Shown: positions 1 to 64,000 of the stretch, in pieces
How positions within the stretch are numbered: the stretch's first letter is position 1
How the letters are laid out: every line of letters begins with the position of its first letter
Translations under genes and position numbers: made by a program
Notes under the pieces: model-generated
Database searches by the model: none
Told to the model about the DNA's origin: nothing
Seen by the model: only the letters and a program-made list of their open reading frames with translations
Assembly (NCBI GenBank): GCA_022826805.1
Contig: JAJDUH010000045.1
Coordinates: 83,562-147,561, forward strand
Reading direction: 5' to 3'
Length of the DNA stretch: 64,000 bases
From: Candidatus Poribacteria bacterium
GTDB lineage: Bacteria; Poribacteria; WGA-4E; WGA-3G

Positions 1-67
1 TACCTGAAAAACATTGTAGCAAATATCGAAAACAAAGCAAATCATTTTTTATAAGGATTTCATAATA

Positions 68-1225
68 ATGCACAAATTTCTGGCTCTAACGAGTCTTATC
101 GTGTTGTTAGGCACACACATCGGATGTGACAGGGTTCAAAAGATTGTTACACCGAAACACGAACAGAAAACCCTTAAGATCGGTTTCGTCGTTGCAGGTG
201 AACGTGCCACCTATCTCAATGGCGCAGAGATGGCTGTCACAGAAATTAACCAGCATGGTGGCCTTCTTGGGAAGCAGGTCACATTGATTGGACATATCAA
301 CAAAGAGGCGATACCGGAAGTTTCTGTCCAAATTACTGAAACCCTCATTGTTGAAGAACAAATTATCGCGCTTATTGGACCCAACCGTTCCTCCCACGCT
401 GTTGAGGTTGGTCCGATCGCACAGCGTCATGGCATCCCGATGGTTACCACAACCGCAACCAACCCCAATGTAACAAACGCTGGCGATTTCGTCTTCATGG
501 CATCCTTCACAGATAACTTCCAAGGTGCTGTGATGGCACAGTTCACGATAGAGGATCTCAATCTGACCACTGCCGCCCTCATTATACGAAAGGGCGATCT
601 CTACACAGAAGGTATCTCTGAATTCTTCGCACTCAATTTCAACAAACTCGGTGGCGAAATCGTCGCCAATGAATTTTACGAAGGTGATCTGTCAGATTTT
701 ACAGTGCAATTAACAAACATTGCAGCCGCGCAGCCCGATGCCCTCTTTATAGCTGGTTTCACCCTGGACGTTGCGCTCATAACGCAACAGGCGCGTGCAA
801 TACCGTTACAAAACGCCGATGGAAAACCAACAATCTTCCTTGGGGCAGATTCATGGGACAGCGAACTCCTGTACGACAACGAAGATGCCGAAGTAGAAGG
901 TAGTTTTTTTAGCGGGCATTTCTCACCAGAGACGAATGAACCGACAGCACACGCCTTTGTTGATGCTTACGAATCTATCTATGATTCGACACCTACCGGT
1001 GGTGTCGCAGTTAACTACGACGCCGTTAAATTGCTTTTTGAAGCAGTCGAGCGGGCAGGCAGCCTCGACCCCGATGAAATCCGTGAGCAACTCGCCGCCA
1101 CAGAAAACTACATCGGTGCAACAACTATCGCCAGTTATGACGAAAATCGCCATCCAACCAAAAGCGTGGTAATTTTTACTATCAAAGACGGCAAAAAGCT
1201 GTTTCATCAACAGATTGATCCTTAG
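68..1225 (+). CDS. Branched-chain amino acid ABC transporter substrate-binding lipoprotein (LivJ/LivK-like)
   Basis: Lipobox-like HIGC after a hydrophobic N-terminus; GAEMAVTEINQHGGLLGKQV, IIALIGP and YDAVKLL segments typical of Peripla_BP_6. Confidence 0.85.
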   Translation: MHKFLALTSLIVLLGTHIGCDRVQKIVTPKHEQKTLKIGFVVAGERATYLNGAEMAVTEINQHGGLLGKQVTLIGHINKEAIPEVSVQITETLIVEEQIIALIGPNRSSHAVEVGPIAQRHGIPMVTTTATNPNVTNAGDFVFMASFTDNFQGAVMAQFTIEDLNLTTAALIIRKGDLYTEGISEFFALNFNKLGGEIVANEFYEGDLSDFTVQLTNIAAAQPDALFIAGFTLDVALITQQARAIPLQNADGKPTIFLGADSWDSELLYDNEDAEVEGSFFSGHFSPETNEPTAHAFVDAYESIYDSTPTGGVAVNYDAVKLLFEAVERAGSLDPDEIREQLAATENYIGATTIASYDENRHPTKSVVIFTIKDGKKLFHQQIDP

Positions 1226-1271
1226 TAGGAGAGGTTTCTAACGCCGATCTTGTATACCACATGGAGAAAAC

Positions 1272-2276
1272 ATGAATAGACCACCAGAAGCCTTCGTTCA
1301 CGTAGATGAAGAACGACTTCTCAGCTTCTCTACCGCCTGCTTTGAGAAAGCAGGTATCACACACGAACACGCCGCCCTCATCAGTCGTCTACTCGTTAAT
1401 TCCGATTTACGAGGTGTCCGTAGTCACGGTACCCGAACGGTTAACGGATATTGCGCAGGCTTTGAAAACGGGAGCTTCAATCCCAACCCTGATATCCGTG
1501 TCATCCATGAAACGCCGACTGCCGTCGTACTTGATGGCAACGGCACACTCGGCTACCTTCCAATGGTCCGTGCCACGGAACACGCGATTACCAAAGCGAA
1601 AGCAGTGGGCATCGGAATGGGACTCGTTCGCTATATAGGACACTACGGCTCTGCCGGACACTATGCCCGTATATGTAATGAGGCAGATTGCATCGGCTTT
1701 TCAGTGCAAGGCTACCAGAATCAAGGCAATGCTGGGAACCAAGACCCGAAACCGCAACTCGGCTACTACGGCAACCCGCCCATCTGTTTCGCCATTCCTT
1801 CTGACGATGAACCGCCAGTCATCCTCGACGCAGCAACCTGTATCATGGCAGATTACCAACGCGGTCCTGATTTTGATGCCCTGCTTTCGGTCATTCCCGC
1901 AGCTTTCTTCAAGAGCATCGGATACACCGCTGTCGCGAGTCTGCTCGGTGGCGCACTGACCGGTTTCACTGAGCCACCGCCTGATGACACTGCAAAATGG
2001 AGTGGCGGCGGCATGGGCGGCATGGTGCTCGCTATAGACATCGAATCTGTCGTGCCATCTGCTGTTTTCCACGCAGAAGTCGACCGTATGGTCCGGGATG
2101 TCCGTGAGACTTACGAACCGATGCCGGGAACTGACAGAGCACTGCTACCGGGGGCGATTGAAACAGAACGCATAGAACAGCATCGCCGCTCGGGGATCCG
2201 CTATGGTGAAATGGAACAGGAATCCGCACGTGGCGTCAGTGAGCGATTAGGCGTGCCACTACCGTGGGATGAATAG
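1272..2276 (+). CDS. Ldh_2 family (malate/L-lactate/ureidoglycolate-type) oxidoreductase, paralog 1
   Basis: DLRGVRSHG, DGNGTLG, HYG, GNPPI and LPG motifs. Confidence 0.85.
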   Translation: MNRPPEAFVHVDEERLLSFSTACFEKAGITHEHAALISRLLVNSDLRGVRSHGTRTVNGYCAGFENGSFNPNPDIRVIHETPTAVVLDGNGTLGYLPMVRATEHAITKAKAVGIGMGLVRYIGHYGSAGHYARICNEADCIGFSVQGYQNQGNAGNQDPKPQLGYYGNPPICFAIPSDDEPPVILDAATCIMADYQRGPDFDALLSVIPAAFFKSIGYTAVASLLGGALTGFTEPPPDDTAKWSGGGMGGMVLAIDIESVVPSAVFHAEVDRMVRDVRETYEPMPGTDRALLPGAIETERIEQHRRSGIRYGEMEQESARGVSERLGVPLPWDE

Positions 2277-2306
2277 CCTCTTCACAACCAAGGATTAGGA
2301 AAAATC

Positions 2307-3308
2307 ATGAATAGACCACCAGAAACTTTTGTTTTAGTAAACGAAGAACGGCTTCTTAATTTCTCTACGGCTTGCTTTGAGAAAGCAGGTCTCACACACG
2401 ATCACGCCGCCCTCATCAGTCGCCTACTCGTTAATTCCGATTTACGAGGTGTCCGCAGTCACGGTACACGGACTGTTAATCGGTATTGTGCAGGTTTTGA
2501 AAACGGAAGTCTCAACCCACGCCCAAACATCCGCGCCATCCATGAAACGCCGACTACAGTTGTGCTTGATGGCAACGGTACGCTCGGCTACCTTCCAATG
2601 GTCCGTGCCACGGAACACGCCATCGCCAAAGCGAAAGAAATCGGCATCGGGATGGGACTCGTCCGTTATATCGGGCACTACGGCTCCGCGGGACACTATG
2701 CCCGTATGTGTAACGAAGCCGGATGCATTGGGTTTTCGGTACAGGGATCCCAGAATCACGGTAATGCCAGAAACCAAGATCCTAAACCCCAGATTGGTTA
2801 TTATGGTAATCCGCCTATCTGTTTTGCCATCCCTTCTGGTGACGAGCCACCGGTCGTGCTGGATGCCGCAACATGTATTATGGCAGATTACCAACGCGGC
2901 CCCGAATTCGATGCCCTGCTTTCAATGATACCGGCGGCTTTCTTCAAAAGTATCGGCTACACTGCTGTGGCACATCTGCTTGGCGGAGGACTGACCGGCT
3001 TCACCGAACCAGCACCCGAAGACACCGCAAAATGGAAACCTCCACAAGGCGGTATGGTCCTCGCAATAAATATTGAATCTGTTGTGCCACTTGATGTTTT
3101 TCACGCTGAAGTTGACCGTATGGTCCGGGATGTCCGCGAAACCTACGAACCGATGCCGGGAACTGACAGAGCACTGCTACCGGGGGCGATTGAAATGGAA
3201 CGCACAGAACAGCATCGCCGCTCGGGGATCCGCTATGGTGAAATGGAACAGGAATCCGCACGCGAAGTCAGTGAACGGTTAGGCGTGCCATTGCCATGGG
3301 ATGAATGA
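2307..3308 (+). CDS. Ldh_2 family oxidoreductase, paralog 2 (tandem duplicate)
   Basis: Same motifs; long stretches near-identical to 1272..2276. Confidence 0.85.
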   Translation: MNRPPETFVLVNEERLLNFSTACFEKAGLTHDHAALISRLLVNSDLRGVRSHGTRTVNRYCAGFENGSLNPRPNIRAIHETPTTVVLDGNGTLGYLPMVRATEHAIAKAKEIGIGMGLVRYIGHYGSAGHYARMCNEAGCIGFSVQGSQNHGNARNQDPKPQIGYYGNPPICFAIPSGDEPPVVLDAATCIMADYQRGPEFDALLSMIPAAFFKSIGYTAVAHLLGGGLTGFTEPAPEDTAKWKPPQGGMVLAINIESVVPLDVFHAEVDRMVRDVRETYEPMPGTDRALLPGAIEMERTEQHRRSGIRYGEMEQESAREVSERLGVPLPWDE

Positions 3309-3410
3309 TTTTCACACCGCCGTAGCGGAAAGGAAATCAAGAAAACAGATGAGATTTTTCTTGCCTTTTTTGGCAAAATGTTCCATAATTTTAGGAATTC
3401 TATTTAAATA

Positions 3411-3531
3411 TAGGACTTACGCAGTTCCGCTTAAAGTCCCCCTGATAAGGGGGATTTAGGGGGTTAAACACTCAAGGAACACCTTTTTTAATCAAATATA
3501 TCGCTTTTTTGCACATTTTGCGTAAGTCCTA
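3411..3531. mobile_element. MITE-like element with 13-bp terminal inverted repeats, containing a CCCCCTGATAAGGGGG palindrome
   Basis: TAGGACTTACGCA (3411-3423) ... TGCGTAAGTCCTA (3519-3531); homologous copy at 21148-21328. Confidence 0.7.
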
Positions 3532-3596
3532 TAAATGTTACAATATTGTCCAAACTTTAGGAGTCTTTAGTGAAAATAATTTAGGGAGTTTTTGAT

Positions 3597-6500
3597 ATGC
3601 AGAATAAGATTAAAACCAGCATTTTGTTTTACATGTTTACGTTGTTCCTGTGCCTCAATTGTTTTTTCGTGGAGAACACCGTCGCACAAGACAACGCTGA
3701 ATCCGCTGACGCACTCGCCAGTGCCAACTATACTTTTGAGACGATCGATGTTCCCGGGGTAGAGTTCTTACAGTTGAGTGCCAGTAGCGACTTTGGGGAT
3801 TACGCCGGCAGCACGCGGAGTGCTAATGGTGAAAAGATAGTTGCCTTTACGCTCATTGATGGCATTTTTACAACCTACGATTTCCCGGGTTCAAAGAACA
3901 CTTATTTCTTTGCGCTTGGTAATAATGGAGATGCTGCCGGACACTACGAGGATAGCGACGGTCTATTCCATGGGGTTGTCTTGAAAGATGGCGAGTTACA
4001 GCAATACGATTTCCCAGGTGCCGTCCAAACGGAACTATCGGGTATTAGTGACTCGACGGGCGCACTGACGGGTAATTTTATAGACGCTGCTGGTGTTCGC
4101 CGCGGATTCTCAGCAGACGAAATCATTGAGGCCCCTGGGGCAACGGAAACTTACGCCGATTTTGTGAATTCGAGCGGTGGTATGGTCGGTAGCTACGTAG
4201 ATGCTGAAGGCCTATTTCATCCTTATATCCGCACCCCGACCGGTCGGTTTGCATCTCTCGACCTTCCAAGCGCAGCAAATCTCGAATACTTTTTTGTGCA
4301 CGGCATCAACGATACAAGAGTTGTCGTTGCCCGAGCCAAACAGGTGGATGGTATCCCGGGCACCCTTGTCGGCACATTCCAAGAAGGGCTAAAGGAGTTG
4401 AAGGTTCCGGGCAGCGTTAGCACGGAGGGCTATAATATTAATCAGGACGGCTCTATCGTCGGACACTATGATTCAGCAGATGGGCGAAGGCACGGGTTCA
4501 TTGCCAGACCTATAACGGACACTGCTGCACCCATCAACGATCAACCCGTTGCCACACCTTCCGAACTCAACTATACATTTGAGAGCATTGACGTTCCAAG
4601 TGTAGATTTTTTAGCAGTGACGGCGAGTAGCGATTTTGAGGATTACGCAGGCTACACGCGGAGTGCTGATGGGGAAAAAGAGGCCGCCTTTACGCTCATT
4701 GACGGCATTTTTACAACCTATGATTTTCCCGACTCGCAAAAAACGCATTTTTATGCGCTCGGTAATAATGGACAGGCCGCCGGATACTACCAAGACAGCA
4801 ATGGCTTGTCCCACGGTATCGTCCTACAAGATGGCGAGTTGCGACAATACGATTTCCCAGGTGCTGTCGAAACGGAGATATACGGCATTAGTGATGCGAC
4901 GGGCGCGCTGACGGGTAATTTTATAGATGCTGCTGGCGTTCGCCGTGGATTCTCAGGAGACAAAATCGTTGAGGCGCCCGAGGCACTGGCAACTTATGCC
5001 GATTTTGTGAACGCCAGCGGTCGTATGGTGGGCAGCTACATAGACACTGAAGGCCTATATCATCCATACATGCGTCAACCAACCGGCAAGTTTATATCTC
5101 TTGACTTGCCAGGAGCAGGACAGTTTGAATACTTTTTTGTGCACGGTATCAACGACGTAGGGGTTCTTGTTAGCAGATCCAAAAGGATTGGTGGTGTCCC
5201 GCGCACCCATGTCGGCTCACTCCAGTACGGGCTACACGAATTTCAGTTCCCGGGCAGCGTCAGCACAGAAGGCTGGAATATTAATCAAGACGGCTCTGTC
5301 GTCGGACACTATACATCAGCGGATGGCAGAACACACGGATTTATCGCAAGGCCTGCAGAGGACACCACTCCACCAATCGACGATCCACCTGCTATCGCAC
5401 CCGCTAATGCCAGCTATACTTTTGAAACGATTGACGTTCCAGGTGTAGACTTTTTAGCGGTGACGGCAAGTAGCGACTTTGAGGACTACGCCGGCAACAC
5501 GCCAAGTGCGGATGGTGAAAAAATGGTTGGCTTTACACTCATTGATGGCGTTTTTACAACCTATGATTTCCCTGGGTCACAAGGCACTTATTTTTATGCG
5601 CTCGGTAATAATGGTGTCGCCGCCGGTCACTACCAGGATAGCGACGGTCTCTACCACGGCGTGCTCTTAGGAGAAGATGGAGAACTGCACCAATACGATT
5701 TTCCAGGTGCCGTCGAAACCCAAATCTTCGGTTATAGTGACGCCACTGGGAAACTAACAGGTAGTATGGTAGATGCTTCTGGCGTTCGCCGCGGATTCTC
5801 AGGGGAGACAATCGTTGAGTATCCCGGAGCATTGGAAACTTATGCCGATTTTGTAAGCGGATTAGGCAATATCGTGGGCAGCTACGTGGATGCTGCGGGC
5901 ACCTATCATGCATACCTGCGTGGCTCGGGGGGTAGTTTTGCAACGCTCGATCTTCCACTCGAAGGGGAGTTGGAATACTTTTTTCTCCACGGTCTCAACG
6001 ATGGACTGATTGCTGTTGGCAGAGGCAAAGCGGTGGGAGATGTCCCGCGCACTTATGTCGGCAACCCCCTCAACCTACAAGAATTGCGGGTTCCGGATAG
6101 TGCTGGCACGGAGGGTTGGAATATCAATCAAGACGGCTCTGTCGTTGGACACTATGACTCACCCGATGGACGCAGACACGGATTTATCGCCAAACCTATA
6201 GAGAGCACTGATCCAAGAACCAGCAATAGACGCATTGGCGCACCCGCCGGCTATACATTTGAGAGTATTGATGTTCCGGGTGTAGATTTTTTAGCAGTGA
6301 CGGCGAGTAGCGACTTTGAGGACTACGCCGGCAACACACAGAGTGCCGATGGTGAAAAAGAGGTCGCCTTTACGCTCATTGATGGCGTTTTTACAACCTA
6401 CGATTTCCCTGGGGCACAAGGCACGTATTTCTATGCGCTCGGTAATAATGGTGTCGCCGCCGGTCACTACAAGGATAGCGACGGTCTTTACCACGGTGTT

Positions 6501-7988
6501 GTCTTAGAAGATGGTGAGTTGCGACAATACGATTTTCCGGGTGCTGTTGAAACGTTTATATACGGTATCAGTGATGCGACAGGTGCTATGACAGGTCATA
6601 TAATAGATGCTTCTGGCGTTCGCCGCGGATTCTCTGGAGACACAATCGTTGAGGTCCCCGGAGCATCGGCAACTAATGCCGATTTTGTGAGTTGGACGGG
6701 CCACATCGTGGGCAGTTACACGGATTCTGCAGGTACATATCATGCCTACATGCTTGGTGTGACGGGTAGGTTTTTATATATCGACCTTCCAGAAGCCCTA
6801 AATCTGGAATACTTTTTTCTCCACGGTCTCAACGAGTCAAGAAGTGTCGTTGGCCGTGCGAAGGAGGTGGGTGATGTTTCGCGCACTTATGTCGGTAACC
6901 CGCTCAACCTACGCGAGTTGCAGTTTCCGGGCAGCATCAGTACGGAAGGCTGGAATATTAATCAAGACGGCTCTGTCGTCGGACACTATGATTCAGCTGA
7001 TGGACGCAGACACGGATTTATCGCAAGACCTACCTCACAAGTGGAAGCGGAAAATTATAGCAACACCTATAGTGTCACGTTGTCTAAAGGTTTGAACATG
7101 CTTTCTGTGCCATTGGCATCTCCAACACCCATGACTGCCAAGAGCCTTGTCGCCATGACAGGGGCAACAACCGTCATCAAGCTTGATGCGGTAAAACAGC
7201 ATTTCATCGCCTGGACGCCGGGGGCACCCAATGACGGTTTCCCAATTGAAGGTGGAAAAGGTTATATCGTCAATGTCCCACAATCCCGTAATTTCGCATT
7301 CGTCGGAGCACCCTGGACAAATCCAACCGAGGCTCCTGCAGCATCACCTGCCATTACCCCCTTGATAAGGGGGGACAGGGGAGTTACCCAAGAAGCGTGG
7401 GCATTCGTTGTCAGTGGGCATCTAAAAGGCAAACCCGCTTTTGACGGCTACGAGGTAACCGTCCGTAACCTAAGAACAAACAGCAGGATAACCGCTTCAG
7501 TGCAAGGGGATTACTTCGCTGCTGCAACTGCCGACTTAACGCGGCGGAGCGTCGTTCAAGTTGGAGACGTGGTTGAGTTACGCGTCATCGGTCCCGCTGG
7601 AAACGCTGAATCACAAACCCTCAGATTTGAAGTGACTCCTGAGCATCTATCAAACGCCGTTTTGTCCGTCAGGCTTGATAACATCGGCAAACCGACACAG
7701 AATCTGTTGATGCAGAACTACCCGAATCCATTTAACCCAGAGACATGGATTCCATATCAACTCTCGGAAGACAGTCCTGTATCCATATCTATTTACGATA
7801 CAACGGGTAGGTTAGTTCGCACACTTTCGCTCGGTTTCCAATCCGCAGGCTTCTACAATAATCGGAGTCGTGCTGCGTATTGGGATGGACGCAATGAACT
7901 CGGCGAACGCGTTGCCAGTGGTATCTATTTTTACCAGTTGACAACACCTGCCTTCCAGCAGACGCGGCGGCTCGTCATTTTGAAGTAA
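3597..7988 (+). CDS. Secreted repeat protein: 4 x ~280-aa HAF-like/beta-propeller modules plus C-terminal FlgD-Ig/T9SS-like sorting domain
   Basis: Signal peptide; four YTFE(T/S)IDVP...GWNINQDGSVVGHY..RHGFIA modules; tail NYPNPFNPETWIPYQL...YWDGRN..GERVASGIYFYQL. Confidence 0.75.
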   Translation: MQNKIKTSILFYMFTLFLCLNCFFVENTVAQDNAESADALASANYTFETIDVPGVEFLQLSASSDFGDYAGSTRSANGEKIVAFTLIDGIFTTYDFPGSKNTYFFALGNNGDAAGHYEDSDGLFHGVVLKDGELQQYDFPGAVQTELSGISDSTGALTGNFIDAAGVRRGFSADEIIEAPGATETYADFVNSSGGMVGSYVDAEGLFHPYIRTPTGRFASLDLPSAANLEYFFVHGINDTRVVVARAKQVDGIPGTLVGTFQEGLKELKVPGSVSTEGYNINQDGSIVGHYDSADGRRHGFIARPITDTAAPINDQPVATPSELNYTFESIDVPSVDFLAVTASSDFEDYAGYTRSADGEKEAAFTLIDGIFTTYDFPDSQKTHFYALGNNGQAAGYYQDSNGLSHGIVLQDGELRQYDFPGAVETEIYGISDATGALTGNFIDAAGVRRGFSGDKIVEAPEALATYADFVNASGRMVGSYIDTEGLYHPYMRQPTGKFISLDLPGAGQFEYFFVHGINDVGVLVSRSKRIGGVPRTHVGSLQYGLHEFQFPGSVSTEGWNINQDGSVVGHYTSADGRTHGFIARPAEDTTPPIDDPPAIAPANASYTFETIDVPGVDFLAVTASSDFEDYAGNTPSADGEKMVGFTLIDGVFTTYDFPGSQGTYFYALGNNGVAAGHYQDSDGLYHGVLLGEDGELHQYDFPGAVETQIFGYSDATGKLTGSMVDASGVRRGFSGETIVEYPGALETYADFVSGLGNIVGSYVDAAGTYHAYLRGSGGSFATLDLPLEGELEYFFLHGLNDGLIAVGRGKAVGDVPRTYVGNPLNLQELRVPDSAGTEGWNINQDGSVVGHYDSPDGRRHGFIAKPIESTDPRTSNRRIGAPAGYTFESIDVPGVDFLAVTASSDFEDYAGNTQSADGEKEVAFTLIDGVFTTYDFPGAQGTYFYALGNNGVAAGHYKDSDGLYHGVVLEDGELRQYDFPGAVETFIYGISDATGAMTGHIIDASGVRRGFSGDTIVEVPGASATNADFVSWTGHIVGSYTDSAGTYHAYMLGVTGRFLYIDLPEALNLEYFFLHGLNESRSVVGRAKEVGDVSRTYVGNPLNLRELQFPGSISTEGWNINQDGSVVGHYDSADGRRHGFIARPTSQVEAENYSNTYSVTLSKGLNMLSVPLASPTPMTAKSLVAMTGATTVIKLDAVKQHFIAWTPGAPNDGFPIEGGKGYIVNVPQSRNFAFVGAPWTNPTEAPAASPAITPLIRGDRGVTQEAWAFVVSGHLKGKPAFDGYEVTVRNLRTNSRITASVQGDYFAAATADLTRRSVVQVGDVVELRVIGPAGNAESQTLRFEVTPEHLSNAVLSVRLDNIGKPTQNLLMQNYPNPFNPETWIPYQLSEDSPVSISIYDTTGRLVRTLSLGFQSAGFYNNRSRAAYWDGRNELGERVASGIYFYQLTTPAFQQTRRLVILK

Positions 7989-8177
7989 GGACTATCCGTA
8001 TAGAACTTATGTCCTTCCCCTGATAGGTGTGGAATGTAATACAAGGAACGGATTTAGTCTCTCCCCAGACTAAATCCCTAACCGCACCTATCCTTTAGGA
8101 ACAGACGTAATACTCCAAACAACTTTCAATCCCGTAGGTTGGGTTGAACGACTCTGAGAACAGGAGAGGTTTTTATT

Positions 8178-10895
8178 ATGCCTACTCATACCAAAACTAA
8201 TTTTTTATGTTACACGTTTACGTTGCTTATATGCCTCAATTCCTTTTTCCTCAGCAATACCGAGGCACAAACCGATAATGAACCAACGCCTCCATCCCCT
8301 GGATTCACCTATACTTATGAGAGTATTGATGTTCCGGGTGTAGACTTTTTAGCGTTGACAGCGAGTAGCGACTTTGAGGATTACGCAGGCTACACACAGA
8401 GTGCGGATGGTGAAAAAATGGTCGGTTTTACACTCATAGACGGCGTTTTTACGACGTATGACTTCCCCGGTTCACAGAACACCTATTTCTATGCGCTTGG
8501 CAATAATGGGTTAGCTGCGGGACACTACGAAGATAGCGAGGGTCTTCATCATGGGGTCGTCTTAGAAGATGGTAAGTTACGGCAATATGATTTGCCGGGT
8601 GCTGTCGAAACGGAGATATACGGTTACAGTGATTCGAGGGAGGTCTTGACGGGTGGTTTTATAGATGCCTCTGGTGTTCGCCGTGGCTTCTCAGGGGATA
8701 TAATAATTGAGGTCCCCGAGGCAACAGCAACGTATGCCGACTTTGTGAATGCGGCAGGCTCTGTCACAGGAAGTTACATAGATGCTGACGGGCTATATCA
8801 TCCTTATGTGCGTACCTTGAATGGCACGTTTGTTTTTCATACCTATCTGGAGCCATCCAATCTCGAATATTCTTTTGTGCACGGGATCACTGATACAAGG
8901 ATTATCGTTACTCGCGCCAAAGCGGTGGGGGACCGCCCGCGCTCCTATGTCGGCACATCCCAGCACGGATTATCTGAATTGGAGTTTCCGGGCAGCGTTA
9001 GCACGGAGGGCTGGAATATCAATCAGGACGGCTCTGTCGTCGGTTACTACGACTCGGCAGATGGACGTAGACACGGGTTTATCGCAAAACCCACTGCGGA
9101 AACTGCTGCAAGATTCGAAGATATAGCTTATCTCCCAGTCCCTGAATTCAACTATATTTATGAGAGTATTGACGTTCCGGGCGTAGACTTTTTAGCGTTG
9201 GGTGCGAGTAGCGACTTTGAGGATTACGCCGGAAACACGCGGAGTGCGGATGGCGAAAAAATCGTCGGCTTTACACTCATTGATGGTGTTTTTACGACCT
9301 ACGATTTCCCGGGTGGACAGAACACTTATTTCTATGCGCTTGGCAATAATGGGGTAGCTGCGGGACACTACGAGGATAACGACGGTCTTTACCATGGGGT
9401 CATCTTAGAAAATGGCGAGTTACGGCAATACGATTTTCCAGGTGCCGTTGAAACAGAGATATACGGTTTTAGTGATGCAACGGGTGCCTTGACGGGTAAT
9501 TTTATAGGTGCTGATGGCGTTCGCCGTGGATTCTCAGGAGACAAAATCGTTGAGGCGCCCGAGGCAATAGCAACGTATGCCGATTTTGTGAATGCGGCAG
9601 GCTCTATCATCGGCAGCTTCGTAGATGCTGACGGGCTATATCACGCATTCGCACTTACCCCGACTGGCAGGTTTATAATTCTGGACTATCTGGAACCCTC
9701 CAATCTGGAATACTTTTTCTTGCACGGGATTAACGATGCAGAAGGCAGCGGTGTGTTTGTGATTGCCCGAGCCAAAGCGGCTGGGGACCGTCCGCGCTCT
9801 TATGTCGGCTCATACCTATATGGGCTACATGAGTTGGAGTTTCCAGGCAGCGTTAGCACGGAGGGCTGGAATATCAATCAGGACGGTTCTGTCGTCGGAC
9901 ACTATGACTCACCCGATGGGCGCAGACACGGTTTTATCGCAAAACTCTCTACCGCGGCAGAGCGCACGCATTTTAGCAACGCCTATACTGTCACGCTCTC
10001 GAAAGGGTTGAATATGCTGTCCGTGCCGTTGGCACCTTTGAGACCGATGACCGCGAAATCACTCGTTGCAATGACAGGCGCGACAACCGCCATCGCGTTC
10101 GACGCGCCAAACCAACAGTTCGTCGCATGGACACCAGACGCGCCGAATGATGGTTTCCCAATTGAGGGTGGACAAGGCTATATCGTCAATGTGCCAGAAA
10201 CCCGCAATTTCGCTTTCGTCGGCGCACCCTGGACAGATCCAACAGAAGAAACCGCTGCAGCTCCATCTGCCATTACTTCTTTACAGGGGGTTGCCCAAGA
10301 AGCATGGGCATTCGTTGTCAGTGGACACTTGGAAGGGAAAACAACGTTTGACGGCTACAAGGTAATCGTTCGGAACCTGCGAACAAATAGTACGATAACC
10401 GCTTCGGTGCAAGGGGATTACTTCGCTGCTGCAACCGCAGACTTAACGCGGCGGAGCGTCGTTCAAGTCGGAGATGTCGTTGAAGTACGCGTCATCGGTC
10501 CCGATGGAAACTTTGAATCACAAACGCTCAGATTTGAAGTGACACCTGAGCATCTATCAAACGCCGTTTTGTCTGTCAGACTTGATAACATCGGCAAACC
10601 GACACAGAATCTGTTGATGCAGAACTACCCGAATCCGTTTAACCCAGAAACATGGATTCCATATCAACTCTCTGAGGACAGCCCTGTATCAATATCCATT
10701 TATGATACAACCGGTAGGTTGATTCGCACACTTTCACTCGGTTTCCAATCCGCAGGCTTCTACAATAATCGGAGTCGTGCGGCGTATTGGGATGGACGCA
10801 ATGAACTCGGCGAACGCGTTGCGAGTGGCATCTATTTTTACCAATTGATGACACCCGCCTTCCAGCAGACACGGCGGATGCTCATTTTGAAATAG
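8178..10895 (+). CDS. Paralogous secreted repeat protein with 2 modules and the same C-terminal domain
   Basis: Two YESIDVPG modules; C-terminal region nearly identical to 3597..7988. Confidence 0.75.
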   Translation: MPTHTKTNFLCYTFTLLICLNSFFLSNTEAQTDNEPTPPSPGFTYTYESIDVPGVDFLALTASSDFEDYAGYTQSADGEKMVGFTLIDGVFTTYDFPGSQNTYFYALGNNGLAAGHYEDSEGLHHGVVLEDGKLRQYDLPGAVETEIYGYSDSREVLTGGFIDASGVRRGFSGDIIIEVPEATATYADFVNAAGSVTGSYIDADGLYHPYVRTLNGTFVFHTYLEPSNLEYSFVHGITDTRIIVTRAKAVGDRPRSYVGTSQHGLSELEFPGSVSTEGWNINQDGSVVGYYDSADGRRHGFIAKPTAETAARFEDIAYLPVPEFNYIYESIDVPGVDFLALGASSDFEDYAGNTRSADGEKIVGFTLIDGVFTTYDFPGGQNTYFYALGNNGVAAGHYEDNDGLYHGVILENGELRQYDFPGAVETEIYGFSDATGALTGNFIGADGVRRGFSGDKIVEAPEAIATYADFVNAAGSIIGSFVDADGLYHAFALTPTGRFIILDYLEPSNLEYFFLHGINDAEGSGVFVIARAKAAGDRPRSYVGSYLYGLHELEFPGSVSTEGWNINQDGSVVGHYDSPDGRRHGFIAKLSTAAERTHFSNAYTVTLSKGLNMLSVPLAPLRPMTAKSLVAMTGATTAIAFDAPNQQFVAWTPDAPNDGFPIEGGQGYIVNVPETRNFAFVGAPWTDPTEETAAAPSAITSLQGVAQEAWAFVVSGHLEGKTTFDGYKVIVRNLRTNSTITASVQGDYFAAATADLTRRSVVQVGDVVEVRVIGPDGNFESQTLRFEVTPEHLSNAVLSVRLDNIGKPTQNLLMQNYPNPFNPETWIPYQLSEDSPVSISIYDTTGRLIRTLSLGFQSAGFYNNRSRAAYWDGRNELGERVASGIYFYQLMTPAFQQTRRMLILK

Positions 10896-10902
10896 TACTC
10901 TT

Positions 10903-10928
10903 GTAGGGGCGGGATACCCCGCTCCTAC
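10903..10928. repeat. GTAG-type REP palindrome
   Basis: GTAGGGGCGGG ATAC CCCGCTCCTAC inverted repeat just after the stop codon. Confidence 0.65.
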
Positions 10929-10988
10929 TTCGTAAAAAATCCTTTCACTGATAGTTTCCGCGGCTACACCAAAAAACGAAGGATAACC

Positions 10989-12833
10989 ATGAATCACCAC
11001 ATAAAAACGAAACTGATTTTGTGTATTGGTCTAACCATCTGTTTCATAGGGTACACCGGGGCACAGGTCGAAAGCGAAACACCGATTGCAGATTATACCT
11101 TTGAGACGATTGAAGTGCCAGGTGTCGATTTTCTGGAGGTGGCTGCCAGTAACGATTTCGGGGATTACGCAGGGAACACTCGGAGCCCTGATGGTGAGAA
11201 AACCATCGGTTTCACATTGATAGACGGCGTTTTTACAACCTATGATTTTCCCGGGTCCCTGAATACCTTCTTCTATGCACTCGACAACGCTGGAAAAGCA
11301 GCCGGACACTACAAAGACACAGATGGACTTTACCACGGTGTCATCATGGAAGATGGGGAGCTCACGCAATACGATTTTCCCGGTGCTGCCCAAACCTTCA
11401 TCTACGGTCTTAGCGATGAAACAGGGGCACTGAGCGGCAATATTGTTGATGAAGCAGGCGTCAGCCGCGCCTTCTCAGGCGATATGCCAATTGCGTTCCC
11501 CGGAGCAGTAGCAACTTATGGCGACTTTGTCAACGCTGCAGGTGCTGTCGTCGGCAGCTACGTGGATGCCGATGGAATGCCGCATGGGTTCATACGTCAC
11601 CCCGATGGCAGTTTCACCACTATTGACCTTCCAAAAATGCCGAATCTTCAATTCCTATTTGTGAACACCATCACCGATGCTGGTGTTATCGGCTTCAGAG
11701 CCAAAGCTGTAGATGATGTTCTGCGGTCGTATATCCTCCTGCCAGATGGCACCCTCTATGAAGTGCAGCTCCCAGGCAGTGTTAGCACTGTCGTCCGAAA
11801 TGTTAATCAGGATGGAAGTATTATCGGTTATTACAACTTAGCAGACGGACGCAGGCTCGGCTTCGTCGGTAGACCGACACCACACCCCAATGGAGAAAAT
11901 TTCGGCAGTACTTTCTCTATGCACCTCTCTAAAGGTTTGAACATGTTGTCCGTGCCGTTGAAACCGACTGTCCACATGACAGCGCGTTCGCTCGCAGTAA
12001 AGACAGGCGCGACAACGGTCATCACGCTTGATTCTGCGAGCCAACAGTTTGTGGCATGGACCCCCAATGCCCCTGACGACGGCTTTCCAATCGAAGGGGC
12101 AAAAGGATATATCGCCAACCTACCAGAGACGCGCAACGTTGTCTTTACAGGCACAGGGTGGACGCATCAGATGCCAGTCGCTGCAGCACCGCTTGCCGTT
12201 ACCCCCTTGATAAGGGGGGACAGGGGGGTTTCCCAAAAAGCGTGGGCGTTCGTTGTTAGCGGGTATTTAGAAGGCGAGCATTATTATAACAATCATTACA
12301 TCAGAATCCAAAATCTCCGGACCAACACATCCACGAAAGCGCAGGTAAGGGGTAATTACTTCGCTGCTGCCACTGTTAATCTCAACTATCGGAGCGTCGT
12401 TGAACTCGGCGATACACTGGCGTTGACTGTAACCGATGCACACGGCAATATTGTCTCAGAAAAATTCAATTTTATCGTGAACCCGGTCAACCTTGCCAAT
12501 GCCGTTCTAAACGTGACACTTGAGGGCATCGGCACACCGAAACAGAGTTCACTCCTCCAGAACTATCCGAATCCCTTTAACCCTGAGACGTGGATTCCGT
12601 ACCGTCTTTCAGAAGCGGGTCCGGTTTCGTTATCTATTTACGACACAAAAGGCACCCTTATCCGAACGCTATCGCTTGGCAATCAGTCAGCGGGTTTCTA
12701 CCAGAATCGAGAGCGTGCTGCCTATTGGGACGGACGCAACGCCTTAGGTGAACCGGTAGCAAGTGGGGTCTATTTTTACCAGTTGGTAACGCCATCTTTC
12801 CAGCAGACACGGCGAATGCTCATTTTGAAATAG
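10989..12833 (+). CDS. Paralogous secreted repeat protein with 1 module and the same C-terminal domain
   Basis: One YTFETIEVPG module; NYPNPFNPETWIPY tail. Confidence 0.75.
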   Translation: MNHHIKTKLILCIGLTICFIGYTGAQVESETPIADYTFETIEVPGVDFLEVAASNDFGDYAGNTRSPDGEKTIGFTLIDGVFTTYDFPGSLNTFFYALDNAGKAAGHYKDTDGLYHGVIMEDGELTQYDFPGAAQTFIYGLSDETGALSGNIVDEAGVSRAFSGDMPIAFPGAVATYGDFVNAAGAVVGSYVDADGMPHGFIRHPDGSFTTIDLPKMPNLQFLFVNTITDAGVIGFRAKAVDDVLRSYILLPDGTLYEVQLPGSVSTVVRNVNQDGSIIGYYNLADGRRLGFVGRPTPHPNGENFGSTFSMHLSKGLNMLSVPLKPTVHMTARSLAVKTGATTVITLDSASQQFVAWTPNAPDDGFPIEGAKGYIANLPETRNVVFTGTGWTHQMPVAAAPLAVTPLIRGDRGVSQKAWAFVVSGYLEGEHYYNNHYIRIQNLRTNTSTKAQVRGNYFAAATVNLNYRSVVELGDTLALTVTDAHGNIVSEKFNFIVNPVNLANAVLNVTLEGIGTPKQSSLLQNYPNPFNPETWIPYRLSEAGPVSLSIYDTKGTLIRTLSLGNQSAGFYQNRERAAYWDGRNALGEPVASGVYFYQLVTPSFQQTRRMLILK

Positions 12834-12917
12834 GTAACACCTAAACATTGGCTGGACATACCGCTGGCGAGTTTTTTTAACCCCGCCTTTTAGGTTTGTT
12901 AAATACGCTTGTGAACA

Positions 12918-14033
12918 ATGCATTATCAATGCAACAAATGCAACAACACTTATCAAATCTCGCCTTTGCGCTATAAGTGTGACTGTGGGAGCCCACTGAA
13001 CCTCGTCTCGGATTCACACGTAACCCCGAACCCACAAGTTCCAGGGGCGATGTCGCTGTGGCGATACCGCGAGGCACTACCCATTGATGCAGAAACAGAG
13101 CTTGTCACCCTCGGCGAAGGTAGGACCCCTCTCATTCCACTTGAGACTGACACTCCTGAACATCTTTTAAAATTGGACTACCTCTGTCCGACAGGCTCTT
13201 ATAAGGATAGGGGTGCGTCTGTTCTGCTCACCCATCTTAAGGCACTTGGGGTCGATGCAGTTGTGGAAGATTCATCGGGCAACGCGGGTGCTGCAATTGC
13301 TGCATACAGCGCAAGAGCAGGTATCCAATGCACCATCTACTGTCCAGAATCTACTTCACAAGGGAAATTAAAACAGATTTCTGCTTACGGTGCCGAGTTG
13401 AAACTCGTACCCGGAAACCGCATGGCAACAACAGAAGCCGTGAAACTTGCCGCAGAGACCACATGCTACGCTTCCCACAATTGGCATCCCTTCTTCCTGG
13501 AAGGCACAAAGACCCTCGCTTATGAAATCGTTGAACAACTCGGATGGCGTGCCCCGACGCATGTCATCTGTCCGGTCGGATTCGGGAGTATCTATTTGGG
13601 ACTTTTTATAGGATTTCGCGAGCTACAAACACAAGGGATCATTGAAAACACACCCCGGCTCCTCGGTGTTCAGCCCGATGTTTGTTGCCCGATCTACAAT
13701 GCATACCTTGAAAATGCAACATCCATCTCAAGAATGAAACAAATGGGAGAGACACTTGCTGAGGGCATTACTGCCGAACTCCCCATCCGAAGCAACACGG
13801 TTTTGGAAGCACTCCGTTCCACAAATGGCGCATTCGCTACAGTCAACGCTGCGGACATTAAATCAGGCATAGAAACACTTGCAATCAAAGGGATATATGT
13901 TGAACCCACATCTGCCGTAGTCATTAAGGCATACCAGAAGTTTCAGCAGGAAAATATCATCCAAAAGGGTGATTTGACTGTCTCGATTCTTACAGGGATC
14001 GGTTTAAAAGCATCAAGTGCCCCGAAAGCGTAA
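12918..14033 (+). CDS. thrC: Threonine synthase-like PLP enzyme
   Basis: N-terminal CxxC..CxC, TLGEGRTPL, PTGSYKDRG (PLP lysine), SSGNAG, EPTSA. Confidence 0.8.
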   Translation: MHYQCNKCNNTYQISPLRYKCDCGSPLNLVSDSHVTPNPQVPGAMSLWRYREALPIDAETELVTLGEGRTPLIPLETDTPEHLLKLDYLCPTGSYKDRGASVLLTHLKALGVDAVVEDSSGNAGAAIAAYSARAGIQCTIYCPESTSQGKLKQISAYGAELKLVPGNRMATTEAVKLAAETTCYASHNWHPFFLEGTKTLAYEIVEQLGWRAPTHVICPVGFGSIYLGLFIGFRELQTQGIIENTPRLLGVQPDVCCPIYNAYLENATSISRMKQMGETLAEGITAELPIRSNTVLEALRSTNGAFATVNAADIKSGIETLAIKGIYVEPTSAVVIKAYQKFQQENIIQKGDLTVSILTGIGLKASSAPKA

Positions 14034-14270
14034 TTTAAGTTGACTTTTGAAATAGACGTTTGCTAAACTTAATAGAATGAACACTCCTTAAAAAAAGAAA
14101 ACTTGTGTAGGCAATGCGTATATTATCAATATCTTCAGCGTCAAAACTCCATGCTGAATCAACGGTATCAATGCCTATAGGCATTGCCCGAGCGTGGAGA
14201 TGTAGATGCTGTATTTGAATATTAAATCTAAAAAAAGGGACATTTGCGTAAAAGGTGTAGTATAATTGTA

Positions 14271-14360
14271 AGAGCACAGTTGGTAGAGAATAGCAGCCTC
14301 GTCGCAAGGCGAAGTCTCTACCACAACCGACTGCTATTGGGAACTCTGCTGGAGTCAACT
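14271..14360 (+). ncRNA. Candidate structured 5' leader (pseudoknot) upstream of tnpB
   Basis: TATAAT at 14261; TGGTAGAGA/TCTCTACCA 9-bp stem, crossing ATAGCAG/CTGCTAT stem, internal GCAA-tetraloop hairpin. Confidence 0.45.
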
Positions 14361-15575
14361 ATGCGAAATACCACACATAAACTTTTTCATGATAAGTCAT
14401 TGAAGCGTCTGCACAATGACCTAAATATCATAGGTATTGTCAGAAATCATTTCATTGCCTTGTCGATGCGATATTACCGTCGATACTGTAAAAGGCTTTC
14501 GTATTCTAAAATGTCGAAGCATTTAACGAAACTTAAGAGGCTTCCGAAGTATGCGTATTGGCGTATCCCCTACGCGTGGAGTGTTCAAAATATGCTCAAG
14601 CACTTGGCACGGAGTTTCAGAGAAATGCGAACGCTCAAAAGAGGACATCCACAGTTCAAGAAGTGTAAAAAACATAAAGGCATGGCGTTCTCTGGCGAAC
14701 AGGTTGTGATAGAACAAGTTTGCGAGAAACAAAAACATAAGAGAAATCATCCGACGTCTAAGGTTCGATTGAATGAACACTGGTATCATTTTGCGTTGCA
14801 CCGTAAGATACAAGGCGAAATCAAACAGGTTCAAGTTCATAGAGACGCACTCGGAGATATGTATATCACGTTCACTGAAGACTATAGCGAAGTTATACCT
14901 GAACCCAAGACGGGTAAAGCCGAAGGGTTTGACATGGGTATCAAAGACTTCCTGACTGGCAGTGACGGTCATAGATATACCTCTCCGATGTTCTACAAAC
15001 ACAATGCTAAAGAGTTAGCGAAAGCACAAAAGGCATATTCTCGTAAGGTCAAAGGCTCTAATAACCAAGAGCGTTCTCGTAAGCAAGTTGCTCGTATTCA
15101 TAAGAGAACTGCGAATCAAAGAGCAGACCACCATTGGAAACTTGCGATAGAGTTGTGCCGTAAGTTTGATATACTGTTCTTTGAAGACCTGAACCTTGAC
15201 GGAAACCTGAAACGTCTGTGGGGCAAACAGGTGTCTGACCTTGCCTTCGGTGAGTTTCTTGAAAAACTCAAGTGGCAATCGAAAAAACGGATCCGCTCGG
15301 TGCTGCAAATAGGGAAGTGGATACCTTCGACAAAAGCGTGTTGTGTTTGTGGGCATCATAATAAAAACCTAACCCTCGCAGATAGACGCTGGACGTGTCA
15401 AAGTTGTCATACCGATCTTGACCGTGACCAGAACGCTGCGATAAACATTCTTAGGGAGGGGGTAGCCTCCTTTGGGTTAGCAGCTGTAAGCCCTATAGTT
15501 GTGTCTAACATGATCGTAGGCATCTGTGTTGAAGCGTCCAGTCGGCTTCTGCATTCCACAAGTGCTTCTGCTTAA
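14361..15575 (+). CDS. tnpB: RNA-guided endonuclease TnpB
   Basis: RuvC-I GFDMG, RuvC-II FEDLN, Zn ribbon CCVCG..CQSC, RuvC-III DRDQNAAINI; ATG 14361 follows a GGAG RBS (ORF track start is 14244). Confidence 0.92.
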   Translation: MRNTTHKLFHDKSLKRLHNDLNIIGIVRNHFIALSMRYYRRYCKRLSYSKMSKHLTKLKRLPKYAYWRIPYAWSVQNMLKHLARSFREMRTLKRGHPQFKKCKKHKGMAFSGEQVVIEQVCEKQKHKRNHPTSKVRLNEHWYHFALHRKIQGEIKQVQVHRDALGDMYITFTEDYSEVIPEPKTGKAEGFDMGIKDFLTGSDGHRYTSPMFYKHNAKELAKAQKAYSRKVKGSNNQERSRKQVARIHKRTANQRADHHWKLAIELCRKFDILFFEDLNLDGNLKRLWGKQVSDLAFGEFLEKLKWQSKKRIRSVLQIGKWIPSTKACCVCGHHNKNLTLADRRWTCQSCHTDLDRDQNAAINILREGVASFGLAAVSPIVVSNMIVGICVEASSRLLHSTSASA

Positions 15576-15635
15576 CCATTGCAGAAGCCTCACCCTTTAG
15601 GGTGAGGTCTATCACAAAGGCTATGTATGGGAGAA
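15450..15635 (+). ncRNA. Putative TnpB omegaRNA/reRNA: scaffold overlapping the tnpB 3' end plus flank-derived guide; boundaries approximate
   Basis: Established TnpB architecture; terminal hairpin and TCAC end, then candidate guide AAAGGCTATGTATGGGAGAA. Confidence 0.5.
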
Positions 15636-16073
15636 AAAAGGCGTGAGAATCAGAAACGCGAATCCATTTTTACTGTACGTGATGCCGAATCTGCTGTCGT
15701 TACCTATACAATTCTACTGTTTATCTATATTGTGGGGATATGTGTTTATAAATGGATCACAGGTTGGAACGGCACCTTGGCTGTGCTGGTCGAGTTAGAT
15801 ACGAATTATCCGTGATTTAACCGCGCCGCGGTGGCGTGGATTATCTGTAAAGAAGGAGTTGATATTATGTTACGGCGTTATAACGAATGGCGTGTCGAAC
15901 ATGCACAAAACCTTGAAAAAGCCAAAGCTGCAGGCATTGCCGAAGGTAAAGCTGAACTATACCAAGAGATAATATCATGGAATGCACGTCGATTGGAAGC
16001 CGAGGCGAAGGGACTCCCATTCAACGAACCGATCCCAGGAAACGGCACCCCTCCCCCCTCCAAAGATGATTAA
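15627..16073 (+). pseudogene. Small membrane protein gene interrupted by TGA at 15813 (two in-frame fragments)
   Basis: 15627..15815 and 15831..16073 share a frame; TM segment in the first part, charged AEGKAE..WNARRLEAEAKG tail in the second. Confidence 0.5.
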
Positions 16074-16135
16074 GTCCTCCATACCGCAGCGGTTAATCGG
16101 TTCACCCTATTATTATTCCATCCGGGTAAAACACT

Positions 16136-17464
16136 ATGGGCACAGAAAATCGACCTGAGCTTATCAGGTTAATTACAGTGTGCGCGCTTATTCTGCTTTT
16201 TATTTTATTAATCGGGGCATTACGCGCACGAGAACATTCATTTTTCCGTATCGGTGCCATTAAGAGGGCAAATCAAGAGACACTCCCTGACACTGTCAAA
16301 CGGCGTGATAAACTGCAAAGCGATCGGTGGCCAGAAGGGTTTCGGCTCCTTCGCTACTGGTGGGTTGGCGGTTCAGCCGTTTATATCGCAGAGATGGATC
16401 GCACAGCGGCAGGTCTTCAATTTGATGTGGAACTCGCTAATAATAAAATCCTCGGACGCGAGACCATCACTGGTGCCACAAGACGACTCAGAAAAAAAGA
16501 GGACCCACCCCTCGCAGGTGTCAATGGGAGTTTCGGCATTCGAGAAGACAATCTCGGACGCGGTGGTATGATGTTTAATCTACACATCCAAAACGGTGAA
16601 CTGGTAAGTATTCCAATCCTGCTTGACAGATGGGGCTACTCGCCCCCATCTCCGTGGGGTGAAACCAGTTTCGGCGTAACCCCTGACGGTGATTTTCTTA
16701 TGGATGCGGTACAACTAAACGGTAAACTCCGTATTGAGAACGGTACCGCCGACCCGCTCTCAATCGACGCCGTTAATCAAATCTGTGACGCCTCGTGTCC
16801 TGTAGTTCTGTTTACGCCACGCTTTGGACGCACAACGCTAACCCGTCGATGCTATGAGTTCACACTTAGACAGATAAAACTCCCGCTCACCGGAAAATAT
16901 GAAAGCAGATTCGTTGTGACCGCGGTAAACCCGCGAGGTAATAGCACCATTCCGTCTGACGGTATCGTCCTTGCGATTGAACCACGACTCGCACGCGACT
17001 GGGAGAATAAAATTACCAAATCCACAGCAGGCACCTTGGAAATTGCGATCACACCTAAAAAGTGGCAACAGGTGCAGCAGGGCGTTGGCGGCAACCTACG
17101 GCTTGTCCGAGACGGCAAAGTTGAATCTGAACTTATTAACTTTGGAGAGTCGCGGGGAGGCAGCGCGTATAGGCATCGTAACGGTGCGCGTCGTCATCCG
17201 CGTAGTGCCTTAGGCTTCAACGACAAAAAACTGTTTCTTATCACTATTGACGGTAGACAACCCGGTTACAGTATGGGAATGACGCTCTATGAAATGGGAA
17301 CATTTTTCAGTGAACTCGGCATCAAACACGCTATCAACTTCGACGGTGGGAGTTCCTCAACACTCTGGGCATTGGGACGAGTTGCAAACAGCCCCGCACA
17401 CGGCTACGAGCGTCGTATCTTCAATATTGCCATGATTCGCGTCAGAGACGAAAATTCACAATGA
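16136..17464 (+). CDS. Phosphodiester glycosidase (NAGPA/DUF2233) family protein, membrane-anchored
   Basis: N-terminal TM; HPRSALG, DGRQ and NFDGGSS motifs. Confidence 0.8.
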   Translation: MGTENRPELIRLITVCALILLFILLIGALRAREHSFFRIGAIKRANQETLPDTVKRRDKLQSDRWPEGFRLLRYWWVGGSAVYIAEMDRTAAGLQFDVELANNKILGRETITGATRRLRKKEDPPLAGVNGSFGIREDNLGRGGMMFNLHIQNGELVSIPILLDRWGYSPPSPWGETSFGVTPDGDFLMDAVQLNGKLRIENGTADPLSIDAVNQICDASCPVVLFTPRFGRTTLTRRCYEFTLRQIKLPLTGKYESRFVVTAVNPRGNSTIPSDGIVLAIEPRLARDWENKITKSTAGTLEIAITPKKWQQVQQGVGGNLRLVRDGKVESELINFGESRGGSAYRHRNGARRHPRSALGFNDKKLFLITIDGRQPGYSMGMTLYEMGTFFSELGIKHAINFDGGSSSTLWALGRVANSPAHGYERRIFNIAMIRVRDENSQ

Positions 17465-17859
17465 AACCCCGACTACACCTTTTTGTTTTCATATTCTTAA
17501 TGCTGGCGTGTTCAAACAGAAACACACCGCGGGCAGTCAGCGAAGATTTCATTTATAACTATTACCAACACGCCGATCAAGAGGCAGCACTGCAACTCAG
17601 CCACGGTCTTGCCGCAGAAAAATTAGAAGACGAAATCGCACGCGTGCGTGAAGTCCGACAACCCGGAGAACAGATCGATGAGATGCCGAAAATCGAATAT
17701 GAACTCATCGGTAAAGAAGAAGCAACGACACACGCCTTATTCAACTACAAACTAACCATCAAAAACCGAAGCGGAACAACAACGCACACGCGAAATATCG
17801 TTATTAATACCGAAGAAATTGATGGACGATGGAAAGTCGTCAATTTTGATGAATATTAA
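17461..17859 (+). CDS. Hypothetical lipoprotein (NTF2-like)
   Basis: Lipobox LMLAC; C-terminal DGRWKV; 4-nt overlap with upstream gene. Confidence 0.6.
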   Translation: MKPRLHLFVFIFLMLACSNRNTPRAVSEDFIYNYYQHADQEAALQLSHGLAAEKLEDEIARVREVRQPGEQIDEMPKIEYELIGKEEATTHALFNYKLTIKNRSGTTTHTRNIVINTEEIDGRWKVVNFDEY

Positions 17860-17900
17860 AGTAGACAATTCTGGTAAAATACCTCTATGTCAAAAAAGAA

Positions 17901-18254
17901 ATGAGATCCATTTTCTGGATTGGAGACTCTAAGAAGAGGCTTTTAACATTTCCGTCCAGTGTGCGGCGCGAGATTGGTTTCGCATTAGAAAGAGCACAGG
18001 GAGGCTTAACACATCATCAAGCGAAACCCTTACGAGGGTTCTCGGGTGTATATGAGATTGTTAGCAATTATGCTCGGGATACCTATCGAGCAATTTACAT
18101 AGTCAATCTGGGGAAAATGATTTATGTGCTTCATTGCTTCCAGAAGAAATCGAAATTTAGGATAAAGACCCCAAAGAAAGAGATTGATTTAATCCGTAGC
18201 CGTTTGAATTCAGCAAAAGCACTTGTTCAAAAGGAGAACAAAAATGACGAATGA
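17901..18254 (+). CDS. RelE/HigB-like toxin (Gp49/DUF891 family)
   Basis: KPLRG..GVYEI..DTYRAIY..IYVLHCFQKKS..TPKKEIDLI. Confidence 0.85.
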   Translation: MRSIFWIGDSKKRLLTFPSSVRREIGFALERAQGGLTHHQAKPLRGFSGVYEIVSNYARDTYRAIYIVNLGKMIYVLHCFQKKSKFRIKTPKKEIDLIRSRLNSAKALVQKENKNDE

Positions 18255-18579
18255 AAAAATCGAATATGAAGTGGGAAGCGGCAATGTATTCAAGGATTTA
18301 GAAATTCCGAATCCAGAGGAATATCTCGCGAAAGCCCGCCTCGCTTTAATAATCTATGACATTATAACCGAAAAAAAACTTAAGCATGGCAAGGCAGCCA
18401 AGCAGCTTGGTATTAGTAAGCCTGAAGTCAAAGCACTTCTAAATGGTAGACTCGACGATTTTTCGATCGAACGTCTGTTTGCATTGCTCAGAAAATTGGA
18501 TCGAGATATTGAAATTGTCGTCCGCGCGAGACCTGCTGATACATCGCCTGCCGAGATTAGCATCTCGACTGCTGTCTGA
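18244..18579 (+). CDS. HigA-like XRE HTH antitoxin (HTH_37)
   Basis: GSGNVFKDL, AAKQLGISKPEV and FSIERL; overlaps toxin gene. Confidence 0.85.
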   Translation: MTNEKIEYEVGSGNVFKDLEIPNPEEYLAKARLALIIYDIITEKKLKHGKAAKQLGISKPEVKALLNGRLDDFSIERLFALLRKLDRDIEIVVRARPADTSPAEISISTAV

Positions 18580-18704
18580 AATATCCTGCACAACATATCT
18601 ACAAGACCCAGGCGCGAAGTTCCAAACAACGTTTAGGACGACTCCACGGAAATGAAAATCGTATTCCAGGCTCGTCTTACCGAACCGTAAGGAAAGTTTA
18701 AAAA

Positions 18705-19814
18705 ATGAAAACTGGAAAAGTCGCTGTCTTTACGCAGCCTCAAACACCGATGGAATTTCGTGAATATCCGATCCCATCTGTCACTTCGGACGACATACTT
18801 GTCCGAATCGACATGGCGAATATCTGCGGCTCTGATCTGCACTTTTGGCGTGGACACGGACCCAAAATCGAGGGTGGCATCCCTCAAGTCCTCGGACACG
18901 AAATGATAGGGACAATCGAAGCAATGGGGCGCAACGTTACAATGGATAGCACAGGGCAACCGTTGGCTGAAGGCGACCGTATCGCTTACTCCTACTACAA
19001 GCCGTGCCAACACTGCTGGATGTGCCTCAACGGAAAACCCGGGTGTCCCAACCGCTATCGAGATTGGCTCGGGGTTTCCAGCGAGCAGCCACCGCACTTC
19101 CACGGTGCTTACGGCGAATACTATTACATGAAACCCGGGCATTGGATTTTCAAGGTCCCCGACGAACTCCCAGATGCGCTTGTATCACCCATCAACTGTG
19201 CATTATCGGAAGTTATATACGGACTCAATCAGATCGGGATCACGCTCGGCGATACCGTAGTTATCCAAGGCGCAGGTGGACTCGGACTCTACGCAACAGC
19301 CATCGCAAAAGAAATGGGGGCAGGAAGAATCATCGTTTTTGACCGTCTGCCCGCACGTCTCGCGCTCGCCCAGGAATTTGGTGCTGATGAGACGCTCAAT
19401 GTTGACGAAGTGGACACGAAATCAAGGGTTGAATACGTACTCGATCAGACAGGAGGTATCGGTGCGGATCTCGTCGCTGAGTTTGTTGGATCCCCGCGTG
19501 TTTTGGCTGAAGGTATAGAAATGCTACGATGGGGCGGTCGTTACCTCTGGATCGGTAACATTAACCTCGGATTCCCGACAGAGATTGATCCAGGAAATAT
19601 TGTGCGCTGTAGTAAAGCAATCCGTGGGATTATCGTTTATGAACCGTGGGTTATTCCGCGGGCACTTGATCTCCTCATGCGTACACGCCACAAATACCCG
19701 TTCCACAAAATTATCTCCAATACCTTCCCGTTTAGTGATATTAACGAAGCCTTCTCTTACGCCGACAGCGGAGAAGCAATTCGCGTGGGATTGGAATTCA
19801 ATACGGCTCATTAA
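18705..19814 (+). CDS. Zn-dependent alcohol dehydrogenase (MDR family)
   Basis: CGSD, GHE, CxxCxxC..C structural Zn site, GAGGLG. Confidence 0.9.
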   Translation: MKTGKVAVFTQPQTPMEFREYPIPSVTSDDILVRIDMANICGSDLHFWRGHGPKIEGGIPQVLGHEMIGTIEAMGRNVTMDSTGQPLAEGDRIAYSYYKPCQHCWMCLNGKPGCPNRYRDWLGVSSEQPPHFHGAYGEYYYMKPGHWIFKVPDELPDALVSPINCALSEVIYGLNQIGITLGDTVVIQGAGGLGLYATAIAKEMGAGRIIVFDRLPARLALAQEFGADETLNVDEVDTKSRVEYVLDQTGGIGADLVAEFVGSPRVLAEGIEMLRWGGRYLWIGNINLGFPTEIDPGNIVRCSKAIRGIIVYEPWVIPRALDLLMRTRHKYPFHKIISNTFPFSDINEAFSYADSGEAIRVGLEFNTAH

Positions 19815-19829
19815 TTTCGTGCTTCAGAA

Positions 19830-20021
19830 ATGCGTAACTATCGAAAATTCAAGGACTATCATATTGAGCAGCTACGTGACCCGGAGGATGCCAAAATATA
19901 TCTTTCCGTCGCACTTGAGGATTATGAAAAAGACAAGAACATAGACGCGTTTTTACTCGCGGTCAGAGATATAATAGAAGCACAAAAAAACAATCACACA
20001 CAGCATGAGTCATCTGCATAA
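19830..20021 (+). CDS. Truncated or orphan addiction-module antidote (HI1420-like N-terminal part)
   Basis: EQLRDPEDAKIYLSVALE..AFLLAVRDI pattern; no HTH half and no adjacent toxin. Confidence 0.5.
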   Translation: MRNYRKFKDYHIEQLRDPEDAKIYLSVALEDYEKDKNIDAFLLAVRDIIEAQKNNHTQHESSA

Positions 20022-21147
20022 AACTGCGTCTTCTGTCTACATTCATATCCCGTTCTGCGCCACGAAGTGCTATTACTGCGCCTTCAATACATACACTTTT
20101 CACAAAGAACAGGCAAACGCATACCTACAGGCACTTCAAACGGAGATGGAACTGTATGCCCCGGAAACCGACCTACTACAAACCATCTTCATCGGCGGTG
20201 GCACCCCCTCTATCCTCTCTGCAAACGCTTTAGCACAACTATTTGCGGATATACACCAGAACTTCACGCTATCTCCAGACGCTGAAATCACTGTTGAGTG
20301 TAATCCTGGAACGGTTGATGCTGAAAAATTGAGTGTCATGCGGGATAACAGCGTGAACCGACTCAGTTTCGGTCTACAAGCGATGCAGGACGAAACCTTA
20401 AAGCAGTTGGGCAGAATCCACACCGTCTCGGAATTTCTACAGAGTTATCGCCTCACACGCAAACACGGCTTTGAGAACATTAATATTGATCTCATCTTCG
20501 CGCTTCCCGAGCAAAGCATGGCAGCGTGGCACCACACCTTAAATGCTGTAATTGCCCTTGAACCCGAACACATTTCAGCCTACAACCTTGTGATGGAGGA
20601 GGAAACCCCGTTTTATGAACAGTGGCAAGCCGGGGAACTCCCCCTCCCTTCCGAGGACACCGAAGCCGACATGTTCCAATACACAATTGAGACATTGACA
20701 GCACATGGATACACGCATTATGAAATTTGCAACTTTGCGAAACACAACCACTTTGCGAAACACAATCTCGTCTATTGGAACAATCAACCGTGTATCGGAC
20801 TCGGTGTAGGCGCGTGTGGGTACATCAATGGTAGGCGTTACGCTAACATCCGAGGCATTGCACCTTATATCAAAAAACTCTCCAAGCGTAGCAAACCCAT
20901 TGCCGATACCGAACACCTAACAGGGCATGCTGAAAAGGCAGAAACGCTTATGCTTGCGCTTCGTAAACGAGAAGGCATCTCCCTTGAAGTCTATCAAAAT
21001 CGCTTTGGTGAGGGAATTGAGGTGGCGTTTGGAGACATTCTCAACAAATGGAGCGATTCACGCCTGTTAGAACAGACGGATACACATCTGAGACTCACCG
21101 ATCGCGGGCTCCTTTTGGCTAACGAGGTCTTCATAGAGTTGATGTGA
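20005..21147 (+). CDS. hemW: Radical SAM heme chaperone HemW (HemN-like)
   Basis: YIHIPFCATKCYYC, GGGTPS, YEICNF, HNLVYW. Confidence 0.88.
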   Translation: MSHLHKTASSVYIHIPFCATKCYYCAFNTYTFHKEQANAYLQALQTEMELYAPETDLLQTIFIGGGTPSILSANALAQLFADIHQNFTLSPDAEITVECNPGTVDAEKLSVMRDNSVNRLSFGLQAMQDETLKQLGRIHTVSEFLQSYRLTRKHGFENINIDLIFALPEQSMAAWHHTLNAVIALEPEHISAYNLVMEEETPFYEQWQAGELPLPSEDTEADMFQYTIETLTAHGYTHYEICNFAKHNHFAKHNLVYWNNQPCIGLGVGACGYINGRRYANIRGIAPYIKKLSKRSKPIADTEHLTGHAEKAETLMLALRKREGISLEVYQNRFGEGIEVAFGDILNKWSDSRLLEQTDTHLRLTDRGLLLANEVFIELM

Positions 21148-21328
21148 TAGGACTTACGCATTTCCTCTTAAAGTCCCCCTACCCCCCTGATAAGGGCGGG
21201 GAAGCCCATACGGGCTTCATACCGTTGATTTGATATGGGGGGTTAGGGGATTTAGGGGGTTAAATAACTAAAATATCCACTTTTTTGGCGAAATATATTG
21301 CTTTTGGACACAATTTGCGTAAGCCCTG
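21148..21328. mobile_element. Second MITE-like copy, carrying an internal 34-bp hairpin insertion
   Basis: TAGGACTTACGCA...TGCGTAAGCCCTG, flanked by TGTGA on both sides; interior homologous to 3411-3531. Confidence 0.7.
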
Positions 21329-21387
21329 TGTGACTTAAAAGTAGCAGGCGGACGCTGTCTGCCGTTCACGCTTTGCCCCAAATTTGA

Positions 21388-21415
21388 TTGACTTATCCCG
21401 CAAACTTGCTATCAT
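21388..21415 (+). promoter_or_regulatory. Sigma70-like promoter, likely leaderless transcript
   Basis: TTGACT-N16-TATCAT; ATG 6 nt downstream with no SD. Confidence 0.5.
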
Positions 21416-21421
21416 ACCCAC

Positions 21422-24400
21422 ATGCCGAAACTCAATCTAAAACCCAATCACAAAGCGATTCGGGATTACTACGCCACGCTGCAGCAGTATCAACAACACG
21501 ACATCACACACGAAGGCGCCGTCAGTTCCCCTTTTGATACACTCTTGCAAACCTGCGCAAAACAGGTAAACGCCACACTTGTCCCCCAATGGACAATGCA
21601 GACCGCAGCAGGAACCCGTATCATCATTGACGGCGCAATCCTCGACGAATACGGTCTCCCCTTCGCCTATTGGGAAGCAAAAGATATAGATGACGACCTC
21701 GCCAAGTCGGTGCAAGAAAAACGTGAGGCAGGCTACCCACTCGACAACATCTGTTTCCAAACACCGCAGCATGCCATCTTATATCAGAACGGAGCAGAGG
21801 TTCTCAATGTAGACATCACCGACCCTGCCCACCTGATTGCGGTACTCCAATACCTATTCGCTTACGTCCCACCCGCACTCGACAACTGGCAGACCGCCGT
21901 CTCCGATTTCAGAGAACACGTACCCGACCTGGCAAGTAAACTAAAGGAACTCATCGAGCAACGCCACGAAACCGATCCAGCATTCAAGAAGGCGTTTGCC
22001 AACTTTTACGAAACCTGCCGTACCTCCATTAACCCCGACCTCTCACAAGATGCTGTCGAGGAGATGCTCATTCAGCACATCCTCACCGAACGCATTTTCC
22101 GCACCGTCTTTAACAACTCCGCTTTCACCCGCCGAAACATCATTGCACGCGAGATTGAAAACGTGGTTGATGCGCTTATCCGTCAGGCGTTCAGCCGCGA
22201 GGAGTTTCTCAAACCGTTAGATCGGTTCTATATCGCTATCGAGCAAGCCGCGATGCTCTGCCGAGACTTCGCCCAAAAACAGCACTTCCTCAACACGTTT
22301 TACGAGAAATTTTTCCAAGGGTTCTCTGAGGATGTAGCGGACACACACGGCATCGTCTATACACCGCAACCGATTGTCGATTTCATAGTGAAAAGCGTGG
22401 CGCATATCTTGGAAACCGAATTCGGTCGTTCGCTTTCGGATACCGGCGTACATATCATCGATCCGTTCGTCGGGACGGGCAATTTCATTGTCCGACTCAT
22501 GCAGGAGATCCAAGGCACGGCGTTAGAGGAGAAATACCGCCACGAGTTGCACTGTAACGAGGTAATGCTCCTGCCCTACTACATCGCCAGCTTGAACATC
22601 GAACAGGAATTCTTCCAACGCACGGGGACGTATCTACCCTTTGAAGGCATCGCACTTGCGGACACATTTGAGTTGCTTGAACAGGAGCAAGGCGAACTCT
22701 TTACGCGTGAAAACACCGAACGGGTAAAGAAACAGAAGGCAACGGATATGTTCGTCGTCATCGGCAATCCACCTTATAACATGGGACAGATTAATGAAAA
22801 CGACAATAACAAAAATCGCAAGTATGAGATAATGGACGATCGGGTTGCAGACACTTATGTAAAAGACTCCAAAGCCACGCTAAAAAATAAACTCTACGAT
22901 CCGTATGTAAAAGCGATTCGATGGGCATCTGACCGGATTGGAGAAGAAGGGGTTGTCGCCTTTGTGACGAATAACGGTTTTCTTGACCGCACCGCGTTTG
23001 ACGGCATGCGGAAACACCTCACAGAAGATTTTGATACGATTTACATTTTGGATCTGGGTGGAAACGTCCGTCAGAATCCGAAGTTGTCGGGAACAACACA
23101 TAACGTCTTCGGAATTCAGGTCGGGGTGAGCATCAATCTTTTCATTAAAAAAAGTGCCGAGAAGACAGATTCAAAACCCGCCGAAATCTTTTACGCGTGT
23201 GTTGATGAATTCTGGCGGAAAGAGGAAAAATATCACCACCTTGACTCAAAACAACATTACCGAAATATTGAATGGCAGCAGATAATACCTGACAGGCGAT
23301 ATACATGGCTCACGGAAGGACTTCATGCTGAGTTTGATACCTTCCTACCGATGGGAAGCAAAAAAACAAAAAATAGAAGGGATGGAAAGACTATTTTTAA
23401 CCTATATTCTCTGGGAGTTGCTACAAATAGAGATAGTTTGGTTTATTCTTTCGATCTGGATTTGCTCCAAGAGCGGGTTCACACATTCATTGAAATATAC
23501 AACACTACTGTTGACAAGAAGCGAAGGCACAACCCTAAAGTACCGGTTGAAAGCCTCATTGATACGACTGACCCATGTATCAAATGGACTCGTCAAGTTA
23601 AAGCATCACTCAAAAAACTGGAGCTAAGTAGTTATGAAAATGCTCATTTCCGGACGGCGTTGTATCGTCCGTTCTGTCAGAGACATCTCTACTTTGATAA
23701 CTTTTGGAACGAAGAGCGTTCTCAACAGTACCGAATTTTTCCAACATCTGAAACGGAATCCGAAAATCGAGTGATTTGTGTGCCGAGTAAGGGCGGACGA
23801 ACTAATTTTTGGTGCTATTTAACAAACGTAATCCCGAATTTGACAATAACTTCCGTAGATGGAACTCAATGCTTCCCCTTCTACACCTACGACGAGGACA
23901 GCACAAACCGACAAGAGAACATCACCGACTGGGGATTGACGGAATTCCGAACGCACTACAACGACGACACCATCACCAAGTGGGACATCTTTCACTATAC
24001 CTATGCCCTCTTGCACCACCCCATCTATCGCGAGAAATACGAGAAGAACCTCAAGCGCGACCTACCACATATCCCATTCGCCGAAGATTTTGGGGGGTTT
24101 GCCGCGGCAGGTGCGCAGCTGGCAGACCTCCACGTCAATTACGAATCCGTTCCAAAATATGATGGATTGAAATACATTGAAACGCCGGGGATGAGGGTAG
24201 ATTGGCGTGTTGAGAAGATGAGATTGTCCAAAGACAAGACGCAGTTAAAATACAACGACTTCCTGACGCTGGACGGCATCCCCGCGGAGGTTTATGATTA
24301 TCGGCTTGGTACCCGTTCTGCCTTGGAGTGGGTTGTGGATCAGTATCGTGTCAAAACCGACAAACGGAGCGGCATCGTCAACGACCCAAACCGTGAGACG

Positions 24401-24490
24401 GAACCGCGGTATATCGTAGACCTCATCGCCCGCGTCATCACCGTCAGTTCGGAGACGGTGGAGATTGTCAAAAATTTGCCTGCCTTGTAG
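21422..24490 (+). CDS. Single-chain restriction-modification enzyme (Type IIG / helicase-less ISP-like): nuclease, N6-adenine MTase and TRD
   Basis: N-terminal IDG..WEAK PD-(D/E)xK-like motif; GIVYTP, DPFVGTG (motif I), GNPPY (motif IV); C-terminal YRPF and YRLG..SALEW segments. Confidence 0.85.
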   Translation: MPKLNLKPNHKAIRDYYATLQQYQQHDITHEGAVSSPFDTLLQTCAKQVNATLVPQWTMQTAAGTRIIIDGAILDEYGLPFAYWEAKDIDDDLAKSVQEKREAGYPLDNICFQTPQHAILYQNGAEVLNVDITDPAHLIAVLQYLFAYVPPALDNWQTAVSDFREHVPDLASKLKELIEQRHETDPAFKKAFANFYETCRTSINPDLSQDAVEEMLIQHILTERIFRTVFNNSAFTRRNIIAREIENVVDALIRQAFSREEFLKPLDRFYIAIEQAAMLCRDFAQKQHFLNTFYEKFFQGFSEDVADTHGIVYTPQPIVDFIVKSVAHILETEFGRSLSDTGVHIIDPFVGTGNFIVRLMQEIQGTALEEKYRHELHCNEVMLLPYYIASLNIEQEFFQRTGTYLPFEGIALADTFELLEQEQGELFTRENTERVKKQKATDMFVVIGNPPYNMGQINENDNNKNRKYEIMDDRVADTYVKDSKATLKNKLYDPYVKAIRWASDRIGEEGVVAFVTNNGFLDRTAFDGMRKHLTEDFDTIYILDLGGNVRQNPKLSGTTHNVFGIQVGVSINLFIKKSAEKTDSKPAEIFYACVDEFWRKEEKYHHLDSKQHYRNIEWQQIIPDRRYTWLTEGLHAEFDTFLPMGSKKTKNRRDGKTIFNLYSLGVATNRDSLVYSFDLDLLQERVHTFIEIYNTTVDKKRRHNPKVPVESLIDTTDPCIKWTRQVKASLKKLELSSYENAHFRTALYRPFCQRHLYFDNFWNEERSQQYRIFPTSETESENRVICVPSKGGRTNFWCYLTNVIPNLTITSVDGTQCFPFYTYDEDSTNRQENITDWGLTEFRTHYNDDTITKWDIFHYTYALLHHPIYREKYEKNLKRDLPHIPFAEDFGGFAAAGAQLADLHVNYESVPKYDGLKYIETPGMRVDWRVEKMRLSKDKTQLKYNDFLTLDGIPAEVYDYRLGTRSALEWVVDQYRVKTDKRSGIVNDPNRETEPRYIVDLIARVITVSSETVEIVKNLPAL

Positions 24491-24697
24491 GAGCGAGTAT
24501 TTTTGCTTGGGTGTTTCCCTGCCCGCGATAAAGCATATCACACATTTTCTCCGTAGGAGCGAGCTTTGCTCGCGATATTGTATACTACATCTGTTTTCTG
24601 TAGGAGCGAGTGTTTTTGCTTGGGCGTTTCTTCATGCTCGCGAGCTTTTCCTTCTGTTCCTCGCGAGCTTTTCCTTGTGTTACCCGCGAGCTTCCTC
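24487..24697. repeat. Cluster of GTAGGAGCGAG REPs downstream of the RAYT, plus short CGCGAGCTT tandem units
   Basis: REPs start at 24487, 24553 and 24600. Confidence 0.8.
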
Positions 24698-25169
24698 ATT
24701 CCATCTCAAACTTACACCGCCAAAACGGATAATCCCTCGCAGCCTTTACCAATCCTGACCGCACTGGATTCTGATAACAATATCGAATAATGGTATTCAA
24801 TGATTCATCCTGCCGGATACCGTGTTCATGGTAAGCAGCCTGCCAAAGTGAACCGCTACGTTCCAAGTAAGCGTTAACCTGTTTCGCTGTATGGCTTTTG
24901 AAGGATTGTATAAGCCTCGACAATGTTTGTTTACCGCCGAGTTGGATAACAGCATGGATATGATCTGGCATCACAATCACACAAAACCATCTGAGTCGCT
25001 CTTTCGTTTCGAGCCAGTCAAAGGCTTGAAAAATGATGTCCGAAATTTTAGGAGTTGCGAGCAGAGGTTTTTTGTTAAGCGTGGCGAGCGTGAGGTAATA
25101 GTAGGTACCAGGTATTGAGTGTCTCCCTTTGCGGAGTTGCCGGTGTCCTCGGGTGGGCGTTTGTTTCAT
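24696..25169 (-). CDS. REP-associated tyrosine transposase (RAYT, Y1 HUH)
   Basis: YYLT, VMPDHIH (HUH), LWQ..YHEH and Y..QNPV motifs; flanked by inverted REPs. Confidence 0.88.
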   Translation of the reverse strand: MKQTPTRGHRQLRKGRHSIPGTYYYLTLATLNKKPLLATPKISDIIFQAFDWLETKERLRWFCVIVMPDHIHAVIQLGGKQTLSRLIQSFKSHTAKQVNAYLERSGSLWQAAYHEHGIRQDESLNTIIRYCYQNPVRSGLVKAARDYPFWRCKFEME

Positions 25170-25219
25170 TTCACATTCCTATAAGTATCGCGGATAGGGA
25201 TTGTTTTTTTATGTAGGGT

Positions 25220-25311
25220 ATCGCGAGCACAGCTCGCTCCTACAGAGGACAGCGGACGCAACATCGTCTATGATGACGTACTCCCTTATCGCGAGCACAG
25301 CTCGCTCCTAC
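25220..25311. repeat. Two inverted REPs upstream of the RAYT
   Basis: ATCGCGAGCACAGCTCGCTCCTAC at 25220-25243 and 25288-25311, close to the reverse complement of the 24553 REP. Confidence 0.85.
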
Positions 25312-25470
25312 AGAGGAGGCTACGGTTTCTATGATAACTGACAACTGATAACTGACCACTTAAAACTATAGCGCATTTGATGAGAATCCTCAAGGAAGAA
25401 CCGCGATCAGCAAAGTCAGAGCATTTTGATTTAGGTCAGATAAACTAAATCTCCCCCCAAAAAAATTGTT

Positions 25471-25499
25471 TTGACGCCTCACGCAAAATGTGGTAATCT
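25471..25499 (+). promoter_or_regulatory. Sigma70-like promoter for truA
   Basis: TTGACG-N17-TAATCT with extended -10 TG. Confidence 0.5.
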
Positions 25500-25563
25500 A
25501 TGCATAGCACATAGCGAACAGCGAATTGCCAATAGCGAATAACGAACGAACCCATAACCCCAA

Positions 25564-26322
25564 ATGCGAAATATCAAACTCGTGCTTGAATATGACGGAA
25601 CCCACTATCATGGATGGCAGACGCAACCGAACTTGCCAACAATCCAAGACACAATTGAGGAGGCGCTGGCACAGTTAACCAAAACCCCGATACAGATCAT
25701 CGGGGCAGGAAGAACCGATACAGGTGTCCATGCCGAGGGGCAGGTCGCTAACTTCGGGACGGATTCACAGATGCCCATTGTCGCATTCCAAAAAGGACTC
25801 AACGCTATTTTACCACGGGATATCGTCGTCTGTTCCGCAACAGAAGTGTCTCCAGAGTTTCATGCCCGTTTCAGTGCGACAAGTCGGCGATACCGGTATA
25901 CAATCTTGAACCGAGCATACCCGAGCGCACTTTCGCGACAGACGAGTTACTTCTTTCCAGCAGCAATTGACGTGCCACTGGCAAACACCCTCTGCCAAGT
26001 ACTAGTTGGCAAACACGATTTTTCCTCTTTCCAAAAGACAGGTAGCGATCGGAGCAATCCTATCTGTGAAATTTATGAGGGACACTGTTGGCAGAAAGAG
26101 CCTTATGTCTACTTTGAAATCGAAGCCGACGCGTTTCTGCGAGGGATGGTCCGCGCCCTCGTCGGCACTATCCTGAAATGTATCAAGGAAGACGATGCCG
26201 AAGCCGAGCTGCATCGCATTTTAGACACCAAAGACAGAGTCGCAGCAGGAACATCAGTACCTGCACACGGATTGTCACTCATTTGTGTTAAATATAACGA
26301 TGCACTACACCTTTTACAGTGA
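25564..26322 (+). CDS. truA: tRNA pseudouridine(38-40) synthase
   Basis: YDGT.YHGWQ, GRTDTGVHA, FHARF, FLRGMVR. Confidence 0.95.
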   Translation: MRNIKLVLEYDGTHYHGWQTQPNLPTIQDTIEEALAQLTKTPIQIIGAGRTDTGVHAEGQVANFGTDSQMPIVAFQKGLNAILPRDIVVCSATEVSPEFHARFSATSRRYRYTILNRAYPSALSRQTSYFFPAAIDVPLANTLCQVLVGKHDFSSFQKTGSDRSNPICEIYEGHCWQKEPYVYFEIEADAFLRGMVRALVGTILKCIKEDDAEAELHRILDTKDRVAAGTSVPAHGLSLICVKYNDALHLLQ

Positions 26323-26488
26323 GCAGTTACACTCATCGGTTATAGACAGTGGGTTAAGAGGGAACCTGTTGGTATACCCCAAGTATGCGTGAATTGTTAC
26401 AAACACACCTCTTAACTGACAACTGATAACTGACGACTCCTAAAACTGACGACTTCTAAAACCGACAACCACCCAAAAGGAGTTCTCT

Positions 26489-27502
26489 ATGAACTACGCC
26501 CAAGTCTTGAATGAATTGGAAACTTTGGTTAACGAAACCTTCGCGCTCTGGGAACACAACCGCGTAGGTTTCCAGTGGCGACATTATACATGGAACCACA
26601 CCATGCGTGTGCGTGCGCTGAGCATGGAACTCGGTAAACGGGAAGGTGGCGATGTGAAGCTCCTGGAAGTCGCTGGCACCCTGCACGACATCACCAAACG
26701 ATACGACGGCGTTATCTTGACCGACGACAACGGACAACGTATCCTCGACCATAATGGGTTCTGGCTAAATGAAACCCTCACCCCCGCCGGTCAGAACGTC
26801 GTTACAGAACTTTACAACAAGCATAACCTCCATGGCACAGTCCATCATGAATCCGGTGCAGTTATTACCGAGAACATATTGGGGATGTACGACTTTGAAC
26901 CCGATTTTGTACAAGCAGCGACAGCCGTTGTCCTCGCGCACCTAAAACCGATGAATCTTACAGCGGAAGATTTTAAACTGCTCTATAACAGGATCGAAAA
27001 CCAGGTCCTTTACGACGCTGACACCATGGATCCAAACGTCGGCTATACGGCTTTCTTCCGAAACATTCACATCCATTCCTATTTCGCCCTCCAACGCGGG
27101 AATTTTGACCTTGATGACTACGTACGGAACCTCCCGCGCTGGATTAATTCCAAGCAGGAATTCGTTGACAAACTCTTGACGGAATCCTCTCGTGAAGTTG
27201 CGCAAGCGCGACAGGATAGAAATCAGCATCTTTTCTTGCAAATGGTAGATGAATTAGATGATATGGAGATAAATCGTAAATACGGATTGCTGGGTGTGAT
27301 TGAGTACTTCGTCGGTGTAACCGAAGATCCTCACTTTCTGAATCAACTCGACCATCTGCAAAACGAGTGGCTTCCACAACGGCGGCAATGGCTAGCTGAA
27401 GAGGAAACCGAGGCATCCACACGCGACCGCGCACAAGGCGCAATCGATCGGGTTGATGATTTCCTGACCCTACTGACCCGCGAAAGCAACGGAGAGCTTT
27501 AA
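26489..27502 (+). CDS. HD-domain metal-dependent phosphohydrolase
   Basis: H..RV...LHD, HH and YDAD motifs. Confidence 0.75.
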   Translation: MNYAQVLNELETLVNETFALWEHNRVGFQWRHYTWNHTMRVRALSMELGKREGGDVKLLEVAGTLHDITKRYDGVILTDDNGQRILDHNGFWLNETLTPAGQNVVTELYNKHNLHGTVHHESGAVITENILGMYDFEPDFVQAATAVVLAHLKPMNLTAEDFKLLYNRIENQVLYDADTMDPNVGYTAFFRNIHIHSYFALQRGNFDLDDYVRNLPRWINSKQEFVDKLLTESSREVAQARQDRNQHLFLQMVDELDDMEINRKYGLLGVIEYFVGVTEDPHFLNQLDHLQNEWLPQRRQWLAEEETEASTRDRAQGAIDRVDDFLTLLTRESNGEL

Positions 27503-27529
27503 GGTGCAGCTTATCAAGAAGGAGCTTTT

Positions 27530-28393
27530 ATGAATACCCCAACGACAGGCGAACAGACAGACGTCATCCAACTCCCGTATTCACCTGAACTCTATAGCTT
27601 TGACACGGCTGCCAAGGGGATTTCTGGTGGATTTCCAGCCGTAACCGAGGCAGACATCGAATACTTTCACCGATACGGTTATCTGGTCATCAACGACGCT
27701 TTTAGTCCTGCCGAAGTCAAAGATGCCTTGGCAGGCATGACGCATCTCATGGATGGCAAGTGTCCGGATTTTCGGGCGATTCAATTTGAACCGAAACTCG
27801 GCAAGAAGAAGAACGATCTGGAAGGCGAAGAACGTCGCAAGGCTATCAGAAAAGTCTTTGGGTTTGTAGACTACGAACCCCGCCTAAATGCGATGGCAAC
27901 CCACCCAGGTCTCCTCAGTGTACTCGAACAGGTTATAGAGGACACACCCGTACTGTTTCAAGATATGGGGCTCGTTAAACCGCCGCGCCATGGATCGGAA
28001 AAACCGTGGCATCAAGATTGTGCTTACTTCAATCTCGCCGAGGGAACAACAGTCGTCGGTGTATGGATTGCCTTAGACGAAGCTACACCTGAAAATGGAT
28101 GCTTGCACATTATACCCGGGTCGCATATCGAGGGACCGATGATCCATTTCAAACGGCGGGATTGGCAGATTTGCGATACGGATGTGCCGGTAGCACGCGA
28201 TACGATGGTGCCGCTTAAGCCGGGTGGTTGCCTTTTCTGGCACGGATTGACGCACCACGGGAGTCCGGTTAACCAATCCGATCAAGGGCGCAGAGCACTT
28301 CAATTCCACTACGTACCAGCAAGCTGTGAAGAAGTTACAACGCAAGAACGCATGGCTGTTTACGGGAGCGAAGGGAAAGAAGTAGATTGTTAA
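27530..28393 (+). CDS. Phytanoyl-CoA dioxygenase (PhyH) family 2OG-Fe(II) oxygenase
   Basis: WHQD, WIALD..ENGCL..PGSH, HGS..N.S..R. Confidence 0.9.
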   Translation: MNTPTTGEQTDVIQLPYSPELYSFDTAAKGISGGFPAVTEADIEYFHRYGYLVINDAFSPAEVKDALAGMTHLMDGKCPDFRAIQFEPKLGKKKNDLEGEERRKAIRKVFGFVDYEPRLNAMATHPGLLSVLEQVIEDTPVLFQDMGLVKPPRHGSEKPWHQDCAYFNLAEGTTVVGVWIALDEATPENGCLHIIPGSHIEGPMIHFKRRDWQICDTDVPVARDTMVPLKPGGCLFWHGLTHHGSPVNQSDQGRRALQFHYVPASCEEVTTQERMAVYGSEGKEVDC

Positions 28394-28538
28394 TAGCCAT
28401 CGGCAATCAGGGCGTTCCGCTTCGCTCCACTCTCAGCAGTCAGTAGAGCGTGTGGCAGTTACGTTCGTCTTGAATGCCACAAACATCTCTTTACCGATTG
28501 CTGAAAGCGCAGCGACCTGACGGCTGATAGCCATCCCG

Positions 28539-29591
28539 CTATTTCGTCTGTTCTGGGAACGGGGCACGGATGTCGTAACGTCCCTCTTCAAATACCGGTA
28601 ACTTGCCACCTTCAACCAACAGGTCAAGTGGGTTCGGGCGCGTTGTTAAGGGGAAGGTTACCACGTTCTGAATGCGCAACGATTCGTAAATCGCCATCAG
28701 GATTTCTATCGTGCAAAGCCCATGTTTGCCAGCATTGCGGTGTTCGTCAACATCACCATCGATCCAAGCCAGCATTTCATCATACTGATTCGGTTCGCTC
28801 TGACGTGGCTCGATGGTCTGCCATCCAGCGGCTTTGCTGTTAAGCAATTCAATAGTATCGTTATCCCCACGACGGAGTTGTCCATCATCTCCATAGACGA
28901 CATCGCCTCGGAGGACGGGTTCTGGTAAATCACTTTCGTAGATGCCCCGGATACCGCCTTCAAAGCAGATTTCTGCCATACACAAGTCCTCAGTCCGAAC
29001 CCGACGTTCCCAGCGATCCGTTCGGCGTGCGACCTGTCCAATGAGCCATAACGGATCTGGATCACCGAGAATATACCGCATTTCGTCAATTTCGTGTGTG
29101 CCTCGGTTCAGCAGTCCATGCCCATCGCGACGGAGCATTGCCTGTGGTTGACCGATTGCGCCTTCTTGGATAAGCCGACGTGCTTCACAGTTTTGGGAAC
29201 TAAAACGGCGTTGGTGACCGACTACTAATTTCACGCCGTGCTTGTCACAGACCTCCATCATGTCCTGCGCGTCACCGACAGAAGCCGCCATCGGTTTTTC
29301 GGTAATCACACCGAGCACCCCGCTTTCAGCAGCAGCGATAGTCGGCTCGGCACGGACGCTTTGCCAAGTCGTGATGCTAACGATATCCAAATCTTCTGTG
29401 TCGCACATCTCTCTGAAATCAGTATAGTGCGTTGGGAGCGCGAATTCCTCAGCAAATCTTGCCGCAGAATCTGCGCTGATGTCTGAAGCCGTAACAACTT
29501 CCGCGCGACCTGTACTCGTCCAATTATTGGCATGGGAACGTCCCATACCACCGCATCCTATAATTCCAATACGATATGTTTTGTCTGCCAT
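28539..29591 (-). CDS. Gfo/Idh/MocA oxidoreductase
   Basis: IGIIGCGGMG, EKPMA, GHQRR; start reassigned to MADKTY because the ORF-track extension runs through a REP. Confidence 0.88.
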   Translation of the reverse strand: MADKTYRIGIIGCGGMGRSHANNWTSTGRAEVVTASDISADSAARFAEEFALPTHYTDFREMCDTEDLDIVSITTWQSVRAEPTIAAAESGVLGVITEKPMAASVGDAQDMMEVCDKHGVKLVVGHQRRFSSQNCEARRLIQEGAIGQPQAMLRRDGHGLLNRGTHEIDEMRYILGDPDPLWLIGQVARRTDRWERRVRTEDLCMAEICFEGGIRGIYESDLPEPVLRGDVVYGDDGQLRRGDNDTIELLNSKAAGWQTIEPRQSEPNQYDEMLAWIDGDVDEHRNAGKHGLCTIEILMAIYESLRIQNVVTFPLTTRPNPLDLLVEGGKLPVFEEGRYDIRAPFPEQTK

Positions 29592-29621
29592 CTGTTTACC
29601 TCTTTGCAAACGCCCTTCTTT

Positions 29622-29698
29622 GTAGGAGCGAGTGTTTTTGCGAATCAACGGTATGAATGCCGTGTGGCATTCCCCGGGGCGTTTCTTCACGCTCGCGA
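29622..29698. repeat. Composite REP with nested insertions
   Basis: GTAGGAGCGAGTGTTTTTGC-G-[34-bp hairpin element]-GGGCGTTTCTTCACGCTCGCGA. Confidence 0.75.
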
Positions 29699-29996
29699 CT
29701 GTCCGAGACAAATACGTAAAAAAACGCGAAAACTAAATAGCCCTGCGCTACATGGAACATAAGTTTTACAAGAATGACATACTATCAGAAATTATGAGTC
29801 AAGACAAGCGAATTCTTTAACCCACAACCCATAACCACAAAAACATGTGGTTATTTTGACACAACCCTTTCAAGCGAGAACCCTTGTATTTACTATAGTT
29901 TGTAACAAATACATAATTGGCATCGTTTATGCAATAGGGATAGTAAAACCTTTACATTCCTGCGACGAAGATTTGTGAAGGAACAAGGAGAAGGAA

Positions 29997-31262
29997 ATGG
30001 AAAGATTAATTGTCAAGGGCGGAACCCAACTTAAAGGAACTATTCCAGTCAGCGGATGCAAAAACGCCGTTCTCCCTATCGCAGTTGCAGCTGCTATTCT
30101 CGGCGACGGAGTTAGCGTACTCCACAATGTACCGAATCTAACAGATGTCAATACGCTCTGTGCTGTACTGGAAGGACTTGGTGCAACAACAAAACTAAAA
30201 AACGCAACACTTTACATTGAACCCATAAGCCACTTGGAGTACGAAGCACCTTACGAACTTGTGCGAAAGATGCGAGCGTCGATTTATGTCTTAGGTCCAC
30301 TTGTAGCGAAATTGGGTAAAGCAAAGGTATCATTTCCAGGAGGCTGTGCGATCGGACCGCGACCGATCGACCTGCATATTCGCGGCTTGGAGCATTTAGG
30401 GGCAGACGTAACTGTACAACAAGGGTATATTTACGCCCAAGCGGAACGTTTAACCGGTACAGAGATGTATCTCATGGGACAATACGGACCAAGCGTGGGC
30501 GCGACAGCAAACATTATGATGGCTGCAACCTTGGCACAAGGCACTACGGTTATCCGGGGCGCCGCACGTGAACCCCATATCTCCGATCTCGCTCATTTCC
30601 TGAATGCAATGGGAGCAGATATAGAAGGTATTGGCACCTCCGTCTTGACGATTCACGGCGTCAAACACCTACACGGGACTGAACATTCCGTTATCTCCGA
30701 TGATGTTGAAGCAGGCACTTTCATGGTCGCTGGTGCCATTACAAGAGGTGATGTTTACGTCGAAGGTATCACCGAACAACAACTGCCCACCGTCTCTGAA
30801 AAACTCGTTGAGGCAGGCATCACGTTGGATTGGGATGACAAGGGTGTACGTGTCACGACACCACGTGAGATTAGAGGGATTGATGTCACCACAGCACCAT
30901 TCCCCGGGTTCCCTACAGATATGCAGGCGCAAATCATGGGGCTACTCTCTCTTGCCACTGGTACCAGCGTTATCGCTGAGAACGTTCACACAGATCGCTT
31001 CATCCATGCAGCAGAACTGAATCGGATGGGGGCAAATATCATGCTCGATGGTAGCAAGGCTGTGATTACGGGTGTCCCCAGTCTCAGTGGTGCCCCTGTA
31101 ATGGCTTCGGATTTGCGCGCTGGTGCGGTTCTCGTCGCAGCTGGAATGGCAGCATCAGGTGAAACCGTCGTATCGCGTGTTTATCACATTGATCGTGGGT
31201 ACGAATCCATCGAGGAAAAACTGAATGCCATCGGCGCAAATATTACAAGAGTCAACGACTAA
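29997..31262 (+). CDS. murA: UDP-N-acetylglucosamine 1-carboxyvinyltransferase
   Basis: KNA, MRAS, PGGCAIGPRPIDLH, PGFPTDMQ, DLRAG, HIDRGY. Confidence 0.97.
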   Translation: MERLIVKGGTQLKGTIPVSGCKNAVLPIAVAAAILGDGVSVLHNVPNLTDVNTLCAVLEGLGATTKLKNATLYIEPISHLEYEAPYELVRKMRASIYVLGPLVAKLGKAKVSFPGGCAIGPRPIDLHIRGLEHLGADVTVQQGYIYAQAERLTGTEMYLMGQYGPSVGATANIMMAATLAQGTTVIRGAAREPHISDLAHFLNAMGADIEGIGTSVLTIHGVKHLHGTEHSVISDDVEAGTFMVAGAITRGDVYVEGITEQQLPTVSEKLVEAGITLDWDDKGVRVTTPREIRGIDVTTAPFPGFPTDMQAQIMGLLSLATGTSVIAENVHTDRFIHAAELNRMGANIMLDGSKAVITGVPSLSGAPVMASDLRAGAVLVAAGMAASGETVVSRVYHIDRGYESIEEKLNAIGANITRVND

Positions 31263-31291
31263 AATGAAAATGTGGAACCTGGTTTTTCCAA

Positions 31292-32614
31292 ATGGAAAGG
31301 AATGGCTATTCACGCATGTTGCGAATTGTTGAAACCCACACACCAGAGGCTGATACCTTTCTCTCAAAGTTGAAGGCGCGGGGTAGACTAACAGATGAAA
31401 GCATCTTAAAAACAGTCCGCCGCACTTTGAAAGATGTGCAAGCGGAAGGCGACAAAGCCGTCGTCCGATATACACGCAAACTCGATGCACCGCGGATTTC
31501 GGCAAAGGAACTAAAGGTATCACGAGAAGAAATTGGGGAAGCGTATTTAGAGGTCCCATCCGAATTCATAGATGCAATTACGCATGCCAGAACAAACATC
31601 GAAAAATTTCACCAGAAACAGTTACGGACCTCATGGTTGTCAACGGAGCCCAACGGTGTAATGCTTGGACATCTAATTCGTCCGCTAAAGCGCATCGGTG
31701 TCCATGTGCCAGCGATCAGCCAACTTCTCGTCTCTTCACTCCTCATGAACGTCATCCCTGCTACTGTTGCCGGCGTTGAAGAAATAGCTACCTGTATCCC
31801 GCCCATGCGAAATCGGTCGATTAACCCTTATATGCTGGTAGCTGCCTCGGAATGTGGTATTCGAGAAATTTACAAATGTGGTGGCGCACAAGCCGTCGCA
31901 GCGATGGCGTACGGTACGGACACCATCCCCGCTGTTGATAAAATCGTCGGACCTGGCAATCTGTACGTACAGTTTGCGAAAAAAGAGGTTTACGGACATG
32001 TTGATATAGATAAATTAGCGGGTCCAAGCGAAATCCTTGTCATCGCTGACAACACAGCAGACCCGGATTACGTCGCTGCAGATCTGATTTCACAAGCCGA
32101 ACACAAAGCCGATTCCGCTGCGATCCTCGTCACCCCCTCATTTGGGTTCGCTGAACAGGTCAAAACGGCTATTGAGGTACAAGGCGAATCCTTACCTCGT
32201 TACGACGAACTTACACAGTCTTTTGAAAACTGGGGGGTAGCGTTTATCACTTCGGACTTAGCGGAGGCATTCGTTTTTGCCAACGAAATCGCACCAGAAC
32301 ACCTTGAACTTCACATTGAAAACCCATTTGAATGGCTGGGAAACGTTCAAAATGCGGGGGCTGTCCTTATAGGGCCCTATTCACCAGAAGCTGTTGGGGA
32401 TTACATCGCGGGACCGAACCATGTTTTACCAACCGGGACGGCTGCGCGCTATGCCTCTCCACTCAGCGTTGACGACTTCCTGAAGAAGACCAGTCTCATC
32501 TCTTATACCAAGACGGCTTTAGAGAAAGTTACACCAGCAGTTGTCAAACTGGCTGAGGTAGAAGGACTTGAAGGGCATGCCGCTGCCATGAAAATCCGTT
32601 TTGAAGAAGATTAG
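31292..32614 (+). CDS. hisD: Histidinol dehydrogenase (start may be 31316)
   Basis: GGAQA, KIVGPGN, AGPSE, SQAEH, APEHL, GDY.AGPNHVLPT. Confidence 0.96.
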   Translation: MERNGYSRMLRIVETHTPEADTFLSKLKARGRLTDESILKTVRRTLKDVQAEGDKAVVRYTRKLDAPRISAKELKVSREEIGEAYLEVPSEFIDAITHARTNIEKFHQKQLRTSWLSTEPNGVMLGHLIRPLKRIGVHVPAISQLLVSSLLMNVIPATVAGVEEIATCIPPMRNRSINPYMLVAASECGIREIYKCGGAQAVAAMAYGTDTIPAVDKIVGPGNLYVQFAKKEVYGHVDIDKLAGPSEILVIADNTADPDYVAADLISQAEHKADSAAILVTPSFGFAEQVKTAIEVQGESLPRYDELTQSFENWGVAFITSDLAEAFVFANEIAPEHLELHIENPFEWLGNVQNAGAVLIGPYSPEAVGDYIAGPNHVLPTGTAARYASPLSVDDFLKKTSLISYTKTALEKVTPAVVKLAEVEGLEGHAAAMKIRFEED

Positions 32615-32734
32615 GTATCCCGTTATCTATCAGCCATTACCCAGACAGCGAGTTCCCCGCTGATAAGGAGGGTTGAGTGCTGCTGGAGAGTGCCTCCTTA
32701 ATTCTAAGATCCATCATAACAGGAAACATATTAG

Positions 32735-33442
32735 ATGCTTTTCATTCCACTAAGCCTACTGTTCCACCTGTCTGAACCTGACATACCCACTGAAAAGCCC
32801 CCATTATCCCCCGTTGCAACGTTCTCAATCGTCGGTTATGACCCAGAAATCCGTGCGTTTGGCATCGCCGTGCAATCCAAATTTTTCGCCGTTGGCTCAG
32901 TTGTGCCGTGGGCAGAAGCCGGCGTCGGTGCGATCGCAACCCAATCTTATGCAAACACGACTTACGGACCCCACGGTCTGAAGCTGCTCAAGAGCGGACT
33001 TTCCGCAGAACAAACTTTAGCGCGTCTTGTCGCCGATGATCCAGGACGTGCAACCCGACAAGTCGGTATCGTGGATGCCAAAGGCAATGTCGCTAACTTC
33101 ACGGGTGATGAATGTAACGCCTGGGCAGGCGCCGTCTCAGGTAAAAATTACACGGCTCAAGGCAATATCTTAGCGGGTGAAGAAGTTGTTAAAGCGATGA
33201 GCAAAGCGTTTGAGGAAACGGAAGGTGAACTCGCAGACAAATTAATGGCAGCACTTTTTGCCGGACAAGAGGCAGGAGGGGATACGCGGGGACAACAGTC
33301 GGCTGCCTTGCTTGTTGTTCAAGCGCATAGCGGCTATGGCGGTTTCAACGACCGATATATCGATCTGCGTGTGGATGATGCCGAGAAACCCATTGAAGAA
33401 CTTCAGCGATTATTGGAGATGCACAAGCAATTGGTGCCTTGA
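32735..33442 (+). CDS. DUF1028 family Ntn-hydrolase-like protein
   Basis: TFSIV, GAIATQ, QGNIL, GGD.RG.QSA, DLRVD. Confidence 0.85.
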   Translation: MLFIPLSLLFHLSEPDIPTEKPPLSPVATFSIVGYDPEIRAFGIAVQSKFFAVGSVVPWAEAGVGAIATQSYANTTYGPHGLKLLKSGLSAEQTLARLVADDPGRATRQVGIVDAKGNVANFTGDECNAWAGAVSGKNYTAQGNILAGEEVVKAMSKAFEETEGELADKLMAALFAGQEAGGDTRGQQSAALLVVQAHSGYGGFNDRYIDLRVDDAEKPIEELQRLLEMHKQLVP

Positions 33443-33468
33443 TAGGAACAGTCTCAGGTCAATTTGTA

Positions 33469-33873
33469 TCAATCATCTAACATAAGTGGTGGACGTTTAA
33501 AACGGGAACGAATTTGATTGGCTGCAGACAATACGACTGGCACGCGAACAAGACGACGCTCTAACCGTCGCTTTCCAGGAAAGTCGCTGATAATCAATCC
33601 GGCTAAAATCGTCAAAATACCTTGCCCTGGTACGCCCGGCAGAGACAGAAGTATGCCTATAACAACAAGCAGTCCGCCGAACAGATTTTTAAGGAAAGAT
33701 AAACAGACACGGATAACAGGATTCTTGATACGGCGGATCCGTTCTTCCGTCTTGAAATAGTCTGCAGGCAACGACATAAGTAACATTGTGGTCCCAGCGA
33801 GGCTTGCAATGAAACTCACCACAGAGAAAATAGCAAATAAAACCCAATGTTCTAAAAACCAATTGCTAAGCAT
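33469..33873 (-). CDS. PGPGW-like small membrane protein
   Basis: TM segments; LPADYF, PGVPGQG and DFPGK motifs; start taken at MLSNW. Confidence 0.65.
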   Translation of the reverse strand: MLSNWFLEHWVLFAIFSVVSFIASLAGTTMLLMSLPADYFKTEERIRRIKNPVIRVCLSFLKNLFGGLLVVIGILLSLPGVPGQGILTILAGLIISDFPGKRRLERRLVRVPVVLSAANQIRSRFKRPPLMLDD

Positions 33874-33924
33874 ATGCCAGTAAACCTCTAAGTCAATAAA
33901 CGACAAGAAAGTTCTCCAAGTCCA

Positions 33925-34698
33925 TTAGCGGCGCGCAACAGCCCCACCATCAATCGTCATAATATCGCCACTGATATAAGCAGCGTCATCTGAAGCAAGA
34001 AATAACACTGCACCAATATAATCCCATACCGTTGCCCCGCGTTCAAGCGGAGGTAAATCTGCAGAAGCAGGTGGTAAATCGGGGAGGGTGTCATCATCAG
34101 GCAGATTTTGTGAAGCATTCATACCCGTCGGCGCCCCCCCACCGGGTGCTACCGCGTTCACAGTGATACCGTGAGGACGGAGTTCCAACGCCAAGCTTCG
34201 CGTAAGTCGATTCAGTGCCGCTTTGCTTACACAATAACTGAGAACCCCGACGTGCGACTCCTCAGCATAGATAGATGTGTTGTTAATAATACGTCCACGT
34301 ATCCCCTGACCTATCATTACTTTAGCGACTGCTTGTGCGCATAACAGACACCCTTTTACATTAACCGCCATCACCTTATCAAACTGCTCTGGTGTGACCT
34401 CAAACAACGGTTGTCTACCCAGAATTCCTGCGTTATTGAATAGAATATCGATCCGTTTAAAGGCATCCACCGCTGTATCTACAGCGTGCTGAACCTGTGC
34501 AGGCACAGTGACATCCAAAGGCACAGCAATAGCATTTCCACCGTTAGCGCGCACTTCGGCAGCAACAGCATCAGCCCTTCTACCACCAGCGACGACTACA
34601 GCTCCACCTTCACGTGCAAACGCCAAACACGCCGCTCTCCCGATACCCAATGGTCCGCCTCCACCCGTCACAAATGCTACTTTGTTTTCAAAACGCAT
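33925..34698 (-). CDS. Short-chain dehydrogenase/reductase
   Basis: TGGG..GIG, NNAG, YxxxK (YCVSK), VNAVAPG. Confidence 0.92.
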   Translation of the reverse strand: MRFENKVAFVTGGGGPLGIGRAACLAFAREGGAVVVAGGRRADAVAAEVRANGGNAIAVPLDVTVPAQVQHAVDTAVDAFKRIDILFNNAGILGRQPLFEVTPEQFDKVMAVNVKGCLLCAQAVAKVMIGQGIRGRIINNTSIYAEESHVGVLSYCVSKAALNRLTRSLALELRPHGITVNAVAPGGGAPTGMNASQNLPDDDTLPDLPPASADLPPLERGATVWDYIGAVLFLASDDAAYISGDIMTIDGGAVARR

Positions 34699-34975
34699 CC
34701 GATTTTCCTTTTTAGATTACTTCCTGTTTTCGGTTCTTCTGCATTACAACTATTCTATCATAACGTTCTTTAACTTTGCAAAGTTTCACATGACTTAGTT
34801 TTGGGTTTTCAGTTATCCAAAAATTATAACTTACAATATCTTAGATAACATCAGGACTTTTTTAATTTTTTAATTTAGCGCCTGATTACAGAATACCGTC
34901 AACTCGTTAAGAATCGGGACGCGGAGATCCCTCCTACAGGAAACCAGAGCGGTAGTGTAGTCTATAAATTTTACC

Positions 34976-35004
34976 TTGACAAAGCTTGGTAAATCAACTA
35001 TTAT
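34976..35004 (+). promoter_or_regulatory. Sigma70-like promoter
   Basis: TTGACA-N17-TATTAT. Confidence 0.5.
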
Positions 35005-35081
35005 AACTAATAATCGTAGTGCAACACGTCAAATATCTAAGCATAACTTATCCCTTCATAAAAAAGAAAAGGATTCTTATA

Positions 35082-36614
35082 ATGGAACCGACCCAAAAAC
35101 CTATTCGTTGGTGGCCCCTTTTAGTTATTGTTTCTCTTGCCATTTTAGGGATTATAATAACGTGGGTTTTGGATGCTGGTCATCGCCAAGACAAGATTTT
35201 CCTGACATCTGCGATAGTTATTCTTAGCGCTTTTTTGGGATTTTTATGGTTGTTATGCTTTTCTCGGTTGAAATGGCGAAGTAAGTTAATTTCTCTTGCT
35301 GTAGCCGCCGCCGTTCTCTTTATGGCTGCGAACCTATTTCAGTTCAAAGGATTCAGCGGAGATGTCGCTCCAATTTTTGAATGGCGATGGCAAGAGGAAC
35401 CCATAACTTTCCAACCCGACACCAGTAGCCTATCTGACACCCAAGGACACACAACAGACTATCCACAATACCTTGGAGAGCGTCGAAACGGTGTCGTAAC
35501 CAGTATCAAGCTTAATCTTGACTGGCAGACGCACCCACCGGAGTTAGTATGGCGGAGACCTGTCGGAGCAGGTTGGTCCGGCTTTGCAATCGTTGGGGAT
35601 GCAGCAATCACGCAGGAACAGGAAGACGACTGGGAAAAAGTTGTCTGTTACGACTTACACACCGGTGAGGTACGCTGGAGCCATCAAGATCGAGCACGCT
35701 ACGACACACATCCGGCGGGACTCGGCCCGCGTGCAACACCAACAATTTCAGGCAACAGGGTTTATACCGTCGGTTCAACTGGGATCCTCAACTGTCTGGA
35801 CTTTGAAACAGGCGAGCAGCTCTGGACAACCCATATCTTTGAAGAGAACAAAGCCGATCCACCGCCTTGGGGTGTTAGTATTTCACCGCTCGTTTTCGAT
35901 GAACTTGTTATCGTTAGTGCCGGGGGTGCAGTCGCATACTACAAAGAAACAGGCGACATCGCTTGGACAGGTTACCGAACACAAAGCGGTTATAGCTCAC
36001 CACTCCTTACAACTTTAGCAGGCACCGAACAAGTCGTTCTCTTTAACCAAGGGTTAATCACCGCTCATGAACCTTTAACCGGAAAGCTTTTCTGGAAGCA
36101 GCCCTGGGTGAAAAGCTATGCAGAATGTGTTTCCCAACCCCTCCCACTTCCCAATGACCAACTTCTTGCCTCAACTGGGTATGGTGCCGGTGCCAAGTTA
36201 TTTCAAATTTCTCGTAACCATGCGGGTGAATTCAATGTTGTTACCATTTGGGAAACCATATATCTGAAAGCGAAATTTACGAACATCATTTATTACGAAA
36301 ACTATCTATACGGGCTTGACGACGGTATCTTCGCTTGTATAAACCCTGTTGACGGAACACGTCAATGGAAACGCGGTAGATATGGACACGGACAAACGCT
36401 GTTGATTTCGGATGTCTTGCTTGTACTTACTGAGTCTGGCGAGGTTGTTCTTATAGAACCAGACCCAGAAAACCATAGAGAACTCGCACGCTTCACGGCG
36501 TTGAAGGGTAAAACATGGAATACGCCAGCACTGGCTGGTGCCTATTTACTCGTACGGAACGACCAAGAGGCGGCGTGCTACCAATTGCCCATCCGGGACA
36601 CTAACGACCAATAA
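35082..36614 (+). CDS. Membrane-anchored PQQ-like beta-propeller protein
   Basis: Three N-terminal TMs; repeated TGE.RW/LW motifs, GPRATP, GYSSP. Confidence 0.8.
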   Translation: MEPTQKPIRWWPLLVIVSLAILGIIITWVLDAGHRQDKIFLTSAIVILSAFLGFLWLLCFSRLKWRSKLISLAVAAAVLFMAANLFQFKGFSGDVAPIFEWRWQEEPITFQPDTSSLSDTQGHTTDYPQYLGERRNGVVTSIKLNLDWQTHPPELVWRRPVGAGWSGFAIVGDAAITQEQEDDWEKVVCYDLHTGEVRWSHQDRARYDTHPAGLGPRATPTISGNRVYTVGSTGILNCLDFETGEQLWTTHIFEENKADPPPWGVSISPLVFDELVIVSAGGAVAYYKETGDIAWTGYRTQSGYSSPLLTTLAGTEQVVLFNQGLITAHEPLTGKLFWKQPWVKSYAECVSQPLPLPNDQLLASTGYGAGAKLFQISRNHAGEFNVVTIWETIYLKAKFTNIIYYENYLYGLDDGIFACINPVDGTRQWKRGRYGHGQTLLISDVLLVLTESGEVVLIEPDPENHRELARFTALKGKTWNTPALAGAYLLVRNDQEAACYQLPIRDTNDQ

Positions 36615-36694
36615 ATCGAGGATCGCTACATTACAACTTCAATCTACGCTCGCATCTGCTGAGAATAGAAGATCAGAAAGGAAAGGACGGTAGC

Positions 36695-37618
36695 ATGTTC
36701 GGATGCATACGAAAGTTCAGAATACTATTCATTTGTTGTAGCATCGGGTTATTGCTTCCGATATTTACACTGTCGGCGGTAACATCTCGGAACAGTCAAA
36801 GTTCGATCGATTCACCTCTGGAAGCTAATTTTGAAAGACACATCAAGCGCCAGCGGAATCGCCGAATTTTGTCTACAACTGACCGAACAAGCTTCGTCGT
36901 CTACGATATTTCCAAAAATACAAAGTTGGTGTCCATTAATGAAAATCGGCAAATGATGGCAGCATCTCTCATTAAGAATTTCGTTATGCTCGCTTATTTC
37001 CATGAAGTCCGATATGGTCGTAAAACACACACTTCGGTAAACAAGGGACACCTGCGCGCGATGATTCAATGGAGTTCAAATCCATCGACGAACTATTTTA
37101 TCCGACTGCTTGGGGGACCAGCACGTGTGAACCGGATACTCCAAGCCAACTATCCGTATTTTAAACAGACTCGGATCGTTGAATACATCCCTCAAGGCGG
37201 ACGAACCTATAAAAATATGACCTCCGCCCGCGACCTCAGTATGTTTTGTCTACAACTGTGGAAGGGGAGACTTCCTTACTCCGATAAGATGAAGTACTAC
37301 CTCAAACTCAAAAATGGGGACTATATATTTAAACACACATACATCCCTTCATCAGTTGCGGTTTACAACAAAACGGGAACAGTTTATGGATTGGTCGGCG
37401 ATGGTGGCATCTTAGTTCTCCGCGATCCACAAGGCAAACCGAGACCTTACGTTTTTGTTGGAATGATCGAAGACAGGACCAAAACAAATCGGAAAAATCG
37501 GTGGCAATCCTTCAGTACATGGAGAAATCGGCGCACCTATATTTTGCGAAGACTCTCTGAACAGGCTTACAAATACATCTATGAAAAGCAATACGGCGGC
37601 AAGTTAGCACGCCGCTAA
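36695..37618 (+). CDS. Class A beta-lactamase-like serine hydrolase (Beta-lactamase2)
   Basis: SxxK (ASLIK), SxN (SSN), KTG; signal peptide. Confidence 0.8.
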   Translation: MFGCIRKFRILFICCSIGLLLPIFTLSAVTSRNSQSSIDSPLEANFERHIKRQRNRRILSTTDRTSFVVYDISKNTKLVSINENRQMMAASLIKNFVMLAYFHEVRYGRKTHTSVNKGHLRAMIQWSSNPSTNYFIRLLGGPARVNRILQANYPYFKQTRIVEYIPQGGRTYKNMTSARDLSMFCLQLWKGRLPYSDKMKYYLKLKNGDYIFKHTYIPSSVAVYNKTGTVYGLVGDGGILVLRDPQGKPRPYVFVGMIEDRTKTNRKNRWQSFSTWRNRRTYILRRLSEQAYKYIYEKQYGGKLARR

Positions 37619-37637
37619 CTTCCATAAGGGTAACCCT

Positions 37638-38294
37638 ATGCAACGCATCGTTGATATTGGCAGACGTATCGAACTCATACCAATGGATCCGCACTTTCAC
37701 GACATCACCATCGGATTGTATCAACAACAATCGGTCAATGCTATTATTGGAAAAGCGACCCCTGTCTTTCTGGTGCATACCTACAGCCACATTGCAGGTG
37801 CTGCCGAAAGAATTGAGAACGTGCGACAAGCGATGCAGACGCTCGGAGGAATGCTGAAAACACCTGAAGGTTTACTCTATTTTCCGTGTGGAAGTGCCCA
37901 TCAACTCGGGTGTCGTCGCGTCTTTTTAGAAGCCTGTAAACTCGCCTCACACACCGACGCTGAACCTCGACCTTTAAACATACTGGATAAGAAATCACGA
38001 CTTACTATCACCGTGGATTCGATCGGAGATGGGGGCTATCGGGTTACAGCAGATGGCGAAGGAAGACGCGCTGCAAGGCGAGTTTCAGCGATTGCAGGGG
38101 GCTTAATGAAATTGGGCGAAATGGAGAGCGTTGAAACCGATGGCGGCGATACTGTCGCTTTCGATTGCGGATATACACACGATGCCCTCGTTGGACTCCT
38201 ACTTACCCGTGCGCCAAACGTCAGAATTACTTTACGAGAAGAAGAAATGAGTGCCACCCGCGGTGTGCTTTCCGCCCCAAGTCAACAGCTCTAA
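37638..38294 (+). CDS. Hypothetical protein
   Basis: 218-aa ORF in operon context. Confidence 0.6.
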   Translation: MQRIVDIGRRIELIPMDPHFHDITIGLYQQQSVNAIIGKATPVFLVHTYSHIAGAAERIENVRQAMQTLGGMLKTPEGLLYFPCGSAHQLGCRRVFLEACKLASHTDAEPRPLNILDKKSRLTITVDSIGDGGYRVTADGEGRRAARRVSAIAGGLMKLGEMESVETDGGDTVAFDCGYTHDALVGLLLTRAPNVRITLREEEMSATRGVLSAPSQQL

Positions 38295-38436
38295 CATTGA
38301 AAGCTTAATCGCAATAGAGATTGTCTATTTCGCGCTCTGTTTTTTCCGATAATATCTCGCTAAGTCAGGGTTCAGAGATACCTCCTACAACGCCAGCAGA
38401 AAAACTTAATACCCTTAAAAGAGCCGAATTTGAAAA

Positions 38437-38949
38437 ATGAAAGTCGTAATCGGTTTTGACTCAGGATTAGCAAACTGTGGATATGGTGTCGTCGCTCGCG
38501 GCGGTAGCGGGTTCTCCTGTTTAACACATGGCAACATCCGAACAGACGCAAAGACCCCTCACCCAGACCGACTTTTGAAAATCTATCAACACGTCACGGA
38601 ACTGATAACCGAATGGAAGCCATCCAAGATTAGTATCGAATCGGTTTACTGGAATCGGAACCAAAAAAGCTGCTTACCTACTGCAGAGGTAATCGGCATT
38701 TTGCAACTTGCCGCCGTTCAAAAAAATATTGAAGTTGTTATGCTGTCACCTCAATCTGTCAAATCCGCCGTCACTGGAGTTTCCAATGCCTCCAAAACAC
38801 AAGTCATGAAAATGACGCAAAAGCTTCTGGGTATGAAACAGCCTGTTAAACCCAGTCATGCTGCAGACGCTTTAGGATGTGCCATCGCAGCACTGTTGAG
38901 CAGAAACACCCCATCATTACATGATATGGTGAATTCAAAAAACAAATAA
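38437..38949 (+). CDS. ruvC: Holliday junction resolvase RuvC
   Basis: IGFDSG..CGYGV, IE, VK..VTG..NA.K.QV, HAADAL. Confidence 0.9.
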   Translation: MKVVIGFDSGLANCGYGVVARGGSGFSCLTHGNIRTDAKTPHPDRLLKIYQHVTELITEWKPSKISIESVYWNRNQKSCLPTAEVIGILQLAAVQKNIEVVMLSPQSVKSAVTGVSNASKTQVMKMTQKLLGMKQPVKPSHAADALGCAIAALLSRNTPSLHDMVNSKNK

Positions 38950-38979
38950 ACACGCTCCAGCAGACAAGGTTTCCAAATT

Positions 38980-39008
38980 CCCCCCTGATAAGGGGGGTTA
39001 GGGGGGTT
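38980..39008. repeat. CCCCCTGATAAGGGGG-type palindromic repeat
   Basis: Same family as 3438, 21182, 7357 and 12202. Confidence 0.7.
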
Positions 39009-39134
39009 GAGTGTGCATCTATAATGTCTAATTAATTCTAAACTTTACGATAAATAAAACTTCAGAGATTTTAAAATTCGTGGTAAACTTGGGTAAATAA
39101 ACGTTTTTCAAACCAATAGAATCGAGGGCAAAAA

Positions 39135-40175
39135 GTGGAAAATCAAACCCCCAAATCAATGAGCAGTCGCGAACGTGTACTCGCCGCGCTTCACAATGAA
39201 CCTACTGACCGCACCCCGGTTTGTAATCCTACATCCGTTGCAACTGTTGAGCTGATGGACCTCGTCGATGCGCCCTTCCCACAAGCGAATCGAGAACCGG
39301 AACTCATGGCGCGCCTCGCTGCGACAGGATACACTGAACTCGGATTTGACACTATCATGCCAGTCTTCACGATTATCCAAGAATCAAGTGCACTCGGATG
39401 CCAGATTCAGTGGGAACAGAAAGACAACTGGCCGACCGTTCGGATGCGTGAACCGATTTGGGAAGACGTTGACGACATCACGATTCCGGACGATTTTTTG
39501 ACGCACCCGGATACCCAATGTGTACTTGAAGCGATTAAAATCCTGAAGAAGGAATACGGGGATGAAGTCGCTGTAATTGGGAAAACGATGGGACCTTGGT
39601 CGCTCGGCTATCACTGTTTCGGGGTCGAACCTTTTCTGTTGTTGTCCCTTGACGATCCCGGTAAAACGAAACTCGCTCTTGATCGGATGAAGGAAGCCAC
39701 CGTACAATTTGGTGTAGCACAGATCGAAGCGGGGGCAGATGCACTCACGCTTCCAGATCACGCTACAGGCGATTTGGTGAGTGGGGAATACTACGAACGT
39801 TACCTTCGGGATCTTCACATTGAATTTGTTGAGCGTATCCCTATCCCTTTGATTCTTCATATCTGTGGACGCACGATTGATAGGATGGAGTACATCGCGC
39901 AAACCGGTATGGCTGCCTTCCATTACGACTCCAAAAATGAGCCGCAGGAATCCATGGACATCGTGCAAAAACGCATTGCCCTTGTCGGAAACATTAACAA
40001 CCCTGAAACGCTGTTTGCCAAAGAACCAGAGCATGTTAAAGCGGAAGTTACGAAAAATCTTGACGCAGGCATTCCACTGATTGGACCGGAGTGCGCGATC
40101 CCCCTACAAACAACCATCGAAAACCTTCAAGCGATCCCTGAAGCTGTCCGAGAATGGCACCGCGCGAACGCATAA
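39135..40175 (+). CDS. MtaA/CmuA-family methylcobamide methyltransferase (URO-D superfamily)
   Basis: SSRERV, HICG Zn motif, GNI, PEC. Confidence 0.8.
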   Translation: MENQTPKSMSSRERVLAALHNEPTDRTPVCNPTSVATVELMDLVDAPFPQANREPELMARLAATGYTELGFDTIMPVFTIIQESSALGCQIQWEQKDNWPTVRMREPIWEDVDDITIPDDFLTHPDTQCVLEAIKILKKEYGDEVAVIGKTMGPWSLGYHCFGVEPFLLLSLDDPGKTKLALDRMKEATVQFGVAQIEAGADALTLPDHATGDLVSGEYYERYLRDLHIEFVERIPIPLILHICGRTIDRMEYIAQTGMAAFHYDSKNEPQESMDIVQKRIALVGNINNPETLFAKEPEHVKAEVTKNLDAGIPLIGPECAIPLQTTIENLQAIPEAVREWHRANA

Positions 40176-40195
40176 TCACCCATGTGGAAAAACTT

Positions 40196-40804
40196 ATGAG
40201 ACAATTGATCTGTTTTTTGCTAATAGCAACGTTGACACTGACGTTCCTAACCTTCGGGCATACACAAAATGTGGACTTTGATCCGCTGAGTGCTTCTGAC
40301 GTCAACACTGATGGCGTTGTCAATATTCTCGACCTAACCTTCATCGCCTCCCGTTTTAGTGAAAACCTCACCATAGACCAACATCCGAACCCAGATGTTA
40401 ACGGGGACGGGACTGTGAATATCCTCGACTTAACACTGGTCGCAAGTTATTTAGGCAAAAGATCTGGGATTCCTTTTGAGGTCACGGACGCGAATTTTGA
40501 TGAGATCGTTTTGGGTTCTGAGCCGCCTATTGTTGTAGAATTTAAAGACGATACCTGAATATTTTGCATACGTATGCGACCGGTGGTCGCAGAGGTAGCA
40601 TTGGAATATCGCGAGAACTTCAGTTTCGTCAAGCTGGATGTGCGCACCCAACGGGAGAAAACGGCTGAATACCAAATTCGGGGAACGCCCACTTATATTG
40701 TATTTAAAGATGGCGCAGCTATAGGCGGATTTGCTGGGGCAATGCCTAAGGCTGAATTGGTACAGCGAATTCTTGAAATCTTAGGAACTGAAGAAAACGA
40801 GTAG
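40196..40804 (+). CDS. Putative exported selenoprotein: signal peptide, dockerin-like domain, thioredoxin with UxxC (TGA 40556-40558 read as Sec)
   Basis: ORFs 40154..40558 and 40574..40804 are in frame; join reads VVEFKDDT-TGA-IFCIRMRP; DVNTDGVVNILDL and DVNGDGTVNILDL; cis-Pro GTPT. Confidence 0.85.
40575..40591 (+). promoter_or_regulatory. Candidate bacterial SECIS hairpin 1
   Basis: TGCGACC-GGT-GGTCGCA begins after a 16-nt spacer from the TGA. Confidence 0.55.
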
Positions 40805-40841
40805 CGTGTTGATCACAAACTGATACACAAGAGGATAACAC

Positions 40842-42677
40842 ATGAAAAAAATAATTTGCTTATTGCTAACGCTAAGTCTGACCCTACTACTCATGCCAGC
40901 AAGCTACGCTCAAGATACAAATCTTGACCTTCTGAGGGCATCGGATGTAAATGGTGATGGCGTGGTAAATATCCTTGATCTGACGCTTATTGCCTCGCGT
41001 TTCGGAGCAATACCCACCGAAAACCAGCGTTTAAATCCAGATGTAAACGCCGACGGCTTTGTCAACATCCTTGATTTGACACTCGTTGCCGGGCATTTGG
41101 GCAAAACCGTCCGTCCACCCGTTTCATTCGTTAGCGCAAATCCAGGAATCGATTCGCAGCTTGATGTGAACGCGACGATTACCTTGACCTTTGACGATAC
41201 ACCTGATGACGTTACCGCGAACACAGGGATTGTCATAATCACTGATGAGACTGTGACAATCACGGGGGCCTTCGATCCGGGTTCTCTCGCTTTGACGGTT
41301 ACCTGGGCAGATGGCACACAAACACTTAACTATACCATCAGGCAACCAGCGGCATTCGTTAGTGTCGATCCCGCAATCGGTTCGCAGCTTGAGACAGACA
41401 ATACTATTACGTTGACCTTTGATAATGCACCAGAGGACGTCACTGTGAGTACGGGTACTGCTACAATTACCGATAAGACCGTGGTAATCACAGGTCCATT
41501 TGATCCAGGTCTTCTCGTCTTGACCATCACTTGGAAGGATGGAACGCAAACGCTCAATTATACCGTCAGACAACCGGTGGCGTTTGTTAGAGCGAAACCA
41601 GCAGCTGGTGCAACGCTCACCATTGATGCCCCTATTACGCTGACCTTTGATAATGCACCAGAGGACGTCACTGTGAGTACGGGTACTGCTACAATTACCG
41701 ATAAGACCGTGGTAATCACAGGTCCATTTGACCCAGGTCTTCTCGCCTTGACTATCACTTGGAAAGACGGAACGCAAACGCTCAACTATACCGTCAGACA
41801 ACCGGTGGCATTCGTTAGGGCAAATCCAACAAGTGGTGCGGAACTTGATGTAGGCGATACCATTACCCTTACCTTTGATAACCGCCCAAACAATGTTACA
41901 GTGAGCACTGGAAATGTTAGAATCACTGGCAGGAATGTGAGAATTACAGGTCCCTTTGATCCGGGTTCCCTCTCACTGACTATCACTTGGGCGGATGGGA
42001 GCAAAAGACTCAATTATACTGTCCGGACACCAGACACCGAAGCACCTCGAATTACGGGGAGAACCGTCAGCGACGGTGACAAAGACGTTGATCCCGATAC
42101 GATTAACACCAGAGCACGCATCGAAGTTGAGTTCAGCGAAGAGGTAACCGGCAATATTGTTCTACGAACTGAAGCAGGTGTCAATGCCGGTTGGCGTGGA
42201 CAAGTTGAAGGCAAGAAAGCCACCCTTGAACTGGTCAGAGGTAGAGAACTTGATAACGCGACCACCTACGTTATTGCTGGGAAAGTTAGCGATGCCGCTG
42301 GTAACGAAACCGATCTCAAGATTACCTTCACGACTGAGAGCAAGACCTCTGGTGTCCCCTTTGCGGTTACCGATGCGACTTTTAATTCGCTCGTTCTCCA
42401 ATCAGAAGTACCTGTCGTGGTCGAGTTTTGGAAAGATGGGTGACCATTCTGTCGAAGAATGGTGACAGTTGTCGCCGAAGCTGCCTCAGAGAAGCGAGAC
42501 ACATTTGCCGTCGCGAAAATGAATATTGCCCAGAGTCGGCAAACGCATCAAAAATATCGGGTTATAGGACATCCAACTTATATCGTGTTCCAAGATGGAA
42601 AGGTTGTCGGTCGTTTTGGAGGCGTGATCCCGAAACAGCAGCTGGTTAATAATATTCTTAATGCGATAAATAATTGA
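40842..42677 (+). CDS. Putative exported selenoprotein: signal peptide, dockerin-like domain, 4 x 76-aa Ig-like repeats, Big_5-like domain, thioredoxin with UxxC (TGA 42441-42443)
   Basis: ORFs 40842..42443 and 42459..42677 are in frame; join reads VVEFWKDG-TGA-PFCRRMV; cis-Pro GHPT. Confidence 0.85.
42461..42476 (+). promoter_or_regulatory. Candidate bacterial SECIS hairpin 2
   Basis: GGTGAC-AGTT-GTCGCC (one G-U pair) begins after a 17-nt spacer from the TGA. Confidence 0.5.
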
Positions 42678-42701
42678 TGACAGATCATTATTCGCGAGGT
42701 A

Positions 42702-42767
42702 TTGTACCGCAAACTGTTAGTTTGCGAAGGCTGCGCGAAGACCACAGTCTAACAGATTGTGGTACAA
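42702..42767. repeat. Imperfect inverted-repeat doublet (REPIN-like)
   Basis: TTGTACCGCAAACTGTTAG ... CTAACAGATTGTGGTACAA. Confidence 0.55.
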
Positions 42768-42803
42768 ATGCGCTGTTAAGTCTCACACTGATTACTGACA
42801 TTA

Positions 42804-42836
42804 AGCGGCGAGGTTTTCCAACCTCGCCGTTTTTTT
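42804..42836 (+). terminator. Intrinsic terminator after the selenoprotein pair
   Basis: CGGCGAGGTT-TTCC-AACCTCGCCG followed by T7. Confidence 0.75.
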
Positions 42837-42874
42837 GTCAAAATTACCTAAGTTGCACAATTTAACAGATTATG

Positions 42875-44815
42875 CTACAACTCATCTCGATGGTAAAACC
42901 ACCACTCTAAAAGTAAAATACCAAACGCAAGGAGTGCTGGAAAACGCCATATCTCCTGTGCTATCGGTTGTAGACCTGTTTCAAGCGATGCCGATTTTTC
43001 TTCCGCTTCTATCGTCGTAGCATGTGGAAGTGCGGATTCTGCAGCATCAAGCAGATTAACCGTGAAGCGTTCTAATTCTCTACCATCATCGGCGAAGAGT
43101 GTGTAGACACCCACCTGATCTGTCTGGGTGAATATCGAATCATCCAATCTGACCACTGTTTCATCCGGTTTTCGCACGTGAAGTGGTGTATCTGTGTTTT
43201 TTACTGCGACTATCACCTGTTCTCCCGTCCGAAAAGCGTGCCGAGTCCGCTCTTCTTGCGACACAATGGGTTGAAGCGTAGCGGTTCCTGCTTCCAACCA
43301 CGCCAAACACTGATAAATAAACAGCGGTCCCGCTGGTATTGTCATTGCAAAGGAAGAGATCTCTGGATTAAATGCGTCAAACTCGAAAACAAGGAATCGG
43401 GTGTCCGCTTCAGCACCGAACCAGATTAATGAACCCTTCTCCGTTTCAACAAGAGAATGTCCCCAGAGTGGTAAGTTCCGATATGTAGATTCACGCACCT
43501 GCAAACCTTGTAGGGATACACCTGCCATGAGTGGGTGCGCATCATCTGTTTTGACAACGCGCGCAGGTCCGTTACTGGTTTCTATAGAAGAAGCCTCTCC
43601 TTGCATGAAGGGTAGATTGTCGTCCGGATTGATAAAGATTAGATGCGTTTTGGCGCCAATCTCAGAAAAATTACCGAAAGCCTCGCGTCCGCTGAAGGTG
43701 CCACCATCGAAAATCGCTATATCAGCATCACCAGTTCCGTGATAATCCGCTGGTGGAACTATATCTAACACCACATGTCTTCCGTATGTGCGCAACAGAT
43801 CAGGCAATAAAGATTTCCGATTGTCACTGACGAGTAAGATTCGCAAAGGTGAGAGGCCTGATAAGATCACTGAAGCAGTGTTATCAAGCGGAAAATCGTC
43901 CTCTATCCCAAGATGGACACTGATAACCTTTCCTTCTAAACCGCTCGGATTGCCTGAAAACAGAACCGACTTGGTTTCTGCTGGCGGAATAGATATCACC
44001 CTGTCATCGAGTGGCGCGCTTTCCACCCGCAATTGAACGTTGAATTCTCTGGCGGTATCTGTGAAATTTTGGATACGAACCAGCACCTCGTACCAGTCTT
44101 CTATACTGTCAACGCTAAGTAGAACGATACCGATATTCTCAGCATCTCCGCCTATTGCAACCTTATGGAGCGGCAGGGATATATCCGGTAGCTTTTCAAA
44201 AGTATCGCTGATAAAGAAAACACTATCCTGCGGTGCGTCTGCATAGCGGGTTACAGCATCAAAAACAGGACGGAGATTGCGTGGTGCGTGGGTTGGAGGA
44301 ATATTTTCTATGGCACTCAGAAGTTGTGTGGTATCAGTTGTAAACGCTTGTTGGATATAGGAGTCCGCCCCTTCCCAGTAACGGGTGGGATGGCTTCGGC
44401 TTTCGGCTTGCGTCACCATGAGCATAATCCCGCCGCCTGCGGAAATTTGCTCAACCTGCGCCTGTGCCGCCTGCTTTGCGAGTGCAAGACGCGTTTGCCC
44501 CATCTCTTCCGACAACATACTCGCAGAGTTGTCAACTATAATGACCGCCTTTCCGGGCATGAATCCAGGTCTGCGCAGGACAGGACGTGCCACACTGAGC
44601 GTAAGGAGTAACAGAAAAAGCACCTGTAAGAGTGGAAGGAGTAGGTTCCGAAGCCGTTGGAACGGGACATTGGCTCTCCGGTCTTCGTCAGCAGATAGCC
44701 AATGCATAATGCTCGGAACGAGGTAGTTGTAGCGGCGCAACTTCAGGAAATGAAGTAGCACTATGATTGGAATTATACCTAACAGATAAAACGCGGCAGG
44801 ATTCAGAAATAGCAT
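42875..44815 (-). CDS. BatA/VWA-domain membrane protein
   Basis: FLNP N-terminus, LHFLK, ARP, MIDAS DNSASM, C-terminal LLLEWW TM. Confidence 0.85.
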   Translation of the reverse strand: MLFLNPAAFYLLGIIPIIVLLHFLKLRRYNYLVPSIMHWLSADEDRRANVPFQRLRNLLLPLLQVLFLLLLTLSVARPVLRRPGFMPGKAVIIVDNSASMLSEEMGQTRLALAKQAAQAQVEQISAGGGIMLMVTQAESRSHPTRYWEGADSYIQQAFTTDTTQLLSAIENIPPTHAPRNLRPVFDAVTRYADAPQDSVFFISDTFEKLPDISLPLHKVAIGGDAENIGIVLLSVDSIEDWYEVLVRIQNFTDTAREFNVQLRVESAPLDDRVISIPPAETKSVLFSGNPSGLEGKVISVHLGIEDDFPLDNTASVILSGLSPLRILLVSDNRKSLLPDLLRTYGRHVVLDIVPPADYHGTGDADIAIFDGGTFSGREAFGNFSEIGAKTHLIFINPDDNLPFMQGEASSIETSNGPARVVKTDDAHPLMAGVSLQGLQVRESTYRNLPLWGHSLVETEKGSLIWFGAEADTRFLVFEFDAFNPEISSFAMTIPAGPLFIYQCLAWLEAGTATLQPIVSQEERTRHAFRTGEQVIVAVKNTDTPLHVRKPDETVVRLDDSIFTQTDQVGVYTLFADDGRELERFTVNLLDAAESALPHATTIEAEEKSASLETGLQPIAQEIWRFPALLAFGILLLEWWFYHRDEL

Positions 44816-44917
44816 TATAGTCCTCGGTTATCAGTTTTCAGCTAAAAGACATTTGTGGAAGCGAAATGATATGCAACCGCCACACACCGACAACCGACAA
44901 CTGATAACTGACAACCA

Positions 44918-45307
44918 CTACTCCTCTTTTTCCTTCAGGCTCTCCAGCACTTCATCGGCATCCTGTCTACCGACCTCACCGTAATTTTGTAAATGATCAC
45001 ACGCTGCTCGGACTTTGTCGAGTTCGTCCAGTTCCAGATAGATACTCGCTAAATTTTTGTGCATCTCTCGAAACACGCCGGGCCAATTCCGTTCGCCTTC
45101 TTTATCAACAATGCGCGTTGCATTCGTAATCGCAGTGTTGACAACCTCGTCTAATACGGCTTTCTCCTCGACTGAGAAACGGAAATTTTCCTGTTGCCGT
45201 TTCTCGTTGTAGGCTTTTAAGTCGCTAATCGCCTTATCGCATTGATTGTATGTTTTTTCTATACTCAAAGCACCTTCAAAAATTTTTGATAAAAATCCTA
45301 ATTTCAT
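44918..45307 (-). CDS. Hypothetical helical (TPR-like) protein
   Basis: 129-aa ORF with GGAG RBS. Confidence 0.55.
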   Translation of the reverse strand: MKLGFLSKIFEGALSIEKTYNQCDKAISDLKAYNEKRQQENFRFSVEEKAVLDEVVNTAITNATRIVDKEGERNWPGVFREMHKNLASIYLELDELDKVRAACDHLQNYGEVGRQDADEVLESLKEKEE

Positions 45308-45324
45308 TGTATCTCCTGAATCAG

Positions 45325-45356
45325 TGAAGGTGCGGTGAACAAGAACCGCACCTTCA
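45325..45356. terminator. Inverted repeat (terminator- or REP-like)
   Basis: TGAAGGTGCGGT ... ACCGCACCTTCA. Confidence 0.5.
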
Positions 45357-45363
45357 GGTTGTT

Positions 45364-46146
45364 TTAGAAACTGCCTTTTAGTTCACCCCATGTCACTGCC
45401 AACTTCTCTTTGGCTTCAACAGCAAGTACGACCGGCAGGCTCAGTTCCATTGATGCCTTAATCTCTTCTTCAGTTAATGCTGCGGCGTATATGACGACCT
45501 CATCAATAATAGCGTCTTCCACTTTGTGGAGGTTTGGATTTTCACCTGCCCCAATGTAGATTGCTGCCTCTTTGAACTTGGGCCACTTGAAGTTTTCCGG
45601 CTGCTCACCGATAAATTCTCCGTTGACGTAGATCTTTCCGTCTTTGCCATCGGCAACTAACACGTAGTGGTACCACTCTTTCAATTCAAATTTGTAATTG
45701 CCAAGGCTTTTATCAGCATGATGTCCGGCATCCCAAAATGGGTTGAAATTCGGGTTCACCATGGTACGGAATTCACAACATCCACCAGCGGCGGCTTCTA
45801 TAGAGATAATCCCATCATACGAGGCATGTTGATTCAGGAAAAACCACGCTTCCATCGTGATCTCGGTCTTTTCACCGATCGGAACGATAAAATCATTCTG
45901 ATCCATCTGGACGACTCCACCGTTTAACTGTATTCCTTTATTAAACGCACCGTCAACAAGGGAACCTTTTCCAACCAATTCTGCATCGTTGCCGTTTCCG
46001 GTATCATCTTTAACTGTATTGCCATTGAGCTTGTCAAATGAGTAATAGACGAGGATGTCCTCTTCCTCAAAAGCATGAGAGAGACTCACAGCAAATATAC
46101 AAATTGCTGAAAGCACTACAAGGATAAGATTTTTACGCATTTTCAC
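45364..46146 (-). CDS. Secreted LamG/concanavalin-like domain protein with AVE..KLA.TWG.LK tail
   Basis: Signal peptide; YYSFD, D.TGNGN, T.EAW, WYH, YVNG, IDEV.IY. Confidence 0.85.
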   Translation of the reverse strand: MKMRKNLILVVLSAICIFAVSLSHAFEEEDILVYYSFDKLNGNTVKDDTGNGNDAELVGKGSLVDGAFNKGIQLNGGVVQMDQNDFIVPIGEKTEITMEAWFFLNQHASYDGIISIEAAAGGCCEFRTMVNPNFNPFWDAGHHADKSLGNYKFELKEWYHYVLVADGKDGKIYVNGEFIGEQPENFKWPKFKEAAIYIGAGENPNLHKVEDAIIDEVVIYAAALTEEEIKASMELSLPVVLAVEAKEKLAVTWGELKGSF

Positions 46147-46302
46147 AACCCTCCAAAACGTTTTAACAGAATTTTAACACAAAAAAGGAACAGCGTCAAT
46201 GCATTATACATCAGTCTTGGAAATGTAGCAATTAGAATGGTTATCAGTGTAGGGTTATTCAATTTTACATATTTATTTTGTGTATGTGACTATTATTCCA
46301 CT

Positions 46303-46347
46303 GTAGGAGTGAGTGTTTTTGCTTGGGTGTTTCTTCATGCTCGCGAT
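46303..46347. repeat. Composite GTAG REP
   Basis: GTAGGAGTGAGTGTTTTTGCTTGGGTGTTTCTTCATGCTCGCGAT, close to the 24600 copy. Confidence 0.75.
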
Positions 46348-46480
46348 ATTGCGTAAAAACATTAACTTCTATCAACGAAAACTGAGATCGGAATCGAAAA
46401 CTGAATAGACCTGCTGTCAACTGTCGATTGTCTGAATCAGAAATTTAGGATTTTCAGAATTATTGACATTTGATATTAGT

Positions 46481-46891
46481 TCAGGATAAAGTTTCTTTCT
46501 CTTCAAGGCTTGTGAATAACGCAACGTACGCTTCCGGCAAGGCAAGTTCCAATTTCGACGCTTCATCAATGCCAAACCATCCGATTCGTGAATGCTCCTC
46601 TGGCTGTAGACGCGTTGGTTCGCCTATCCAATTTGTTACCACAAATATGTGATAGGTTTCGCCATTATTGGGATCAAGCAGCGTTTTAATCTTTTCAAAC
46701 ATAGTAGGCGTAACACCGATTTCTTCTTCCAACTCCCTGATGAGCGTCTGTTCCGGCGTTTCCCCCGTTTCACAGTGTCCACCGATTATGTCCCAAACGT
46801 TGGGATAAGAACGCCGGTGCTTAGACCTTTTACCGAGTAAGATTTTTCCATTATTGAACAAGATTCCGAGTGCGCAAATTTTTAATTCCAT
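46481..46891 (-). CDS. NUDIX hydrolase
   Basis: Nudix box GGHCETGETPEQTLIRELEEEIG. Confidence 0.9.
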   Translation of the reverse strand: MELKICALGILFNNGKILLGKRSKHRRSYPNVWDIIGGHCETGETPEQTLIRELEEEIGVTPTMFEKIKTLLDPNNGETYHIFVVTNWIGEPTRLQPEEHSRIGWFGIDEASKLELALPEAYVALFTSLEEKETLS

Positions 46892-47006
46892 ATTTTTCCT
46901 CATACAAGCAGACAAACAATCAATTGCCCTACTACAACGAGCATTGGCGATCAGCAGTCAGAAGTCGGGATTACAAATCCCTCCTACAGGCAGACGGAAA
47001 ATGCCC

Positions 47007-47035
47007 TTGCGAGTTAGGACAATAACTGGTACAAT
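47007..47035 (+). promoter_or_regulatory. Sigma70-like promoter, leaderless uppP
   Basis: TTGCGA-N17-TACAAT; ATG 6 nt downstream. Confidence 0.5.
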
Positions 47036-47041
47036 GACACT

Positions 47042-47920
47042 ATGACTTTTCTTGAAGCAATCCTCCTTGGCATATTACAAGGCTTAACCGAATTCCTACC
47101 CGTTAGCAGCTCCGGACATCTCGTCTTAGCCCAGCAATTCCTTGGCTTGAAGGAACCCCTCGTCTTTTTTGATGTTATGCTTCACGTTGGGACATTAGCG
47201 GCTGTGTTGGTCGCATATCGTGATGCAATAGGACGATTGGCGATCGCAGGACTCTCTTCCCTTGGAGATTCCCAATTGTGGCGGCGTCCAAGGACAACAT
47301 TTAACGCCTCCCCTGAACTCAAGTTTATCTATCTGATACTCCTCGGCTCTATTCCGACAGGCGTTATTGCAGTGCTGTTCAAGACCCAACTCGAATCCTT
47401 TTTCGAGGAAACGCGTCTTGTGAGCGTTATGCTAATCCTCACCGGTGCTATCCTCCAACTCCCCCGGCTCCGCAAACGTGTAGGTTGGGTGTTTTTGCTT
47501 GGGTGTTTCCGCAAACCCAGAGAAACCCAACTGAATAGTCCAACGGGACAACTGAAAGCCTGGCATGCACCGCTCATCGGAATCGCTCAAGGTTGCGCCA
47601 TTACCCCCGGTATCTCCCGCTCAGGAACAACAATCTCGTTAGCACTGTTCTTAGAAATTCCTGCAAAAACGGCGGCGGAATACTCCTTTTTACTCTCCAT
47701 TCCTGCTATACTCGGTGCGGTTGCACTGAAAGTCCGAGATGTCGGAGACACGACGATACCACTCTATATCGTGGGCGGCGGAATGCTCGCCTCATTTATT
47801 GTCGGTTACATCGCATTGCGGTTTCTGTTGGTCGTGCTGAACCGAGGCAAATTCTCTCTCTTTTCGTACTACTGTATCGCTTTAGGCGTCATTTCCCTCT
47901 TAATCGCCTTAATCCAGTAA
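47042..47920 (+). CDS. uppP: Undecaprenyl-diphosphate phosphatase with an in-frame REP insertion
   Basis: QGLTEFLPVSSSGH, PGISRSG, YSFLLSIP. Confidence 0.95.
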   Translation: MTFLEAILLGILQGLTEFLPVSSSGHLVLAQQFLGLKEPLVFFDVMLHVGTLAAVLVAYRDAIGRLAIAGLSSLGDSQLWRRPRTTFNASPELKFIYLILLGSIPTGVIAVLFKTQLESFFEETRLVSVMLILTGAILQLPRLRKRVGWVFLLGCFRKPRETQLNSPTGQLKAWHAPLIGIAQGCAITPGISRSGTTISLALFLEIPAKTAAEYSFLLSIPAILGAVALKVRDVGDTTIPLYIVGGGMLASFIVGYIALRFLLVVLNRGKFSLFSYYCIALGVISLLIALIQ

Positions 47921-48564
47921 GTAACGACACCGCCGAAAACCCTTTTATTATAGTGACGCACCTCCGGCACCACACCGATACTATTTAAGAGGTCGCTCAT
48001 CTTCCTATCGCTTTGCAGTGTGTTTCGGATCCATTTTTTCCCGGTGCATCTATAGATTAGGGTCGCCAGGTACATCTGTAGCGGTTTCAGTCTGAAGCGT
48101 TTGAGATAGCGGAGTGGAAACCCGAAGCCGTGCCCGGAGATAGCCAGGGTGCCACCCGGTCTGAGAACGCGGGCAAGCTCAACTAAAGCGGCTCTATCGT
48201 CAGGCACATGCGGCATAACGAGGAAACAGGTCACGAGATCAAAGGTTTCATCTGCAAACGGTAAGGTAGGGAGCGCAGCACGCATCAGAATAGGAACTTC
48301 GGATGGCTGTTCATTTAACTTTTCGATCTGGGAACGTCCAAACACCAAGAAAGTCGAGTCTACATCAATACCGATAAGGAGTTCGGGAACATCAGCAGCA
48401 AGCGCGACGAGAAGATTTCCAGGTCCACAACCGACATCTAATACTCTCTTGCCGGTGGCGTCAATTTGCAATGTATCCAGTTGCCTTCGCGTTGTCCCGC
48501 GTGCCAATTCGCGATATGCGTTCTGAATGTAGGCGGTGTGCCATTTGGTTAATCTATCTTTCAT
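47869..48564 (-). CDS. Class I SAM-dependent methyltransferase
   Basis: VLDVGCGPG, LPFADETFDLV, RVLRPGG. Confidence 0.88.
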   Translation of the reverse strand: MKDRLTKWHTAYIQNAYRELARGTTRRQLDTLQIDATGKRVLDVGCGPGNLLVALAADVPELLIGIDVDSTFLVFGRSQIEKLNEQPSEVPILMRAALPTLPFADETFDLVTCFLVMPHVPDDRAALVELARVLRPGGTLAISGHGFGFPLRYLKRFRLKPLQMYLATLIYRCTGKKWIRNTLQSDRKMSDLLNSIGVVPEVRHYNKRVFGGVVTYWIKAIKREMTPKAIQ

Positions 48565-49459
48565 TTGACCGGGATAAAGATGTCACCCACCTGCTGAGCC
48601 GCTGGGGTATCGTTGTTAGTTCCGCACGGAAGAGCATCAGTCCAGCGTTATCGGTAATTGGAACAGCGTTCAGTTGATATGGCGGCGTGTCTAAGGTGTT
48701 CCACCCTATCTCGGTTGTCCGAGCCGAGCGGAACCCACCCGCTTTCACAATCTGAACCTCGCGCTCGGTATAATCACCGTTCGGATAACTGAAATGCAAA
48801 CATTCAACGCCTAAAAGACTTTCTAAATCCGATTTGCTGCCAAGAATTTCTTGCTCACATTCTGCTTCCGTGCAGCGCGTCAGGATCGGATGGAATCGGG
48901 TATGCGGTTGAAAGTCAACGCGCTCTGCCATCTCTCTCATTTCTGCTACGTTGAACGCCTGTCTATCTGGGTAGGTCTTTTCGGGTTCAAAGTCAACCGT
49001 TCTTTTGAGACGCGTCAACCGTTCGGCATTTGAGAGTCTTTTCAGTCTTTCTTTCTCTTTCTTGGATTGTCCATCTATCTTGAACCAGAAATGACGGTGT
49101 GTGCTAACGATCTGCGTGCAGACATAGAGTGTCGGACGGATCTGGTACTGCTTGAAAATCGGTAAGAGTTTAAAATTACCGGCGTGTCCATCGTCGATTG
49201 TAATCACCACACTTTTCGGTGGGATCTGTGAGAAATCCTTTCGGTGGACCGCTGAGACCAACGTATCCAGTGAAACAATTGTGCAATGGCGCGAGAGGTA
49301 GGCGATATGCTTCGCGAAAGCCGTCGGTTTAGGGTCGTGATACATGAGGATAGCAATCCGATCTCTGCAGATCAATTCCCGAATGAGAAATGGCATACCT
49401 GATAAACAGACAAAGGTTGCTACCAGATTCTTAAGAAAATTACGCATCAATTGAACCAT
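48554..49459 (-). CDS. Polysaccharide deacetylase (CE4/NodB)
   Basis: ILMYH, ITIDDG, HT..H, FSYPNG. Confidence 0.88.
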   Translation of the reverse strand: MVQLMRNFLKNLVATFVCLSGMPFLIRELICRDRIAILMYHDPKPTAFAKHIAYLSRHCTIVSLDTLVSAVHRKDFSQIPPKSVVITIDDGHAGNFKLLPIFKQYQIRPTLYVCTQIVSTHRHFWFKIDGQSKKEKERLKRLSNAERLTRLKRTVDFEPEKTYPDRQAFNVAEMREMAERVDFQPHTRFHPILTRCTEAECEQEILGSKSDLESLLGVECLHFSYPNGDYTEREVQIVKAGGFRSARTTEIGWNTLDTPPYQLNAVPITDNAGLMLFRAELTTIPQRLSRWVTSLSRSNER

Positions 49460-49471
49460 GCCCTGTTGTTT

Positions 49472-50566
49472 CTACAAAAATTGCTGATAAATATCTTCCA
49501 ATTTCCGCATAGATTCGGCATTATCAAACTTTCGTTGAATCGCCACACGTGCGTTTCTACCCAACGTCTTCGCAAAGTCAGGTTGCGTTAGCACCCAATA
49601 GAGTGATGCAGCTAACTCTTCTGGATCTTTTGGTGAGACCCGAACGCCGTTCTCTCCATTCTCAATCAAATCAGCGATACCACCAACATCCGAGGCAATA
49701 CAGGGTAACCCGACACCCATTGCTTCGATTAGCGCATTCGGTGAACTCTCGTGCAGCGAAGGTAACGCAAAGACATCCGCTGACAAGAGGACAGAAAAGA
49801 CATCTTCACAGAAACCCGGGAACTTAATCTGCTCCGAAAGACCGTGCTTTTCTGTGAGCGCGCGGAGTTCTGTCTCTAATTCCCCGTCTCCGAGAAATAT
49901 GCAGGACCATGCAATATCCTCTGGTTTAATGAAACTCAACGCTTCAATCAGATAACGATGTCCTTTTTCAGGTGCGAAACGTCCGACGCTTACGATTAAC
50001 TTCTCTTGGGTATCATCTGGCGGGCGCTGTTGCCATGCTTCGGTGGGTAATTCTAACAAATTTGGAATGCTGACAATCCGTTTGTCTGGGTATTGTTGGC
50101 AGAGTTGGTTTTGAATCTGTGCCGAATTAGTTAAGAGAACATCGGCAGTATTATAAACAAACTTTTCTGTGAGCCAGAGCCGAAATTTACCGTATCTCGC
50201 ATGGTAATCGCCGCGTTGTGAGGCTACGAACGGTAACTTACGCCAGAGACCGCATTTGCGAGAGACACCGCAGAGGAAATTAGAATACCACAACCAACTA
50301 TGCACAATGTCGGGTTTCACTGAATTGACAACACCACCGAGTGCAAACGCTTTTTCTAACAATCTCATGCGGCTGCCTTCGCCTGTGAGGGTGGCGACAT
50401 CTCGGACGCAGGGCATCGCAGCAAGTTCTGTTACACGTTCGCCTTCGGTGCGGCTTAGCACGACATATACCTCGTACTGCTCAGGTGGCAACCGATCAAT
50501 TGTTTTGAGCAGTTGGGATTCGGCACCGTCTTTTGTCATAGAGTCAATGACATAAAGAATCCGCAT
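49472..50566 (-). CDS. GT4 glycosyltransferase
   Basis: GAE, VGRF..EKG, PS..E..PNALIEAM, SDVGG. Confidence 0.9.
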   Translation of the reverse strand: MRILYVIDSMTKDGAESQLLKTIDRLPPEQYEVYVVLSRTEGERVTELAAMPCVRDVATLTGEGSRMRLLEKAFALGGVVNSVKPDIVHSWLWYSNFLCGVSRKCGLWRKLPFVASQRGDYHARYGKFRLWLTEKFVYNTADVLLTNSAQIQNQLCQQYPDKRIVSIPNLLELPTEAWQQRPPDDTQEKLIVSVGRFAPEKGHRYLIEALSFIKPEDIAWSCIFLGDGELETELRALTEKHGLSEQIKFPGFCEDVFSVLLSADVFALPSLHESSPNALIEAMGVGLPCIASDVGGIADLIENGENGVRVSPKDPEELAASLYWVLTQPDFAKTLGRNARVAIQRKFDNAESMRKLEDIYQQFL

Positions 50567-50674
50567 AATGGCTATCGATTATTGGCTATTGGGAATCTTC
50601 AGTTCCGGGATTGTTGGTTTATCAACGTCTGTAATCACCACAACGCTTTGCTGACCGCTGACGGCTGAGAGCCA

Positions 50675-52192
50675 CTACCAATAAGTGTAGAGCAGAACCT
50701 CCATAACGATGAGTTGTACAGTGAGTATGCCGCCGACCCAATAGAGATCAGATATTGGACGCGTCTCAAGATGTTTGGCAACGGGAATCACGAAAAACGG
50801 CACCATCAAGATCCAGATGCGCTCAACTTCCATCGTAAACAGAGTAGAGAATGTGAAAAAGAGGAGGGTTATCAGAAAACCGATGACGAAGGCGTCCAAT
50901 TTTTCATGTTGCAGTATCCAAGGAACACGTCTCGCATAAGTGTCCTGTTCAGAGAGGAGGGCGTCCCGTCGCCATTCCGCTATTGTTGATACGACCTGCC
51001 GGAGCCAGATGGTTGTTATTGGAAGCCCTACGCCGATGAGGAAGGCAAATAGGTTGGCAAAACTCAGGTGGAGATAACGCCCAACGCTTTCATAGCCGGT
51101 CCCCATTCCCATCTCATCCTTTTCGATAGATGCCACGAGTGCCTCAATTGGACGAAATCCGGTCAATATAAAGAGCAATAGGTAGAATCCGATGAACCCC
51201 ACCCCCGAAAACAGCAAAACTTTCAGATACTGGACAAACTTTTTTCGTTCCAGTAGTGGCACAATACACAGAAAAACGCCAACAATTACCGTTGAATACG
51301 TCATGAACATCCCAAGTGCCAGTGAAAGCCCCATCAGCAAACTATAGGGACGGAAACTGTACCACACTTGGTTGGGTCCAGCTTCCCGTGCGCGTGCCTC
51401 ATAAAAGAGGTAGATACTCAAGATTGGAAAGACACTGAAAGGCCCGTCCATCGATGTCCCGGTGAACATTACGAAGTTAGGGGTGATAAGGAACAGGAGG
51501 AGCGAGTACCGAGCAACTTTTTCACCGTAGAGGCGTTCGCCGAGACGATAGAGCGGAACCACTGTGAGCGCAGTGAAGAGGATTGAAATCAACGATGCCG
51601 ATACAAGATTGTAACCGATGATTTTGCTAAAAATCCATAAGAAAAGCACACCCCCTGGCGGATGGGTGCGTGTGTGTCCTGAAAGCCTTTCAAACAGTTC
51701 CGGTTTGCTATAATCCCGTAGAAAGGTGCGAAGTCCGAATTCATCAACCCGCGGCACATCACCGTAATACTCCAATGAAGTTCGTGTATACGGCTCCAAG
51801 AGCGCCAAAACGCGTTTTTCCTCACCTTCTTCTTCATATTCGCGGTATCCATCAATCAGTGCAACACTAACAGTAATCGCGAGAAAACAGACAAACGCTA
51901 TCCAGATGAGCCGTTTCCCAGATGCCCCTGAAATCAGGAACTTATGGCAGAGATACAGAAAACCGACACACACCAGAAGGGCGGGCAATATCCACAAACT
52001 CAGAGCGAAACTCGGTTCGGCATATAGTGGGACAATGTGCGTTTTAAACCGTACCGCACCGAGATTGAGAACCGTCTCGCGCATGATGTAGAACAGGAAG
52101 AAGTGATATGCCACGAAAAATAGCGCGAGGAGTCCGATCTGGACAGGAATCAATCGAAGCGGTTTCTGGTCGTTCTGCCGAAGATTTTCCAT
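50675..52192 (-). CDS. Multi-TM GT-C-like (PMT_2/ArnT-like) glycosyltransferase
   Basis: About 12 TM segments, THPPG loop, EVERIW. Confidence 0.6.
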   Translation of the reverse strand: MENLRQNDQKPLRLIPVQIGLLALFFVAYHFFLFYIMRETVLNLGAVRFKTHIVPLYAEPSFALSLWILPALLVCVGFLYLCHKFLISGASGKRLIWIAFVCFLAITVSVALIDGYREYEEEGEEKRVLALLEPYTRTSLEYYGDVPRVDEFGLRTFLRDYSKPELFERLSGHTRTHPPGGVLFLWIFSKIIGYNLVSASLISILFTALTVVPLYRLGERLYGEKVARYSLLLFLITPNFVMFTGTSMDGPFSVFPILSIYLFYEARAREAGPNQVWYSFRPYSLLMGLSLALGMFMTYSTVIVGVFLCIVPLLERKKFVQYLKVLLFSGVGFIGFYLLLFILTGFRPIEALVASIEKDEMGMGTGYESVGRYLHLSFANLFAFLIGVGLPITTIWLRQVVSTIAEWRRDALLSEQDTYARRVPWILQHEKLDAFVIGFLITLLFFTFSTLFTMEVERIWILMVPFFVIPVAKHLETRPISDLYWVGGILTVQLIVMEVLLYTYW

Positions 52193-52198
52193 TTTTCC

Positions 52199-53323
52199 CT
52201 ACGAAGATGTATCCTTTTGAGTTGCCTGCAATTGCTGTGCGGCTTCTAATAACGCGTTTGCTAAAAATTCTGGGTTGACTTCATCCCTTCCACGGAAAGT
52301 CCGCACGCGTTCGCCACGCACCTTCAGAACTGCGAGTTCCTTTCCGCCTAAGTGGATTCCCACTTCTGCGTTGCGCGTCTCACCGGGACCGTTAACCTCG
52401 CACCCCATCACAGCTACCGGAATTTTTATACCGTGTTTTTCTAAAAGCGCCTCAGCAACGGTAACAATGTTCTCATAATCGGCAGCAGGATCTCCACGAC
52501 CACAAAACGGGCAAGAGACAACATCCAACATATCCGCTGCCATACCGAGCGCACGCAGTAGTTCTTTCGCTGTTAAGACTTCTTCAACAGGATCGCCTGT
52601 AATTGAGATTCGGACGGTATCTCCAATTCCATCTTGCAAAAGTGTACCGATGCCGAGCGTCGATTTGACGTGTGCACGCCGCGGGGTTCCCGCTTCCGTC
52701 ACGCCGAGATGTAATGGATAGGGTACTTTCGCTGAAAGTTGACGATTCGCCGCTATCATCCGAAGTGGATCACTCGACTTAACGGATATCGCAATGTCTG
52801 TGAAGTCGTGATCCTCACAGATATTGATGTGTCGCATGGCACTCTCTACTAACGCCTCAGCCGTGGGGGACGGATATTTCTCCAACAAATCCCTTTCGAG
52901 CGATCCCTCGTTGACGCCGATGCGAATCGGGATATTTGCTGCCTTTGCTGCAGACAGCACCTCAGAGATGCGTTCCTCGTTACCGATGTTCCCTGGATTG
53001 ATACGGACTTTAGCCACGCCTGCATCTACCGCAGCGAGTGCGTATCGGTAATTGAAATGGATATCCGAAACAATCGGCACTGATGCACGTCGGACAATCG
53101 CACTGAGTGCCTTGGCGTCCGGCGCTTCAGGGACGGCAACGCGAACAATCTGTGCCCCCGCCTCAGCGCATCTTTCTACCTGCGCTAATGTGGCATCTAC
53201 GTCACGGGTTAGCGTTGTGGTCATCGTCTGGATAGAGATAGGATTGCCGTCGCCGATCGGGATATTCCCTACCATGATTTTGCGTGTAGGACGCCTGTTG
53301 TTAATCTGTATGAGTTCTTTCAT
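52199..53323 (-). CDS. ispG: (E)-4-hydroxy-3-methylbut-2-enyl-diphosphate synthase
   Basis: IQTMT, DIHF, RINPGN, RIGVN.GSL, HLGVTEAG, SCP.CGR, MGC.VNGPGE. Confidence 0.96.
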   Translation of the reverse strand: MKELIQINNRRPTRKIMVGNIPIGDGNPISIQTMTTTLTRDVDATLAQVERCAEAGAQIVRVAVPEAPDAKALSAIVRRASVPIVSDIHFNYRYALAAVDAGVAKVRINPGNIGNEERISEVLSAAKAANIPIRIGVNEGSLERDLLEKYPSPTAEALVESAMRHINICEDHDFTDIAISVKSSDPLRMIAANRQLSAKVPYPLHLGVTEAGTPRRAHVKSTLGIGTLLQDGIGDTVRISITGDPVEEVLTAKELLRALGMAADMLDVVSCPFCGRGDPAADYENIVTVAEALLEKHGIKIPVAVMGCEVNGPGETRNAEVGIHLGGKELAVLKVRGERVRTFRGRDEVNPEFLANALLEAAQQLQATQKDTSS

Positions 53324-53346
53324 AATGGCTACTGGTTATCAAGGAC

Positions 53347-53446
53347 GTAGGTTGGGTTGAACGGTAAATTATTACAACGCATGTCAAAAGAGCACTTTCA
53401 AGTTCCTTATGACCCTCAAAGCACCCAAAAACGAGTGAAACCCAAC
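53347..53446. repeat. GTAGGTTGGGTT...GAAACCCAAC REP with a long internal spacer
   Basis: Same arms as the 57992 and 58103 copies. Confidence 0.6.
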
Positions 53447-53611
53447 GCATTTTGATTGCATTTTTATCATTAATAGGATTTCGTAAATTGAACAAAGAAA
53501 AGGTATATTTTGCTGGAAAATCGTTATTTTGTTGTATTTAACCACTTTCATCCCTTTATAAAAAAGATATTGGTCCTGTTATTTATGATTTAACTCCTTT
53601 TAATCACAAAT

Positions 53612-54694
53612 TTACAAGATTTGTTTTAAAGCAGTTATAAATCTTTCGTTTTCTTTTTTTGTGCCAATGGTTACACGGACAGCATTTGGATAGCCGTATC
53701 CAGCGATTGGTCGGACGATAATCCCTTTTTGGAGTAAGGCATCGGCAACGTCTGCACCTAACTGTTCGAGATGAAGCATAATGAAATTGCCTTCGGTTGG
53801 TGCGTAACGCAGTCCCATGTCATCAAACGCTTCGTAGAGGAAAGCTTTTCCCGCGGTGTTACTCGCTTGGCTCTTTTTGACGTGGTCGGTGTCCTTCAGT
53901 GCTGCACGCGCCGCTGCCTGTCCTACTAAACTACAATTGAAGGGTTGCCGGACGCGATTTAGCGTCTCAATCAACGCAGGCGGTGCGATACCGTAGCCGA
54001 TGCGGAGTCCAGCAAGTCCATAGATCTTGGAAAATGTCCGAGTAATGATAAAATTCCGCCCCTCTAAGACATACGGCAGTGTCTGTGGGTAGTCCGAACG
54101 GAGCACATATTCATAGTATGCCTCATCAAAAACGACAAGGACATCGTCCGGCACCCGTTCCATGAAAGCAGCCGTTTCATCGGCAGGAACCATCGTTCCC
54201 GTCGGGTTGTTCGGGTTAGCAATGAAGATAACTTTTGTCCTATCGGTGATTGCTGCTCCCATAGCGGATAGGTCGTGTGTATCGTTCTGCATTGGCACGA
54301 CAACAGCTGTTGCACTACACAACTTCGTTACAAGACTATAGACGACAAATGCCCCGGCTGCATAGATTACCTCATCATCAGGAGCGACATACGCCTCAGC
54401 GATGAGTTGTAGTACATCATTTGAACCGTTTCCTAAAATCAGTTGTTCAGTCGAAATCCCCAGATGTTGCGCGAGATCGCTTTTTAGATAGAAGGCATTA
54501 CCGTCGGGATAGAGATGTACCTGCCTCGCACTCTCAGCAATCGCCTGCACCGCTAATGGTGATGGACCCAACGGATTTTCGTTGGATGCCAGTTTGATAA
54601 TATCAGTGATGCCCAACTCGCGCTGGACCTCTTCAATCGGTTTGCCACCTTGATAGGGTTGAATTGTGTCGATGCTGGGTTTCGGTTTGAGCAT
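53612..54694 (-). CDS. hisC: Histidinol-phosphate aminotransferase
   Basis: KLASNENP, YPD, NPNNPTG, DEAY, RTFSKIYGLAGLRIGY. Confidence 0.95.
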   Translation of the reverse strand: MLKPKPSIDTIQPYQGGKPIEEVQRELGITDIIKLASNENPLGPSPLAVQAIAESARQVHLYPDGNAFYLKSDLAQHLGISTEQLILGNGSNDVLQLIAEAYVAPDDEVIYAAGAFVVYSLVTKLCSATAVVVPMQNDTHDLSAMGAAITDRTKVIFIANPNNPTGTMVPADETAAFMERVPDDVLVVFDEAYYEYVLRSDYPQTLPYVLEGRNFIITRTFSKIYGLAGLRIGYGIAPPALIETLNRVRQPFNCSLVGQAAARAALKDTDHVKKSQASNTAGKAFLYEAFDDMGLRYAPTEGNFIMLHLEQLGADVADALLQKGIIVRPIAGYGYPNAVRVTIGTKKENERFITALKQIL

Positions 54695-54808
54695 AATGCC
54701 TTTTATTTCTCTTCACTTGCGAGTGCGTCTAAATACAATATGTATTATAACACACCGTTTATTTTTTCAAAAGGTTTTTTCGCGGGTTATTGCTCACCAC
54801 TGTTGCAC

Positions 54809-54836
54809 TTGACAAAAAAGTGATTTCCGTTAAAAT
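54809..54836 (+). promoter_or_regulatory. Sigma70-like promoter
   Basis: TTGACA-N16-TAAAAT. Confidence 0.5.
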
Positions 54837-54896
54837 GATGGAAAACTCTATTTTCTGTTCACTAACTCACGCATCAGCGCGTGTGAAAGGAAAATC

Positions 54897-55523
54897 ATGA
54901 CACAAACACCTCCAGAATCAGCAGTCATCCTTTTTGACGGCACAGATCTTAGTGGTTGGACGAGCCAAGATGGCAGCGCCCCGAGTTGGAAAGTCGAAGA
55001 CGATGCAATGCTTGTCGTACCACGCACCGGCGATGTCATAAGCAAAGAAACCTTCACAGATCATTTCGTCCATGTTGAATTCAGATGCCCCGATATGCCC
55101 GAAGCGACTGGACAGGCAAAAGGCAACAGCGGTGTATTCCTTCAAGGTAGGTATGAAGTCCAAGTATTGGACTCCTACGGCATTTCAGTTCCTGGAATGG
55201 GCGACTGCGGCGCAATTTACAATCAGTTCGCACCGCTGGTCAATGCCTGTAAACCGCCCCTTGAATGGCAGACTTACGATATCGTCTTCCGGGCACCCCG
55301 TTTCAACGACGCAGGTGAAATGACTGAAGGTCCACGCATAACAGTCATCCAAAACGGTTTAGTAATTATCAATAATGCGCAGATTGCTGGCACAACAGTT
55401 GGAAGTGTAGATTCAGAACTTGCTCAGCCGGGTCCACTCCGTTTGCAGGATCACGGCAATGATGTTCGGTATCGGAACATCTGGGCGGTCCCACTTCCGC
55501 TTGAAGGCTCGGATAAGTATTAA
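54897..55523 (+). CDS. DUF1080 (3-keto-disaccharide hydrolase) family protein
   Basis: LFDG.DL.GW, GNSGV, YEVQVLD, LQDH, YRNIW. Confidence 0.88.
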   Translation: MTQTPPESAVILFDGTDLSGWTSQDGSAPSWKVEDDAMLVVPRTGDVISKETFTDHFVHVEFRCPDMPEATGQAKGNSGVFLQGRYEVQVLDSYGISVPGMGDCGAIYNQFAPLVNACKPPLEWQTYDIVFRAPRFNDAGEMTEGPRITVIQNGLVIINNAQIAGTTVGSVDSELAQPGPLRLQDHGNDVRYRNIWAVPLPLEGSDKY

Positions 55524-55557
55524 AAGGTTATTGGTTGTTCGTTATCGGTTGTCAGTT

Positions 55558-55745
55558 AAGAGGCGGATTTGTAACAACTCACAACTCCTTCGAATCCTCC
55601 AAGAAAGCGTGAATTGTTACAGAAAAACCTTCTAACCGACAACTGAAAACTGAAAGAGGCGGGTTTGTAACAACTCACAACTTCTTCAAGTCCTCCAAGA
55701 AAGCGTGAATTGTTACAAAAAAACCTTCTAACCGACAACTGATAA
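55558..55745. repeat. Tandem 96-bp hairpin-forming repeat with ACTGA(T/C/A)A heptamer arms
   Basis: Units start at 55558 and 55654; related unit at about 26355-26430. Confidence 0.8.
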
Positions 55746-55773
55746 CTGATAACTAATAATAAAGAGGAATTTT

Positions 55774-56727
55774 ATGGAAACCAATCAAGCTTTACCTACG
55801 ATTCCAAGGCGGCGATTGGGCCGCACGGAATTGAGTATTCCGGTCGTTCCGTTCGGCACGCAGGGGTTCGGAAACAATTTCGGCTTCGTATCAGATGAAG
55901 ACGCTGTAGCACTCGTTAAACACGCAGTCTCTATCGGGGTTAACCACTTCGATTGCGCTCGCTGTTATGGGGACTCGATGCGGAAACTCGGATTGGCACT
56001 AAAGGAGATTCCGCGCGAGGATGTTATCATTACCGGCAGACTCTGTTGCCACTCCGCTGCAAAATGGGGCGGCTATGGAGAGGGTAGACCCGACTATTCC
56101 GCTGAACGCGCGATCGCTGACCTTGAAAACCAACTTGAACTCCTCGGTATAGATTATTTCGACGGTATGCTCATCCACGACCCCGGCGAAATCGATCCGA
56201 CCCTTGAGAAGGGTGGCACGCTCGACGGCTTGCTTCAGTGCAAAGCACGCGGACTCGTACGGTTCCTCGGCTACGGCATGCGTCCCCACGACTTCCATCT
56301 CAAAGCGATGGCAACCGGGGATGTCGATCTTATCTTGTGTTTCAACGATTACAACCTCGTCCGGCAGAACGCCGCTGACGACATCCTCCCTTACGCCGCT
56401 GAACACGACATCGGGGTGATGAACGGCTGGTCGATCCTGCGGGGTATCCTCACAGGTGTCGATATCGACGCTGAGATCGCAAGGGGCCGGTGGAAAAAAG
56501 AAGGTGATGTTGCAGCGGCATACCCAATTTGGCAATGGTGCGTTGAAGAAGGTGTCAATTTGCTTCAACTTGCCCTCCAGTTCTGTCTGAAAGAAGAACG
56601 GATTCAGGGCAACAACATCGGGAGTCTGAACGTCGAGCAGCTTGAGGCAAACCTCATAGCCGCCAGTACACCGCTACCCGATGAGGTATGGGAGAAATAC
56701 GAGGCACGCTTCGGATCAAACAATTAG
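55774..56727 (+). CDS. Aldo/keto reductase
   Basis: RRLGRT, GVNHFDCA..YG, LGIDYFD..LIH. Confidence 0.85.
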   Translation: METNQALPTIPRRRLGRTELSIPVVPFGTQGFGNNFGFVSDEDAVALVKHAVSIGVNHFDCARCYGDSMRKLGLALKEIPREDVIITGRLCCHSAAKWGGYGEGRPDYSAERAIADLENQLELLGIDYFDGMLIHDPGEIDPTLEKGGTLDGLLQCKARGLVRFLGYGMRPHDFHLKAMATGDVDLILCFNDYNLVRQNAADDILPYAAEHDIGVMNGWSILRGILTGVDIDAEIARGRWKKEGDVAAAYPIWQWCVEEGVNLLQLALQFCLKEERIQGNNIGSLNVEQLEANLIAASTPLPDEVWEKYEARFGSNN

Positions 56728-56862
56728 CCATTAGTCTCCCCAACAAAAGTAGGCGCGGTTTGTAACCGCGCCAAGCAATATCCCAGACAAGTATTTAAGT
56801 TCGTAGTAGGTCGATTTATCGCCCGTTCGACGCGCAATGAATTGTGCTACTACAAACAATAC

Positions 56863-57954
56863 TTATGCCTCACTCTCCATTAACTTACCCAGAAACTTAT
56901 GCGTCGCACGCGGGAGCGGATAATCACCTAATGCCTCAACCGCAATCCATTTCGCATCACGCGGCCCGTTTAACACGACCTCACCCGATTGATAATCGCA
57001 CGTAAAAACATCTACCACGATCCTAAAATGCGTAAAGGCGTGCCGGACACGCGTCAGATACCGCACATTCGTGACAGAGAGATTGACAACTTCAACGATA
57101 TTACGGACACACGCTGCCTCAGCGATTTCCCCTTCAGCAATCCTCCCACCTGGGAACTCCCAAAGCCCACCGAGCAGCCCCTCAAACTGCCGCTGCGTGA
57201 TTAATACCTCACCTTCTCTGTAGATAACCCCTACTGCGATATGATGTTCCGGCACAGGTTTCGTCTCGCGTCGCTGTGGAAATTCGTCTTGACGTGCCGT
57301 CTGAAATGCTTCACAGAACGTGTTCACAGGACAAATAAGGCAGGTCGGTGATTGCGGACGACAGACAGTTGCCCCCAACTCCATCAGCGCCTGATTGAAA
57401 AGTCCCGGAGCCGTCGAATCCAAGAGTTCATCGGCTCGCTCCTGAAATAGTCTCGCCGACTTGGCATCGTTAACCGGGGCGTCCATCAGGAACAGGCGCG
57501 CCAGCACGCGCTTGATATTCCCGTCTACAGCGGCGTAAGGTTCATTAAAGGCGATGCTTTGTACGGCAGCCGCACTATAGTCCCCGACACCCGGTAATTT
57601 CCGAAATGTCGCATAGTCCCTTGGTACCACTCCATCGAGTTCGTTCACGATAACCTGGGCGGCTTTGTGGAGGTTGCGTGCCCTGGCGTAATATCCTAAG
57701 CCTTCCCAGACCTTTAGCACATCTTGTAGTGGGGCGGCTGCCAAGTGCCGAACATCTGGAAACCGTGCGATAAATCTATTATAGTAGCCCACAACCTTCT
57801 TGACTTGTGTCTGTTGGAGCATTACCTCGGAGACCCAGATATAATATGGGTTATCGGTGTTGCGCCACGGCATATCGCGCTGGTAGTTTTTGAACCAGTC
57901 TAACAAGGTATCTCGAAAGTCTTGGAAGTGTTGAGGTAATGGCTTTTTATGCAT
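56863..57954 (-). CDS. mutY: A/G-specific adenine glycosylase
   Basis: WVSEVMLQQT, WEGLGYY.RARNL, LPGVG, VDGN, Fe-S C..C..C..C, NUDIX-like C-terminal domain. Confidence 0.96.
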   Translation of the reverse strand: MHKKPLPQHFQDFRDTLLDWFKNYQRDMPWRNTDNPYYIWVSEVMLQQTQVKKVVGYYNRFIARFPDVRHLAAAPLQDVLKVWEGLGYYARARNLHKAAQVIVNELDGVVPRDYATFRKLPGVGDYSAAAVQSIAFNEPYAAVDGNIKRVLARLFLMDAPVNDAKSARLFQERADELLDSTAPGLFNQALMELGATVCRPQSPTCLICPVNTFCEAFQTARQDEFPQRRETKPVPEHHIAVGVIYREGEVLITQRQFEGLLGGLWEFPGGRIAEGEIAEAACVRNIVEVVNLSVTNVRYLTRVRHAFTHFRIVVDVFTCDYQSGEVVLNGPRDAKWIAVEALGDYPLPRATHKFLGKLMESEA

Positions 57955-57988
57955 AGCATTTTCTCGCTGGCGAGGTTTCCTGATAGCA

Positions 57989-58210
57989 GTAGTAGGTTGG
58001 GTTGAACGAAGTGAAACCCAACACCTAACCGCAAATAGCAGATCACAAATCTATAGCAATTCGAAACCCGACACTATGAATAGCCTGTATCGGTTCATAG
58101 TAGTAGGTTGGGTTGAACGAAGTGAAACCCAACACCTAACCACCAACAGCAAATCACAAATCTATAGCAATTCGAAACCCGACACTATGAATAGCCTGTA
58201 TCGGTTCATA
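57989..58210. repeat. 111-bp tandem duplication (REP plus 3' end of the FGE gene)
   Basis: Units 57989-58099 and 58100-58210 are nearly identical. Confidence 0.9.
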
Positions 58211-58873
58211 CGCAGCACGGTTAGCACACCGAGCAGCAAACTCGCCACGCGCGATCCATGAACCCCCGCGAATCACTCGCCGACGTCCTTCACTCGCGCC
58301 CAACGGATTCTCCACAGGCGAGTATTTGTAGGTCTCTATATGAAACCAGTCGCTGCACCAGTCATAAGCATTTCCCGCCATATCGTAGCACCCATAAGGA
58401 CTCACACCTGACGGATAACTCCCGACAGGCATCAACCGCCTATTCCCCGATTCGGATGTGTTTGCTCTGTTCGCATCCCACGCGTCTCCCCAAGGATATT
58501 CGCGAGCATCTGTGCCGCGAGCGGCTTTCTCCCATTCCGCCTCACTGGGTAAGCGATACGCACCGTTTTCAAGTGAATTGAGCCACGCCAAGAAGTGCAT
58601 CGCATCGTCCCAACTTATCCCGACGACCGGAAAATCAGGAGCGTTGAGGTGTTCTTCCCTCCAGAACAGCGGGTGTGGATGCCCCGTCTCCTCTACAAAC
58701 TGTGCGTATTGGGCATTTGTAATCTGGTACGTGCCGATAGCGTAAGCATCAAGCAGGACATTCCGTTGCGGTTCCTCTGGATCCGTTTTGCGGAGTCCGG
58801 TCGGAATCGTCCCCATGATGAATTCACCAGCGGGAATATGGATGAGAGGATAATTGATTGCTTCAATGTGCAT
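58154..58873 (-). CDS. Formylglycine-generating enzyme (FGE-sulfatase/SUMF1) domain protein
   Basis: F.MG, PVV.ISW.DA, RLPSEAEWEKAARG, DMAGN..W, RGGSW, GFR. Confidence 0.9.
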   Translation of the reverse strand: MHIEAINYPLIHIPAGEFIMGTIPTGLRKTDPEEPQRNVLLDAYAIGTYQITNAQYAQFVEETGHPHPLFWREEHLNAPDFPVVGISWDDAMHFLAWLNSLENGAYRLPSEAEWEKAARGTDAREYPWGDAWDANRANTSESGNRRLMPVGSYPSGVSPYGCYDMAGNAYDWCSDWFHIETYKYSPVENPLGASEGRRRVIRGGSWIARGEFAARCANRAAYEPIQAIHSVGFRIAIDL

Positions 58874-59305
58874 GTTAGATTGTCGGTTCTCTAATGTAGC
58901 ATAGGAAACCGTTAGCCTGTGCCTTATTAGTATAGCACATCTCCGTTCTCATTGCAATCTGTCGGTGGGGTATTTTGTCGTCGGTTTTCGGTACGATTCA
59001 CGGAGGCTTCACGGAGAATTTTACCAGCATAGGTGTCACGCGGGTTCGTGACATCGAATAAACCCATTCTCCGTGAAAACACAGATGTGAATATATTTTT
59101 AACCTATTCTGTAATTTTCTGTTGTAAGAAATAATTCCAGTTAGCAGTTGTAGGATAATATGTAGTGTCCACTGTCTGAATCAGGATTTTTAGGATTAGA
59201 GGATTTGCAGGATTGTGAACTGACGAAGATGTAAATGTCTGGTCAGAGGTTTAGCGTGGAAGGCTGAAAGCAGAAACACGTTCATTAAGGGGATTTGAAT
59301 TTCGA

Positions 59306-60481
59306 CTATCCAAACTCTTTATCCAACTCCTCCTGACTCATCTCCTGTACAAATTCAGGTGTAATTTCCAGGTCTTTTCCGTCTTCAAAAACCTCCTTTT
59401 CAAACGCTCTTATCAGGGCATTACGACACCGTTTATTCATGTTTCTCGGTGTTCCGCGTTGTAAGTTAGACATGAGTGCCCTGAGTGCCTCCTCTGTAAA
59501 GGGGAAATAAGGTGTTTTGGGTTCTTCTTGGGTTCTGTAGTGAGAGAGAAGCTCACGAACATATTGGAGCATCTTTTCTTGATCTCTCACTTCATGAAAG
59601 AAAATCTGTCGGGTAATCCGATCAGTAAGATAACCTCCGAGAATCAGTTCAATTTCCTCATATGCCTCCGGCGAAGTAAGCGTGAAATTCATGAAAAGTG
59701 TGAAGAAATAGGGAAGTCGATCGACCAATTCACGCAACCCTTGGCTGAAAGGACGGTACTGCGGAGGTGTAAAATAGATGAAATTCTCCATTTCATCTAT
59801 CCATAGGCAAAACCGATTGTGCTCGGCTACGTCAGTGGAGTCAGATAATCCAATAAGACAACGAAAAACGCCTGCCAATATCCGAAAGTAATCTTGTGTT
59901 TTCTCAATATTCCGATTTAAGCCAAGTTTTCGCAATTCAGTAGTTGTGCATTTGCGAAAGAAGTACGCACTTAGCGGCGAGCTAGCCCCCGGAGAAATTG
60001 GCGAAGCCTCAAATAATTTAAGCAGCGCGTTCGCGAAATCACCACTTACCACTGTTTGACGCAGATTTTGCTCAACCATCTCACGTCCAACAGATTCCAC
60101 GTTTTTTTGCACCGCTTTCCCTATTCGCTCAAGTCGAATCTGTTCCATGACATCCAGATAAAAATCTCGGGCAGGATTCCGAGTTTCAGTAGGTGTCTGA
60201 ACTCTGAGAACTTCTACATCCCGCACGCTCGGTGATGTCTCAGGAATATTTTCGTCAGAACTAAAGAAAAGTGAAGCATGTGTTTTGCCTCCACCAATAG
60301 AACCTGGGCATAATACCACTTGCGTTGGTGCGGATGCTTTGGCTTCTTGAAATACACTATTAAATTCATCTTTGAGTCCATCCATACCTGCCCAAATTGC
60401 CTGTTTAGGGTCAGCAGGAGGATTAACCATAAAGGGGTTTTCTCGTAAACCAACTATATTCCAATTCATCGAGAATTTCAT
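59306..60481 (-). CDS. P-loop/AAA+ ATPase of unknown system
   Basis: GLRENPF, Walker A GSIGGGKT, Walker B LWIDEME, PFTEEAL..GTPR. Confidence 0.75.
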   Translation of the reverse strand: MKFSMNWNIVGLRENPFMVNPPADPKQAIWAGMDGLKDEFNSVFQEAKASAPTQVVLCPGSIGGGKTHASLFFSSDENIPETSPSVRDVEVLRVQTPTETRNPARDFYLDVMEQIRLERIGKAVQKNVESVGREMVEQNLRQTVVSGDFANALLKLFEASPISPGASSPLSAYFFRKCTTTELRKLGLNRNIEKTQDYFRILAGVFRCLIGLSDSTDVAEHNRFCLWIDEMENFIYFTPPQYRPFSQGLRELVDRLPYFFTLFMNFTLTSPEAYEEIELILGGYLTDRITRQIFFHEVRDQEKMLQYVRELLSHYRTQEEPKTPYFPFTEEALRALMSNLQRGTPRNMNKRCRNALIRAFEKEVFEDGKDLEITPEFVQEMSQEELDKEFG

Positions 60482-61161
60482 AGTCCACCTCTAAACTTTT
60501 TCGTCCGTGGTAATGCCTTGAGCATAATATGTAACTGCTCGAGATAACGGCTATACGTACGTAAACGCTTCGTCATTTCCCTTTTTGTCTCCTCATTTGT
60601 TTTGTCTTCTGTTTCTTCCTCCGTTTCTTTCTCAGCCGCCATGTTAGTGTTTACATTTCGTAAAGCCGAACTAGCCTGTGCATACGGCCATTTTGGAAAC
60701 ATGACGAGATAGATATGCAGCAGCAATTCCAATGAAGTCCAAGTTTTTGTCGTTTTGAAGCGACTCTCGTACCACTTAATCAAATTTTGGTGTGCTTTCA
60801 TATCATCCGTCAACATGATAACTTGTCCGGTGTATCGTCTCCGTCCCAGATAAAGTGCGAGCGCGCAGTTGAAACGTTCACCACGATTGCGATTTGGGTC
60901 GTCGGTTGGCGAAAATCGGTTAAAAATCATGTTCTCGTAATCTTGCTCATGAGGAAAATATCGTCTTGCTCGACGCACGAATTGTAACATCGGTTTGTCA
61001 TAATTCCCTAATTTACTCCTGTGTCGCCTTACTTCGTGTGGAATCTCTCGTGAGACTTGCACATGGAAAAGCTGATTTAAAATATCAATAATATGGGTTT
61101 GCCCTACATAAACCTCATGTATGTTTATGAGTGAAGATGTATCAGGAATCAGAATATCCAT
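60478..61161 (-). CDS. PIN-like domain protein (putative nuclease)
   Basis: ILIPDTSSLI, E, GE and LTDD acidic pattern; 4-nt overlap with the ATPase gene. Confidence 0.55.
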   Translation of the reverse strand: MDILIPDTSSLINIHEVYVGQTHIIDILNQLFHVQVSREIPHEVRRHRSKLGNYDKPMLQFVRRARRYFPHEQDYENMIFNRFSPTDDPNRNRGERFNCALALYLGRRRYTGQVIMLTDDMKAHQNLIKWYESRFKTTKTWTSLELLLHIYLVMFPKWPYAQASSALRNVNTNMAAEKETEEETEDKTNEETKREMTKRLRTYSRYLEQLHIMLKALPRTKKFRGGL

Positions 61162-61176
61162 AAATCTTGGGTTAAG

Positions 61177-62250
61177 TTAGAAAAAAATAAGATAGGATTC
61201 ATTCTCTCGGTGGGAAAATCGGACTGCATATCGTGCATTAGACTCTTTAGAGAACGCATTTAGATCTGCATGAAGTTCCTCAAGGTTCACCGCGATTCCC
61301 TTATCCGTTGTGAGAAGGAGTGCCATATAAATAAGTGCTGGATATAAAGAAATTTTCGGGGTAGGTGTACTCCGGAGCGTTTTAAAAACTTGAAAAATGA
61401 GTTTGTAAAGCAGTTCTTTTCTCTCTAACTTCTGTATTTCTGTCCATTGTTGATCAATCGTGCCCATAAGCACCTGCCCAGCAATGCCAAAGAATTTCTT
61501 CCGCAACCACACTGGGCTTGTGTGAAATGTCGGAAGATACCGGGAAAACCGGGTACCCATCTCTGTTAATCGAGACTGTCTCTTTCCAGCATTCTCAACT
61601 GAGACCAAGCCGAGGTCTGCCAACCAATGAATTCGCGGTGGCACGATATTTTCAATAGAACGTTTTGATTCTTCCTTCCAATGTGCCACGCGGTTTCGGA
61701 CTGCCAAGATGTCACGTGCAACATGTTCTTCCGCTGTCAACATACGGGTCTGCAATTGCTGAAGATAAAACGTAGGAAAAGCATTTTGCAAATCAGAAAG
61801 GGATTGAGAACCACCTTCAACTAACATTTGAATAACTGTGAAAAGCCGATCACTGTCTTTCACCAAAAGCCAATACAGATATGCACAACGTTCCGCGTTA
61901 GTCAGTTCAAACGGATTTTGATCGGGTGCTTGGTGGAGAAAGGGCAGCAATGTTTTCCCAAACCGCGTAACACGGCACGCGCCAGCGATTCGTCCTATAA
62001 GCCCCAACGAAACAGCGAAATTCGTATAGCGTCTCGGAGCAGCTTGCCTGCGTGTTGCTTTAATAAATCCTTGCGGATTTATGTAATTCTCAAAATTTTG
62101 CTTGTGATTAAGACTCCATTTTTCAAGTTGAGTATAGAGCACAGATTCACTTAGCGTTTTATGCTCAAGCAACCGTAGAATTGCAGAGACATAACCGAGG
62201 CGGCGAACAAGCGTATTAATCTCTGTGATCCCAACTTCGTATTTAGGCAT
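61177..62250 (-). CDS. Hypothetical protein with two winged-helix-like segments
   Basis: YTNFAVSLGLI...VTRFG and WLADLGLV...LTEMG patterns. Confidence 0.5.
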   Translation of the reverse strand: MPKYEVGITEINTLVRRLGYVSAILRLLEHKTLSESVLYTQLEKWSLNHKQNFENYINPQGFIKATRRQAAPRRYTNFAVSLGLIGRIAGACRVTRFGKTLLPFLHQAPDQNPFELTNAERCAYLYWLLVKDSDRLFTVIQMLVEGGSQSLSDLQNAFPTFYLQQLQTRMLTAEEHVARDILAVRNRVAHWKEESKRSIENIVPPRIHWLADLGLVSVENAGKRQSRLTEMGTRFSRYLPTFHTSPVWLRKKFFGIAGQVLMGTIDQQWTEIQKLERKELLYKLIFQVFKTLRSTPTPKISLYPALIYMALLLTTDKGIAVNLEELHADLNAFSKESNARYAVRFSHRENESYLIFF

Positions 62251-62483
62251 TTGGCAATCTACCTACTGAGGGTAATACTAGGAAACTTAAAAAAATGTGA
62301 CACATCGCTTAGCGGAGTTACCTACACTCACGGTATTACAGAAGTAAGAAAACCCTATTAACCCTATGCTACTGCGACTAACAATATAATAATACCAAAT
62401 TTTTGAAAAAATGTCAAAAAAATGTGCTTAATTTTGACAATCAGCATTGATTTTTTTTTGAAATATAACGTATAATATGTTAT

Positions 62484-63446
62484 ATGGGGAATTTTTTAAT
62501 TGCTGATCATACAAAGCCACTAAAGTTGACAAGTCCCTCTTTCTCAGGACACCAAACTTTTCCTTTTCGGTATACATGGCTGAAAAAAGGGGTCGATGCT
62601 GTAGCAGATCCGACCTTTTCATTTTCATCGGAAGATGCTTCTGTTACCTTAGGAGTAGGAAAAAACATGGTAAGCTCTATTCGGCACTGGTGTAGTGTGG
62701 CAAGACTCATCAAAACAGATAACGGCCAACGCGATAGACTTGTTCCTACCGAGTTCGGCAAAATCATTTTCAATAATAAAGACGGATTTGATCCGTACCT
62801 TGAGGACCCTGCTACATTATGGTTGATTCATTGGCAGATAGCAACCAACATCAATCAGGCAACCACGTGGTATTGGGCGTTTAACATTTTAAGGGAAAAT
62901 CGCTTCGCACTGGACACATTCAAAAAGGAATTGTACGAGTGGGCCCGGCGGGCGTATGAGGATGGACAGCAAATGGGAAAAAAATTAAGAACTTTCTCTG
63001 ACAATACATTGCAACGGGATGTCAATTGCTTTATTCGAACCTACTGTCAATCACGACACAACCATGGTGTCGTTGAGGAAAGTTTTGACTGCCCCATAGC
63101 TGAATTAAATTTAATCTTTGAATTGCCAGATGACAACGAGTATGAATTTCAACGAGGCGAAAAAGAATATCTACCGGGCGAAGTTATTGCAGCAACGATA
63201 GATGCCTTTTGGACTCTTCGTTTTCCAAAAAGGGATACCTTACCATTTTCAGAACTCATGTACGCCCCCTTAAGTCCAGGACGAATCTTCAGATTAGACG
63301 AAGATACAATGACCACATATCTCGAAGACCTTTTACAACTTACGGACAGCGCATTAGAATATGACGAAAGCGAAGGTTTAAAACAGGTCTATCGACGACA
63401 GAGTGATTTAGATCCTACGGGACTTCTAAAGAGGTATTATGGATAG
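62484..63446 (+). CDS. DUF4007 family protein (SspB-like)
   Basis: FSGHQTFPFRYTWLKKG, LGVGKNMV.SIR.W, DPYLED..TLWLIHW. Confidence 0.85.
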   Translation: MGNFLIADHTKPLKLTSPSFSGHQTFPFRYTWLKKGVDAVADPTFSFSSEDASVTLGVGKNMVSSIRHWCSVARLIKTDNGQRDRLVPTEFGKIIFNNKDGFDPYLEDPATLWLIHWQIATNINQATTWYWAFNILRENRFALDTFKKELYEWARRAYEDGQQMGKKLRTFSDNTLQRDVNCFIRTYCQSRHNHGVVEESFDCPIAELNLIFELPDDNEYEFQRGEKEYLPGEVIAATIDAFWTLRFPKRDTLPFSELMYAPLSPGRIFRLDEDTMTTYLEDLLQLTDSALEYDESEGLKQVYRRQSDLDPTGLLKRYYG

Positions 63447-64000
63447 TGCCCAATTGTCAGATGTTTTTAAAGTTAAAGGGCGTTTCCAACGTTCTGTTCA
63501 TCTGGAACGCGACTTCTACACGGAAAACGCGTTAGAGGGTTACATTGTGACCGTTAAAGTACGAGAGACCCTCACTCGCCTTATCGCTGCGCAGGAGAAT
63601 GATGCAACATCAAAAGCGTGGTCACTCACGGGTCCCTACGGTTCTGGAAAATCAGCGTTCGCGCTTTTCGCTGCGAAGCTGCTCGGGGATCCGAAGGCCT
63701 CCACAACCCAACACGCTCTGGAATTACTTAAAGACAGCGATGTTACATTATATGAGCGTTTTCAGAGTATAAATGGGAACAAGATAAAGGCTTCAATTGG
63801 TTTCTGTCCGGTGCTCATCTCTGGCGAGCGCGCACCGATTACACGCTCGCTCCTGCGAGGATTAGAACATGGGCTTAAAACCTTCGGTATAACCTCACGG
63901 CACTCGCTCCGGAAAGACATTCAAAAACTCTTGAAAACAGAGGCAAACGGCAATCTCCTGCAGGCAACTGAAATCACTGATCTTTTTAAATCCGCAACAC
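63439..64000 (+). CDS. Large ATPase (SspC/BrxC-like), truncated by the window end; absent from the ORF track
   Basis: Hand translation MDSAQLSDVFKVKGRFQRSVHLERD...AWSLTGPYGSGKS (Walker A); overlaps the DUF4007 stop. Confidence 0.8.
   Translation, partial: MDSAQLSDVFKVKGRFQRSVHLERDFYTENALEGYIVTVKVRETLTRLIAAQENDATSKAWSLTGPYGSGKSAFALFAAKLLGDPKASTTQHALELLKDSDVTLYERFQSINGNKIKASIGFCPVLISGERAPITRSLLRGLEHGLKTFGITSRHSLRKDIQKLLKTEANGNLLQATEITDLFKSAT

Follow-up and report, generated by a model that had tools for sequence, protein, structure and literature searches.

Organization of the locus

Two tandem genes, each containing an in-frame TGA codon, are found on the forward strand of the window, i.e. 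the whole stretch of 64,000 nt from a Poribacteria genome that was analyzed here. The source genome consists of 80 contigs (5.09 Mb, 47% G+C). Poribacteria are a phylum of sponge symbionts. The features of the locus are the following:

40196..40804, + strand: gene 1, predicted 202-aa selenoprotein precursor with signal peptide, dockerin and thioredoxin domain (read-through translation, Pfam, orthologue alignment)
40196..40267, + strand: probable Sec-type signal peptide, approximately residues 1-24 (MRQ, hydrophobic core, G-H-T-Q; from the sequence)
40295..40453, + strand: type I dockerin, residues 34-86, with the two Ca-binding repeats DVNTDGVVNILD and DVNGDGTVNILD (PF00404)
40478..40771, + strand: thioredoxin domain, residues 95-192 (PF00085, AF2, Foldseek)
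40556..40558, + strand: in-frame TGA, putative Sec121, first residue of the U-I-F-C redox motif (alignment, conservation, contigs)
40575..40591, + strand: candidate bacterial SECIS core of gene 1, U-GCGACC-GGU-GGUCGC-A (folding and covariation)
40842..42677, + strand: gene 2, 611 aa, with signal peptide, dockerin, four repeats of about 76 aa, Big_5 and thioredoxin (translation, Pfam)
42461..42476, + strand: candidate SECIS hairpin of gene 2, GGUGAC-AGUU-GUCGCC (local fold)

The codon string GAT ACC TGA ATA TTT TGC, which an earlier note on this DNA had singled out, is present at 40550-40567 of the + strand, with the TGA at 40556-40558. When this TGA is read as selenocysteine (Sec, U), the translation runs over 202 residues from the ATG at 40196 to the TAG at 40802-40804. 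The Sec then takes position 121, and the Cys124 of the U-I-F-C motif is encoded at 40565-40567. All of the stretches quoted in that note (EVTDANFDEIVL, IVVEF, UIFC, KLDV and YQIRGTPTYIVFKDG) are found in the 202-residue read-through protein. With translation table 11, the region is instead split into a 134-aa ORF that runs up to the TGA and a 76-aa ORF that begins at the ATG at 40574. The start of gene 1 was placed at 40196 and not at the upstream ATG at 40154, since the conserved N-terminus of the orthologues starts with MRQL/MKKI and the upstream start would overlap the preceding URO-D gene.

Synteny with many relatives extends to the genes next to gene 1 (RuvC, URO-D family and BatA/VWA). 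Of the 60 loci examined, 43 have the URO-D family gene upstream, and 43 have the BatA/VWA gene downstream, on the other strand. No functional link between gene 1 and this neighborhood (RuvC, URO-D family, BatA/VWA) was found.

Domain composition and fold of the gene 1 protein

The hydrophobic N-terminus of the protein, MRQLICFLLIATLTLTFLTFGHTQ, probably acts as a signal peptide. The orthologues retain a [GS]Y[AT]Q stretch ahead of the dockerin, and the AF2 model displays a helix at residues 2-19 followed by a linker of low confidence. The dockerin is matched by Dockerin_1 (PF00404) with 71.2 bits (cut-off: 22.9), and the duplicated Ca-binding loop-helix repeats that characterize type I dockerins are both present. 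After a linker, the thioredoxin domain follows. It is matched by PF00085 with 71.9 bits (gathering threshold: 23.5) over residues 95-192 and profile positions 4-101 of 103, so that the match spans the TGA. The separate fragments behave differently: the upstream fragment alone yields a dockerin match and no other, and the downstream 76-aa fragment is matched by the thioredoxin profile at positions 36-101 only (44.9 bits). The read-through protein is also matched by PF13098 (44.1 bits).

In a phmmer comparison with the PDB, the TGA is aligned with the leading Cys of the C-G-P-C active site in the thioredoxins 2yj7 and 2cvk. The pairing with 2yj7 joins vvefkddt-C-if-C-irmrpv of gene 1 to lvdfwapw-C-gp-C-rmiapi, and in this alignment the TGA corresponds to the first, nucleophilic Cys. 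In the same comparison E115 pairs with the buried Asp in V-D-F-W of the solved thioredoxins, and the T-P-T of gene 1 pairs with the cis-Pro loop I-P-T. The AF2 model, for which 21 Cys homologues were aligned, reaches a mean pLDDT of 88.7 and a pTM of 0.78 (a single-sequence model with a pLDDT of 45.3 was left out). It contains the beta-alpha-beta-alpha-beta-alpha-beta-beta-alpha order of thioredoxin, with residue 121 directly before helix 122-137, at the helix N-terminus. In a Foldseek search against the PDB, thioredoxins were retrieved with a TM (target) of 0.93 and an rmsd of 1.0 Å over about 104 columns. Both the HMM match and the modeled fold assign the gene 1 protein to the thioredoxin family. 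The earlier proposal of a dockerin-thioredoxin of 202 residues agrees with the translation and with Pfam; its thioredoxin HMM check comes out in favor of the read-through, as the model aligns across the TGA and the TGA sits at the catalytic Cys with both PF00085 and phmmer. The replacement of the Trp ahead of the motif and of the Gly-Pro within it, also proposed there, is seen in T-U-I-F-C; the unusual redox properties that the note derived from it would be a possibility.

Nevertheless, gene 1 is not an orthologue of TrxA. Its motif is T-U-I-F-C and not W-C-G-P-C, and TIGR01068, the thioredoxin equivalog, gives 64.8 bits (cut-off: 96.8). The TrxA of the genome is located on contig C63 (114.8 bits).

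Proposed mechanism and redox role

In the proposed mechanism, the in-gene hairpin at 40575-40591 would recruit SelB with Sec-tRNA(Sec), by which Sec would be inserted at UGA121 instead of termination taking place. The 202-aa precursor may then be exported through its N-terminal signal peptide, and the Ca-binding type I dockerin would attach it to a cohesin-bearing protein of the same genome. By homology with thioredoxins, the domain would carry out thiol-disulfide exchange: the selenolate of Sec121 would attack, after which Cys124 would resolve the mixed selenenylsulfide. If the protein remains in the periplasm, it could be recycled by the DsbD homologue of the genome, which is complete and located on contig C57 (DsbD_N, DsbD_TM and a thioredoxin domain).

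Over the respective cut-offs, the genome contains 34 matches to dockerins and 7 to cohesins. A dockerin accompanies the cohesin in five of the seven frames, and the two cohesin-only frames are a secreted protein on contig C64 and a large protein with leucine-rich repeats on contig C8. In view of these dockerins and cohesins and of the DsbD homologue, which might supply electrons, it is plausible that the oxidoreductase is exported and docked. The complex predicted from the gene 1 dockerin (residues 25-92), the C64 cohesin and two Ca scored 0.13 (mark: 0.32), a value that weighs neither way on binding.

As for the direction of catalysis, an extracytoplasmic disulfide reductase or isomerase is favored, because the sequence lacks a DsbA-type insertion and contains a buried acidic residue, E115, together with T-P-T as its cis-Pro loop; this direction is a guess. 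Alternatively, the protein could be a true selenoprotein that serves as a periplasmic oxidase or peroxide scavenger, and whose dockerin would only provide Ca-dependent interaction or stability in a general way. This would fit an active-site dipeptide that differs from the Gly-Pro of the reductases, as well as the fact that most cohesin-bearing proteins here possess a dockerin of their own, as in non-cellulosomal systems. Moreover, 6 of the 11 peroxiredoxin-family genes in the genome contain an in-frame TGA, a hint that selenium is widely used for antioxidant defense. The missing DsbA-like insertion, the buried acidic residue and cis-Pro that are typical of reducing thioredoxins, and a DsbD homologue that is there to supply electrons all speak against a scavenger, yet none of them is decisive. 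Such a role is possible, although it is somewhat doubtful.

The reductase or isomerase reading can be taken one step further. Both genes could encode the first selenoenzymes to be shown outside the cell on a cohesin-dockerin scaffold, where they would reduce or reshuffle the disulfides of the sponge matrix or of secreted proteins in oxygenated seawater. This proposal is a tentative one, and surface docking with reductase activity, as predicted from sequence features, is held with much lower confidence than the decoding of the UGA as Sec. In such a setting, a selenolate would be spared the irreversible over-oxidation to which a thiolate is prone. The gene pair suggests that selenium redox chemistry may take place outside the cytoplasm of Poribacteria symbionts.

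Sec and Cys forms of the family

The search for homologues covered 5.8 billion proteins and yielded 437 matches with E <= 1e-5 among 707 candidates; the census of motifs rests on the best 120 clusters. In 33 of these, a full-length dockerin-thioredoxin of 179-221 aa has a Cys at the TGA column. The motifs are CPFC (9), CFYC (7), CIYC (6), CGFC (5) and CIFC (2), with one cluster each for CAFC, CGWC, CLFC and CGYC. Another 85 clusters end exactly one residue before the TGA, 56 of them with VVEFKDDT, and the final 2 are other fragments. At least 85 clusters are thus stored in the database as 'hypothetical' dockerin stubs of about 120 aa. As gene callers stop at the Sec codon, the gene family and its paralogue are invisible in the current annotations of a major sponge-symbiont phylum.

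The column of U121 is occupied by Cys in all 33 full-length homologues and in the loci L028 and L061. Sec and Cys forms with identical dipeptides occur side by side (UIFC/CIFC, UIYC/CIYC and UPFC/CPFC). The lack of the Trp and the Gly-Pro is a trait of the family and not specific to the Sec forms, since the Cys homologues have CIFC, CIYC and CPFC as well.

A quick maximum-likelihood tree was built from 85 distinct rows (101 before identical ones were collapsed; 52 Sec, 33 Cys). Here, Sec and Cys forms are interleaved, with at least 6 changes, 2 of which are forced by well-supported branches. L028, a Cys form, is placed within an otherwise Sec clade. No direction of the Sec/Cys change is claimed from this quick tree, as its root is arbitrary. 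In a 2026 review, the replacement of Sec by Cys in bacteria is called rare (PMC13188914). If the changes are real, the family would represent a natural experiment in repeated Sec/Cys exchange, possibly with Sec-to-Cys reversions. The Sec/Cys series would offer a natural means to measure what Sec adds to a thioredoxin, and it would also allow the gain or decay of a SECIS within a coding region to be followed.

The Cys forms also bear on the possibility that the locus yields two products, namely a 120-aa dockerin-only protein and a 76-aa thioredoxin remnant that starts at the ATG at 40574, or that the truncated form is the main one and read-through is incidental. The ATG located 18 nt after the TGA is invariant, which could be taken as a restart. 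However, a Met at this position is usual in thioredoxins (compare C-G-P-C-R/K-M in the aligned structures), and conservation extends to the five codons that separate TGA and ATG, that of the resolving Cys among them. The 76-aa piece would moreover be without the redox motif as a whole and without strands 1 and 2 and helix 1, whereas the Cys homologues are single continuous proteins. Two separate products are therefore very unlikely. In all bacterial selenoprotein genes, Sec insertion competes with termination. Because of this competition, some truncated gene 1 product is likely to be made when selenium is scarce.

Sec decoding capacity and the candidate SECIS hairpin

The decoding of gene 1 through its UGA as Sec would require the corresponding machinery, and a complete Sec pathway is found in the genome. 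SelB (PF09107, 69.6 bits) is located on contig C61, with a tRNA-SeC (anticodon tca; aragorn) about 150 nt downstream at 22923-23016 of the same contig. SelA (PF03841, 517.8 bits) and SelD (TIGR00476, 360.7 bits) are present as well, and the SelD gene has a single TGA of its own in the usual G-U-A-S-K context. A third thioredoxin-like gene with a TGA was noticed on contig C48.

Downstream of the gene 1 UGA, the mRNA can form the candidate SECIS hairpin, the apical loop of which begins 23 nt after the UGA. The 65 nt that start at the UGA fold with -18.9 kcal/mol, compared to -13.3 +/- 2.3 kcal/mol for shuffled sequences (z -2.49; 3 of 200 shuffles were as stable). For bacterial SECIS elements, the legend of Fig. 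2 in PMC13188914 lists a loop of 3-9 nt, a G in the first two loop positions, a spacing of 16-37 nt and an MFE <= -7.5. The gene 1 hairpin lies within these published limits, with a G-first GGU loop, a spacing of 23 nt and -12.3 kcal/mol for the local hairpin. Comparable hairpins are found in other genes of the genome: that of SelD has an A-G-G loop 17 nt after the UGA, and that of the C48 thioredoxin-like gene a U-G-G-A-U loop 16 nt after the UGA. With gathering thresholds, Rfam gave 0 matches over the whole window, so that no curated SECIS family applies.

Covariation was analyzed in 30 sequences (26 distinct). Pair 22/34 occurs as CG, AU and GU, and pair 23/33 as GC, AU and CG. In total, 9 cells are altered on both sides and none of 500 shuffles matches the covariation score; 86.3% of the cells are paired, and sliding the 3' arm gives no more than 62.1%. 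In the 22 closest sequences the hairpin is conserved but shows no compensatory pairs, and the signal came once more distant loci were added. This covariation is rated as good but short of conclusive, since related sequences can beat shuffles without any structure. It is carried by few lineages. In a large sub-clade (the M-K-P-V-V-T forms), the stem has two internal mismatches. The synonymous sites of GTG and GTC in the hairpin are invariant or nearly so among the Sec forms, and the GTG loop codon has become ATT or ACC in L028 and L061, the gene-1-type Cys forms that were seen as DNA.

It could be objected that the UGA is read through as Trp, Cys or Gly, by near-cognate or reassigned decoding, as UGA is indeed reassigned in some uncultivated bacteria. 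In this genome, TGA is not globally reassigned, since it terminates 248 of the 1334 stop-to-stop frames that are 400 codons or longer (TAA: 664; TAG: 422), and it terminates gene 2 as well. At the column of U121, the homologues show Cys and neither Trp nor Gly. Together with the complete Sec pathway and a conserved, covarying hairpin at SECIS distance, this makes the insertion of another residue highly improbable.

Conservation of the TGA and purifying selection

Relatives were searched with the read-through protein in 40 genomes, 24 of which belong to the same genus. A full-length orthologue with 61-76% identity and exactly one TGA, always in the same column, is found in 21 of the 24 congeners. 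The other three differ in distinct ways. G011 (locus L028) has TGC in the TGA column, within S-E-F-C-G-F-C. In G009 (L037) the TGA is present and the frame is broken five codons later. G020, a genome of 84% completeness, gave a gene-2-like match at a contig end and no other. Of the 24 aligned rows, 23 thus show the TGA in this one column (gene 1 of the window, 21 intact orthologues and the broken one), and the remaining row shows Cys; such a recurrence is far beyond chance. In the 16 genomes from other families of the order, all matches listed are TrxA-like ones of about 35-44% identity that cover the thioredoxin part alone; beyond these lie 1706 weaker matches.

A pattern scan over 79 Poribacteria loci, taken partly from the same genomes as the 40-relative search, gave 43 matches in all. 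Among the gene-1-type copies, 29 have TGA and one has TGT (L061). The others are 12 gene-2-type TGA copies and one non-dockerin CPFC protein (L079).

For the estimation of dN/dS (Nei-Gojobori), 23 orthologues (253 pairs) were used, with L037 and L038 excluded. Downstream of the TGA, the median over 75 codons amounts to 0.143 (233 usable pairs), and upstream of it, over 33 codons, to 0.095 (244 usable pairs). None of the 23 sequences has a stop in the block after the TGA. It is clear that purifying selection acts on the codons downstream of the TGA.

Independent assemblies tell the same about the codon itself. Logan contigs from four runs of four studies, all distinct from the possible source sample, were compared, a comparison that reflects the majority base only, as contigs drop rare variants. 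In each run one contig covers 40556-40558 without any difference, so the TGC or TGT that the earlier note had asked about does not appear: no other letter is found there. Over the window positions 40196-40804, the same four contigs differ at 9-12 places each, with none of the differences at the TGA. Among the public sequencing runs listed with this sequence, none is an RNA run.

That gene 1 is a pseudogene, or a Cys-thioredoxin gene whose TGA arose through faulty sequencing or assembly, is extremely improbable: a lone in-frame stop does resemble a nonsense mutation, and the 85 stub clusters do end there, but this stop coincides exactly with the catalytic Cys, is kept in the 21 congeners at their 61-76% identity, is followed by codons with a dN/dS of 0.14 and no further stops, and is carried by the contigs of four other studies. 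From the sequence data, it is highly likely that gene 1 is a single gene in which the UGA is decoded as Sec.

The tandem paralogue

Gene 2 is, by its sequence, a longer tandem paralogue of gene 1 with the same apparent design. Its in-frame TGA at 42441-42443 is part of the motif W-K-D-G-U-P-F-C, and its terminator is also a TGA (42675-42677), followed by another TGA. The in-frame TGA is kept at twelve loci in other genomes. The loop of the candidate SECIS hairpin begins 23 nt after the UGA, and the hairpin has a local stability of -9.2 kcal/mol. In 13 sequences, 87% of its cells are paired, with zero compensatory changes. A competing conserved hairpin at 42444-42462, directly after the UGA of gene 2, is preferred by RNAalifold.

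Comparison with known systems

Gene 1 is very probably a well-supported selenoprotein gene of a tandem pair, with a non-canonical active site, and widely mis-annotated. Its closest known counterpart is the bacterial thioredoxin selenoprotein, the verified example of which we take to be that of Treponema denticola. In PMC13188914, a Trx selenoprotein (PF00085, UxxC) is tabled as experimentally verified in prokaryotes. Both share the Pfam family and the Sec in place of the attacking Cys of CxxC. They also have in common an in-gene hairpin after the UGA as SECIS (a candidate in the case of gene 1) and the existence of Cys homologues. The bacterial Trx selenoproteins are small and cytoplasmic, whereas the gene 1 protein contains a dockerin and a predicted signal peptide. 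Furthermore, it lacks the Trp ahead of the motif and the Gly-Pro inside it, unlike its bacterial counterpart. Thioredoxin selenoproteins with UxxC are thus already known; what is new is the dockerin tether, the predicted export signal and the missing Trp and Gly-Pro.

Exported families with a thioredoxin fold and UxxC or UGC have been predicted as well, according to the available part of PMC13188914: the thiol:disulfide interchange protein (PF13098) and DsbA-like, DsbG-like and TlpA-like proteins. The gene 1 protein shares the predicted export, the thioredoxin fold and the Sec in a redox motif with these families, but it has a dockerin, which is described for none of them in that part of the review (PMC13188914). 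The NCBIfam models for selenoproteins do not fit the protein either: TsoB scores 17.6 (cut-off: 805) and PDO_seleno_TRX 18.5 (cut-off: 185), and the other models named after selenoproteins, HUIPC-motif and SaoT included, gave no match at E <= 0.01.

The resemblance to the cohesin-dockerin systems (PF00404) lies in the two 12-residue Ca-binding repeats and in the cohesins of the genome. The cargo differs: it is a glycoside hydrolase in those systems and a predicted redox selenoenzyme in gene 1. A scaffoldin with multiple cohesins was not seen among the 7 cohesin matches of the genome.

In the literature searched, no paper joins selenoproteins with dockerins, although such genes may appear under 'Trx' in the supplements of selenoproteome surveys. 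In the same literature, NiFeSe hydrogenases alone were found as selenoproteins of Poribacteria, and the only paper on Poribacteria and dockerins, judged by its title, deals with the microbial diversity of salt lakes. The gene pair would thereby link Sec recoding with cohesin-dockerin anchoring, two subjects that were previously unconnected in the literature searched.

The nearest relatives are the Cys dockerin-thioredoxins from Poribacteria and related metagenomes (e.g. P0003-P0006, P0009-P0023 and P0042-P0060). These have the same architecture, a length of 179-221 aa and 48-78% identity to the gene 1 protein, and they contain the same dipeptides as the gene 1 family (CIFC, CIYC, CPFC), with Cys in place of Sec. 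One of them is named 'thioredoxin 1' in one source and the rest are unnamed.

Further genes with an in-frame TGA

Besides the tandem pair, the window's own genome (G000) contains a third gene of the thioredoxin fold whose frame includes a TGA. This UGA lies in the motif D-W-U-G-F-C and is followed, 16 nt 3', by a small hairpin with the loop UGGAU. In addition, 6 of the 11 matches to AhpC/TSA (the peroxiredoxin family) in this genome carry exactly one in-frame TGA. The organism appears to possess a large thioredoxin-fold selenoproteome. SelD is itself a candidate selenoprotein with the motif G-U-A-S-K, and the hairpin GGCUCC-AGG-GGAGCU is located 17 nt 3' of its UGA.

G000:C48:5941-6228 (-): third gene (locus L013); the frame of 320 aa contains Thioredoxin_7/Thioredoxin_2, TPR repeats and a segment that is either a signal or a membrane segment
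G000:C62:46154-46525; C62:45707-46075; C38:31941-32315; C75:22732-23097; C24:117910-118296; C74:17504-17842: AhpC/TSA matches with one in-frame TGA
G000:C45:41287-42210 (-): SelD (locus L005)

Second hairpin and repeats in gene 2

In gene 2, the tandem paralogue of the dockerin-thioredoxin gene (gene 1), a hairpin of 7-8 bp (CCAUUCU...AGAAUGG, window 42444-42462) starts 3 nt past the Sec UGA. It is preserved in 13 sequences via wobble changes at third codon positions, and the SECIS-like hairpin (42461-42476) is a competing structure. The upstream part of the gene (window 40842-42443) includes four tandem repeats of ~76 aa (…ITLTFDNAPEDVTVSTGTATITDKTVVITGPFDPG.L.LTITW.DGTQTLNYTVRQP…), two of which are almost identical; their scores against the CopC and DUF7015 models are weak.

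Gene 1 and its surroundings in the congeners

The gene directly 5' of gene 1 belongs to the URO-D family.

Window 39135-40175 (+): URO-D family gene

Its protein identity across relatives is 89-97%, whereas that of the dockerin-thioredoxin among congeners is only about 60-76%. The selenoprotein is therefore evolving much faster than its neighbor.

Just upstream of gene 1, one congener carries an additional thioredoxin-domain gene without TGA (locus L030, G004:C1:4774266-4774598). Such genes, with frames of 257-261 aa, occupy similar places in G006, G018 and G024, and none is present at that place in the window's genome.

In another congener, the gene-1 orthologue (locus L037, G009:C3:14898-15290) has kept the TGA and is broken five codons later. 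A different contig (G009:C79:69966-70205) carries a C-terminal piece that corresponds to residues 123-202 at 68% identity. The split stems either from a rearrangement or from a join made in assembly.

Possible surface anchor

A large cohesin protein is a candidate surface anchor for the dockerin proteins. Its C-terminal tail appears to resemble a type IX secretion sorting domain.

L124 (G000:C8:251000-256500), ORF 1788-5501 (-): cohesin protein, 1237 aa or longer, which also contains leucine-rich repeats and a run of prolines

Follow-up and report, generated by a model that had tools for sequence, protein, structure and literature searches.

A 2026 inventory (PMC13188914) lists a Sec-containing thioredoxin (Trx; PF00085, UxxC) before its "predicted with high confidence" group. 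The known Trx of this type is small and cytoplasmic. Two adjacent genes, A and B, in the window (the whole 64,000-nucleotide stretch analyzed here, from a sponge-associated Candidatus Poribacteria genome) are predicted to encode proteins that resemble this Trx in their PF00085 fold, in Sec as the first residue of CxxC, and in a bSECIS-type hairpin just past the UGA. Their cis-Pro loops (GTPTY/GHPTY) also align with the IPT of known thioredoxin. Both proteins differ from the listed Trx in having a signal peptide and an N-terminal type I dockerin, and from known thioredoxin in the dipeptide between U and C, which is IF or PF instead of GP; protein B additionally contains about 400 residues of Ig-like stalk. 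Sec-bearing AhpC-TSA/Redoxin oxidoreductases are likewise thioredoxin-fold thiol-disulfide enzymes acting outside the cytoplasm, as we propose for A and B, but they belong to another branch, and dockerins are not known on them.

Cohesin and dockerin modules occur on proteins unrelated to cellulose breakdown in non-cellulosomal systems (Peer et al. 2009, via PMC9012536), where, according to the portions of PMC9012536 that treat them, large multi-cohesin scaffoldins are often absent and the presumed role is the attachment of functional proteins extracellularly. These features are common to the ANME archaea treated there and the Poribacteria genome. The cargoes named in those portions are substrate-binding and S-layer proteins, with no mention there of a thioredoxin or selenoprotein cargo, whereas the Poribacteria cargoes comprise WD40, LRR, FG-GAP, and sulfatase proteins and the two predicted seleno-thioredoxins. 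The clostridial cellulosome is similar in its two-repeat, calcium-binding type I dockerin and in having cohesins in the same genome, but we found no multi-cohesin scaffoldin among the cohesin matches of the Poribacteria genome, and a scan of 25 of its cohesin or dockerin proteins, with about five dockerin frames left out, revealed no glycoside hydrolase. The dockerin is usually C-terminal in cellulosomal enzymes, in contrast to its N-terminal position in A and B.

The enzyme type, Sec thioredoxin, is known, and the exported dockerin fusion is a new architecture. The initial annotation did not recognize this fusion as a described family, an impression that held up: our literature search, outside the supplements to PMC13188914 and PMC3909097, returned no description of a dockerin-thioredoxin selenoprotein fusion, and none of the NCBIfam selenoprotein models matched gene A or gene B at a meaningful score. 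We consider it probable (roughly 0.7, inferred parts included) that A and B are a co-transcribed, genuine selenoprotein pair encoding exported, dockerin-tethered Sec thiol-disulfide oxidoreductases.

Read with translation table 11, the region breaks into four ORFs (40154-40558, 40574-40804, 40842-42443, and 42459-42677). With TGA read through, the same region contains two:

40196..40804, + strand: gene A, predicted short dockerin-thioredoxin selenoprotein gene; 202 codons, stop TAG; orthologues share 60-88% identity
40842..42680, + strand: gene B, predicted long dockerin-stalk-thioredoxin selenoprotein gene; 611 codons, with a tandem TGA-TGA stop at 42678
42803..42832, + strand: intrinsic-terminator-like hairpin after gene B, 13 pairs and a T run

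We found no site comparable to this terminator-like hairpin between genes A and B, and the two are therefore probably carried on one transcript. An Rfam scan of 40000-43000 returned nothing relevant, its one sRNA match being at chance level and lying over the terminator. Among the neighbors, which include URO-D, RuvC, BatA/VWA, and BacA, no functional link to genes A and B was found.

The public annotation currently treats the two internal TGAs as true stops. This reading would leave a 120-aa dockerin-only product and a 533-aa dockerin-stalk product, with the thioredoxin remnants either decaying or separately translated. In public databases, accordingly, many 120-aa entries named "hypothetical protein" stop at ...VVEFKDDT, and many 76-79-aa C-terminal fragments are called as separate genes. 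An ATG lies five codons past each TGA, which would suit separate translation, but thioredoxins ordinarily have a conserved Met behind CxxC as well (CGPCRM in the alignment), and a stop at this point would cut the thioredoxin fold at its active site. Together with the conservation, selection, and hairpin data below, these considerations make true stops very improbable.

The domains of the two predicted proteins are as follows:

40196..40264, + strand: gene A signal peptide, residues 1-23, cut at ...GHT/QN; assigned by eye, with the n-, h-, and c-region pattern kept in 20 orthologues
40295..40453, + strand: gene A type I dockerin, residues 34-86; covers positions 2-56 of 57 in Pfam PF00404 at E 8e-20
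40478..40771, + strand: gene A thioredoxin domain, residues 95-192; Pfam PF00085, E 5e-20, aligned to solved thioredoxins
40842..40910, + strand: gene B signal peptide, residues 1-23, cut at ...SYA/QD; assigned by eye
40941..41099, + strand: gene B type I dockerin, residues 34-86; Pfam PF00404, E 1.2e-11
41112..42023, + strand: gene B stalk, four tandem 76-residue Ig-like repeats, residues 91-394; DNA period 228 bases
42033..42335, + strand: gene B Big_5 bacterial Ig-like domain, residues 398-498; Pfam PF13205, E 1.8e-16
42363..42656, + strand: gene B thioredoxin domain, residues 508-605; Pfam PF00085, E 2.5e-18

Both N-termini look, by eye, like Sec-type signals, with an MRQ or MKK start, a hydrophobic run, and the GHT/QN or SYA/QD end. 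The dockerins score 71.2 (A) and 45.1 (B) bits against a PF00404 gathering score of 22.9, and the calcium-loop repeat DVNxDGxVNILDL occurs twice in each protein. On this profile and motif evidence, each protein has a bona fide type I dockerin, for which calcium-dependent cohesin binding is only predicted. The thioredoxin domains score 71.9 (A) and 66.4 (B) bits against a PF00085 cut-off of 23.5, with the CxxC-type active site and the cis-Pro ...GTPTY... loop both covered by the alignment, as expected of the thioredoxin family. Neither reaches the NCBI cut-off of the TrxA equivalog model TIGR01068 (64.8 and 64.9 bits vs 96.8). By these scores, both domains are divergent thioredoxin-family members and not TrxA equivalogs.

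An AF2 model of the gene A protein, built from a 20-row alignment, had a mean pLDDT of 58.8, with the dockerin below 50. The stalk repeat, modeled from a 65-row repeat alignment, was all-beta with a pLDDT of 96.9. In a fold search it came closest to CopC, IPT/TIG, and Ig domains (TM 0.55-0.76; best E 1.3e-3, with none reaching 0.001), and the long form, as modeled, has an Ig-like stalk. The repeats were also considered as CopC copper-binding domains, a reading we rejected because the likeness is in fold only and the repeat consensus contains neither His nor Met. By motif count, the stalk has between zero and five copies among 30 gene B orthologues. The initial annotation had proposed two adjacent genes of a common exported dockerin-thioredoxin design, with an Ig stalk on the long form, that standard annotation would split into four fragments. 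The exact coordinates and Pfam matches confirm this arrangement, inspection by eye and the AF2 model support the export signals and the stalk, and the split is seen in the four table 11 ORFs and in the database fragments.

The in-frame TGAs lie at the position of the nucleophilic Cys, as had been claimed for both genes:

40556..40558, + strand: gene A TGA, a putative Sec codon (U121), in T-U-I-F-C; TGA in 19/20 orthologous loci and TGC in one
42441..42443, + strand: gene B TGA, a putative Sec codon (U534), in G-U-P-F-C; TGA in 30/30 orthologous loci

In each gene the TGA aligns with the first Cys of CxxC; a phmmer alignment to solved thioredoxins places U121 on the first Cys of WCGPC. Among the near-full-length gene A matches listed, 94/106 have one TGA and 12/106 have no stop. 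A codon check of a further 55 loci, three of them gene B-type and one truncated, gave U in 52 and C in three. For gene B, one TGA is present in 62/62 rows with at least 55% identity, which come from 61 of the 65 genus genomes. The same TGA thus recurs in orthologues from dozens of species, far beyond chance. The A/B pair, with its TGA, is conserved across one family of Poribacteria, to which the dockerin-thioredoxin fusion is confined among the matches listed.

Homologues with Cys and homologues with TGA at this site were both found, a check that the initial annotation had called for. Natural full-length Dockerin_1+Thioredoxin proteins exist with CGFC, CIFC, CIYC, CPFC, or CPPC, which further argues against true stops. 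In a tree of 52 rows, the Cys forms are nested within Sec clades, with at least two changes. Occasional lineages have switched from Sec to Cys and lost the hairpin.

The genome contains a full Sec machinery, whose absence would have spoken against the proposal. selB scores 332.6 bits (cut-off 242), with a tRNA-Sec 150 nt downstream (78.1 bits; anticodon tca by ARAGORN); selA scores 589 bits, above its curated cut-off; and selD scores 360.7 bits and has its own TGA at ...KCAGUASK, making it Sec-containing. TGA is otherwise a stop here, as previously noted: it ends 417 (18%) of the 2282 open frames that span 300 codons or more, and gene B itself stops at TGA, which rules against a changed genetic code. 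The use of TGA as a normal stop in this genome is compatible with true stops in genes A and B, but such stops are at odds with the presence of the machinery. The same data bear on read-through without selenium, whether TGA has been reassigned to Trp or Gly or is misread by near-cognate tRNAs carrying Cys or Trp. UGA followed by C is a leaky context, and it is found in gene B and in most orthologues, as leaky insertion would predict. A reassigned code, though, conflicts with the 18% of long frames that end in TGA and with the end of gene B; in homologues, Cys is the only residue aligned with the site; tRNA-Sec, SelA, SelB, and a SelD with its own Sec codon are present; and simple read-through would have no need of a position-fixed hairpin. 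We give selenium-free read-through very little credence.

The initial annotation had regarded relaxed selection downstream of the TGA as evidence against a selenoprotein. By the Nei-Gojobori method, gene A has a dN/dS of 0.12 downstream of U and 0.06 just upstream (17/20 sequences), with 0.13 in its dockerin. For gene B, the values are 0.33 downstream of the TGA and 0.16 in the 30 codons upstream, and the frame past the TGA stays open for 76-80 codons in 30/30 loci. The downstream frame is under purifying selection in both genes, which is difficult to reconcile with true stops. None of the three outcomes that the initial annotation would have taken as refuting its proposal (missing Sec machinery, a TGA that is not conserved, relaxed downstream selection) was observed.

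A short hairpin follows each TGA:

40576..40590, + strand: gene A SECIS-like hairpin GCGACC-GGU-GGUCGC; starts 17 nt after the TGA, loop 23 nt after
42461..42476, + strand: gene B SECIS-like hairpin GGUGAC-AGUU-GUCGCC; starts 17 nt after the TGA, loop 23 nt after

Both fall within the bSECIS parameters given in PMC13188914 (a 4-16 bp stem, a 3-9 nt loop with G within its first two positions, and a distance of 16-37 nt to the UGA), with stems of 6 bp, loops GGU and AGUU, and a distance of 23 nt. Across 44 sequences of the gene A family, 86% of cells pair, and two pairs show compensatory changes, CG to AU in eight sequences and GC to AU in six; the covariation score was reached by 0/500 shuffles. 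Pairs 22:34 and 23:33 are broken in 18/44 and 13/44 sequences, respectively. In one gene A subgroup the hairpin seems, by eye, to be displaced by 3 nt.

In the gene B family, 23 sequences have CG at pair 23:34, four have UG, two have UA, and one has AU. At one pair, CG has been replaced by UA or AU even though this alters amino acids. A C-U mismatch occupies one of the six pairs in 27/30 sequences. A control slid by -3 pairs nearly as well as the real hairpin (84.4% vs 85.0%) and shows no compensatory changes. The four Cys forms examined (L048, L121, L126, and L128) retain 2-3 of the six hairpin pairs. A hairpin that has compensatory changes and decays once TGA becomes TGC or TGT argues against true stops. 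The Sec machinery, the conserved TGA, the Cys homologues, the SECIS-like hairpins, and purifying selection together lead us to call A and B genuine UxxC thioredoxin-fold selenoprotein genes, with selenium incorporation predicted from these sequence features. SelB would bind the hairpin and bring Sec-tRNA to the UGA. Close Sec and Cys relatives, with a SECIS hairpin decaying after Sec loss, offer a natural experiment, and the thioredoxin selenoprotein family gains an exported, module-tethered architecture. TGA cuts hide the thioredoxin nature of these genes in more than 100 Poribacteria genomes.

A search of the genome for cohesin proteins gave seven matches in seven different proteins, one module each, alongside 34 dockerin matches in about 30 dockerin proteins, mostly WD40/LRR proteins. 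The cargoes of the scanned proteins are WD40, LRR, FG-GAP/ASPIC, sulfatase, Cu2_monoox_C, DUF3108-like, and VWA domains. For the earlier suggestion of display on a cohesin scaffold, the genome supplies these seven single-cohesin proteins as candidate partners, with no multi-cohesin scaffoldin found among them. We modeled one of the seven cohesins, that of a 666-aa Spondin_N protein, with the gene A dockerin (residues 25-92) and two Ca, and this complex scored 0.12 (mark 0.32), which counts neither for nor against docking. Docking to cohesin, the surface location, and the substrates are inferred from sequence.

In a double-membraned cell, a Sec signal by itself leads to the periplasm only. Proteins A and B also lack the C-terminal FlgD_ig/Por_Secre_tail present on many other dockerin proteins of the genome, and a known sorting signal therefore gives no support for surface display. 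The type IX component SprA matched a single 2252-aa frame in four pieces, all of them below threshold (best 59.6 bits vs a cut-off of 200), and matches to the type IX component GldK covered mostly the C-terminal half of the model, all below cut-off. The genome has a single DsbD with DsbD_N, DsbD_TM, and Trx domains. The Sec signal, the lack of the C-terminal domain, and the DsbD also suit a different role, in which A and B are genuine Sec thioredoxins but serve as DsbD-dependent periplasmic housekeeping reductases, keeping, for example, apocytochrome c or other envelope cysteines reduced, with the dockerin binding a periplasmic partner or acting as a calcium-binding spacer. Four of the cohesin proteins begin with cytochrome-c-like PSCyt1/Cytochrome_CBB3 matches, although a tethered reductase for heme attachment would be speculation. 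Envelope reductases of the TlpA, ResA, and CcmG type are membrane-anchored members of the Redoxin/AhpC-TSA branch, whereas A and B are TrxA-like (PF00085), with a full two-repeat dockerin under purifying selection. The variation of the stalk from zero to five repeats is typical where proteins must span a distance, and distribution in one family is unexpected for a housekeeping role. On balance, we regard periplasmic housekeeping as unlikely.

For dockerin-tethered Sec oxidoreductases, the steps after translation would be as follows. The Sec translocon would export both proteins and the signal peptide would be cut off, leaving a calcium-binding dockerin at the new N-terminus that could tether the enzyme to one of the seven secreted cohesin proteins. 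The variable-length Ig-like stalk of gene B would keep its catalytic domain off the anchor. The enzyme would act as a thiol-disulfide oxidoreductase, most likely a reductase, in the cell envelope or extracellular matrix, and the single three-domain DsbD could recharge it during a periplasmic stage. In an oxidizing compartment, selenium would make the enzyme more reactive and help it resist irreversible over-oxidation.

A more tentative extension, possible but doubtful, concerns sponge-symbiont Poribacteria, in which a cohesin-dockerin assembly at the host interface, made up mostly of eukaryote-like WD40/LRR proteins, would have recruited the two Sec thioredoxins as extracellular redox enzymes. 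One thioredoxin may be held close and the other on an adjustable Ig-like stalk, and they may reduce or reshuffle disulfides of the sponge matrix or host surface, or render oxidants harmless. Were this so, they would be the first selenoenzymes with known dockerin delivery and would add a redox arm to the symbiont-host interaction. For sponge symbiosis, such a role would offer a testable hypothesis linking the puzzling dockerin/cohesin modules and eukaryote-like repeat proteins to catalytic redox activity.

Two-stretch matches of 220-260 aa in a representative library were considered as further fusions and proved to be double thioredoxins. In the ESM Atlas, a query with the natural Cys homologue P0004 returned Dockerin_1 + AhpC-TSA/Redoxin clusters at 0.75-0.84, which we treat as a lead only. 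These clusters, from Bacillota and Fidelibacterota, combine a dockerin with a thioredoxin-fold redox domain as in A and B, but that domain belongs to a different branch.

Under the standard bacterial code, positions 40154-42677 contain four ORFs, versus two when TGA is read as a residue, which bears out the split into four fragments that the initial annotation expected of standard gene calling. The two read-through genes are neighbors, and each carries an in-frame TGA, written here as U for selenocysteine (Sec).

Gene A (short form): 40196-40804, plus strand, 202 codons; in-frame TGA at 40556-40558, context VVEFKDDT-U-IFC
Gene B (long form with an Ig-like stalk): 40842-42677, plus strand, 611 codons; in-frame TGA at 42441-42443, context VVEFWKDG-U-PFC

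Pfam models identify a full type I dockerin (residues 34-86) and a C-terminal thioredoxin domain in both proteins, with an additional Big_5 Ig-like domain in gene B. The N-termini of both, judged by eye, resemble a Sec-type signal peptide. Alignment with solved thioredoxins puts the TGA codon at the first, attacking Cys of WCGPC. The initial description of the pair is accurate to the base. Gene B ends in TGA TGA (42678-42683), and TGA therefore serves for both Sec and termination in its mRNA; most orthologues use TAA as the stop.

We searched the genome containing the window (G000; 5.09 Mb, 80 contigs) for the Sec machinery, and selA, selB, selD, and tRNA-Sec are all present. The selA gene lies on a different contig (C62) from selB.

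selB: G000:C61:20878-22773, locus L014; match above its cut-off
tRNA-Sec: G000:C61:22923-23012, locus L014; 150 nt downstream of selB, 78 bits, anticodon TCA
selD: G000:C45:41287-42210, minus strand, locus L011; own in-frame TGA at ...KCAGUASK

The Sec codon of selD occupies the position of the catalytic Cys, making selD itself a selenoprotein gene, so the Sec pathway depends on its own product.

The TGA is conserved in both families. Across 176 genomes searched from the phylum, 110 contain a gene A family match (E 1e-25 or better). Among 106 listed near-full-length rows, 94 contain exactly one TGA (one with an additional TAA) and 12 contain no stop. Codon checks gave U at 19/20 gene A loci; of another 55 loci, among them three gene B-type loci and one truncated locus, 52 have U and 3 have C. 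For gene B, the 62 rows with 55% identity or more, which come from 61 of 65 genomes in the genus, all have one TGA, and the aligned site is U in 30/30 loci. Homologues with either TGA or Cys at this site exist, the natural Cys forms sharing the same architecture with CGFC, CIFC, CIYC, CPFC, or CPPC. Purifying selection extends past the TGA. In gene A, dN/dS is 0.12 downstream of the TGA, compared with 0.06 for the adjoining upstream portion of the thioredoxin and 0.13 for the dockerin (17 of 20 sequences; the three with an indel in the signal peptide were excluded). The corresponding downstream value in gene B is 0.33, and the frame remains open for 76-80 codons in 30/30 loci. TGA terminates 417 of the 2282 long open frames of this genome, in line with the earlier statement that it is otherwise a stop here, and it is not reassigned.

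A 6-bp hairpin begins exactly 17 nt past the TGA in both genes.

Gene A hairpin: GCGACC-GGU-GGUCGC
Gene B hairpin: GGUGAC-AGUU-GUCGCC

The apical loop is 23 nt from the UGA, with G at loop position one or two. A 2026 review (PMC13188914) quotes a bSECIS consensus with a 4-16-bp stem, a 3-9-nt loop whose first two positions contain G, and a distance of 16-37 nt to the UGA; both hairpins fit it. Across 44 distinct gene A family sequences, 86% of cells pair versus 17-69% in slid controls. Two pairs show both-sided changes (CG to AU in 8 sequences, GC to AU in 6), and the covariation score was reached by 0/500 shuffles. In one gene A subgroup two pairs are broken, and a hairpin displaced by 3 nt seems, by eye, to be used instead. 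Within the gene B family (30 sequences), one pair varies (CG 23, UG 4, UA 2, AU 1); these changes come at the cost of altered residues (MAPVVA, MVPVVT, MEPVVS), pointing to selection at the RNA level. A C-U mismatch occurs at one pair in 27/30 gene B sequences, and the -3 slid control pairs almost equally (84.4% vs 85.0%); like the deviating gene A subgroup, these are weaknesses in the hairpin evidence. Only 2-3 of the 6 pairs remain in the four Cys forms examined, indicating that the hairpin persists only alongside the TGA. Overall, the two thioredoxin genes each have a conserved Sec codon and a SECIS-like hairpin, the genome encodes the decoding machinery, and their assignment as a selenoprotein pair is well supported. 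The three outcomes that the initial annotation listed as refuting (missing Sec machinery, an unconserved TGA, relaxed selection past the TGA) were each checked, and none emerged.

The stalk of gene B (residues 91-394) contains four copies of a 76-residue unit, and the DNA shows a 228-base period. A repeat model built from 65 copies is confident (pLDDT 96.9) and all-beta. Among solved structures it comes closest to CopC, IPT/TIG, and Ig domains (TM 0.55-0.76), with no fold match below E 0.001 (best 1.3e-3). A CopC-like copper site is unlikely because His and Met are absent from the repeat consensus. Repeat number ranges from 0 to 5 among 30 orthologues by motif count, which supports a spacer of adjustable length.

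Cohesins, the partners called for by the initial proposal of scaffold display, occur in seven matches in this genome, each in a separate protein; dockerin matches number 34 and fall in about 30 frames. Four cohesin paralogues of ~1300-1380 aa (L162 on C22, L163 on C77, L165 on C8, L166 on C73) combine a signal peptide, a cytochrome-c-like N-terminus (weak PSCyt1/Cytochrome_CBB3), LRRs, the cohesin, and FlgD_ig at the C-terminus. Dockerin_1 matches at E 0.001 or better in three of these paralogues, and cohesin and dockerin in one chain could permit chains or networks. The other cohesin proteins are a 1904-aa WD40/LRR protein, one with cohesin, dockerin, and VWA, and one with cohesin and Spondin_N.

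Cargo of 18 further dockerin proteins of this genome
WD40 propellers: 6 proteins
LRR: 3 proteins
DUF3108-like: 2 proteins
FG-GAP/ASPIC: 1 protein
Sulfatase: 1 protein
Cu2_monoox_C: 1 protein
No recognized cargo family: 4 proteins

Among the cohesin and dockerin proteins scanned in this genome there is neither a glycoside hydrolase nor a scaffoldin with several cohesins; this system is therefore not a cellulosome. Cohesin-dockerin systems outside the cellulosome have been described, ANME archaea being one case, whose cargoes, in the available text of that report, differ from those here (PMC9012536). The families in this cargo set are "eukaryote-like" ones that have long been noted in Poribacteria (PMC3909097); the main text of that study contains none of the words dockerin, cohesin, thioredoxin, or selen-. 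The same text describes a Por-type C-terminal sorting domain and reports its secretion machinery as not found; this domain is missing from both thioredoxin genes. One 2252-aa frame (G000:C10:23707-27504, minus strand) has four sub-threshold matches to SprA of the type IX translocon (best 59.6 bits, cut-off 200) and may be a distant relative. At G000:C60:6448-6909 (plus strand), a below-cut-off match to the C-terminal portion of the GldK model falls within a 360-aa frame that has a single in-frame TGA and is possibly a further selenoprotein gene.

Each gene of the pair thus has an export signal (by eye) and a dockerin, with cohesins in the same genome. Sec would be inserted by a SelB-dependent route and the proteins exported via the Sec translocon, after which the dockerin would bind a cohesin protein in a calcium-dependent manner and the thioredoxin would perform thiol-disulfide exchange on envelope or extracellular substrates, either as a reductase or as an oxidase and either in the periplasm or at the cell surface. 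The genome encodes one three-domain DsbD (DsbD_N, DsbD_TM, Trx), which could supply electrons in the periplasm. Selenium gives selenoproteins reactivity and resistance to over-oxidation, and may have been favored here for both. Display on a cohesin scaffold with action on host disulfides, as originally suggested, is a reasonable hypothesis.

The UxxC thioredoxin is a recognized selenoprotein family, and most prokaryotic selenoproteins are thioredoxin-fold proteins (PMC13188914), so the catalytic idea is not new. Poribacteria have been reported to use Sec in group 4 [NiFeSe] hydrogenases (PMC13582414). The novelty lies in the architecture, a conserved tandem pair in which a Sec-thioredoxin follows a signal peptide, a dockerin, and an optional stalk. 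Consistent with the initial view that this fusion is not a described family, we found no description in the available text of the literature searched, where supplementary tables may list related entries, and none of the NCBIfam selenoprotein models fits either protein. The words dockerin, sponge, and periplasm are absent from the main text of the 2026 inventory (PMC13188914).

The fusion is limited to one family within the phylum, occurring in 109/111 other genomes of that family and in none of 64 genomes from ten other families. Long forms of the gene B type are mostly restricted to the genus of the window. One source attributes a fragment to Candidatus Poribacteria, and a reference-genome scan returned 78 loci, 76 titled Poribacteria and 2 titled "uncultured bacterium". 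One sponge-metagenome run contains the whole stretch but may be its source, and no other run has more than a quarter of the sampled words; independent evidence of habitat therefore does not come from the runs. In a tree of 52 gene A-type proteins (midpoint root only), Cys forms nest in Sec clades, implying at least two changes. Among the best 150 matches from 1.84 billion cluster representatives, only three full-length proteins and a few TGA-cut fragments align over both domains; the dockerin-thioredoxin family is small.

Gene order is short-long in the window and many species and long-short elsewhere (e.g., G011:C517, G005:C155, and G023:C178 in related genomes), the two genes remaining adjacent in either order. 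Species of the same genus carry more thioredoxin paralogues, as one-TGA frames of ~160-200 aa and TGA-free frames of ~390-440 aa (examples of such paralogues are G008:C1:2309688-2310008 and G035:C84:30154-30474). Besides genes A and B, the window's own genome has only a 111-aa TGA-free thioredoxin (C63). Two cluster representatives, P0209 and P0260, combine PD40 repeats, a degenerate dockerin-like stretch (no Pfam call), and a WCGPC thioredoxin, and may be a case in which thioredoxin was fused independently to a calcium-loop module.

Follow-up and report, generated by a model that had tools for sequence, protein, structure and literature searches.

What would tell the ribosome to read a UGA as selenocysteine (Sec) in two neighbouring genes of a sponge-symbiotic Candidatus Poribacteria bacterium, each of which carries this codon in frame at the active site of a thioredoxin domain? 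A sequence-only reading of the 64,000-nucleotide stretch analysed here (the window) had pointed to hairpins after both UGAs as candidate SECIS elements, alike in position and divergent in sequence, that could define a SECIS of this lineage, with a competing hairpin closer to each UGA. We find that the hairpins farther from the UGAs, hereafter the distal hairpins (Table 1), behave as SECIS elements in the computational tests, covariation among relatives being seen for the gene-2 type but not for gene 1. They are very probably the bacterial SECIS of both thioredoxin genes, where SelB would bind and Sec would be inserted.

Table 1. Features of the two thioredoxin genes and their candidate RNA signals, in window positions
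Feature	Position	Strand	Remarks
Gene 1, predicted exported dockerin-thioredoxin selenoprotein, 202 aa	40196..40804	+	Translation with TGA=U; stop TAG
Predicted Sec-UGA of gene 1	40556..40558	+	Aligned with first Cys of WCGPC of the genome's own TrxA; TGC/TGT in two orthologues
Possible extended gene 1 SECIS, lower stem UGCAUAC/GUAGCA around apical hairpin	40565..40600	+	Fold and RNAalifold
Gene 1 proximal hairpin, GCAUA-CG-UAUGC	40566..40577	+	Weak; overlaps 5' arm of candidate SECIS
Gene 1 candidate SECIS apical hairpin, UGCGACC-GGU-GGUCGCA	40575..40591	+	7 Watson-Crick pairs; starts 16 nt after UGA
Gene 2, predicted exported selenoprotein, 611 aa: dockerin / Ig-like repeats / Big_5 / thioredoxin	40842..42677	+	Translation
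Predicted Sec-UGA of gene 2	42441..42443	+	TGA kept in 39/39 gene-2-type sequences; aligned with first Cys of TrxA WCGPC
Gene 2 proximal hairpin, ACCAUUCU-GUCGA-AGAAUGGU (DNA ACCATTCT-GTCGA-AGAATGGT)	42443..42463	+	Includes A of UGA
Gene 2 candidate SECIS apical hairpin, (U)GGUGAC-AGUU-GUCGCC(G)	42460..42477	+	Core 42461-42476; starts 17 nt after UGA
Intrinsic terminator after gene 2	42803..42832	+	13-pair stem, then T run

Both UGAs replace the first Cys of a CxxC pair and so give a U-x-x-C redox motif, with U121 of gene 1 in D-T-U-I-F-C and U534 of gene 2 in D-G-U-P-F-C. Pfam places Dockerin_1 at residues 34-86 of gene 1, and Thioredoxin (PF00085) at residues 95-192 of gene 1, across U121, and at residues 508-605 of gene 2, across U534; the thioredoxin matches, at 71.9 and 66.4 bits, exceed the cut-off of 23.5. 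NCBIfam gave thioredoxin matches only below its cut-off (64.8-64.9 bits against 96.8) and matched no curated selenoprotein family. The two thioredoxin domains are 50% identical and the genes are paralogues. Relatives at 45% identity or more are, among the matches listed, almost all from Candidatus Poribacteria, with one Calditrichaeota record at 45%, and 21 homologues within the genus have a Cys codon at this site.

We infer from these alignments that both UGAs are Sec codons. The UGAs are candidates that emerged from a mechanical screen of sequence, and they might instead be ordinary stops in truncated genes or pseudogenes, or TGA might be reassigned to another amino acid. That reading is extremely improbable and is already contradicted by what we observe. 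A gene-1-type sequence is found in 34 of the 36 same-genus genomes searched, with intact downstream frames, and the codon is TGA in 32 of these 34 and TGC in one (G011), the remaining genome (G009) having just a 5'-truncated remnant of the gene. The thioredoxin domain runs across the codon, and TGA is a true stop elsewhere, in 417 long ORFs and at the end of gene 2 itself, where the real stop is a TGA followed by a second TGA. The genome further encodes a complete Sec machinery: tRNA-Sec (78 bits, above cut-off), selA, selB and a Sec-type selD that has an in-frame TGA of its own. The tRNA-Sec gene adjoins selB on a contig other than the window's, and a tRNA scan of the window found none. Besides the terminator after gene 2, four terminator-like sites were found between 40000 and 43000; none of them is both on the + strand and downstream of either Sec-UGA, the + strand pair at 40426-40442 and 41563-41580 being 5-pair stems, each upstream of a UGA.

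The arrangement first noticed in the distal hairpins, with starts 16 and 17 nt after the UGAs, a common GTCGC in the 3' arms and a G within the first two loop bases, can be read directly from the sequence. The gene 2 stem consists of 6 pairs, one of them G.U, and gains a seventh if U42460.G42477 is counted; the distance from UGA to loop is 23 nt in both genes, the loops being GGU in gene 1 and AGUU in gene 2. The bacterial SECIS model of bSECISearch (Zhang and Gladyshev), as restated in the Fig. 2 legend of PMC13188914, asks for an upper stem of 4-16 bp closed by an apical loop of 3-9 nt, for G at one or both of the first two loop bases, usually with G or U next, for 16-37 nt between UGA and loop, and for a minimum free energy no higher than -7.5 kcal/mol. 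When these published criteria were re-implemented in our own scripts, both hairpins agreed with all four, having loops of 3 and 4 nt on stems of 7 and 6-7 bp, G at position 1 or 2, and an offset of 23. Model hairpins with a contiguous stem reach -9.9 kcal/mol in gene 1 and -8.6 kcal/mol in gene 2; the 36-nt extended element of gene 1 folds at -16.7 kcal/mol (z -3.4, 0/200 shuffles) and the 20-nt distal hairpin of gene 2 at -9.2 kcal/mol (z -4.2, 1/200 shuffles). The lower-stem pairs of gene 1 are kept weakly by RNAalifold, without compensatory changes.

Hairpins of this quality are uncommon by chance, more clearly so for contiguous stems. In this genome a contiguous stem scores -7.7 or lower at 1.9% of 3000 random in-frame positions, at 0.5% of the 373 cysteine codons in CxxC motifs and at 3.1% of 417 genuine TGA stops. 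Once bulges and mismatches are permitted, the score of gene 1 becomes -11.6, with -9.9 attained by 2.0% of 1500 controls, and that of gene 2 no better than -7.7, with -7.5 attained by 8.2%. The best energy of the enclosing structure was tried as a metric and abandoned in favour of apical-hairpin metrics, as it selected wrong loops (for example at CUGSGK-4 and Prx UPFC). A search of 40100-42900 against Rfam, which may or may not hold a suitable bacterial SECIS model, found no SECIS family at E values up to 10, and its only three matches were unrelated and below gathering scores.

The same genome offers an internal standard, in keeping with an earlier proposal to compare the hairpins with those of its known selenoprotein genes. 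Of 10,535 ORFs screened across the genome, 155 were candidates for read-through, and 40 of these 155 were picked by eye for profile scanning (38 plus the two target genes). Among the 38, nine lacked both a family match and a conserved motif (L039, L040, L045, L047-L050, L052 and L053) and two were dropped where the domain stopped short of spanning the TGA (L044 and L054). L015 has no Pfam match, yet matches an NCBIfam (seleno)protein family above cut-off, and L017-L020, with no family in Pfam or NCBIfam, were retained solely for a conserved C-U-G-S/T-G-K motif. Similar hairpins follow the UGA at 27 or more further sites in what appear to be selenoprotein genes, and both distal hairpins resemble those of selD, fdhA and about 25 other selenoprotein genes. 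With flexible stems, a model-compliant hairpin reaches -5 kcal/mol or lower at 25 of 27 other UGA sites and -7.5 or lower at 16, against 26% and 8.2% of 1500 in-frame controls. Loop offsets at the genome's Sec sites cluster at 16-24 nt, and 23 is the commonest (6/26); AGUU-loop hairpins occur at 9/29 Sec sites against 11/1500 controls. In the genome's fdhA a 7-bp stem carries a GGUCU loop at offset 18, and CUGSGK-4, one of four paralogues in an unrelated selenoprotein family, has a GGUC loop at offset 24.

The distal hairpins lie over homologous codons, +7 to +11 (M-R-P-V-V-A in gene 1 and M-V-T-V-V-A in gene 2). Their description as position-conserved and sequence-divergent thus holds for position, but the two are not independent, being found at homologous codons of paralogues; this speaks to common descent rather than convergence, and paralogy explains both the common position and the GTCGC arm. 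The same codons raise the possibility that the hairpins simply follow, as by-products, from amino-acid conservation (M-x-P-V-V-A) and codon preference, the real signal being another, perhaps longer, structure or none that we have seen. We consider this improbable, even though the 3' arm encodes the conserved V-V-A. The 39 distinct gene-2-type sequences sampled from the genus bear on it. RNAalifold on this set returns exactly the distal hairpin of gene 2. Pair 23:34 is C-G in 27 sequences, U-G in 6, A-U in 3 and U-A in 3, a covariation score reached by none of 500 shuffles, and the pairing persists where the codons of both arms have changed amino acid (A to V together with A to T; A to E together with A to S). 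The loop G is invariant in 39/39. Synonymous change is frozen out precisely where the hairpin lies: across the seven codons +7 to +13 synonymous entropy is zero, against 0.78 overall, the lowest window of the 87 codons examined. In the paralogous GAEW/WAVW subfamily (16 sequences) the C-AGUU-G hairpin lies 12 nt further downstream, 35 nt after the UGA; pairing is kept in 97% of cells, a single compensatory change is seen, and the window of lowest synonymous entropy shifts together with the hairpin. Neither freezing effect appears in Cys paralogues that encode P-I/V-V: a 14-sequence Cys subfamily has no synonymous suppression at the hairpin site, and 20 Cys sequences contain no consistent hairpin. 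Finally, C-AGUU-G at offset 23 recurs in CUGSGK-1 to -3, whose family is unrelated. Conservation in TGA-bearing orthologues is therefore borne out for the gene-2 type by covariation, consensus folding and synonymous constraint, with the proviso that counts across the compared sequences overstate support because these are kin.

Folding energy gives a less favourable picture of the gene-2 type, and this is among the points in favour of a by-product. Among the 38 relatives hairpin energies have a median of only -4.5 kcal/mol, and most miss -7.5 when the apical hairpin is taken alone; at the second stem position, counted from the loop, 38/39 sequences have C opposed to U and the window copy alone has an A-U pair. 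Energy alone does not separate Sec from Cys members, since 5/38 gene-2-type relatives and 7/20 Cys paralogues reach -5 kcal/mol or lower. An energy threshold for this purpose was accordingly given up for the gene-2 type, and covariation and synonymous constraint were relied on instead.

Gene 1 contributes two further points to the by-product reading. Of 18 sequences in its nearest clade, 12 retain all 7 pairs and 6 have an internal mismatch, and we found wobble changes only, with no compensatory double change. A second gene-1 clade (12 distinct sequences) has instead a marginal 4-bp CUGU-GGUC-ACAG hairpin, 3 nt downstream and at -1.1 kcal/mol in most members; on the mixed gene-1 alignment the register of the group-B hairpin pairs in 60% of cells, and significant covariation is absent. 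The expectation that TGA-bearing orthologues would conserve the hairpin thus holds in the nearest clade of gene 1, but not in the second, where the weaker hairpin takes its place. The expected absence from Cys orthologues is seen, the G-loop hairpin being lost in 2/2 within the gene-1 clade; L073, a Cys orthologue, does have another hairpin that fits the model, at offset 32 (score -5.4).

Could the proximal hairpins be the SECIS instead, or an essential part of it, forming in gene 2 a lower helix with the UGA as in E. coli fdhF? The gene 2 proximal hairpin is the stronger of its pair (-10.6 kcal/mol, z -4.4, 0/200 shuffles), includes the A of the UGA, and, in preference to the distal hairpin, is the minimum-energy fold of a free 60-mer; 78.5% of gene-2-type cells pair in its register, against 35-59% when the register is slid. 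Despite this, a signalling role for the proximal hairpins is very improbable. Covariation in the proximal register is no better than in shuffles (191/500 reach the observed score) and the RNAalifold consensus of the gene-2 type lacks the hairpin. The gene 1 version is at chance level: its 2-nt loop is impossible, and folded as 6 pairs with a 4-nt loop it reaches -3.5 kcal/mol (z -2.0, 13/200 shuffles). The loops start 7 nt (gene 2) and about 11 nt (gene 1) after the UGA, outside the 16-37 nt given in the model legend. With the UGA in the A site, the 5' arm would also be inside the ribosome. Of the proposed competition between hairpins, then, it stands that both proximal structures are present, but they do not covary, and that of gene 1 is no better than chance.

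With the distal hairpins as the SECIS, decoding could proceed along familiar lines. When a UGA occupies the A site, some 7-10 nt after the codon lie within the mRNA channel of the E. coli ribosome, and a hairpin 16-17 nt downstream would, on this geometry, stand at the channel entrance. On this view the ribosome would open the proximal hairpins ahead of decoding, and they would not be the signal; that of gene 2, which has GGU in common with the SECIS 5' arm, would sequester these 3 nt until opened. The G/U of the apical loop (GGU or AGUU) would be bound by the C-terminal domain of SelB.GTP.Sec-tRNA(Sec), and SelB would deliver selenocysteine, averting termination by release factor 2. Read-through would then yield an exported dockerin-thioredoxin whose redox motif is U-x-x-C. 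The E. coli fdhF SECIS is a stem-loop whose G-U-containing loop is recognised by SelB, and in its minimal element the stem begins about 11 nt after the UGA. The GGUCU loop on a 7-bp stem in this genome's fdhA is very similar. The thioredoxin genes differ from E. coli fdhF in that their stems start 16-17 nt after the UGA, a bulged U is not evident, and the UGA lies outside a coaxial lower helix.

Compared with the bacterial SECIS consensus, in the form restated in that legend, the distal hairpins show no essential difference; offset 23 and the recurrent C-AGUU-G are local habits of the genome that lie inside the consensus. The idea that they define a SECIS specific to this lineage therefore does not survive, as they fit the general consensus instead. 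Because they fit the ordinary bacterial signal, they are a sound but unsurprising example of a textbook mechanism. The proteins are likewise recognisable. PF00085 thioredoxins with UxxC are listed as a characterised class of prokaryotic selenoproteins in PMC13188914, and genes 1 and 2 resemble them, as far as that account describes them, in having Sec for the N-terminal Cys of CxxC within a thioredoxin fold. They differ in adding a signal peptide and a dockerin and, in gene 2, Ig-like repeats. A Sec-type hydrogenase from Poribacteria is mentioned in the literature; our searches of the searchable literature found no account of the selenoproteome of the phylum and no combination of dockerin, selenoprotein and thioredoxin.

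It is conceivable, if doubtful, that the SECIS is an evolving, movable module within a much-amplified, Poribacteria-specific family of exported thioredoxin selenoproteins, with C-AGUU-G at 23 or 35 nt according to subfamily and GGU/GGUC in a third. Since paired amino-acid replacements keep the pairs, the RNA signal might then dictate part of the protein sequence beside the active site, and the strong proximal hairpin of gene 2 might perhaps be a switch, masking the SECIS 5' arm until the ribosome, on arriving at the UGA, opens it. Overall, the two genes are best read as single selenoprotein genes rather than four fragments, and this work provides about 29 checked SECIS examples from a single Poribacteria genome, which could help to correct gene calls in sponge symbionts.

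Gene 1 and gene 2 are neighbouring, co-directional dockerin-thioredoxin genes, each with an open frame broken by one in-frame TGA. Each product has a hydrophobic leader at the N terminus (as read by eye from its translation), a thioredoxin domain at the C terminus and a dockerin module, and gene 2 additionally encodes Ig-like repeats and a Big_5 domain (Pfam). The Pfam thioredoxin match (PF00085) spans selenocysteine (U) in both, at 71.9 bits in gene 1 and 66.4 bits in gene 2, and U occupies the first-Cys place of CxxC, in D-T-U-I-F-C and D-G-U-P-F-C respectively. Between themselves the thioredoxin domains share 50% identity; with TrxA, the ordinary thioredoxin of the genome (WCGPC), each shares about 40%. 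Gene content indicates that the source organism uses selenocysteine: a tRNA-Sec scores 78 bits, above the Rfam cut-off, and is directly adjoined by selB; selA was found, as was selD, itself with an in-frame TGA. No terminator-like site was detected by the terminator scan between either UGA and the intrinsic terminator 3' of gene 2. The Ig-like repeats of gene 2 are four in tandem, about 76 residues (228 nt) apiece; the second and third are nearly identical in DNA, and the minus strand opposite holds a matching ladder of 228-nt ORFs. Gene 2 ends in tandem TGA TGA, and the loops of two hairpins in its 3' untranslated region hold the complementary words CTGTTAG and CTAACAG; Rfam gave only weak, sub-threshold matches over window 42675-42770.

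Features of the window and of related loci. Positions are those of the window unless a contig (C) of the source genome (G000) or of a related genome (G009) is named.
Feature	Position	Strand	Detail
Window in source genome	G000:C71:83562-147561
Gene 1	40196-40804	+	in-frame TGA 40556-58; 202 residues with TGA=U
Gene 2	40842-42677	+	in-frame TGA 42441-43; 611 residues with TGA=U
Gene 1 distal hairpin	40575-91	+	UGCGACC-GGU-GGUCGCA
Gene 2 distal hairpin	42461-76	+	GGUGAC-AGUU-GUCGCC; extendable to 42460-77 by U.G pair
Ig-like repeats of gene 2	41100-42010
First 3' hairpin of gene 2	42709-25		GCAAAC-TGTTA-GTTTGC
Second 3' hairpin of gene 2	42741-63		ACCACA-GTCTAACAGAT-TGTGGT
Intrinsic terminator	42803-42832	+	13-pair stem, 3' of gene 2
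Other terminator-like sites	40426-40442, 41563-41580	+	5-pair stems, each upstream of a UGA
L017-L020, four paralogues	G000:C15:128435-130102, C30:46335-47951, C30:43341-45032, C57:33431-34609		392-563 aa
L025-L027, heavy-metal-associated domains	G000:C50:36836-38455, C75:27710-28129, C75:28247-28606		motif G-M-T-U-G-A-C
L028/L029, AhpC/TSA	G000:C62:45626-46738		motifs T-G-G-U-T and G-R-G-U-T
L043, L046, L051	G000:C3:80571-81383, C27:102982-103236, C71:33384-34646		LamG_3, DUF5069, ATP-grasp ligase
L052, read-through candidate	15626-16070 (G000:C71:99188-99634)
L107, gene-1-type remnant	G009:C79:69966-70400

The distal hairpins that follow the two UGAs are most probably ordinary bacterial SECIS elements. 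All four hairpins proposed by the sequence-only reading, one distal and one overlapping proximal competitor per gene, were found in place when the sequence was read. The 36-nt gene-1 element folds at -16.7 kcal/mol (z -3.4, 0/200 shuffles) and the 20-nt gene-2 distal hairpin at -9.2 kcal/mol (z -4.2, 1/200 shuffles). The SECIS model given in a 2026 review has a loop of 3-9 nt with G in its first two positions, a stem of 4-16 bp, a UGA-to-loop distance of 16-37 nt and an energy of <= -7.5 kcal/mol (PMC13188914, Fig. 2 legend), and both hairpins agree with it on all four counts; the early loop G noted from sequence is there in GGU and AGUU alike. The suggestion that these hairpins define a SECIS of this lineage's own does not hold, the ordinary bacterial model being sufficient.

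The genome's other Sec sites point the same way. The comparison proposed with fdhA and selD found model-type G loops in both (GGUCU at offset 18 and AGG at offset 17, counted from UGA to loop), and offsets across the genome's Sec sites cluster at 16-24, with 23 the most frequent. Compliant hairpins at -5 or better follow 25/27 other Sec sites, against 26% of 1500 random in-frame positions; at -7.5 or better the figures are 16/27 and 8.2%. AGUU-loop hairpins like that of gene 2 occur at 9/29 Sec sites (three of the nine being paralogues of one family) versus 11/1500 controls. When only contiguous stems are counted, the share of sites that score -7.7 or better is 1.9% among random positions (n = 3000), 0.5% among CxxC cysteine codons (n = 373) and 3.1% among true TGA stops (n = 417).

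In both genes the loop starts 23 nt after the UGA, at the final base of codon +8 and the Val codon +9. The 3' arm contains GUCGC in both, as had been claimed. The genes are paralogues, however, and the common position and common arm are inherited. The 5' arm (GCGAC in gene 1, GUGAC in gene 2) has shifted one nucleotide against the reading frame, and because of this slip the loop has 3 nt in one gene and 4 nt in the other.

Thioredoxin family members were present in 36/36 same-genus genomes, and close relatives came almost entirely from records of Candidatus Poribacteria. None of the matches listed from 24 genomes belonging to other families of this order had TGA, and all of those matches were at <=45% identity. 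The 115 family sites collected (94 TGA and 21 Cys codons) were sorted into subfamilies. Conservation is clearest in the gene-2 type (39 distinct sequences, window copy included), where GG-N-G-C-C-AGUU-G-U-C-N-CC is nearly invariant and RNAalifold, given no hint, returned exactly the distal hairpin and not the proximal one. Pair 23:34 is C-G in 27 sequences, U-G in 6, A-U in 3 and U-A in 3, a covariation score attained by 0/500 shuffles, and its changes alter residues on both sides (Ala->Val with Ala->Thr; Ala->Glu with Ala->Ser). Synonymous entropy at codons +7 to +13 is zero, the lowest window found, versus 0.78 over the region. Conservation among TGA orthologues is borne out here by covariation and frozen synonymous sites, but stability is modest: the second stem pair is a C.U mismatch in 38/39 (A-U only in the window copy), and the 38 relatives have a median energy of -4.5 kcal/mol. 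Five of these 38 reach -5, versus 7/20 Cys paralogues (best arbitrary hairpins), so that the relatives' hairpins are no more stable than the latter.

The gene-1 type gives a more mixed picture. All seven window pairs are intact in 12 of the 18 sequences of the nearest clade, or 13 counting terminal U-A loss, and the remaining six (or five) have one internal mismatch, chiefly synonymous CGA->AGA. Six more sequences from public records showed wobble changes and mismatches and no compensatory change. Entropy at codons +8 to +12 is 0-0.32 versus 0.82 overall, though this is not the lowest window. The hairpin is kept in the nearest clade and its G loop is lost at that place in 2/2 Cys orthologues, one of which carries a compliant but unrelated hairpin (offset 32), but in a second clade (12 distinct sequences, ~70% identical) it is replaced by CUGU-GGUC-ACAG 3 nt downstream, at -1.1 kcal/mol in most. 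In two Poribacteria genomes (loci L073/L177 and L184) a Cys codon (C-G-F-C) replaces the UGA; these are natural cases of Sec/Cys switching in a clade whose other members bear UGA. L107, the sole gene-1-type copy in its genome, keeps the sequence from C-I-L-M-K-P-V-V onward, with unrelated, stop-containing sequence in place of all that should precede it, and is a 5'-truncated remnant without UGA.

Elsewhere in the family, the GAEW/WAVW subfamily (16 sequences) has UUGAUGC-AGUU-GCAUCAG, a hairpin whose loop lies 35 nt downstream of the UGA; 97% of its cells are paired, and it shows one compensatory change. The subfamily's lowest synonymous-entropy window, codons +11 to +16, lies over this hairpin. 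Synonymous variation was not suppressed at codons +8 to +13 of the Cys subfamily EADWCPFC (14 sequences).

The competing proximal hairpins are both present, yet that of gene 1 is weak (-3.5 kcal/mol, z -2.0), and that of gene 2, strong at -10.6 kcal/mol (z -4.4), shows covariation no higher than shuffles (191/500 score as high). It is the minimum-energy fold of a free gene-2 60-mer because GGU is common to it and the distal 5' arm. Structural work on E. coli ribosomes indicates that the mRNA channel should enclose the several nucleotides that follow a UGA standing in the A site. The proximal hairpin of gene 2 begins with the A of its UGA, and a ribosome so placed would melt this hairpin and free the distal one; any importance of such freeing is hypothetical.

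ORFs that read through a TGA, with coding signal before and after it, were sought by a mechanical screen, which kept 155 of 10,535 as candidates; 40 of the 155, chosen by eye, were scanned against Pfam and NCBIfam. Domain matches span U at one site each for UGSC, Rdx/SelW, Thioredoxin_2/7, FdhA, SelD, Rhodanese, MoeB/ThiF, AhpD/CMD, FGE-sulfatase and PrdB-like, at six for AhpC/TSA (two in one two-domain gene) and at two for HMA, with a third by motif alone; an ArsC-family (seleno)protein exceeds its NCBIfam cut-off. In the two-domain peroxiredoxin gene (L028/L029) each domain has one in-frame TGA and a separate downstream hairpin. All three heavy-metal-associated genes (L025-L027) have GUGCA-GGA-UGCAC 23 nt after the UGA, and in one of them the domain is joined to both WD40 repeats and a cytochrome c domain of planctomycete type. 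Four paralogues (L017-L020) without Pfam or NCBIfam matches share a conserved in-frame TGA in (S/A)-C-U-G-(S/T)-G-K and SECIS-like hairpins with AGUU or GGUC loops at 23-24 nt. In three less expected families (L043, L046 and L051) the TGA lies inside the Pfam match and a compliant hairpin follows (loops GUU, UGGA and CGGGAA); these may be unusual selenoproteins, or else broken genes. L052 matches no family, shows no conserved motif and probably does not encode a selenoprotein.

The review PMC13188914 already lists both UxxC selenoproteins of the thioredoxin family and this SECIS model, and nowhere uses the words sponge or Poribacter. A Sec-type hydrogenase from Poribacteria has been reported in one paper, and our literature search found no paper treating dockerin, selenoprotein and thioredoxin together. 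The candidate SECIS hairpins described here belong to an already known kind.

Follow-up and report, generated by a model that had tools for sequence, protein, structure and literature searches.

Known thioredoxin selenoproteins are generally small cytoplasmic proteins. According to the available text of PMC13188914, thioredoxins with a UxxC active site (Pfam PF00085) are among the prokaryotic selenoprotein families with experimental support, and exported selenoprotein families with a thioredoxin (Trx) fold include a Prx-like thiol:disulfide oxidoreductase and a UGC-containing TlpA disulfide reductase. The limits given there for bSECIS elements are a loop of 3-9 nt, a stem of 4-16 bp, a spacing from the UGA of 16-37 nt, a G within the first two loop bases and an energy of <= -7.5 kcal/mol. 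Sponge symbionts are enriched in selA and selB.

We describe here a gene at 40842-42677 of the window, which is the whole stretch of 64,000 nucleotides of Candidatus Poribacteria DNA that was analysed. Its product shares with the UxxC thioredoxin selenoproteins, as far as the available text describes them, a classical fold, selenocysteine (Sec, U) predicted in place of the attacking Cys, a candidate SECIS within the coding sequence and the existence of Cys homologues; it differs from them in that the domain ends a 611-residue protein, predicted to be exported, with a dockerin, four repeats and a Big_5 domain. With the exported Trx-fold families it would share extracytoplasmic thiol-disulfide chemistry and Sec in a Trx-fold active site, whereas those families are redoxin lineages (PF00578 / cd02966), for none of which the available text of PMC13188914 describes a dockerin or a stalk of Ig-like domains. 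Like cellulosomal type I dockerin enzymes, it has a duplicated calcium-loop dockerin and cohesin modules encoded in the same genome. Unlike in those enzymes, the dockerin is N-terminal after the signal peptide, the cargo is redox rather than carbohydrate-active and cohesin binding is putative; the host is a sponge symbiont, whereas cellulosome hosts are cellulolytic anaerobes. UxxC thioredoxin selenoproteins are known, and what is new is the setting of a dockerin and an Ig-like stalk on a predicted exported protein. Among titles and the beginnings of abstracts, we found no relevant link between selenoproteins and dockerins or sponge symbionts, only a [NiFeSe] hydrogenase for Poribacteria and selenoprotein, and only unrelated work for Poribacteria and dockerin or cohesin. 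The available portions of papers on Poribacteria and selenocysteine contain nothing on this protein, and additional selenoproteins of Poribacteria may appear in the supplements of PMC13582414 and PMC5649159.

Under translation table 11, the open reading frame 40842..42443 (+) encodes 533 residues and ends at the TGA at 42441-42443. Reading that TGA as U extends the frame from 40842 as far as the TGA at 42675-42677, for a product of 611 residues in which codon 534 is U. The original prediction was of exactly such a hidden selenoprotein, and it is upheld by the frame open to 42677, the conservation of the TGA and the machinery of the genome; the codons GAT GGG TGA CCA TTC TGT, which it took to encode U-P-F-C, are confirmed at 42435-42452. 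The open extension exceeds what chance would give: by hand calculation, 77 stop-free codons would follow a random TGA with a probability of about 2-3%. The gene at 40842-42677 is a real selenoprotein gene that is mis-annotated in public sets, and its UGA at 42441-42443 is very probably decoded as selenocysteine. No RNA run was listed that contains 40100-42900; one run of DNA or unknown type holds 0.20 of the sampled words. The features of the locus are collected in Table 1.

Table 1. Coordinates in the window of the selenoprotein gene, its parts and its neighbours.
Feature	Coordinates	Strand	Basis
hemE (uroporphyrinogen decarboxylase), upstream neighbour	39135..40175	+	Pfam URO-D, E 1.9e-66
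Companion selenoprotein: signal peptide, dockerin, thioredoxin with T-U-I-F-C	40196..40804	+	Pfam, translation; ATG 40196 by eye
Putative Shine-Dalgarno-like AGAGGA, 6 nt before ATG	40830..40835	+	read from sequence
Whole selenoprotein gene, 611 codons plus TGA stop	40842..42677	+	translation with TGA as U
Predicted signal peptide, residues 1-23, likely cleavage after A-S-Y-A	40842..40910	+	n-h-c pattern by eye
Type I dockerin, two D-x-N-x-D-G-x-V-N-I-L-D calcium-loop repeats	40941..41099	+	Pfam PF00404
Stalk: four 76-residue (228-nt) all-beta Ig-like repeats, residues 93-396	41118..42029	+	TRF, AF2, Foldseek
Big_5 bacterial Ig-like domain, residues 398-498	42033..42335	+	Pfam PF13205
Thioredoxin domain, residues 508-605	42363..42656	+	Pfam PF00085, AF2, Foldseek
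UGA very probably read as selenocysteine (U534), attacking-Cys position of CxxC	42441..42443	+	translation, alignment, fold
TGT, Cys537, resolving cysteine of U-P-F-C	42450..42452	+	invariant in 33/33 aligned orthologues
Possible lower SECIS extension, columns 18-20 with 40-42 (uncertain)	42458..42482	+	
SECIS core hairpin GGUGAC-AGUU-GUCGCC	42461..42476	+	RNAalifold, pair counts, frozen synonymous sites, local fold
True stop TGA, second TGA directly after	42675..42677	+	sequence
Intrinsic terminator-like hairpin and T run, before convergent BatA/VWA gene	42803..42840	+	13-pair stem, 7 G-C pairs

The in-frame TGA is retained across the family. All 36 same-genus genomes sampled have a full-length match to Big_5 plus thioredoxin with exactly one TGA; in a wider family survey, 62 of the 64 genomes of the genus have a match and two are without, while none of the 40 genomes surveyed from the sister genus gave one. 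A homologue survey had been proposed as a check on the prediction, and it found the frame and a single TGA kept in 69 of 71 family matches (E <= 1e-45) at protein identities of 42-84%. Every one of the 43 TGA-carrying loci that were inspected (the 40 fetched first and three more later) has its TGA in one and the same alignment column. From codon +16 to the end, pN is 0.253, pS 0.542 and pN/pS 0.47, and upstream of the TGA pN is 0.184 and pS 0.539 (each over 37 orthologues and 666 pairs). These values indicate that the 77 codons 3' of the TGA are translated and under purifying selection. They bear directly on a reading in which the TGA is a true stop, so that the product is a 533-residue dockerin-stalk protein and the 72-residue ORF at 42459-42677 either stands as a gene of its own or is a defunct remnant. 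Public gene calls do end there: public protein sets mostly hold the form that ends at the TGA, most of the 120 clusters listed span only 63-64% of the query region, and one of those listed, named 'dockerin type I domain-containing protein', ends ...F-V-K-D-G. Moreover, TGA is an ordinary stop elsewhere in the window. Set against this are the conserved frame and TGA at such divergence, the downstream pN/pS, a thioredoxin domain that the TGA would split into halves neither of which is able to fold alone, the contiguous Cys forms, and a complete Sec machinery together with a hairpin linked to the UGA. We regard a true stop as extremely improbable.

The genome encodes a complete set for selenocysteine insertion. 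The tRNA-Sec scores 78.1 bits against a gathering score of 47, is called by ARAGORN as tRNA-SeC with anticodon tca, and lies 150 nt after selB (332.6 bits, cut-off 242.25). Both selA (589.4, cut-off 267.9) and selD (360.7, cut-off 125) are present, and selD itself has one in-frame TGA. This set also weighs on the suggestion that the UGA is read by a standard tRNA (a near-cognate for Trp or Cys), or that TGA is simply a sense codon, with no selenium involved. Bacteria do read through UGA at low levels with near-cognate tRNAs, which is a general point with nothing specific to this gene. TGA terminates the 40842-42677 gene and, of the 36 window ORFs that reach 250 residues, four more; it is not scattered through long ORFs. 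In addition, the site is the catalytic Cys of a CxxC motif, at which only Cys or Sec works, and selA, selB, selC and selD accompany a hairpin coupled to the UGA. Decoding without selenium is, in our view, barely credible.

The arrangement given in the original prediction, with a dockerin, a stalk of Ig-like domains and a Trx fold at the C-terminus, is supported by Pfam and AF2 taken together. The signal-peptide region is modelled as a helix at residues 2-16 with pLDDT under 50, and its n-h-c pattern is kept in orthologues. Dockerin_1 matches residues 34-86 at 45.1 bits (cut-off 22.9), with both D-V-N-x-D-G repeats visible, and the same dockerin was recovered by a whole-genome dockerin scan at C71:124502-124660. 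In the stalk, TRF finds a repeat period of 228 with two copies 92% identical; AF2 models its beta strands with pLDDT above 90, and Foldseek matches it to tandem Ig arrays and S-layer proteins. The length of the Ig-like stalk varies between species. Big_5 (PF13205) follows at 61.2 bits (cut-off 23.6, E 1.8e-16).

The thioredoxin match (PF00085) reaches 66.4 bits against a cut-off of 23.5 and extends across the TGA. Structure prediction, likewise proposed as a check, returned an AF2 model with a mean pLDDT of 88.3, whose thioredoxin domain has the order beta-alpha-beta-alpha-beta-alpha-beta-beta-alpha and in which U534 immediately precedes helix 535-550 (alpha-2). Foldseek superposes the domain on Trx1 6esx_B with a TM of 0.91 on the target and an rmsd of 0.8 over 103 columns, and 6esx is also its best solved relative by sequence (E 5e-19). 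P578 stands at the cis-Pro position and is invariant in 33/33 orthologues; in the alignment with Trx1 it falls on the I-P-T loop. The TrxA equivalog model TIGR01068 (NCBIfam) scores 64.9 bits, under its cut-off of 96.8; judged by these profiles, the domain is a member of the thioredoxin family and not a TrxA equivalog. NCBIfam offered no dedicated selenoprotein model for it, and the generic thioredoxin models match with all scores under their cut-offs. The active-site dipeptide is P-F, compared with G-P in the genome's own TrxA. The motif had been called glutaredoxin-like, a description that holds for the dipeptide only; the domain scores as a classical thioredoxin, and Glutaredoxin PF00462 is absent among the Pfam matches, where only the Glrx-like DUF836 appears at 18.8 bits, under its cut-off of 26.

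Cys homologues align their Cys with U. They include CPFC and CPPC lipoprotein paralogues, the TrxA encoded in this genome (CGPC), an orthologue with TGC in genome G066, and three full-length metagenomic relatives with CPFC. In relatives that gave up Sec, TGA became TGC and the whole domain was retained and contiguous. This pattern bears on the proposal that selenium supply toggles between two useful products, whereby partial decoding of the UGA would yield either the full-length enzyme or a functional 533-residue dockerin stalk without the active site. At any Sec codon in bacteria, RF2 termination and Sec insertion compete, and a truncated product would retain the dockerin, the repeats and Big_5 intact. 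It would, however, stop 26 residues into the thioredoxin domain and leave an unfolded tail; lineages abandoning Sec kept no stop, and the downstream codons show equal synonymous divergence and purifying selection. Nothing in this analysis supports use of the 533-residue form, and the toggle, which the original prediction had put forward, is very unlikely.

Downstream of the UGA, we identified a hairpin that begins 17 nt after it and whose apical loop begins 23 nt after it; the UGA-to-hairpin spacing in the E. coli fdhF SECIS is 11 nt. The RNAalifold consensus hairpin pairs columns 21-24/33-36 plus 26/31. Pair 23:34 occurs as CG (28), UG (6), AU (3) and UA (3) and is broken in none, and the fifth pair is a C-U mismatch in 38 of the 39 distinct sequences. 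The covariation is thin: both partners change in a single core pair (23:34) and a single outer pair (18:42), three of the five pairs in the core are invariant, and the genomes compared are closely related and not independent. Codons +6 to +13 and +15 have a synonymous codon entropy of 0.0 compared with 0.3-2.0 nearby, and pS over the hairpin codons is 0.071 compared with 0.54 in the flanks. The hairpin is small; its local fold is -9.2 kcal/mol in the window, and the median for 40 loci is -6.0 kcal/mol. In 39 of these 40 the minimum-energy fold of 60 nt has an energy of <= -7.5, and in only 21 does it include the hairpin. With its 4-nt loop, 5-6 bp stem, 23-nt spacing and local energy, the window's hairpin lies within the bSECIS limits, and G is the second loop base, followed by U. 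As a small hairpin after the UGA, with G then U early in the loop and a spacing within 16-37 nt, it resembles the bSECIS consensus (Zhang and Gladyshev model, available text of PMC13188914); it differs from that consensus and from the E. coli fdhF SECIS in its very short stem, its 4-nt AGUU loop and its mostly mismatched fifth pair.

In the possible lower extension, 99.7% of cells pair and pair 18:42 occurs as AU/GU/GC, while the window's own 19:41 is A-C; we left it uncertain because computed stability drops with it. The window's own minimum-energy fold favours a competing hairpin directly after the UGA that overlaps the base of the SECIS. A hairpin in this place (columns 4-10 with 16-22) was considered as a conserved element and set aside, because its pairing (86.4% of cells) is no better than in shuffles (166/500). 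The 70-nt fold is not unusual (z -0.81). Rfam has no family at 42441-42500 up to E 10, and gave three weak matches elsewhere, two of them on the terminator. Among the Cys forms, the two TGC copies of G066 keep only 3 and 4 of the 5 hairpin pairs, with fold energies of 0.0 and -4.0 kcal/mol, and nine other Cys thioredoxins keep 0-2 of the 5. This indicates that the hairpin is coupled to the UGA and has decayed in the single genome whose orthologue has TGC.

We consider it highly likely, as a joint claim, that the gene yields one 611-residue selenoprotein with UGA read as Sec via the hairpin, and that the protein most likely acts as a tethered extracytoplasmic thiol-disulfide oxidoreductase. In the proposed mechanism, SelB carrying Sec-tRNA(Sec) would be recruited by the in-gene hairpin at 42461-42476, whose apical loop is AGUU. 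Because the product has a signal peptide, it would be directed out of the cytoplasm, presenting in order an N-terminal type I dockerin, five beta-sandwich domains (the four 76-residue repeats and Big_5) and a distal thioredoxin. The selenolate at the start of helix alpha-2 would attack a substrate disulfide or oxidised thiol, and a selenenylsulfide would form that Cys537 would resolve, within the active site U534-P-F-C537. The present analysis shows the signature of recoding, the order of the domains and the fold. We infer that the protein is exported and that catalysis would run in the direction of reduction, with electrons possibly drawn from the genome's DsbD-type transporter (DsbD-type membrane domain, 177.4 bits; periplasmic domains at C57:74024-74665).

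The same protein could instead be a genuine selenoprotein of another kind, acting on exported proteins as an oxidase or isomerase like DsbA, or on the cell envelope as a scavenger of peroxide or oxidants. With its P-F dipeptide, the motif is more like the more oxidising CPxC type found in glutaredoxin and DsbA than the CGPC of thioredoxin, Sec is typical of peroxide-reactive sites, and DSBA profiles match the genome only twice, weakly and partially, at 27.6 and 26.5 bits. Nevertheless, by both sequence and fold the domain comes closest to the classical, reducing thioredoxins, the genome encodes an electron importer of the DsbD type, and the change from Cys to Sec lowers redox potential in model glutaredoxins. 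An oxidase or scavenger is a doubtful alternative to the reductive oxidoreductase that we favour.

Tethering of this oxidoreductase may occur via cohesin-bearing proteins of the same genome, in which profile scans found 7 cohesin and 34 dockerin matches; the substrates considered here are likewise putative. In the predicted complex of dockerin residues 24-92 with the cohesin of the L159 ORF, the score was 0.09 against a mark of 0.32, a value that weighs neither for nor against binding. Big_5-Trx(U) relatives and Cys paralogues appear, by eye, to carry lipoprotein-type signal peptides in place of the dockerin. A more specific picture would have Sec thioredoxins displayed outside the cell on stalk tips and plugged by their dockerins into cohesin scaffolds, as a redox counterpart of the cellulosome, to perform thiol or oxidant chemistry with host matrix proteins or with host-derived oxidants as targets. 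All of this together we judge to be unlikely.

The gene has a companion directly upstream that encodes a second selenoprotein. Pfam matches its product to Dockerin_1 at 70.6 bits and to Thioredoxin at 71.7 bits. Its Sec codon is the TGA at 40556-40558, followed by hairpin arms at 40575-40581 and 40585-40591 that fold at -17.5 kcal/mol over 48 nt (z -3.61). Orthologues of the companion gene carry one TGA, and one orthologue (L155) has Cys. Further upstream, hemE is probably in the same transcription unit as the 40842-42677 gene, and in other genomes too it lies inside the thioredoxin gene cluster (loci L151-L153 read into hemE). An ORF at 37638-38294, considered as a third gene of the cluster, proved unrelated and is without a Pfam match.

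Together, signal peptide, dockerin, variable Ig-like stalk and Sec-thioredoxin constitute an unreported architecture for the bacterial selenoproteome, found in 62/64 genomes of an uncultured sponge-symbiont genus and paired with a second dockerin-Sec-thioredoxin gene. Because these proteins are truncated at the UGA in public gene calls, functional surveys of sponge microbiomes cannot see their active domain. For the evolution of SECIS elements, the family also provides a clean natural experiment: synonymous sites are frozen under UGA and the hairpin decays with UGC. More generally, these proteins are candidates for the cargo of non-cellulosomal cohesin-dockerin modules in these bacteria, as well as for the reason why sponge symbionts keep the Sec machinery, a point noted in the available text of PMC5649159. 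If display at the cell surface were true, it would provide a concrete reason for the enrichment of selA and selB in sponge symbionts.

The codons GAT GGG TGA CCA TTC TGT are found at window positions 42435-42452, as originally predicted, and the frame remains open beyond the TGA. In the standard bacterial code, ORF 40842..42443 stops at this TGA after 533 codons; read through, it gains 77 further open codons before the next TGA at 42675-42677, for a total of 611 residues in which the special codon is number 534. The Pfam thioredoxin match of the 611-aa frame spans the TGA, and because the TGA occupies the position of the first Cys in the thioredoxin CxxC, the site would read U-P-F-C. From six independent lines of evidence, the UGA (42441-42443) is very probably decoded as selenocysteine (Sec).

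Features of the selenoprotein gene, its neighbourhood and other TGA-terminated window ORFs
Feature	Position	Strand	Remarks
Other long ORFs called as TGA-ended	2307-3308; 16136-17464; 20005-21147; 25564-26322		Window ORF list
hemE	39135-40175	+	First of same-strand run
Sister gene (202 aa)	40196-40804	+	Signal peptide, dockerin, thioredoxin, T-U-I-F-C; TGA 40556-40558
Gene under study	40842-42677	+	Last of same-strand run
Type I dockerin	residues 34-86		Pfam
Big_5 Ig-like domain	residues 398-498		Pfam
Thioredoxin domain	residues 508-605		Pfam, 66.4 bits vs cut-off 23.5
SECIS-like hairpin GGUGAC-AGUU-GUCGCC	42461-42476		Starts 17 nt past UGA; -9.2 kcal/mol
Terminator-like hairpin	42803-42840		3' of gene under study

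With the Big_5 and thioredoxin part as query, a six-frame search of 36 genomes of the same genus gave, in every one, a match of full length that contains a single TGA. In a family-wide survey of 112 genomes (E <= 1e-45), matches came from 62 of the 64 genomes of the genus and from single genomes of three further genera, with one in-frame TGA in 69 of 71 matches; G109 and G126, both of the same genus (one a single contig, 96% complete), gave no match at this threshold. Frame and TGA are thus kept among homologues, the TGA column being identical in 40/40 fetched loci and likewise in three later loci, while the active-site motif of the 40 is U-P-[F/S/A/T]-C (37), U-H-F-C (2) or U-L-F-C (1). Averaged over 666 pairs from 37 orthologues, pN and pS were 0.253 and 0.542 from codon +16 after the TGA to the end and 0.184 and 0.539 in the region 5' of it, and the sequence 3' of the TGA evidently evolves like protein-coding DNA.

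The Candidatus Poribacteria genome that the window comes from (80 contigs, 5.09 Mb) encodes a complete Sec-decoding set (tRNA-Sec, selA, selB, and selD). The tRNA-Sec scored 78.1 bits (gathering score 47) and was called by ARAGORN as tRNA-SeC with anticodon tca; selB (332.6 bits) lies directly upstream of the tRNA-Sec gene, and selA matched at 589.4 bits. The selD match (360.7 bits; G000:C45:41287-42210 in the window's genome, locus L017, minus strand) contains one in-frame TGA, so SelD would itself be a selenoprotein in this genome, and its hairpin, with the loop AGG, places the apical loop 17 nt past its UGA. TGA is no general sense codon in this organism. Among the 36 window ORFs of at least 250 aa, it stops the gene under study and four further ORFs, and is the rarest stop of these long ORFs (5/36, the gene under study counted in).

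Cys aligns with the U in lipoprotein-type paralogues (CPFC and CPPC), in the genome's own TrxA (CGPC), and in a Cys orthologue from the related genome G066, and three full-length metagenomic relatives carry CPFC at this position. One metagenomic relative, P0043, differs in domain order (dockerin, thioredoxin with Cys as F-C-G-F-C, stalk repeat, Big_5) and resembles the two adjacent gene types fused into one. The original prediction had also proposed that selenium supply might toggle between two products; the idea of two useful products switched in this way is unsupported: the 533-aa form would end within the thioredoxin domain and lineages that left Sec went to Cys, retaining the whole domain. 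Public protein sets mostly hold the TGA-shortened form of this family: among 120 clusters listed, only 3 cover 99% or more of the query region, all of them Cys forms, and one shortened cluster bears only the name 'dockerin type I domain-containing protein'.

From a 60-nt alignment beginning at the TGA, RNAalifold predicted a single hairpin (columns 21-24/33-36 plus 26/31, counted from the TGA; apical loop AGUU) in which pair 23:34 is unbroken throughout (C-G 28, U-G 6, A-U 3, U-A 3). Among these closely related genomes only two pairs covary, one in the core and one outside it; the freezing of synonymous sites is more telling. Synonymous codon entropy, computed only over sequences with the consensus residue at that codon, is 0.0 at codons +6 to +13 and +15 and 0.3-2.0 at their neighbours, with frozen codons including GCG (28/28), CCA (37/37), GTT (38/38), and GTC (38/38); pS over codons +6 to +15 is 0.071, versus 0.54 on both sides. 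A 2026 review (PMC13188914) quotes a bacterial SECIS model with four rules, all of which the window hairpin obeys: the loop measures 3-9 nt, the stem has 4 bp or more, a G stands first or second in the loop, and the apical loop lies 16-37 nt from the UGA. The sister gene's hairpin lies at an identical 17-nt distance after its UGA. The hairpin is small (median local energy -6.0 kcal/mol, 40 loci), the 60-nt minimum-energy fold includes the hairpin in only 21/40 loci, and Rfam gave no family match at the site. The window sequence by itself thermodynamically favours a rival hairpin lying just past the UGA; as a conserved element this rival was rejected, its covariation being no better than shuffles (166/500). 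The SECIS-like hairpin, as compared across Sec and Cys forms, is tied to the presence of the UGA: the two G066 copies with TGC (Cys) for TGA keep 3 and 4 of 5 pairs and fold in this region at 0.0 and -4.0 kcal/mol, and nine other Cys thioredoxins from these genomes keep 0-2 of 5. Judged from sequence, 40842-42677 is a real selenoprotein gene, and the original call was right in view of the conserved TGA column, Sec machinery, downstream coding signal, Cys homologues, and UGA-tied hairpin.

Pfam domains and an AlphaFold2 model built with an alignment of 33 orthologues bear out the predicted 611-aa architecture of dockerin, Ig-like stalk, and thioredoxin. The model's mean pLDDT of 88.3 with a pTM of 0.39 suggests well-defined domains strung on a flexible chain: an N-terminal hydrophobic helix, the dockerin, four 76-aa all-beta repeats, Big_5, and, at the far end of the stalk, a thioredoxin fold (beta-alpha-beta-alpha-beta-alpha-beta-beta-alpha) in which U534 opens helix 535-550. 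Read by eye, the N-terminal helix is a signal peptide cleaved at A-S-Y-A, and it is conserved among orthologues. In Foldseek, tandem Ig arrays and S-layer proteins matched the stalk, and Caulobacter Trx1 (6esx_B; 37% identity, TM 0.91, rmsd 0.8 over 103 columns) matched the last domain; Trx1 is also the best solved sequence relative (E 5e-19). The stalk repeats have a period of 228 nt, and two of the four copies (window 41404-41839) share 92% DNA identity. Since complete orthologues (n=33) span 454 to 768 aa, stalk length shifts fast between species, and the stalk evidently gains and loses repeats quickly. Two orthologues (L031 and L039) have an extra Big_5 module inserted mid-stalk.

The gene directly upstream is, by its predicted T-U-I-F-C site, a second hidden selenoprotein; its orthologues mostly carry TGA, and one (L155) carries Cys. 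The exported-thioredoxin cluster retains hemE, here and in loci L151-L153, and several relatives have a third gene just upstream of hemE, absent here, whose lipoprotein product joins a single stalk repeat to a CPPC thioredoxin. The cluster may be linked to haem or cytochrome maturation.

In the proposed mechanism, SelB would recognise the hairpin and Sec would be placed at codon 534; the Sec export pathway would then export the protein, consistent with its signal peptide, and the dockerin would tether the product. Docking onto cohesin-bearing proteins is plausible, given the 7 cohesin matches and 34 dockerin matches in the genome. Several large ORFs with both cohesin and dockerin modules (G000:C2:27223-27750 and on contigs C49, C22, C77, and C73) hint that this non-cellulolytic symbiont has a scaffold of several levels. 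The distal thioredoxin would act as a thiol-disulfide oxidoreductase, Sec534 attacking and Cys537 resolving. The main functional rival is that this domain serves as an oxidase or oxidant scavenger. The genome encodes a DsbD-type membrane electron transporter (177.4 bits), and DSBA gave weak, partial matches only; catalysis in the reductive direction, with electrons from DsbD, is most likely. The thioredoxin would meet its substrates in the periplasm or at the surface.

The kind of protein is not new, because UxxC thioredoxins are an already listed selenoprotein family and exported Trx-fold selenoproteins are known, as reported in PMC13188914. Literature searches gave no description of dockerin-bearing selenoproteins, nor of poribacterial selenoproteins beyond a [NiFeSe] hydrogenase, though supplementary tables of the cited papers could list some. 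The architecture and setting appear new for a selenoprotein thioredoxin. In some Big_5-thioredoxin(U) relatives, and in the Cys paralogues, a lipoprotein-type signal peptide (by eye) replaces the dockerin, which points to a shared design: a thioredoxin held outside the cytoplasm by exchangeable anchors.
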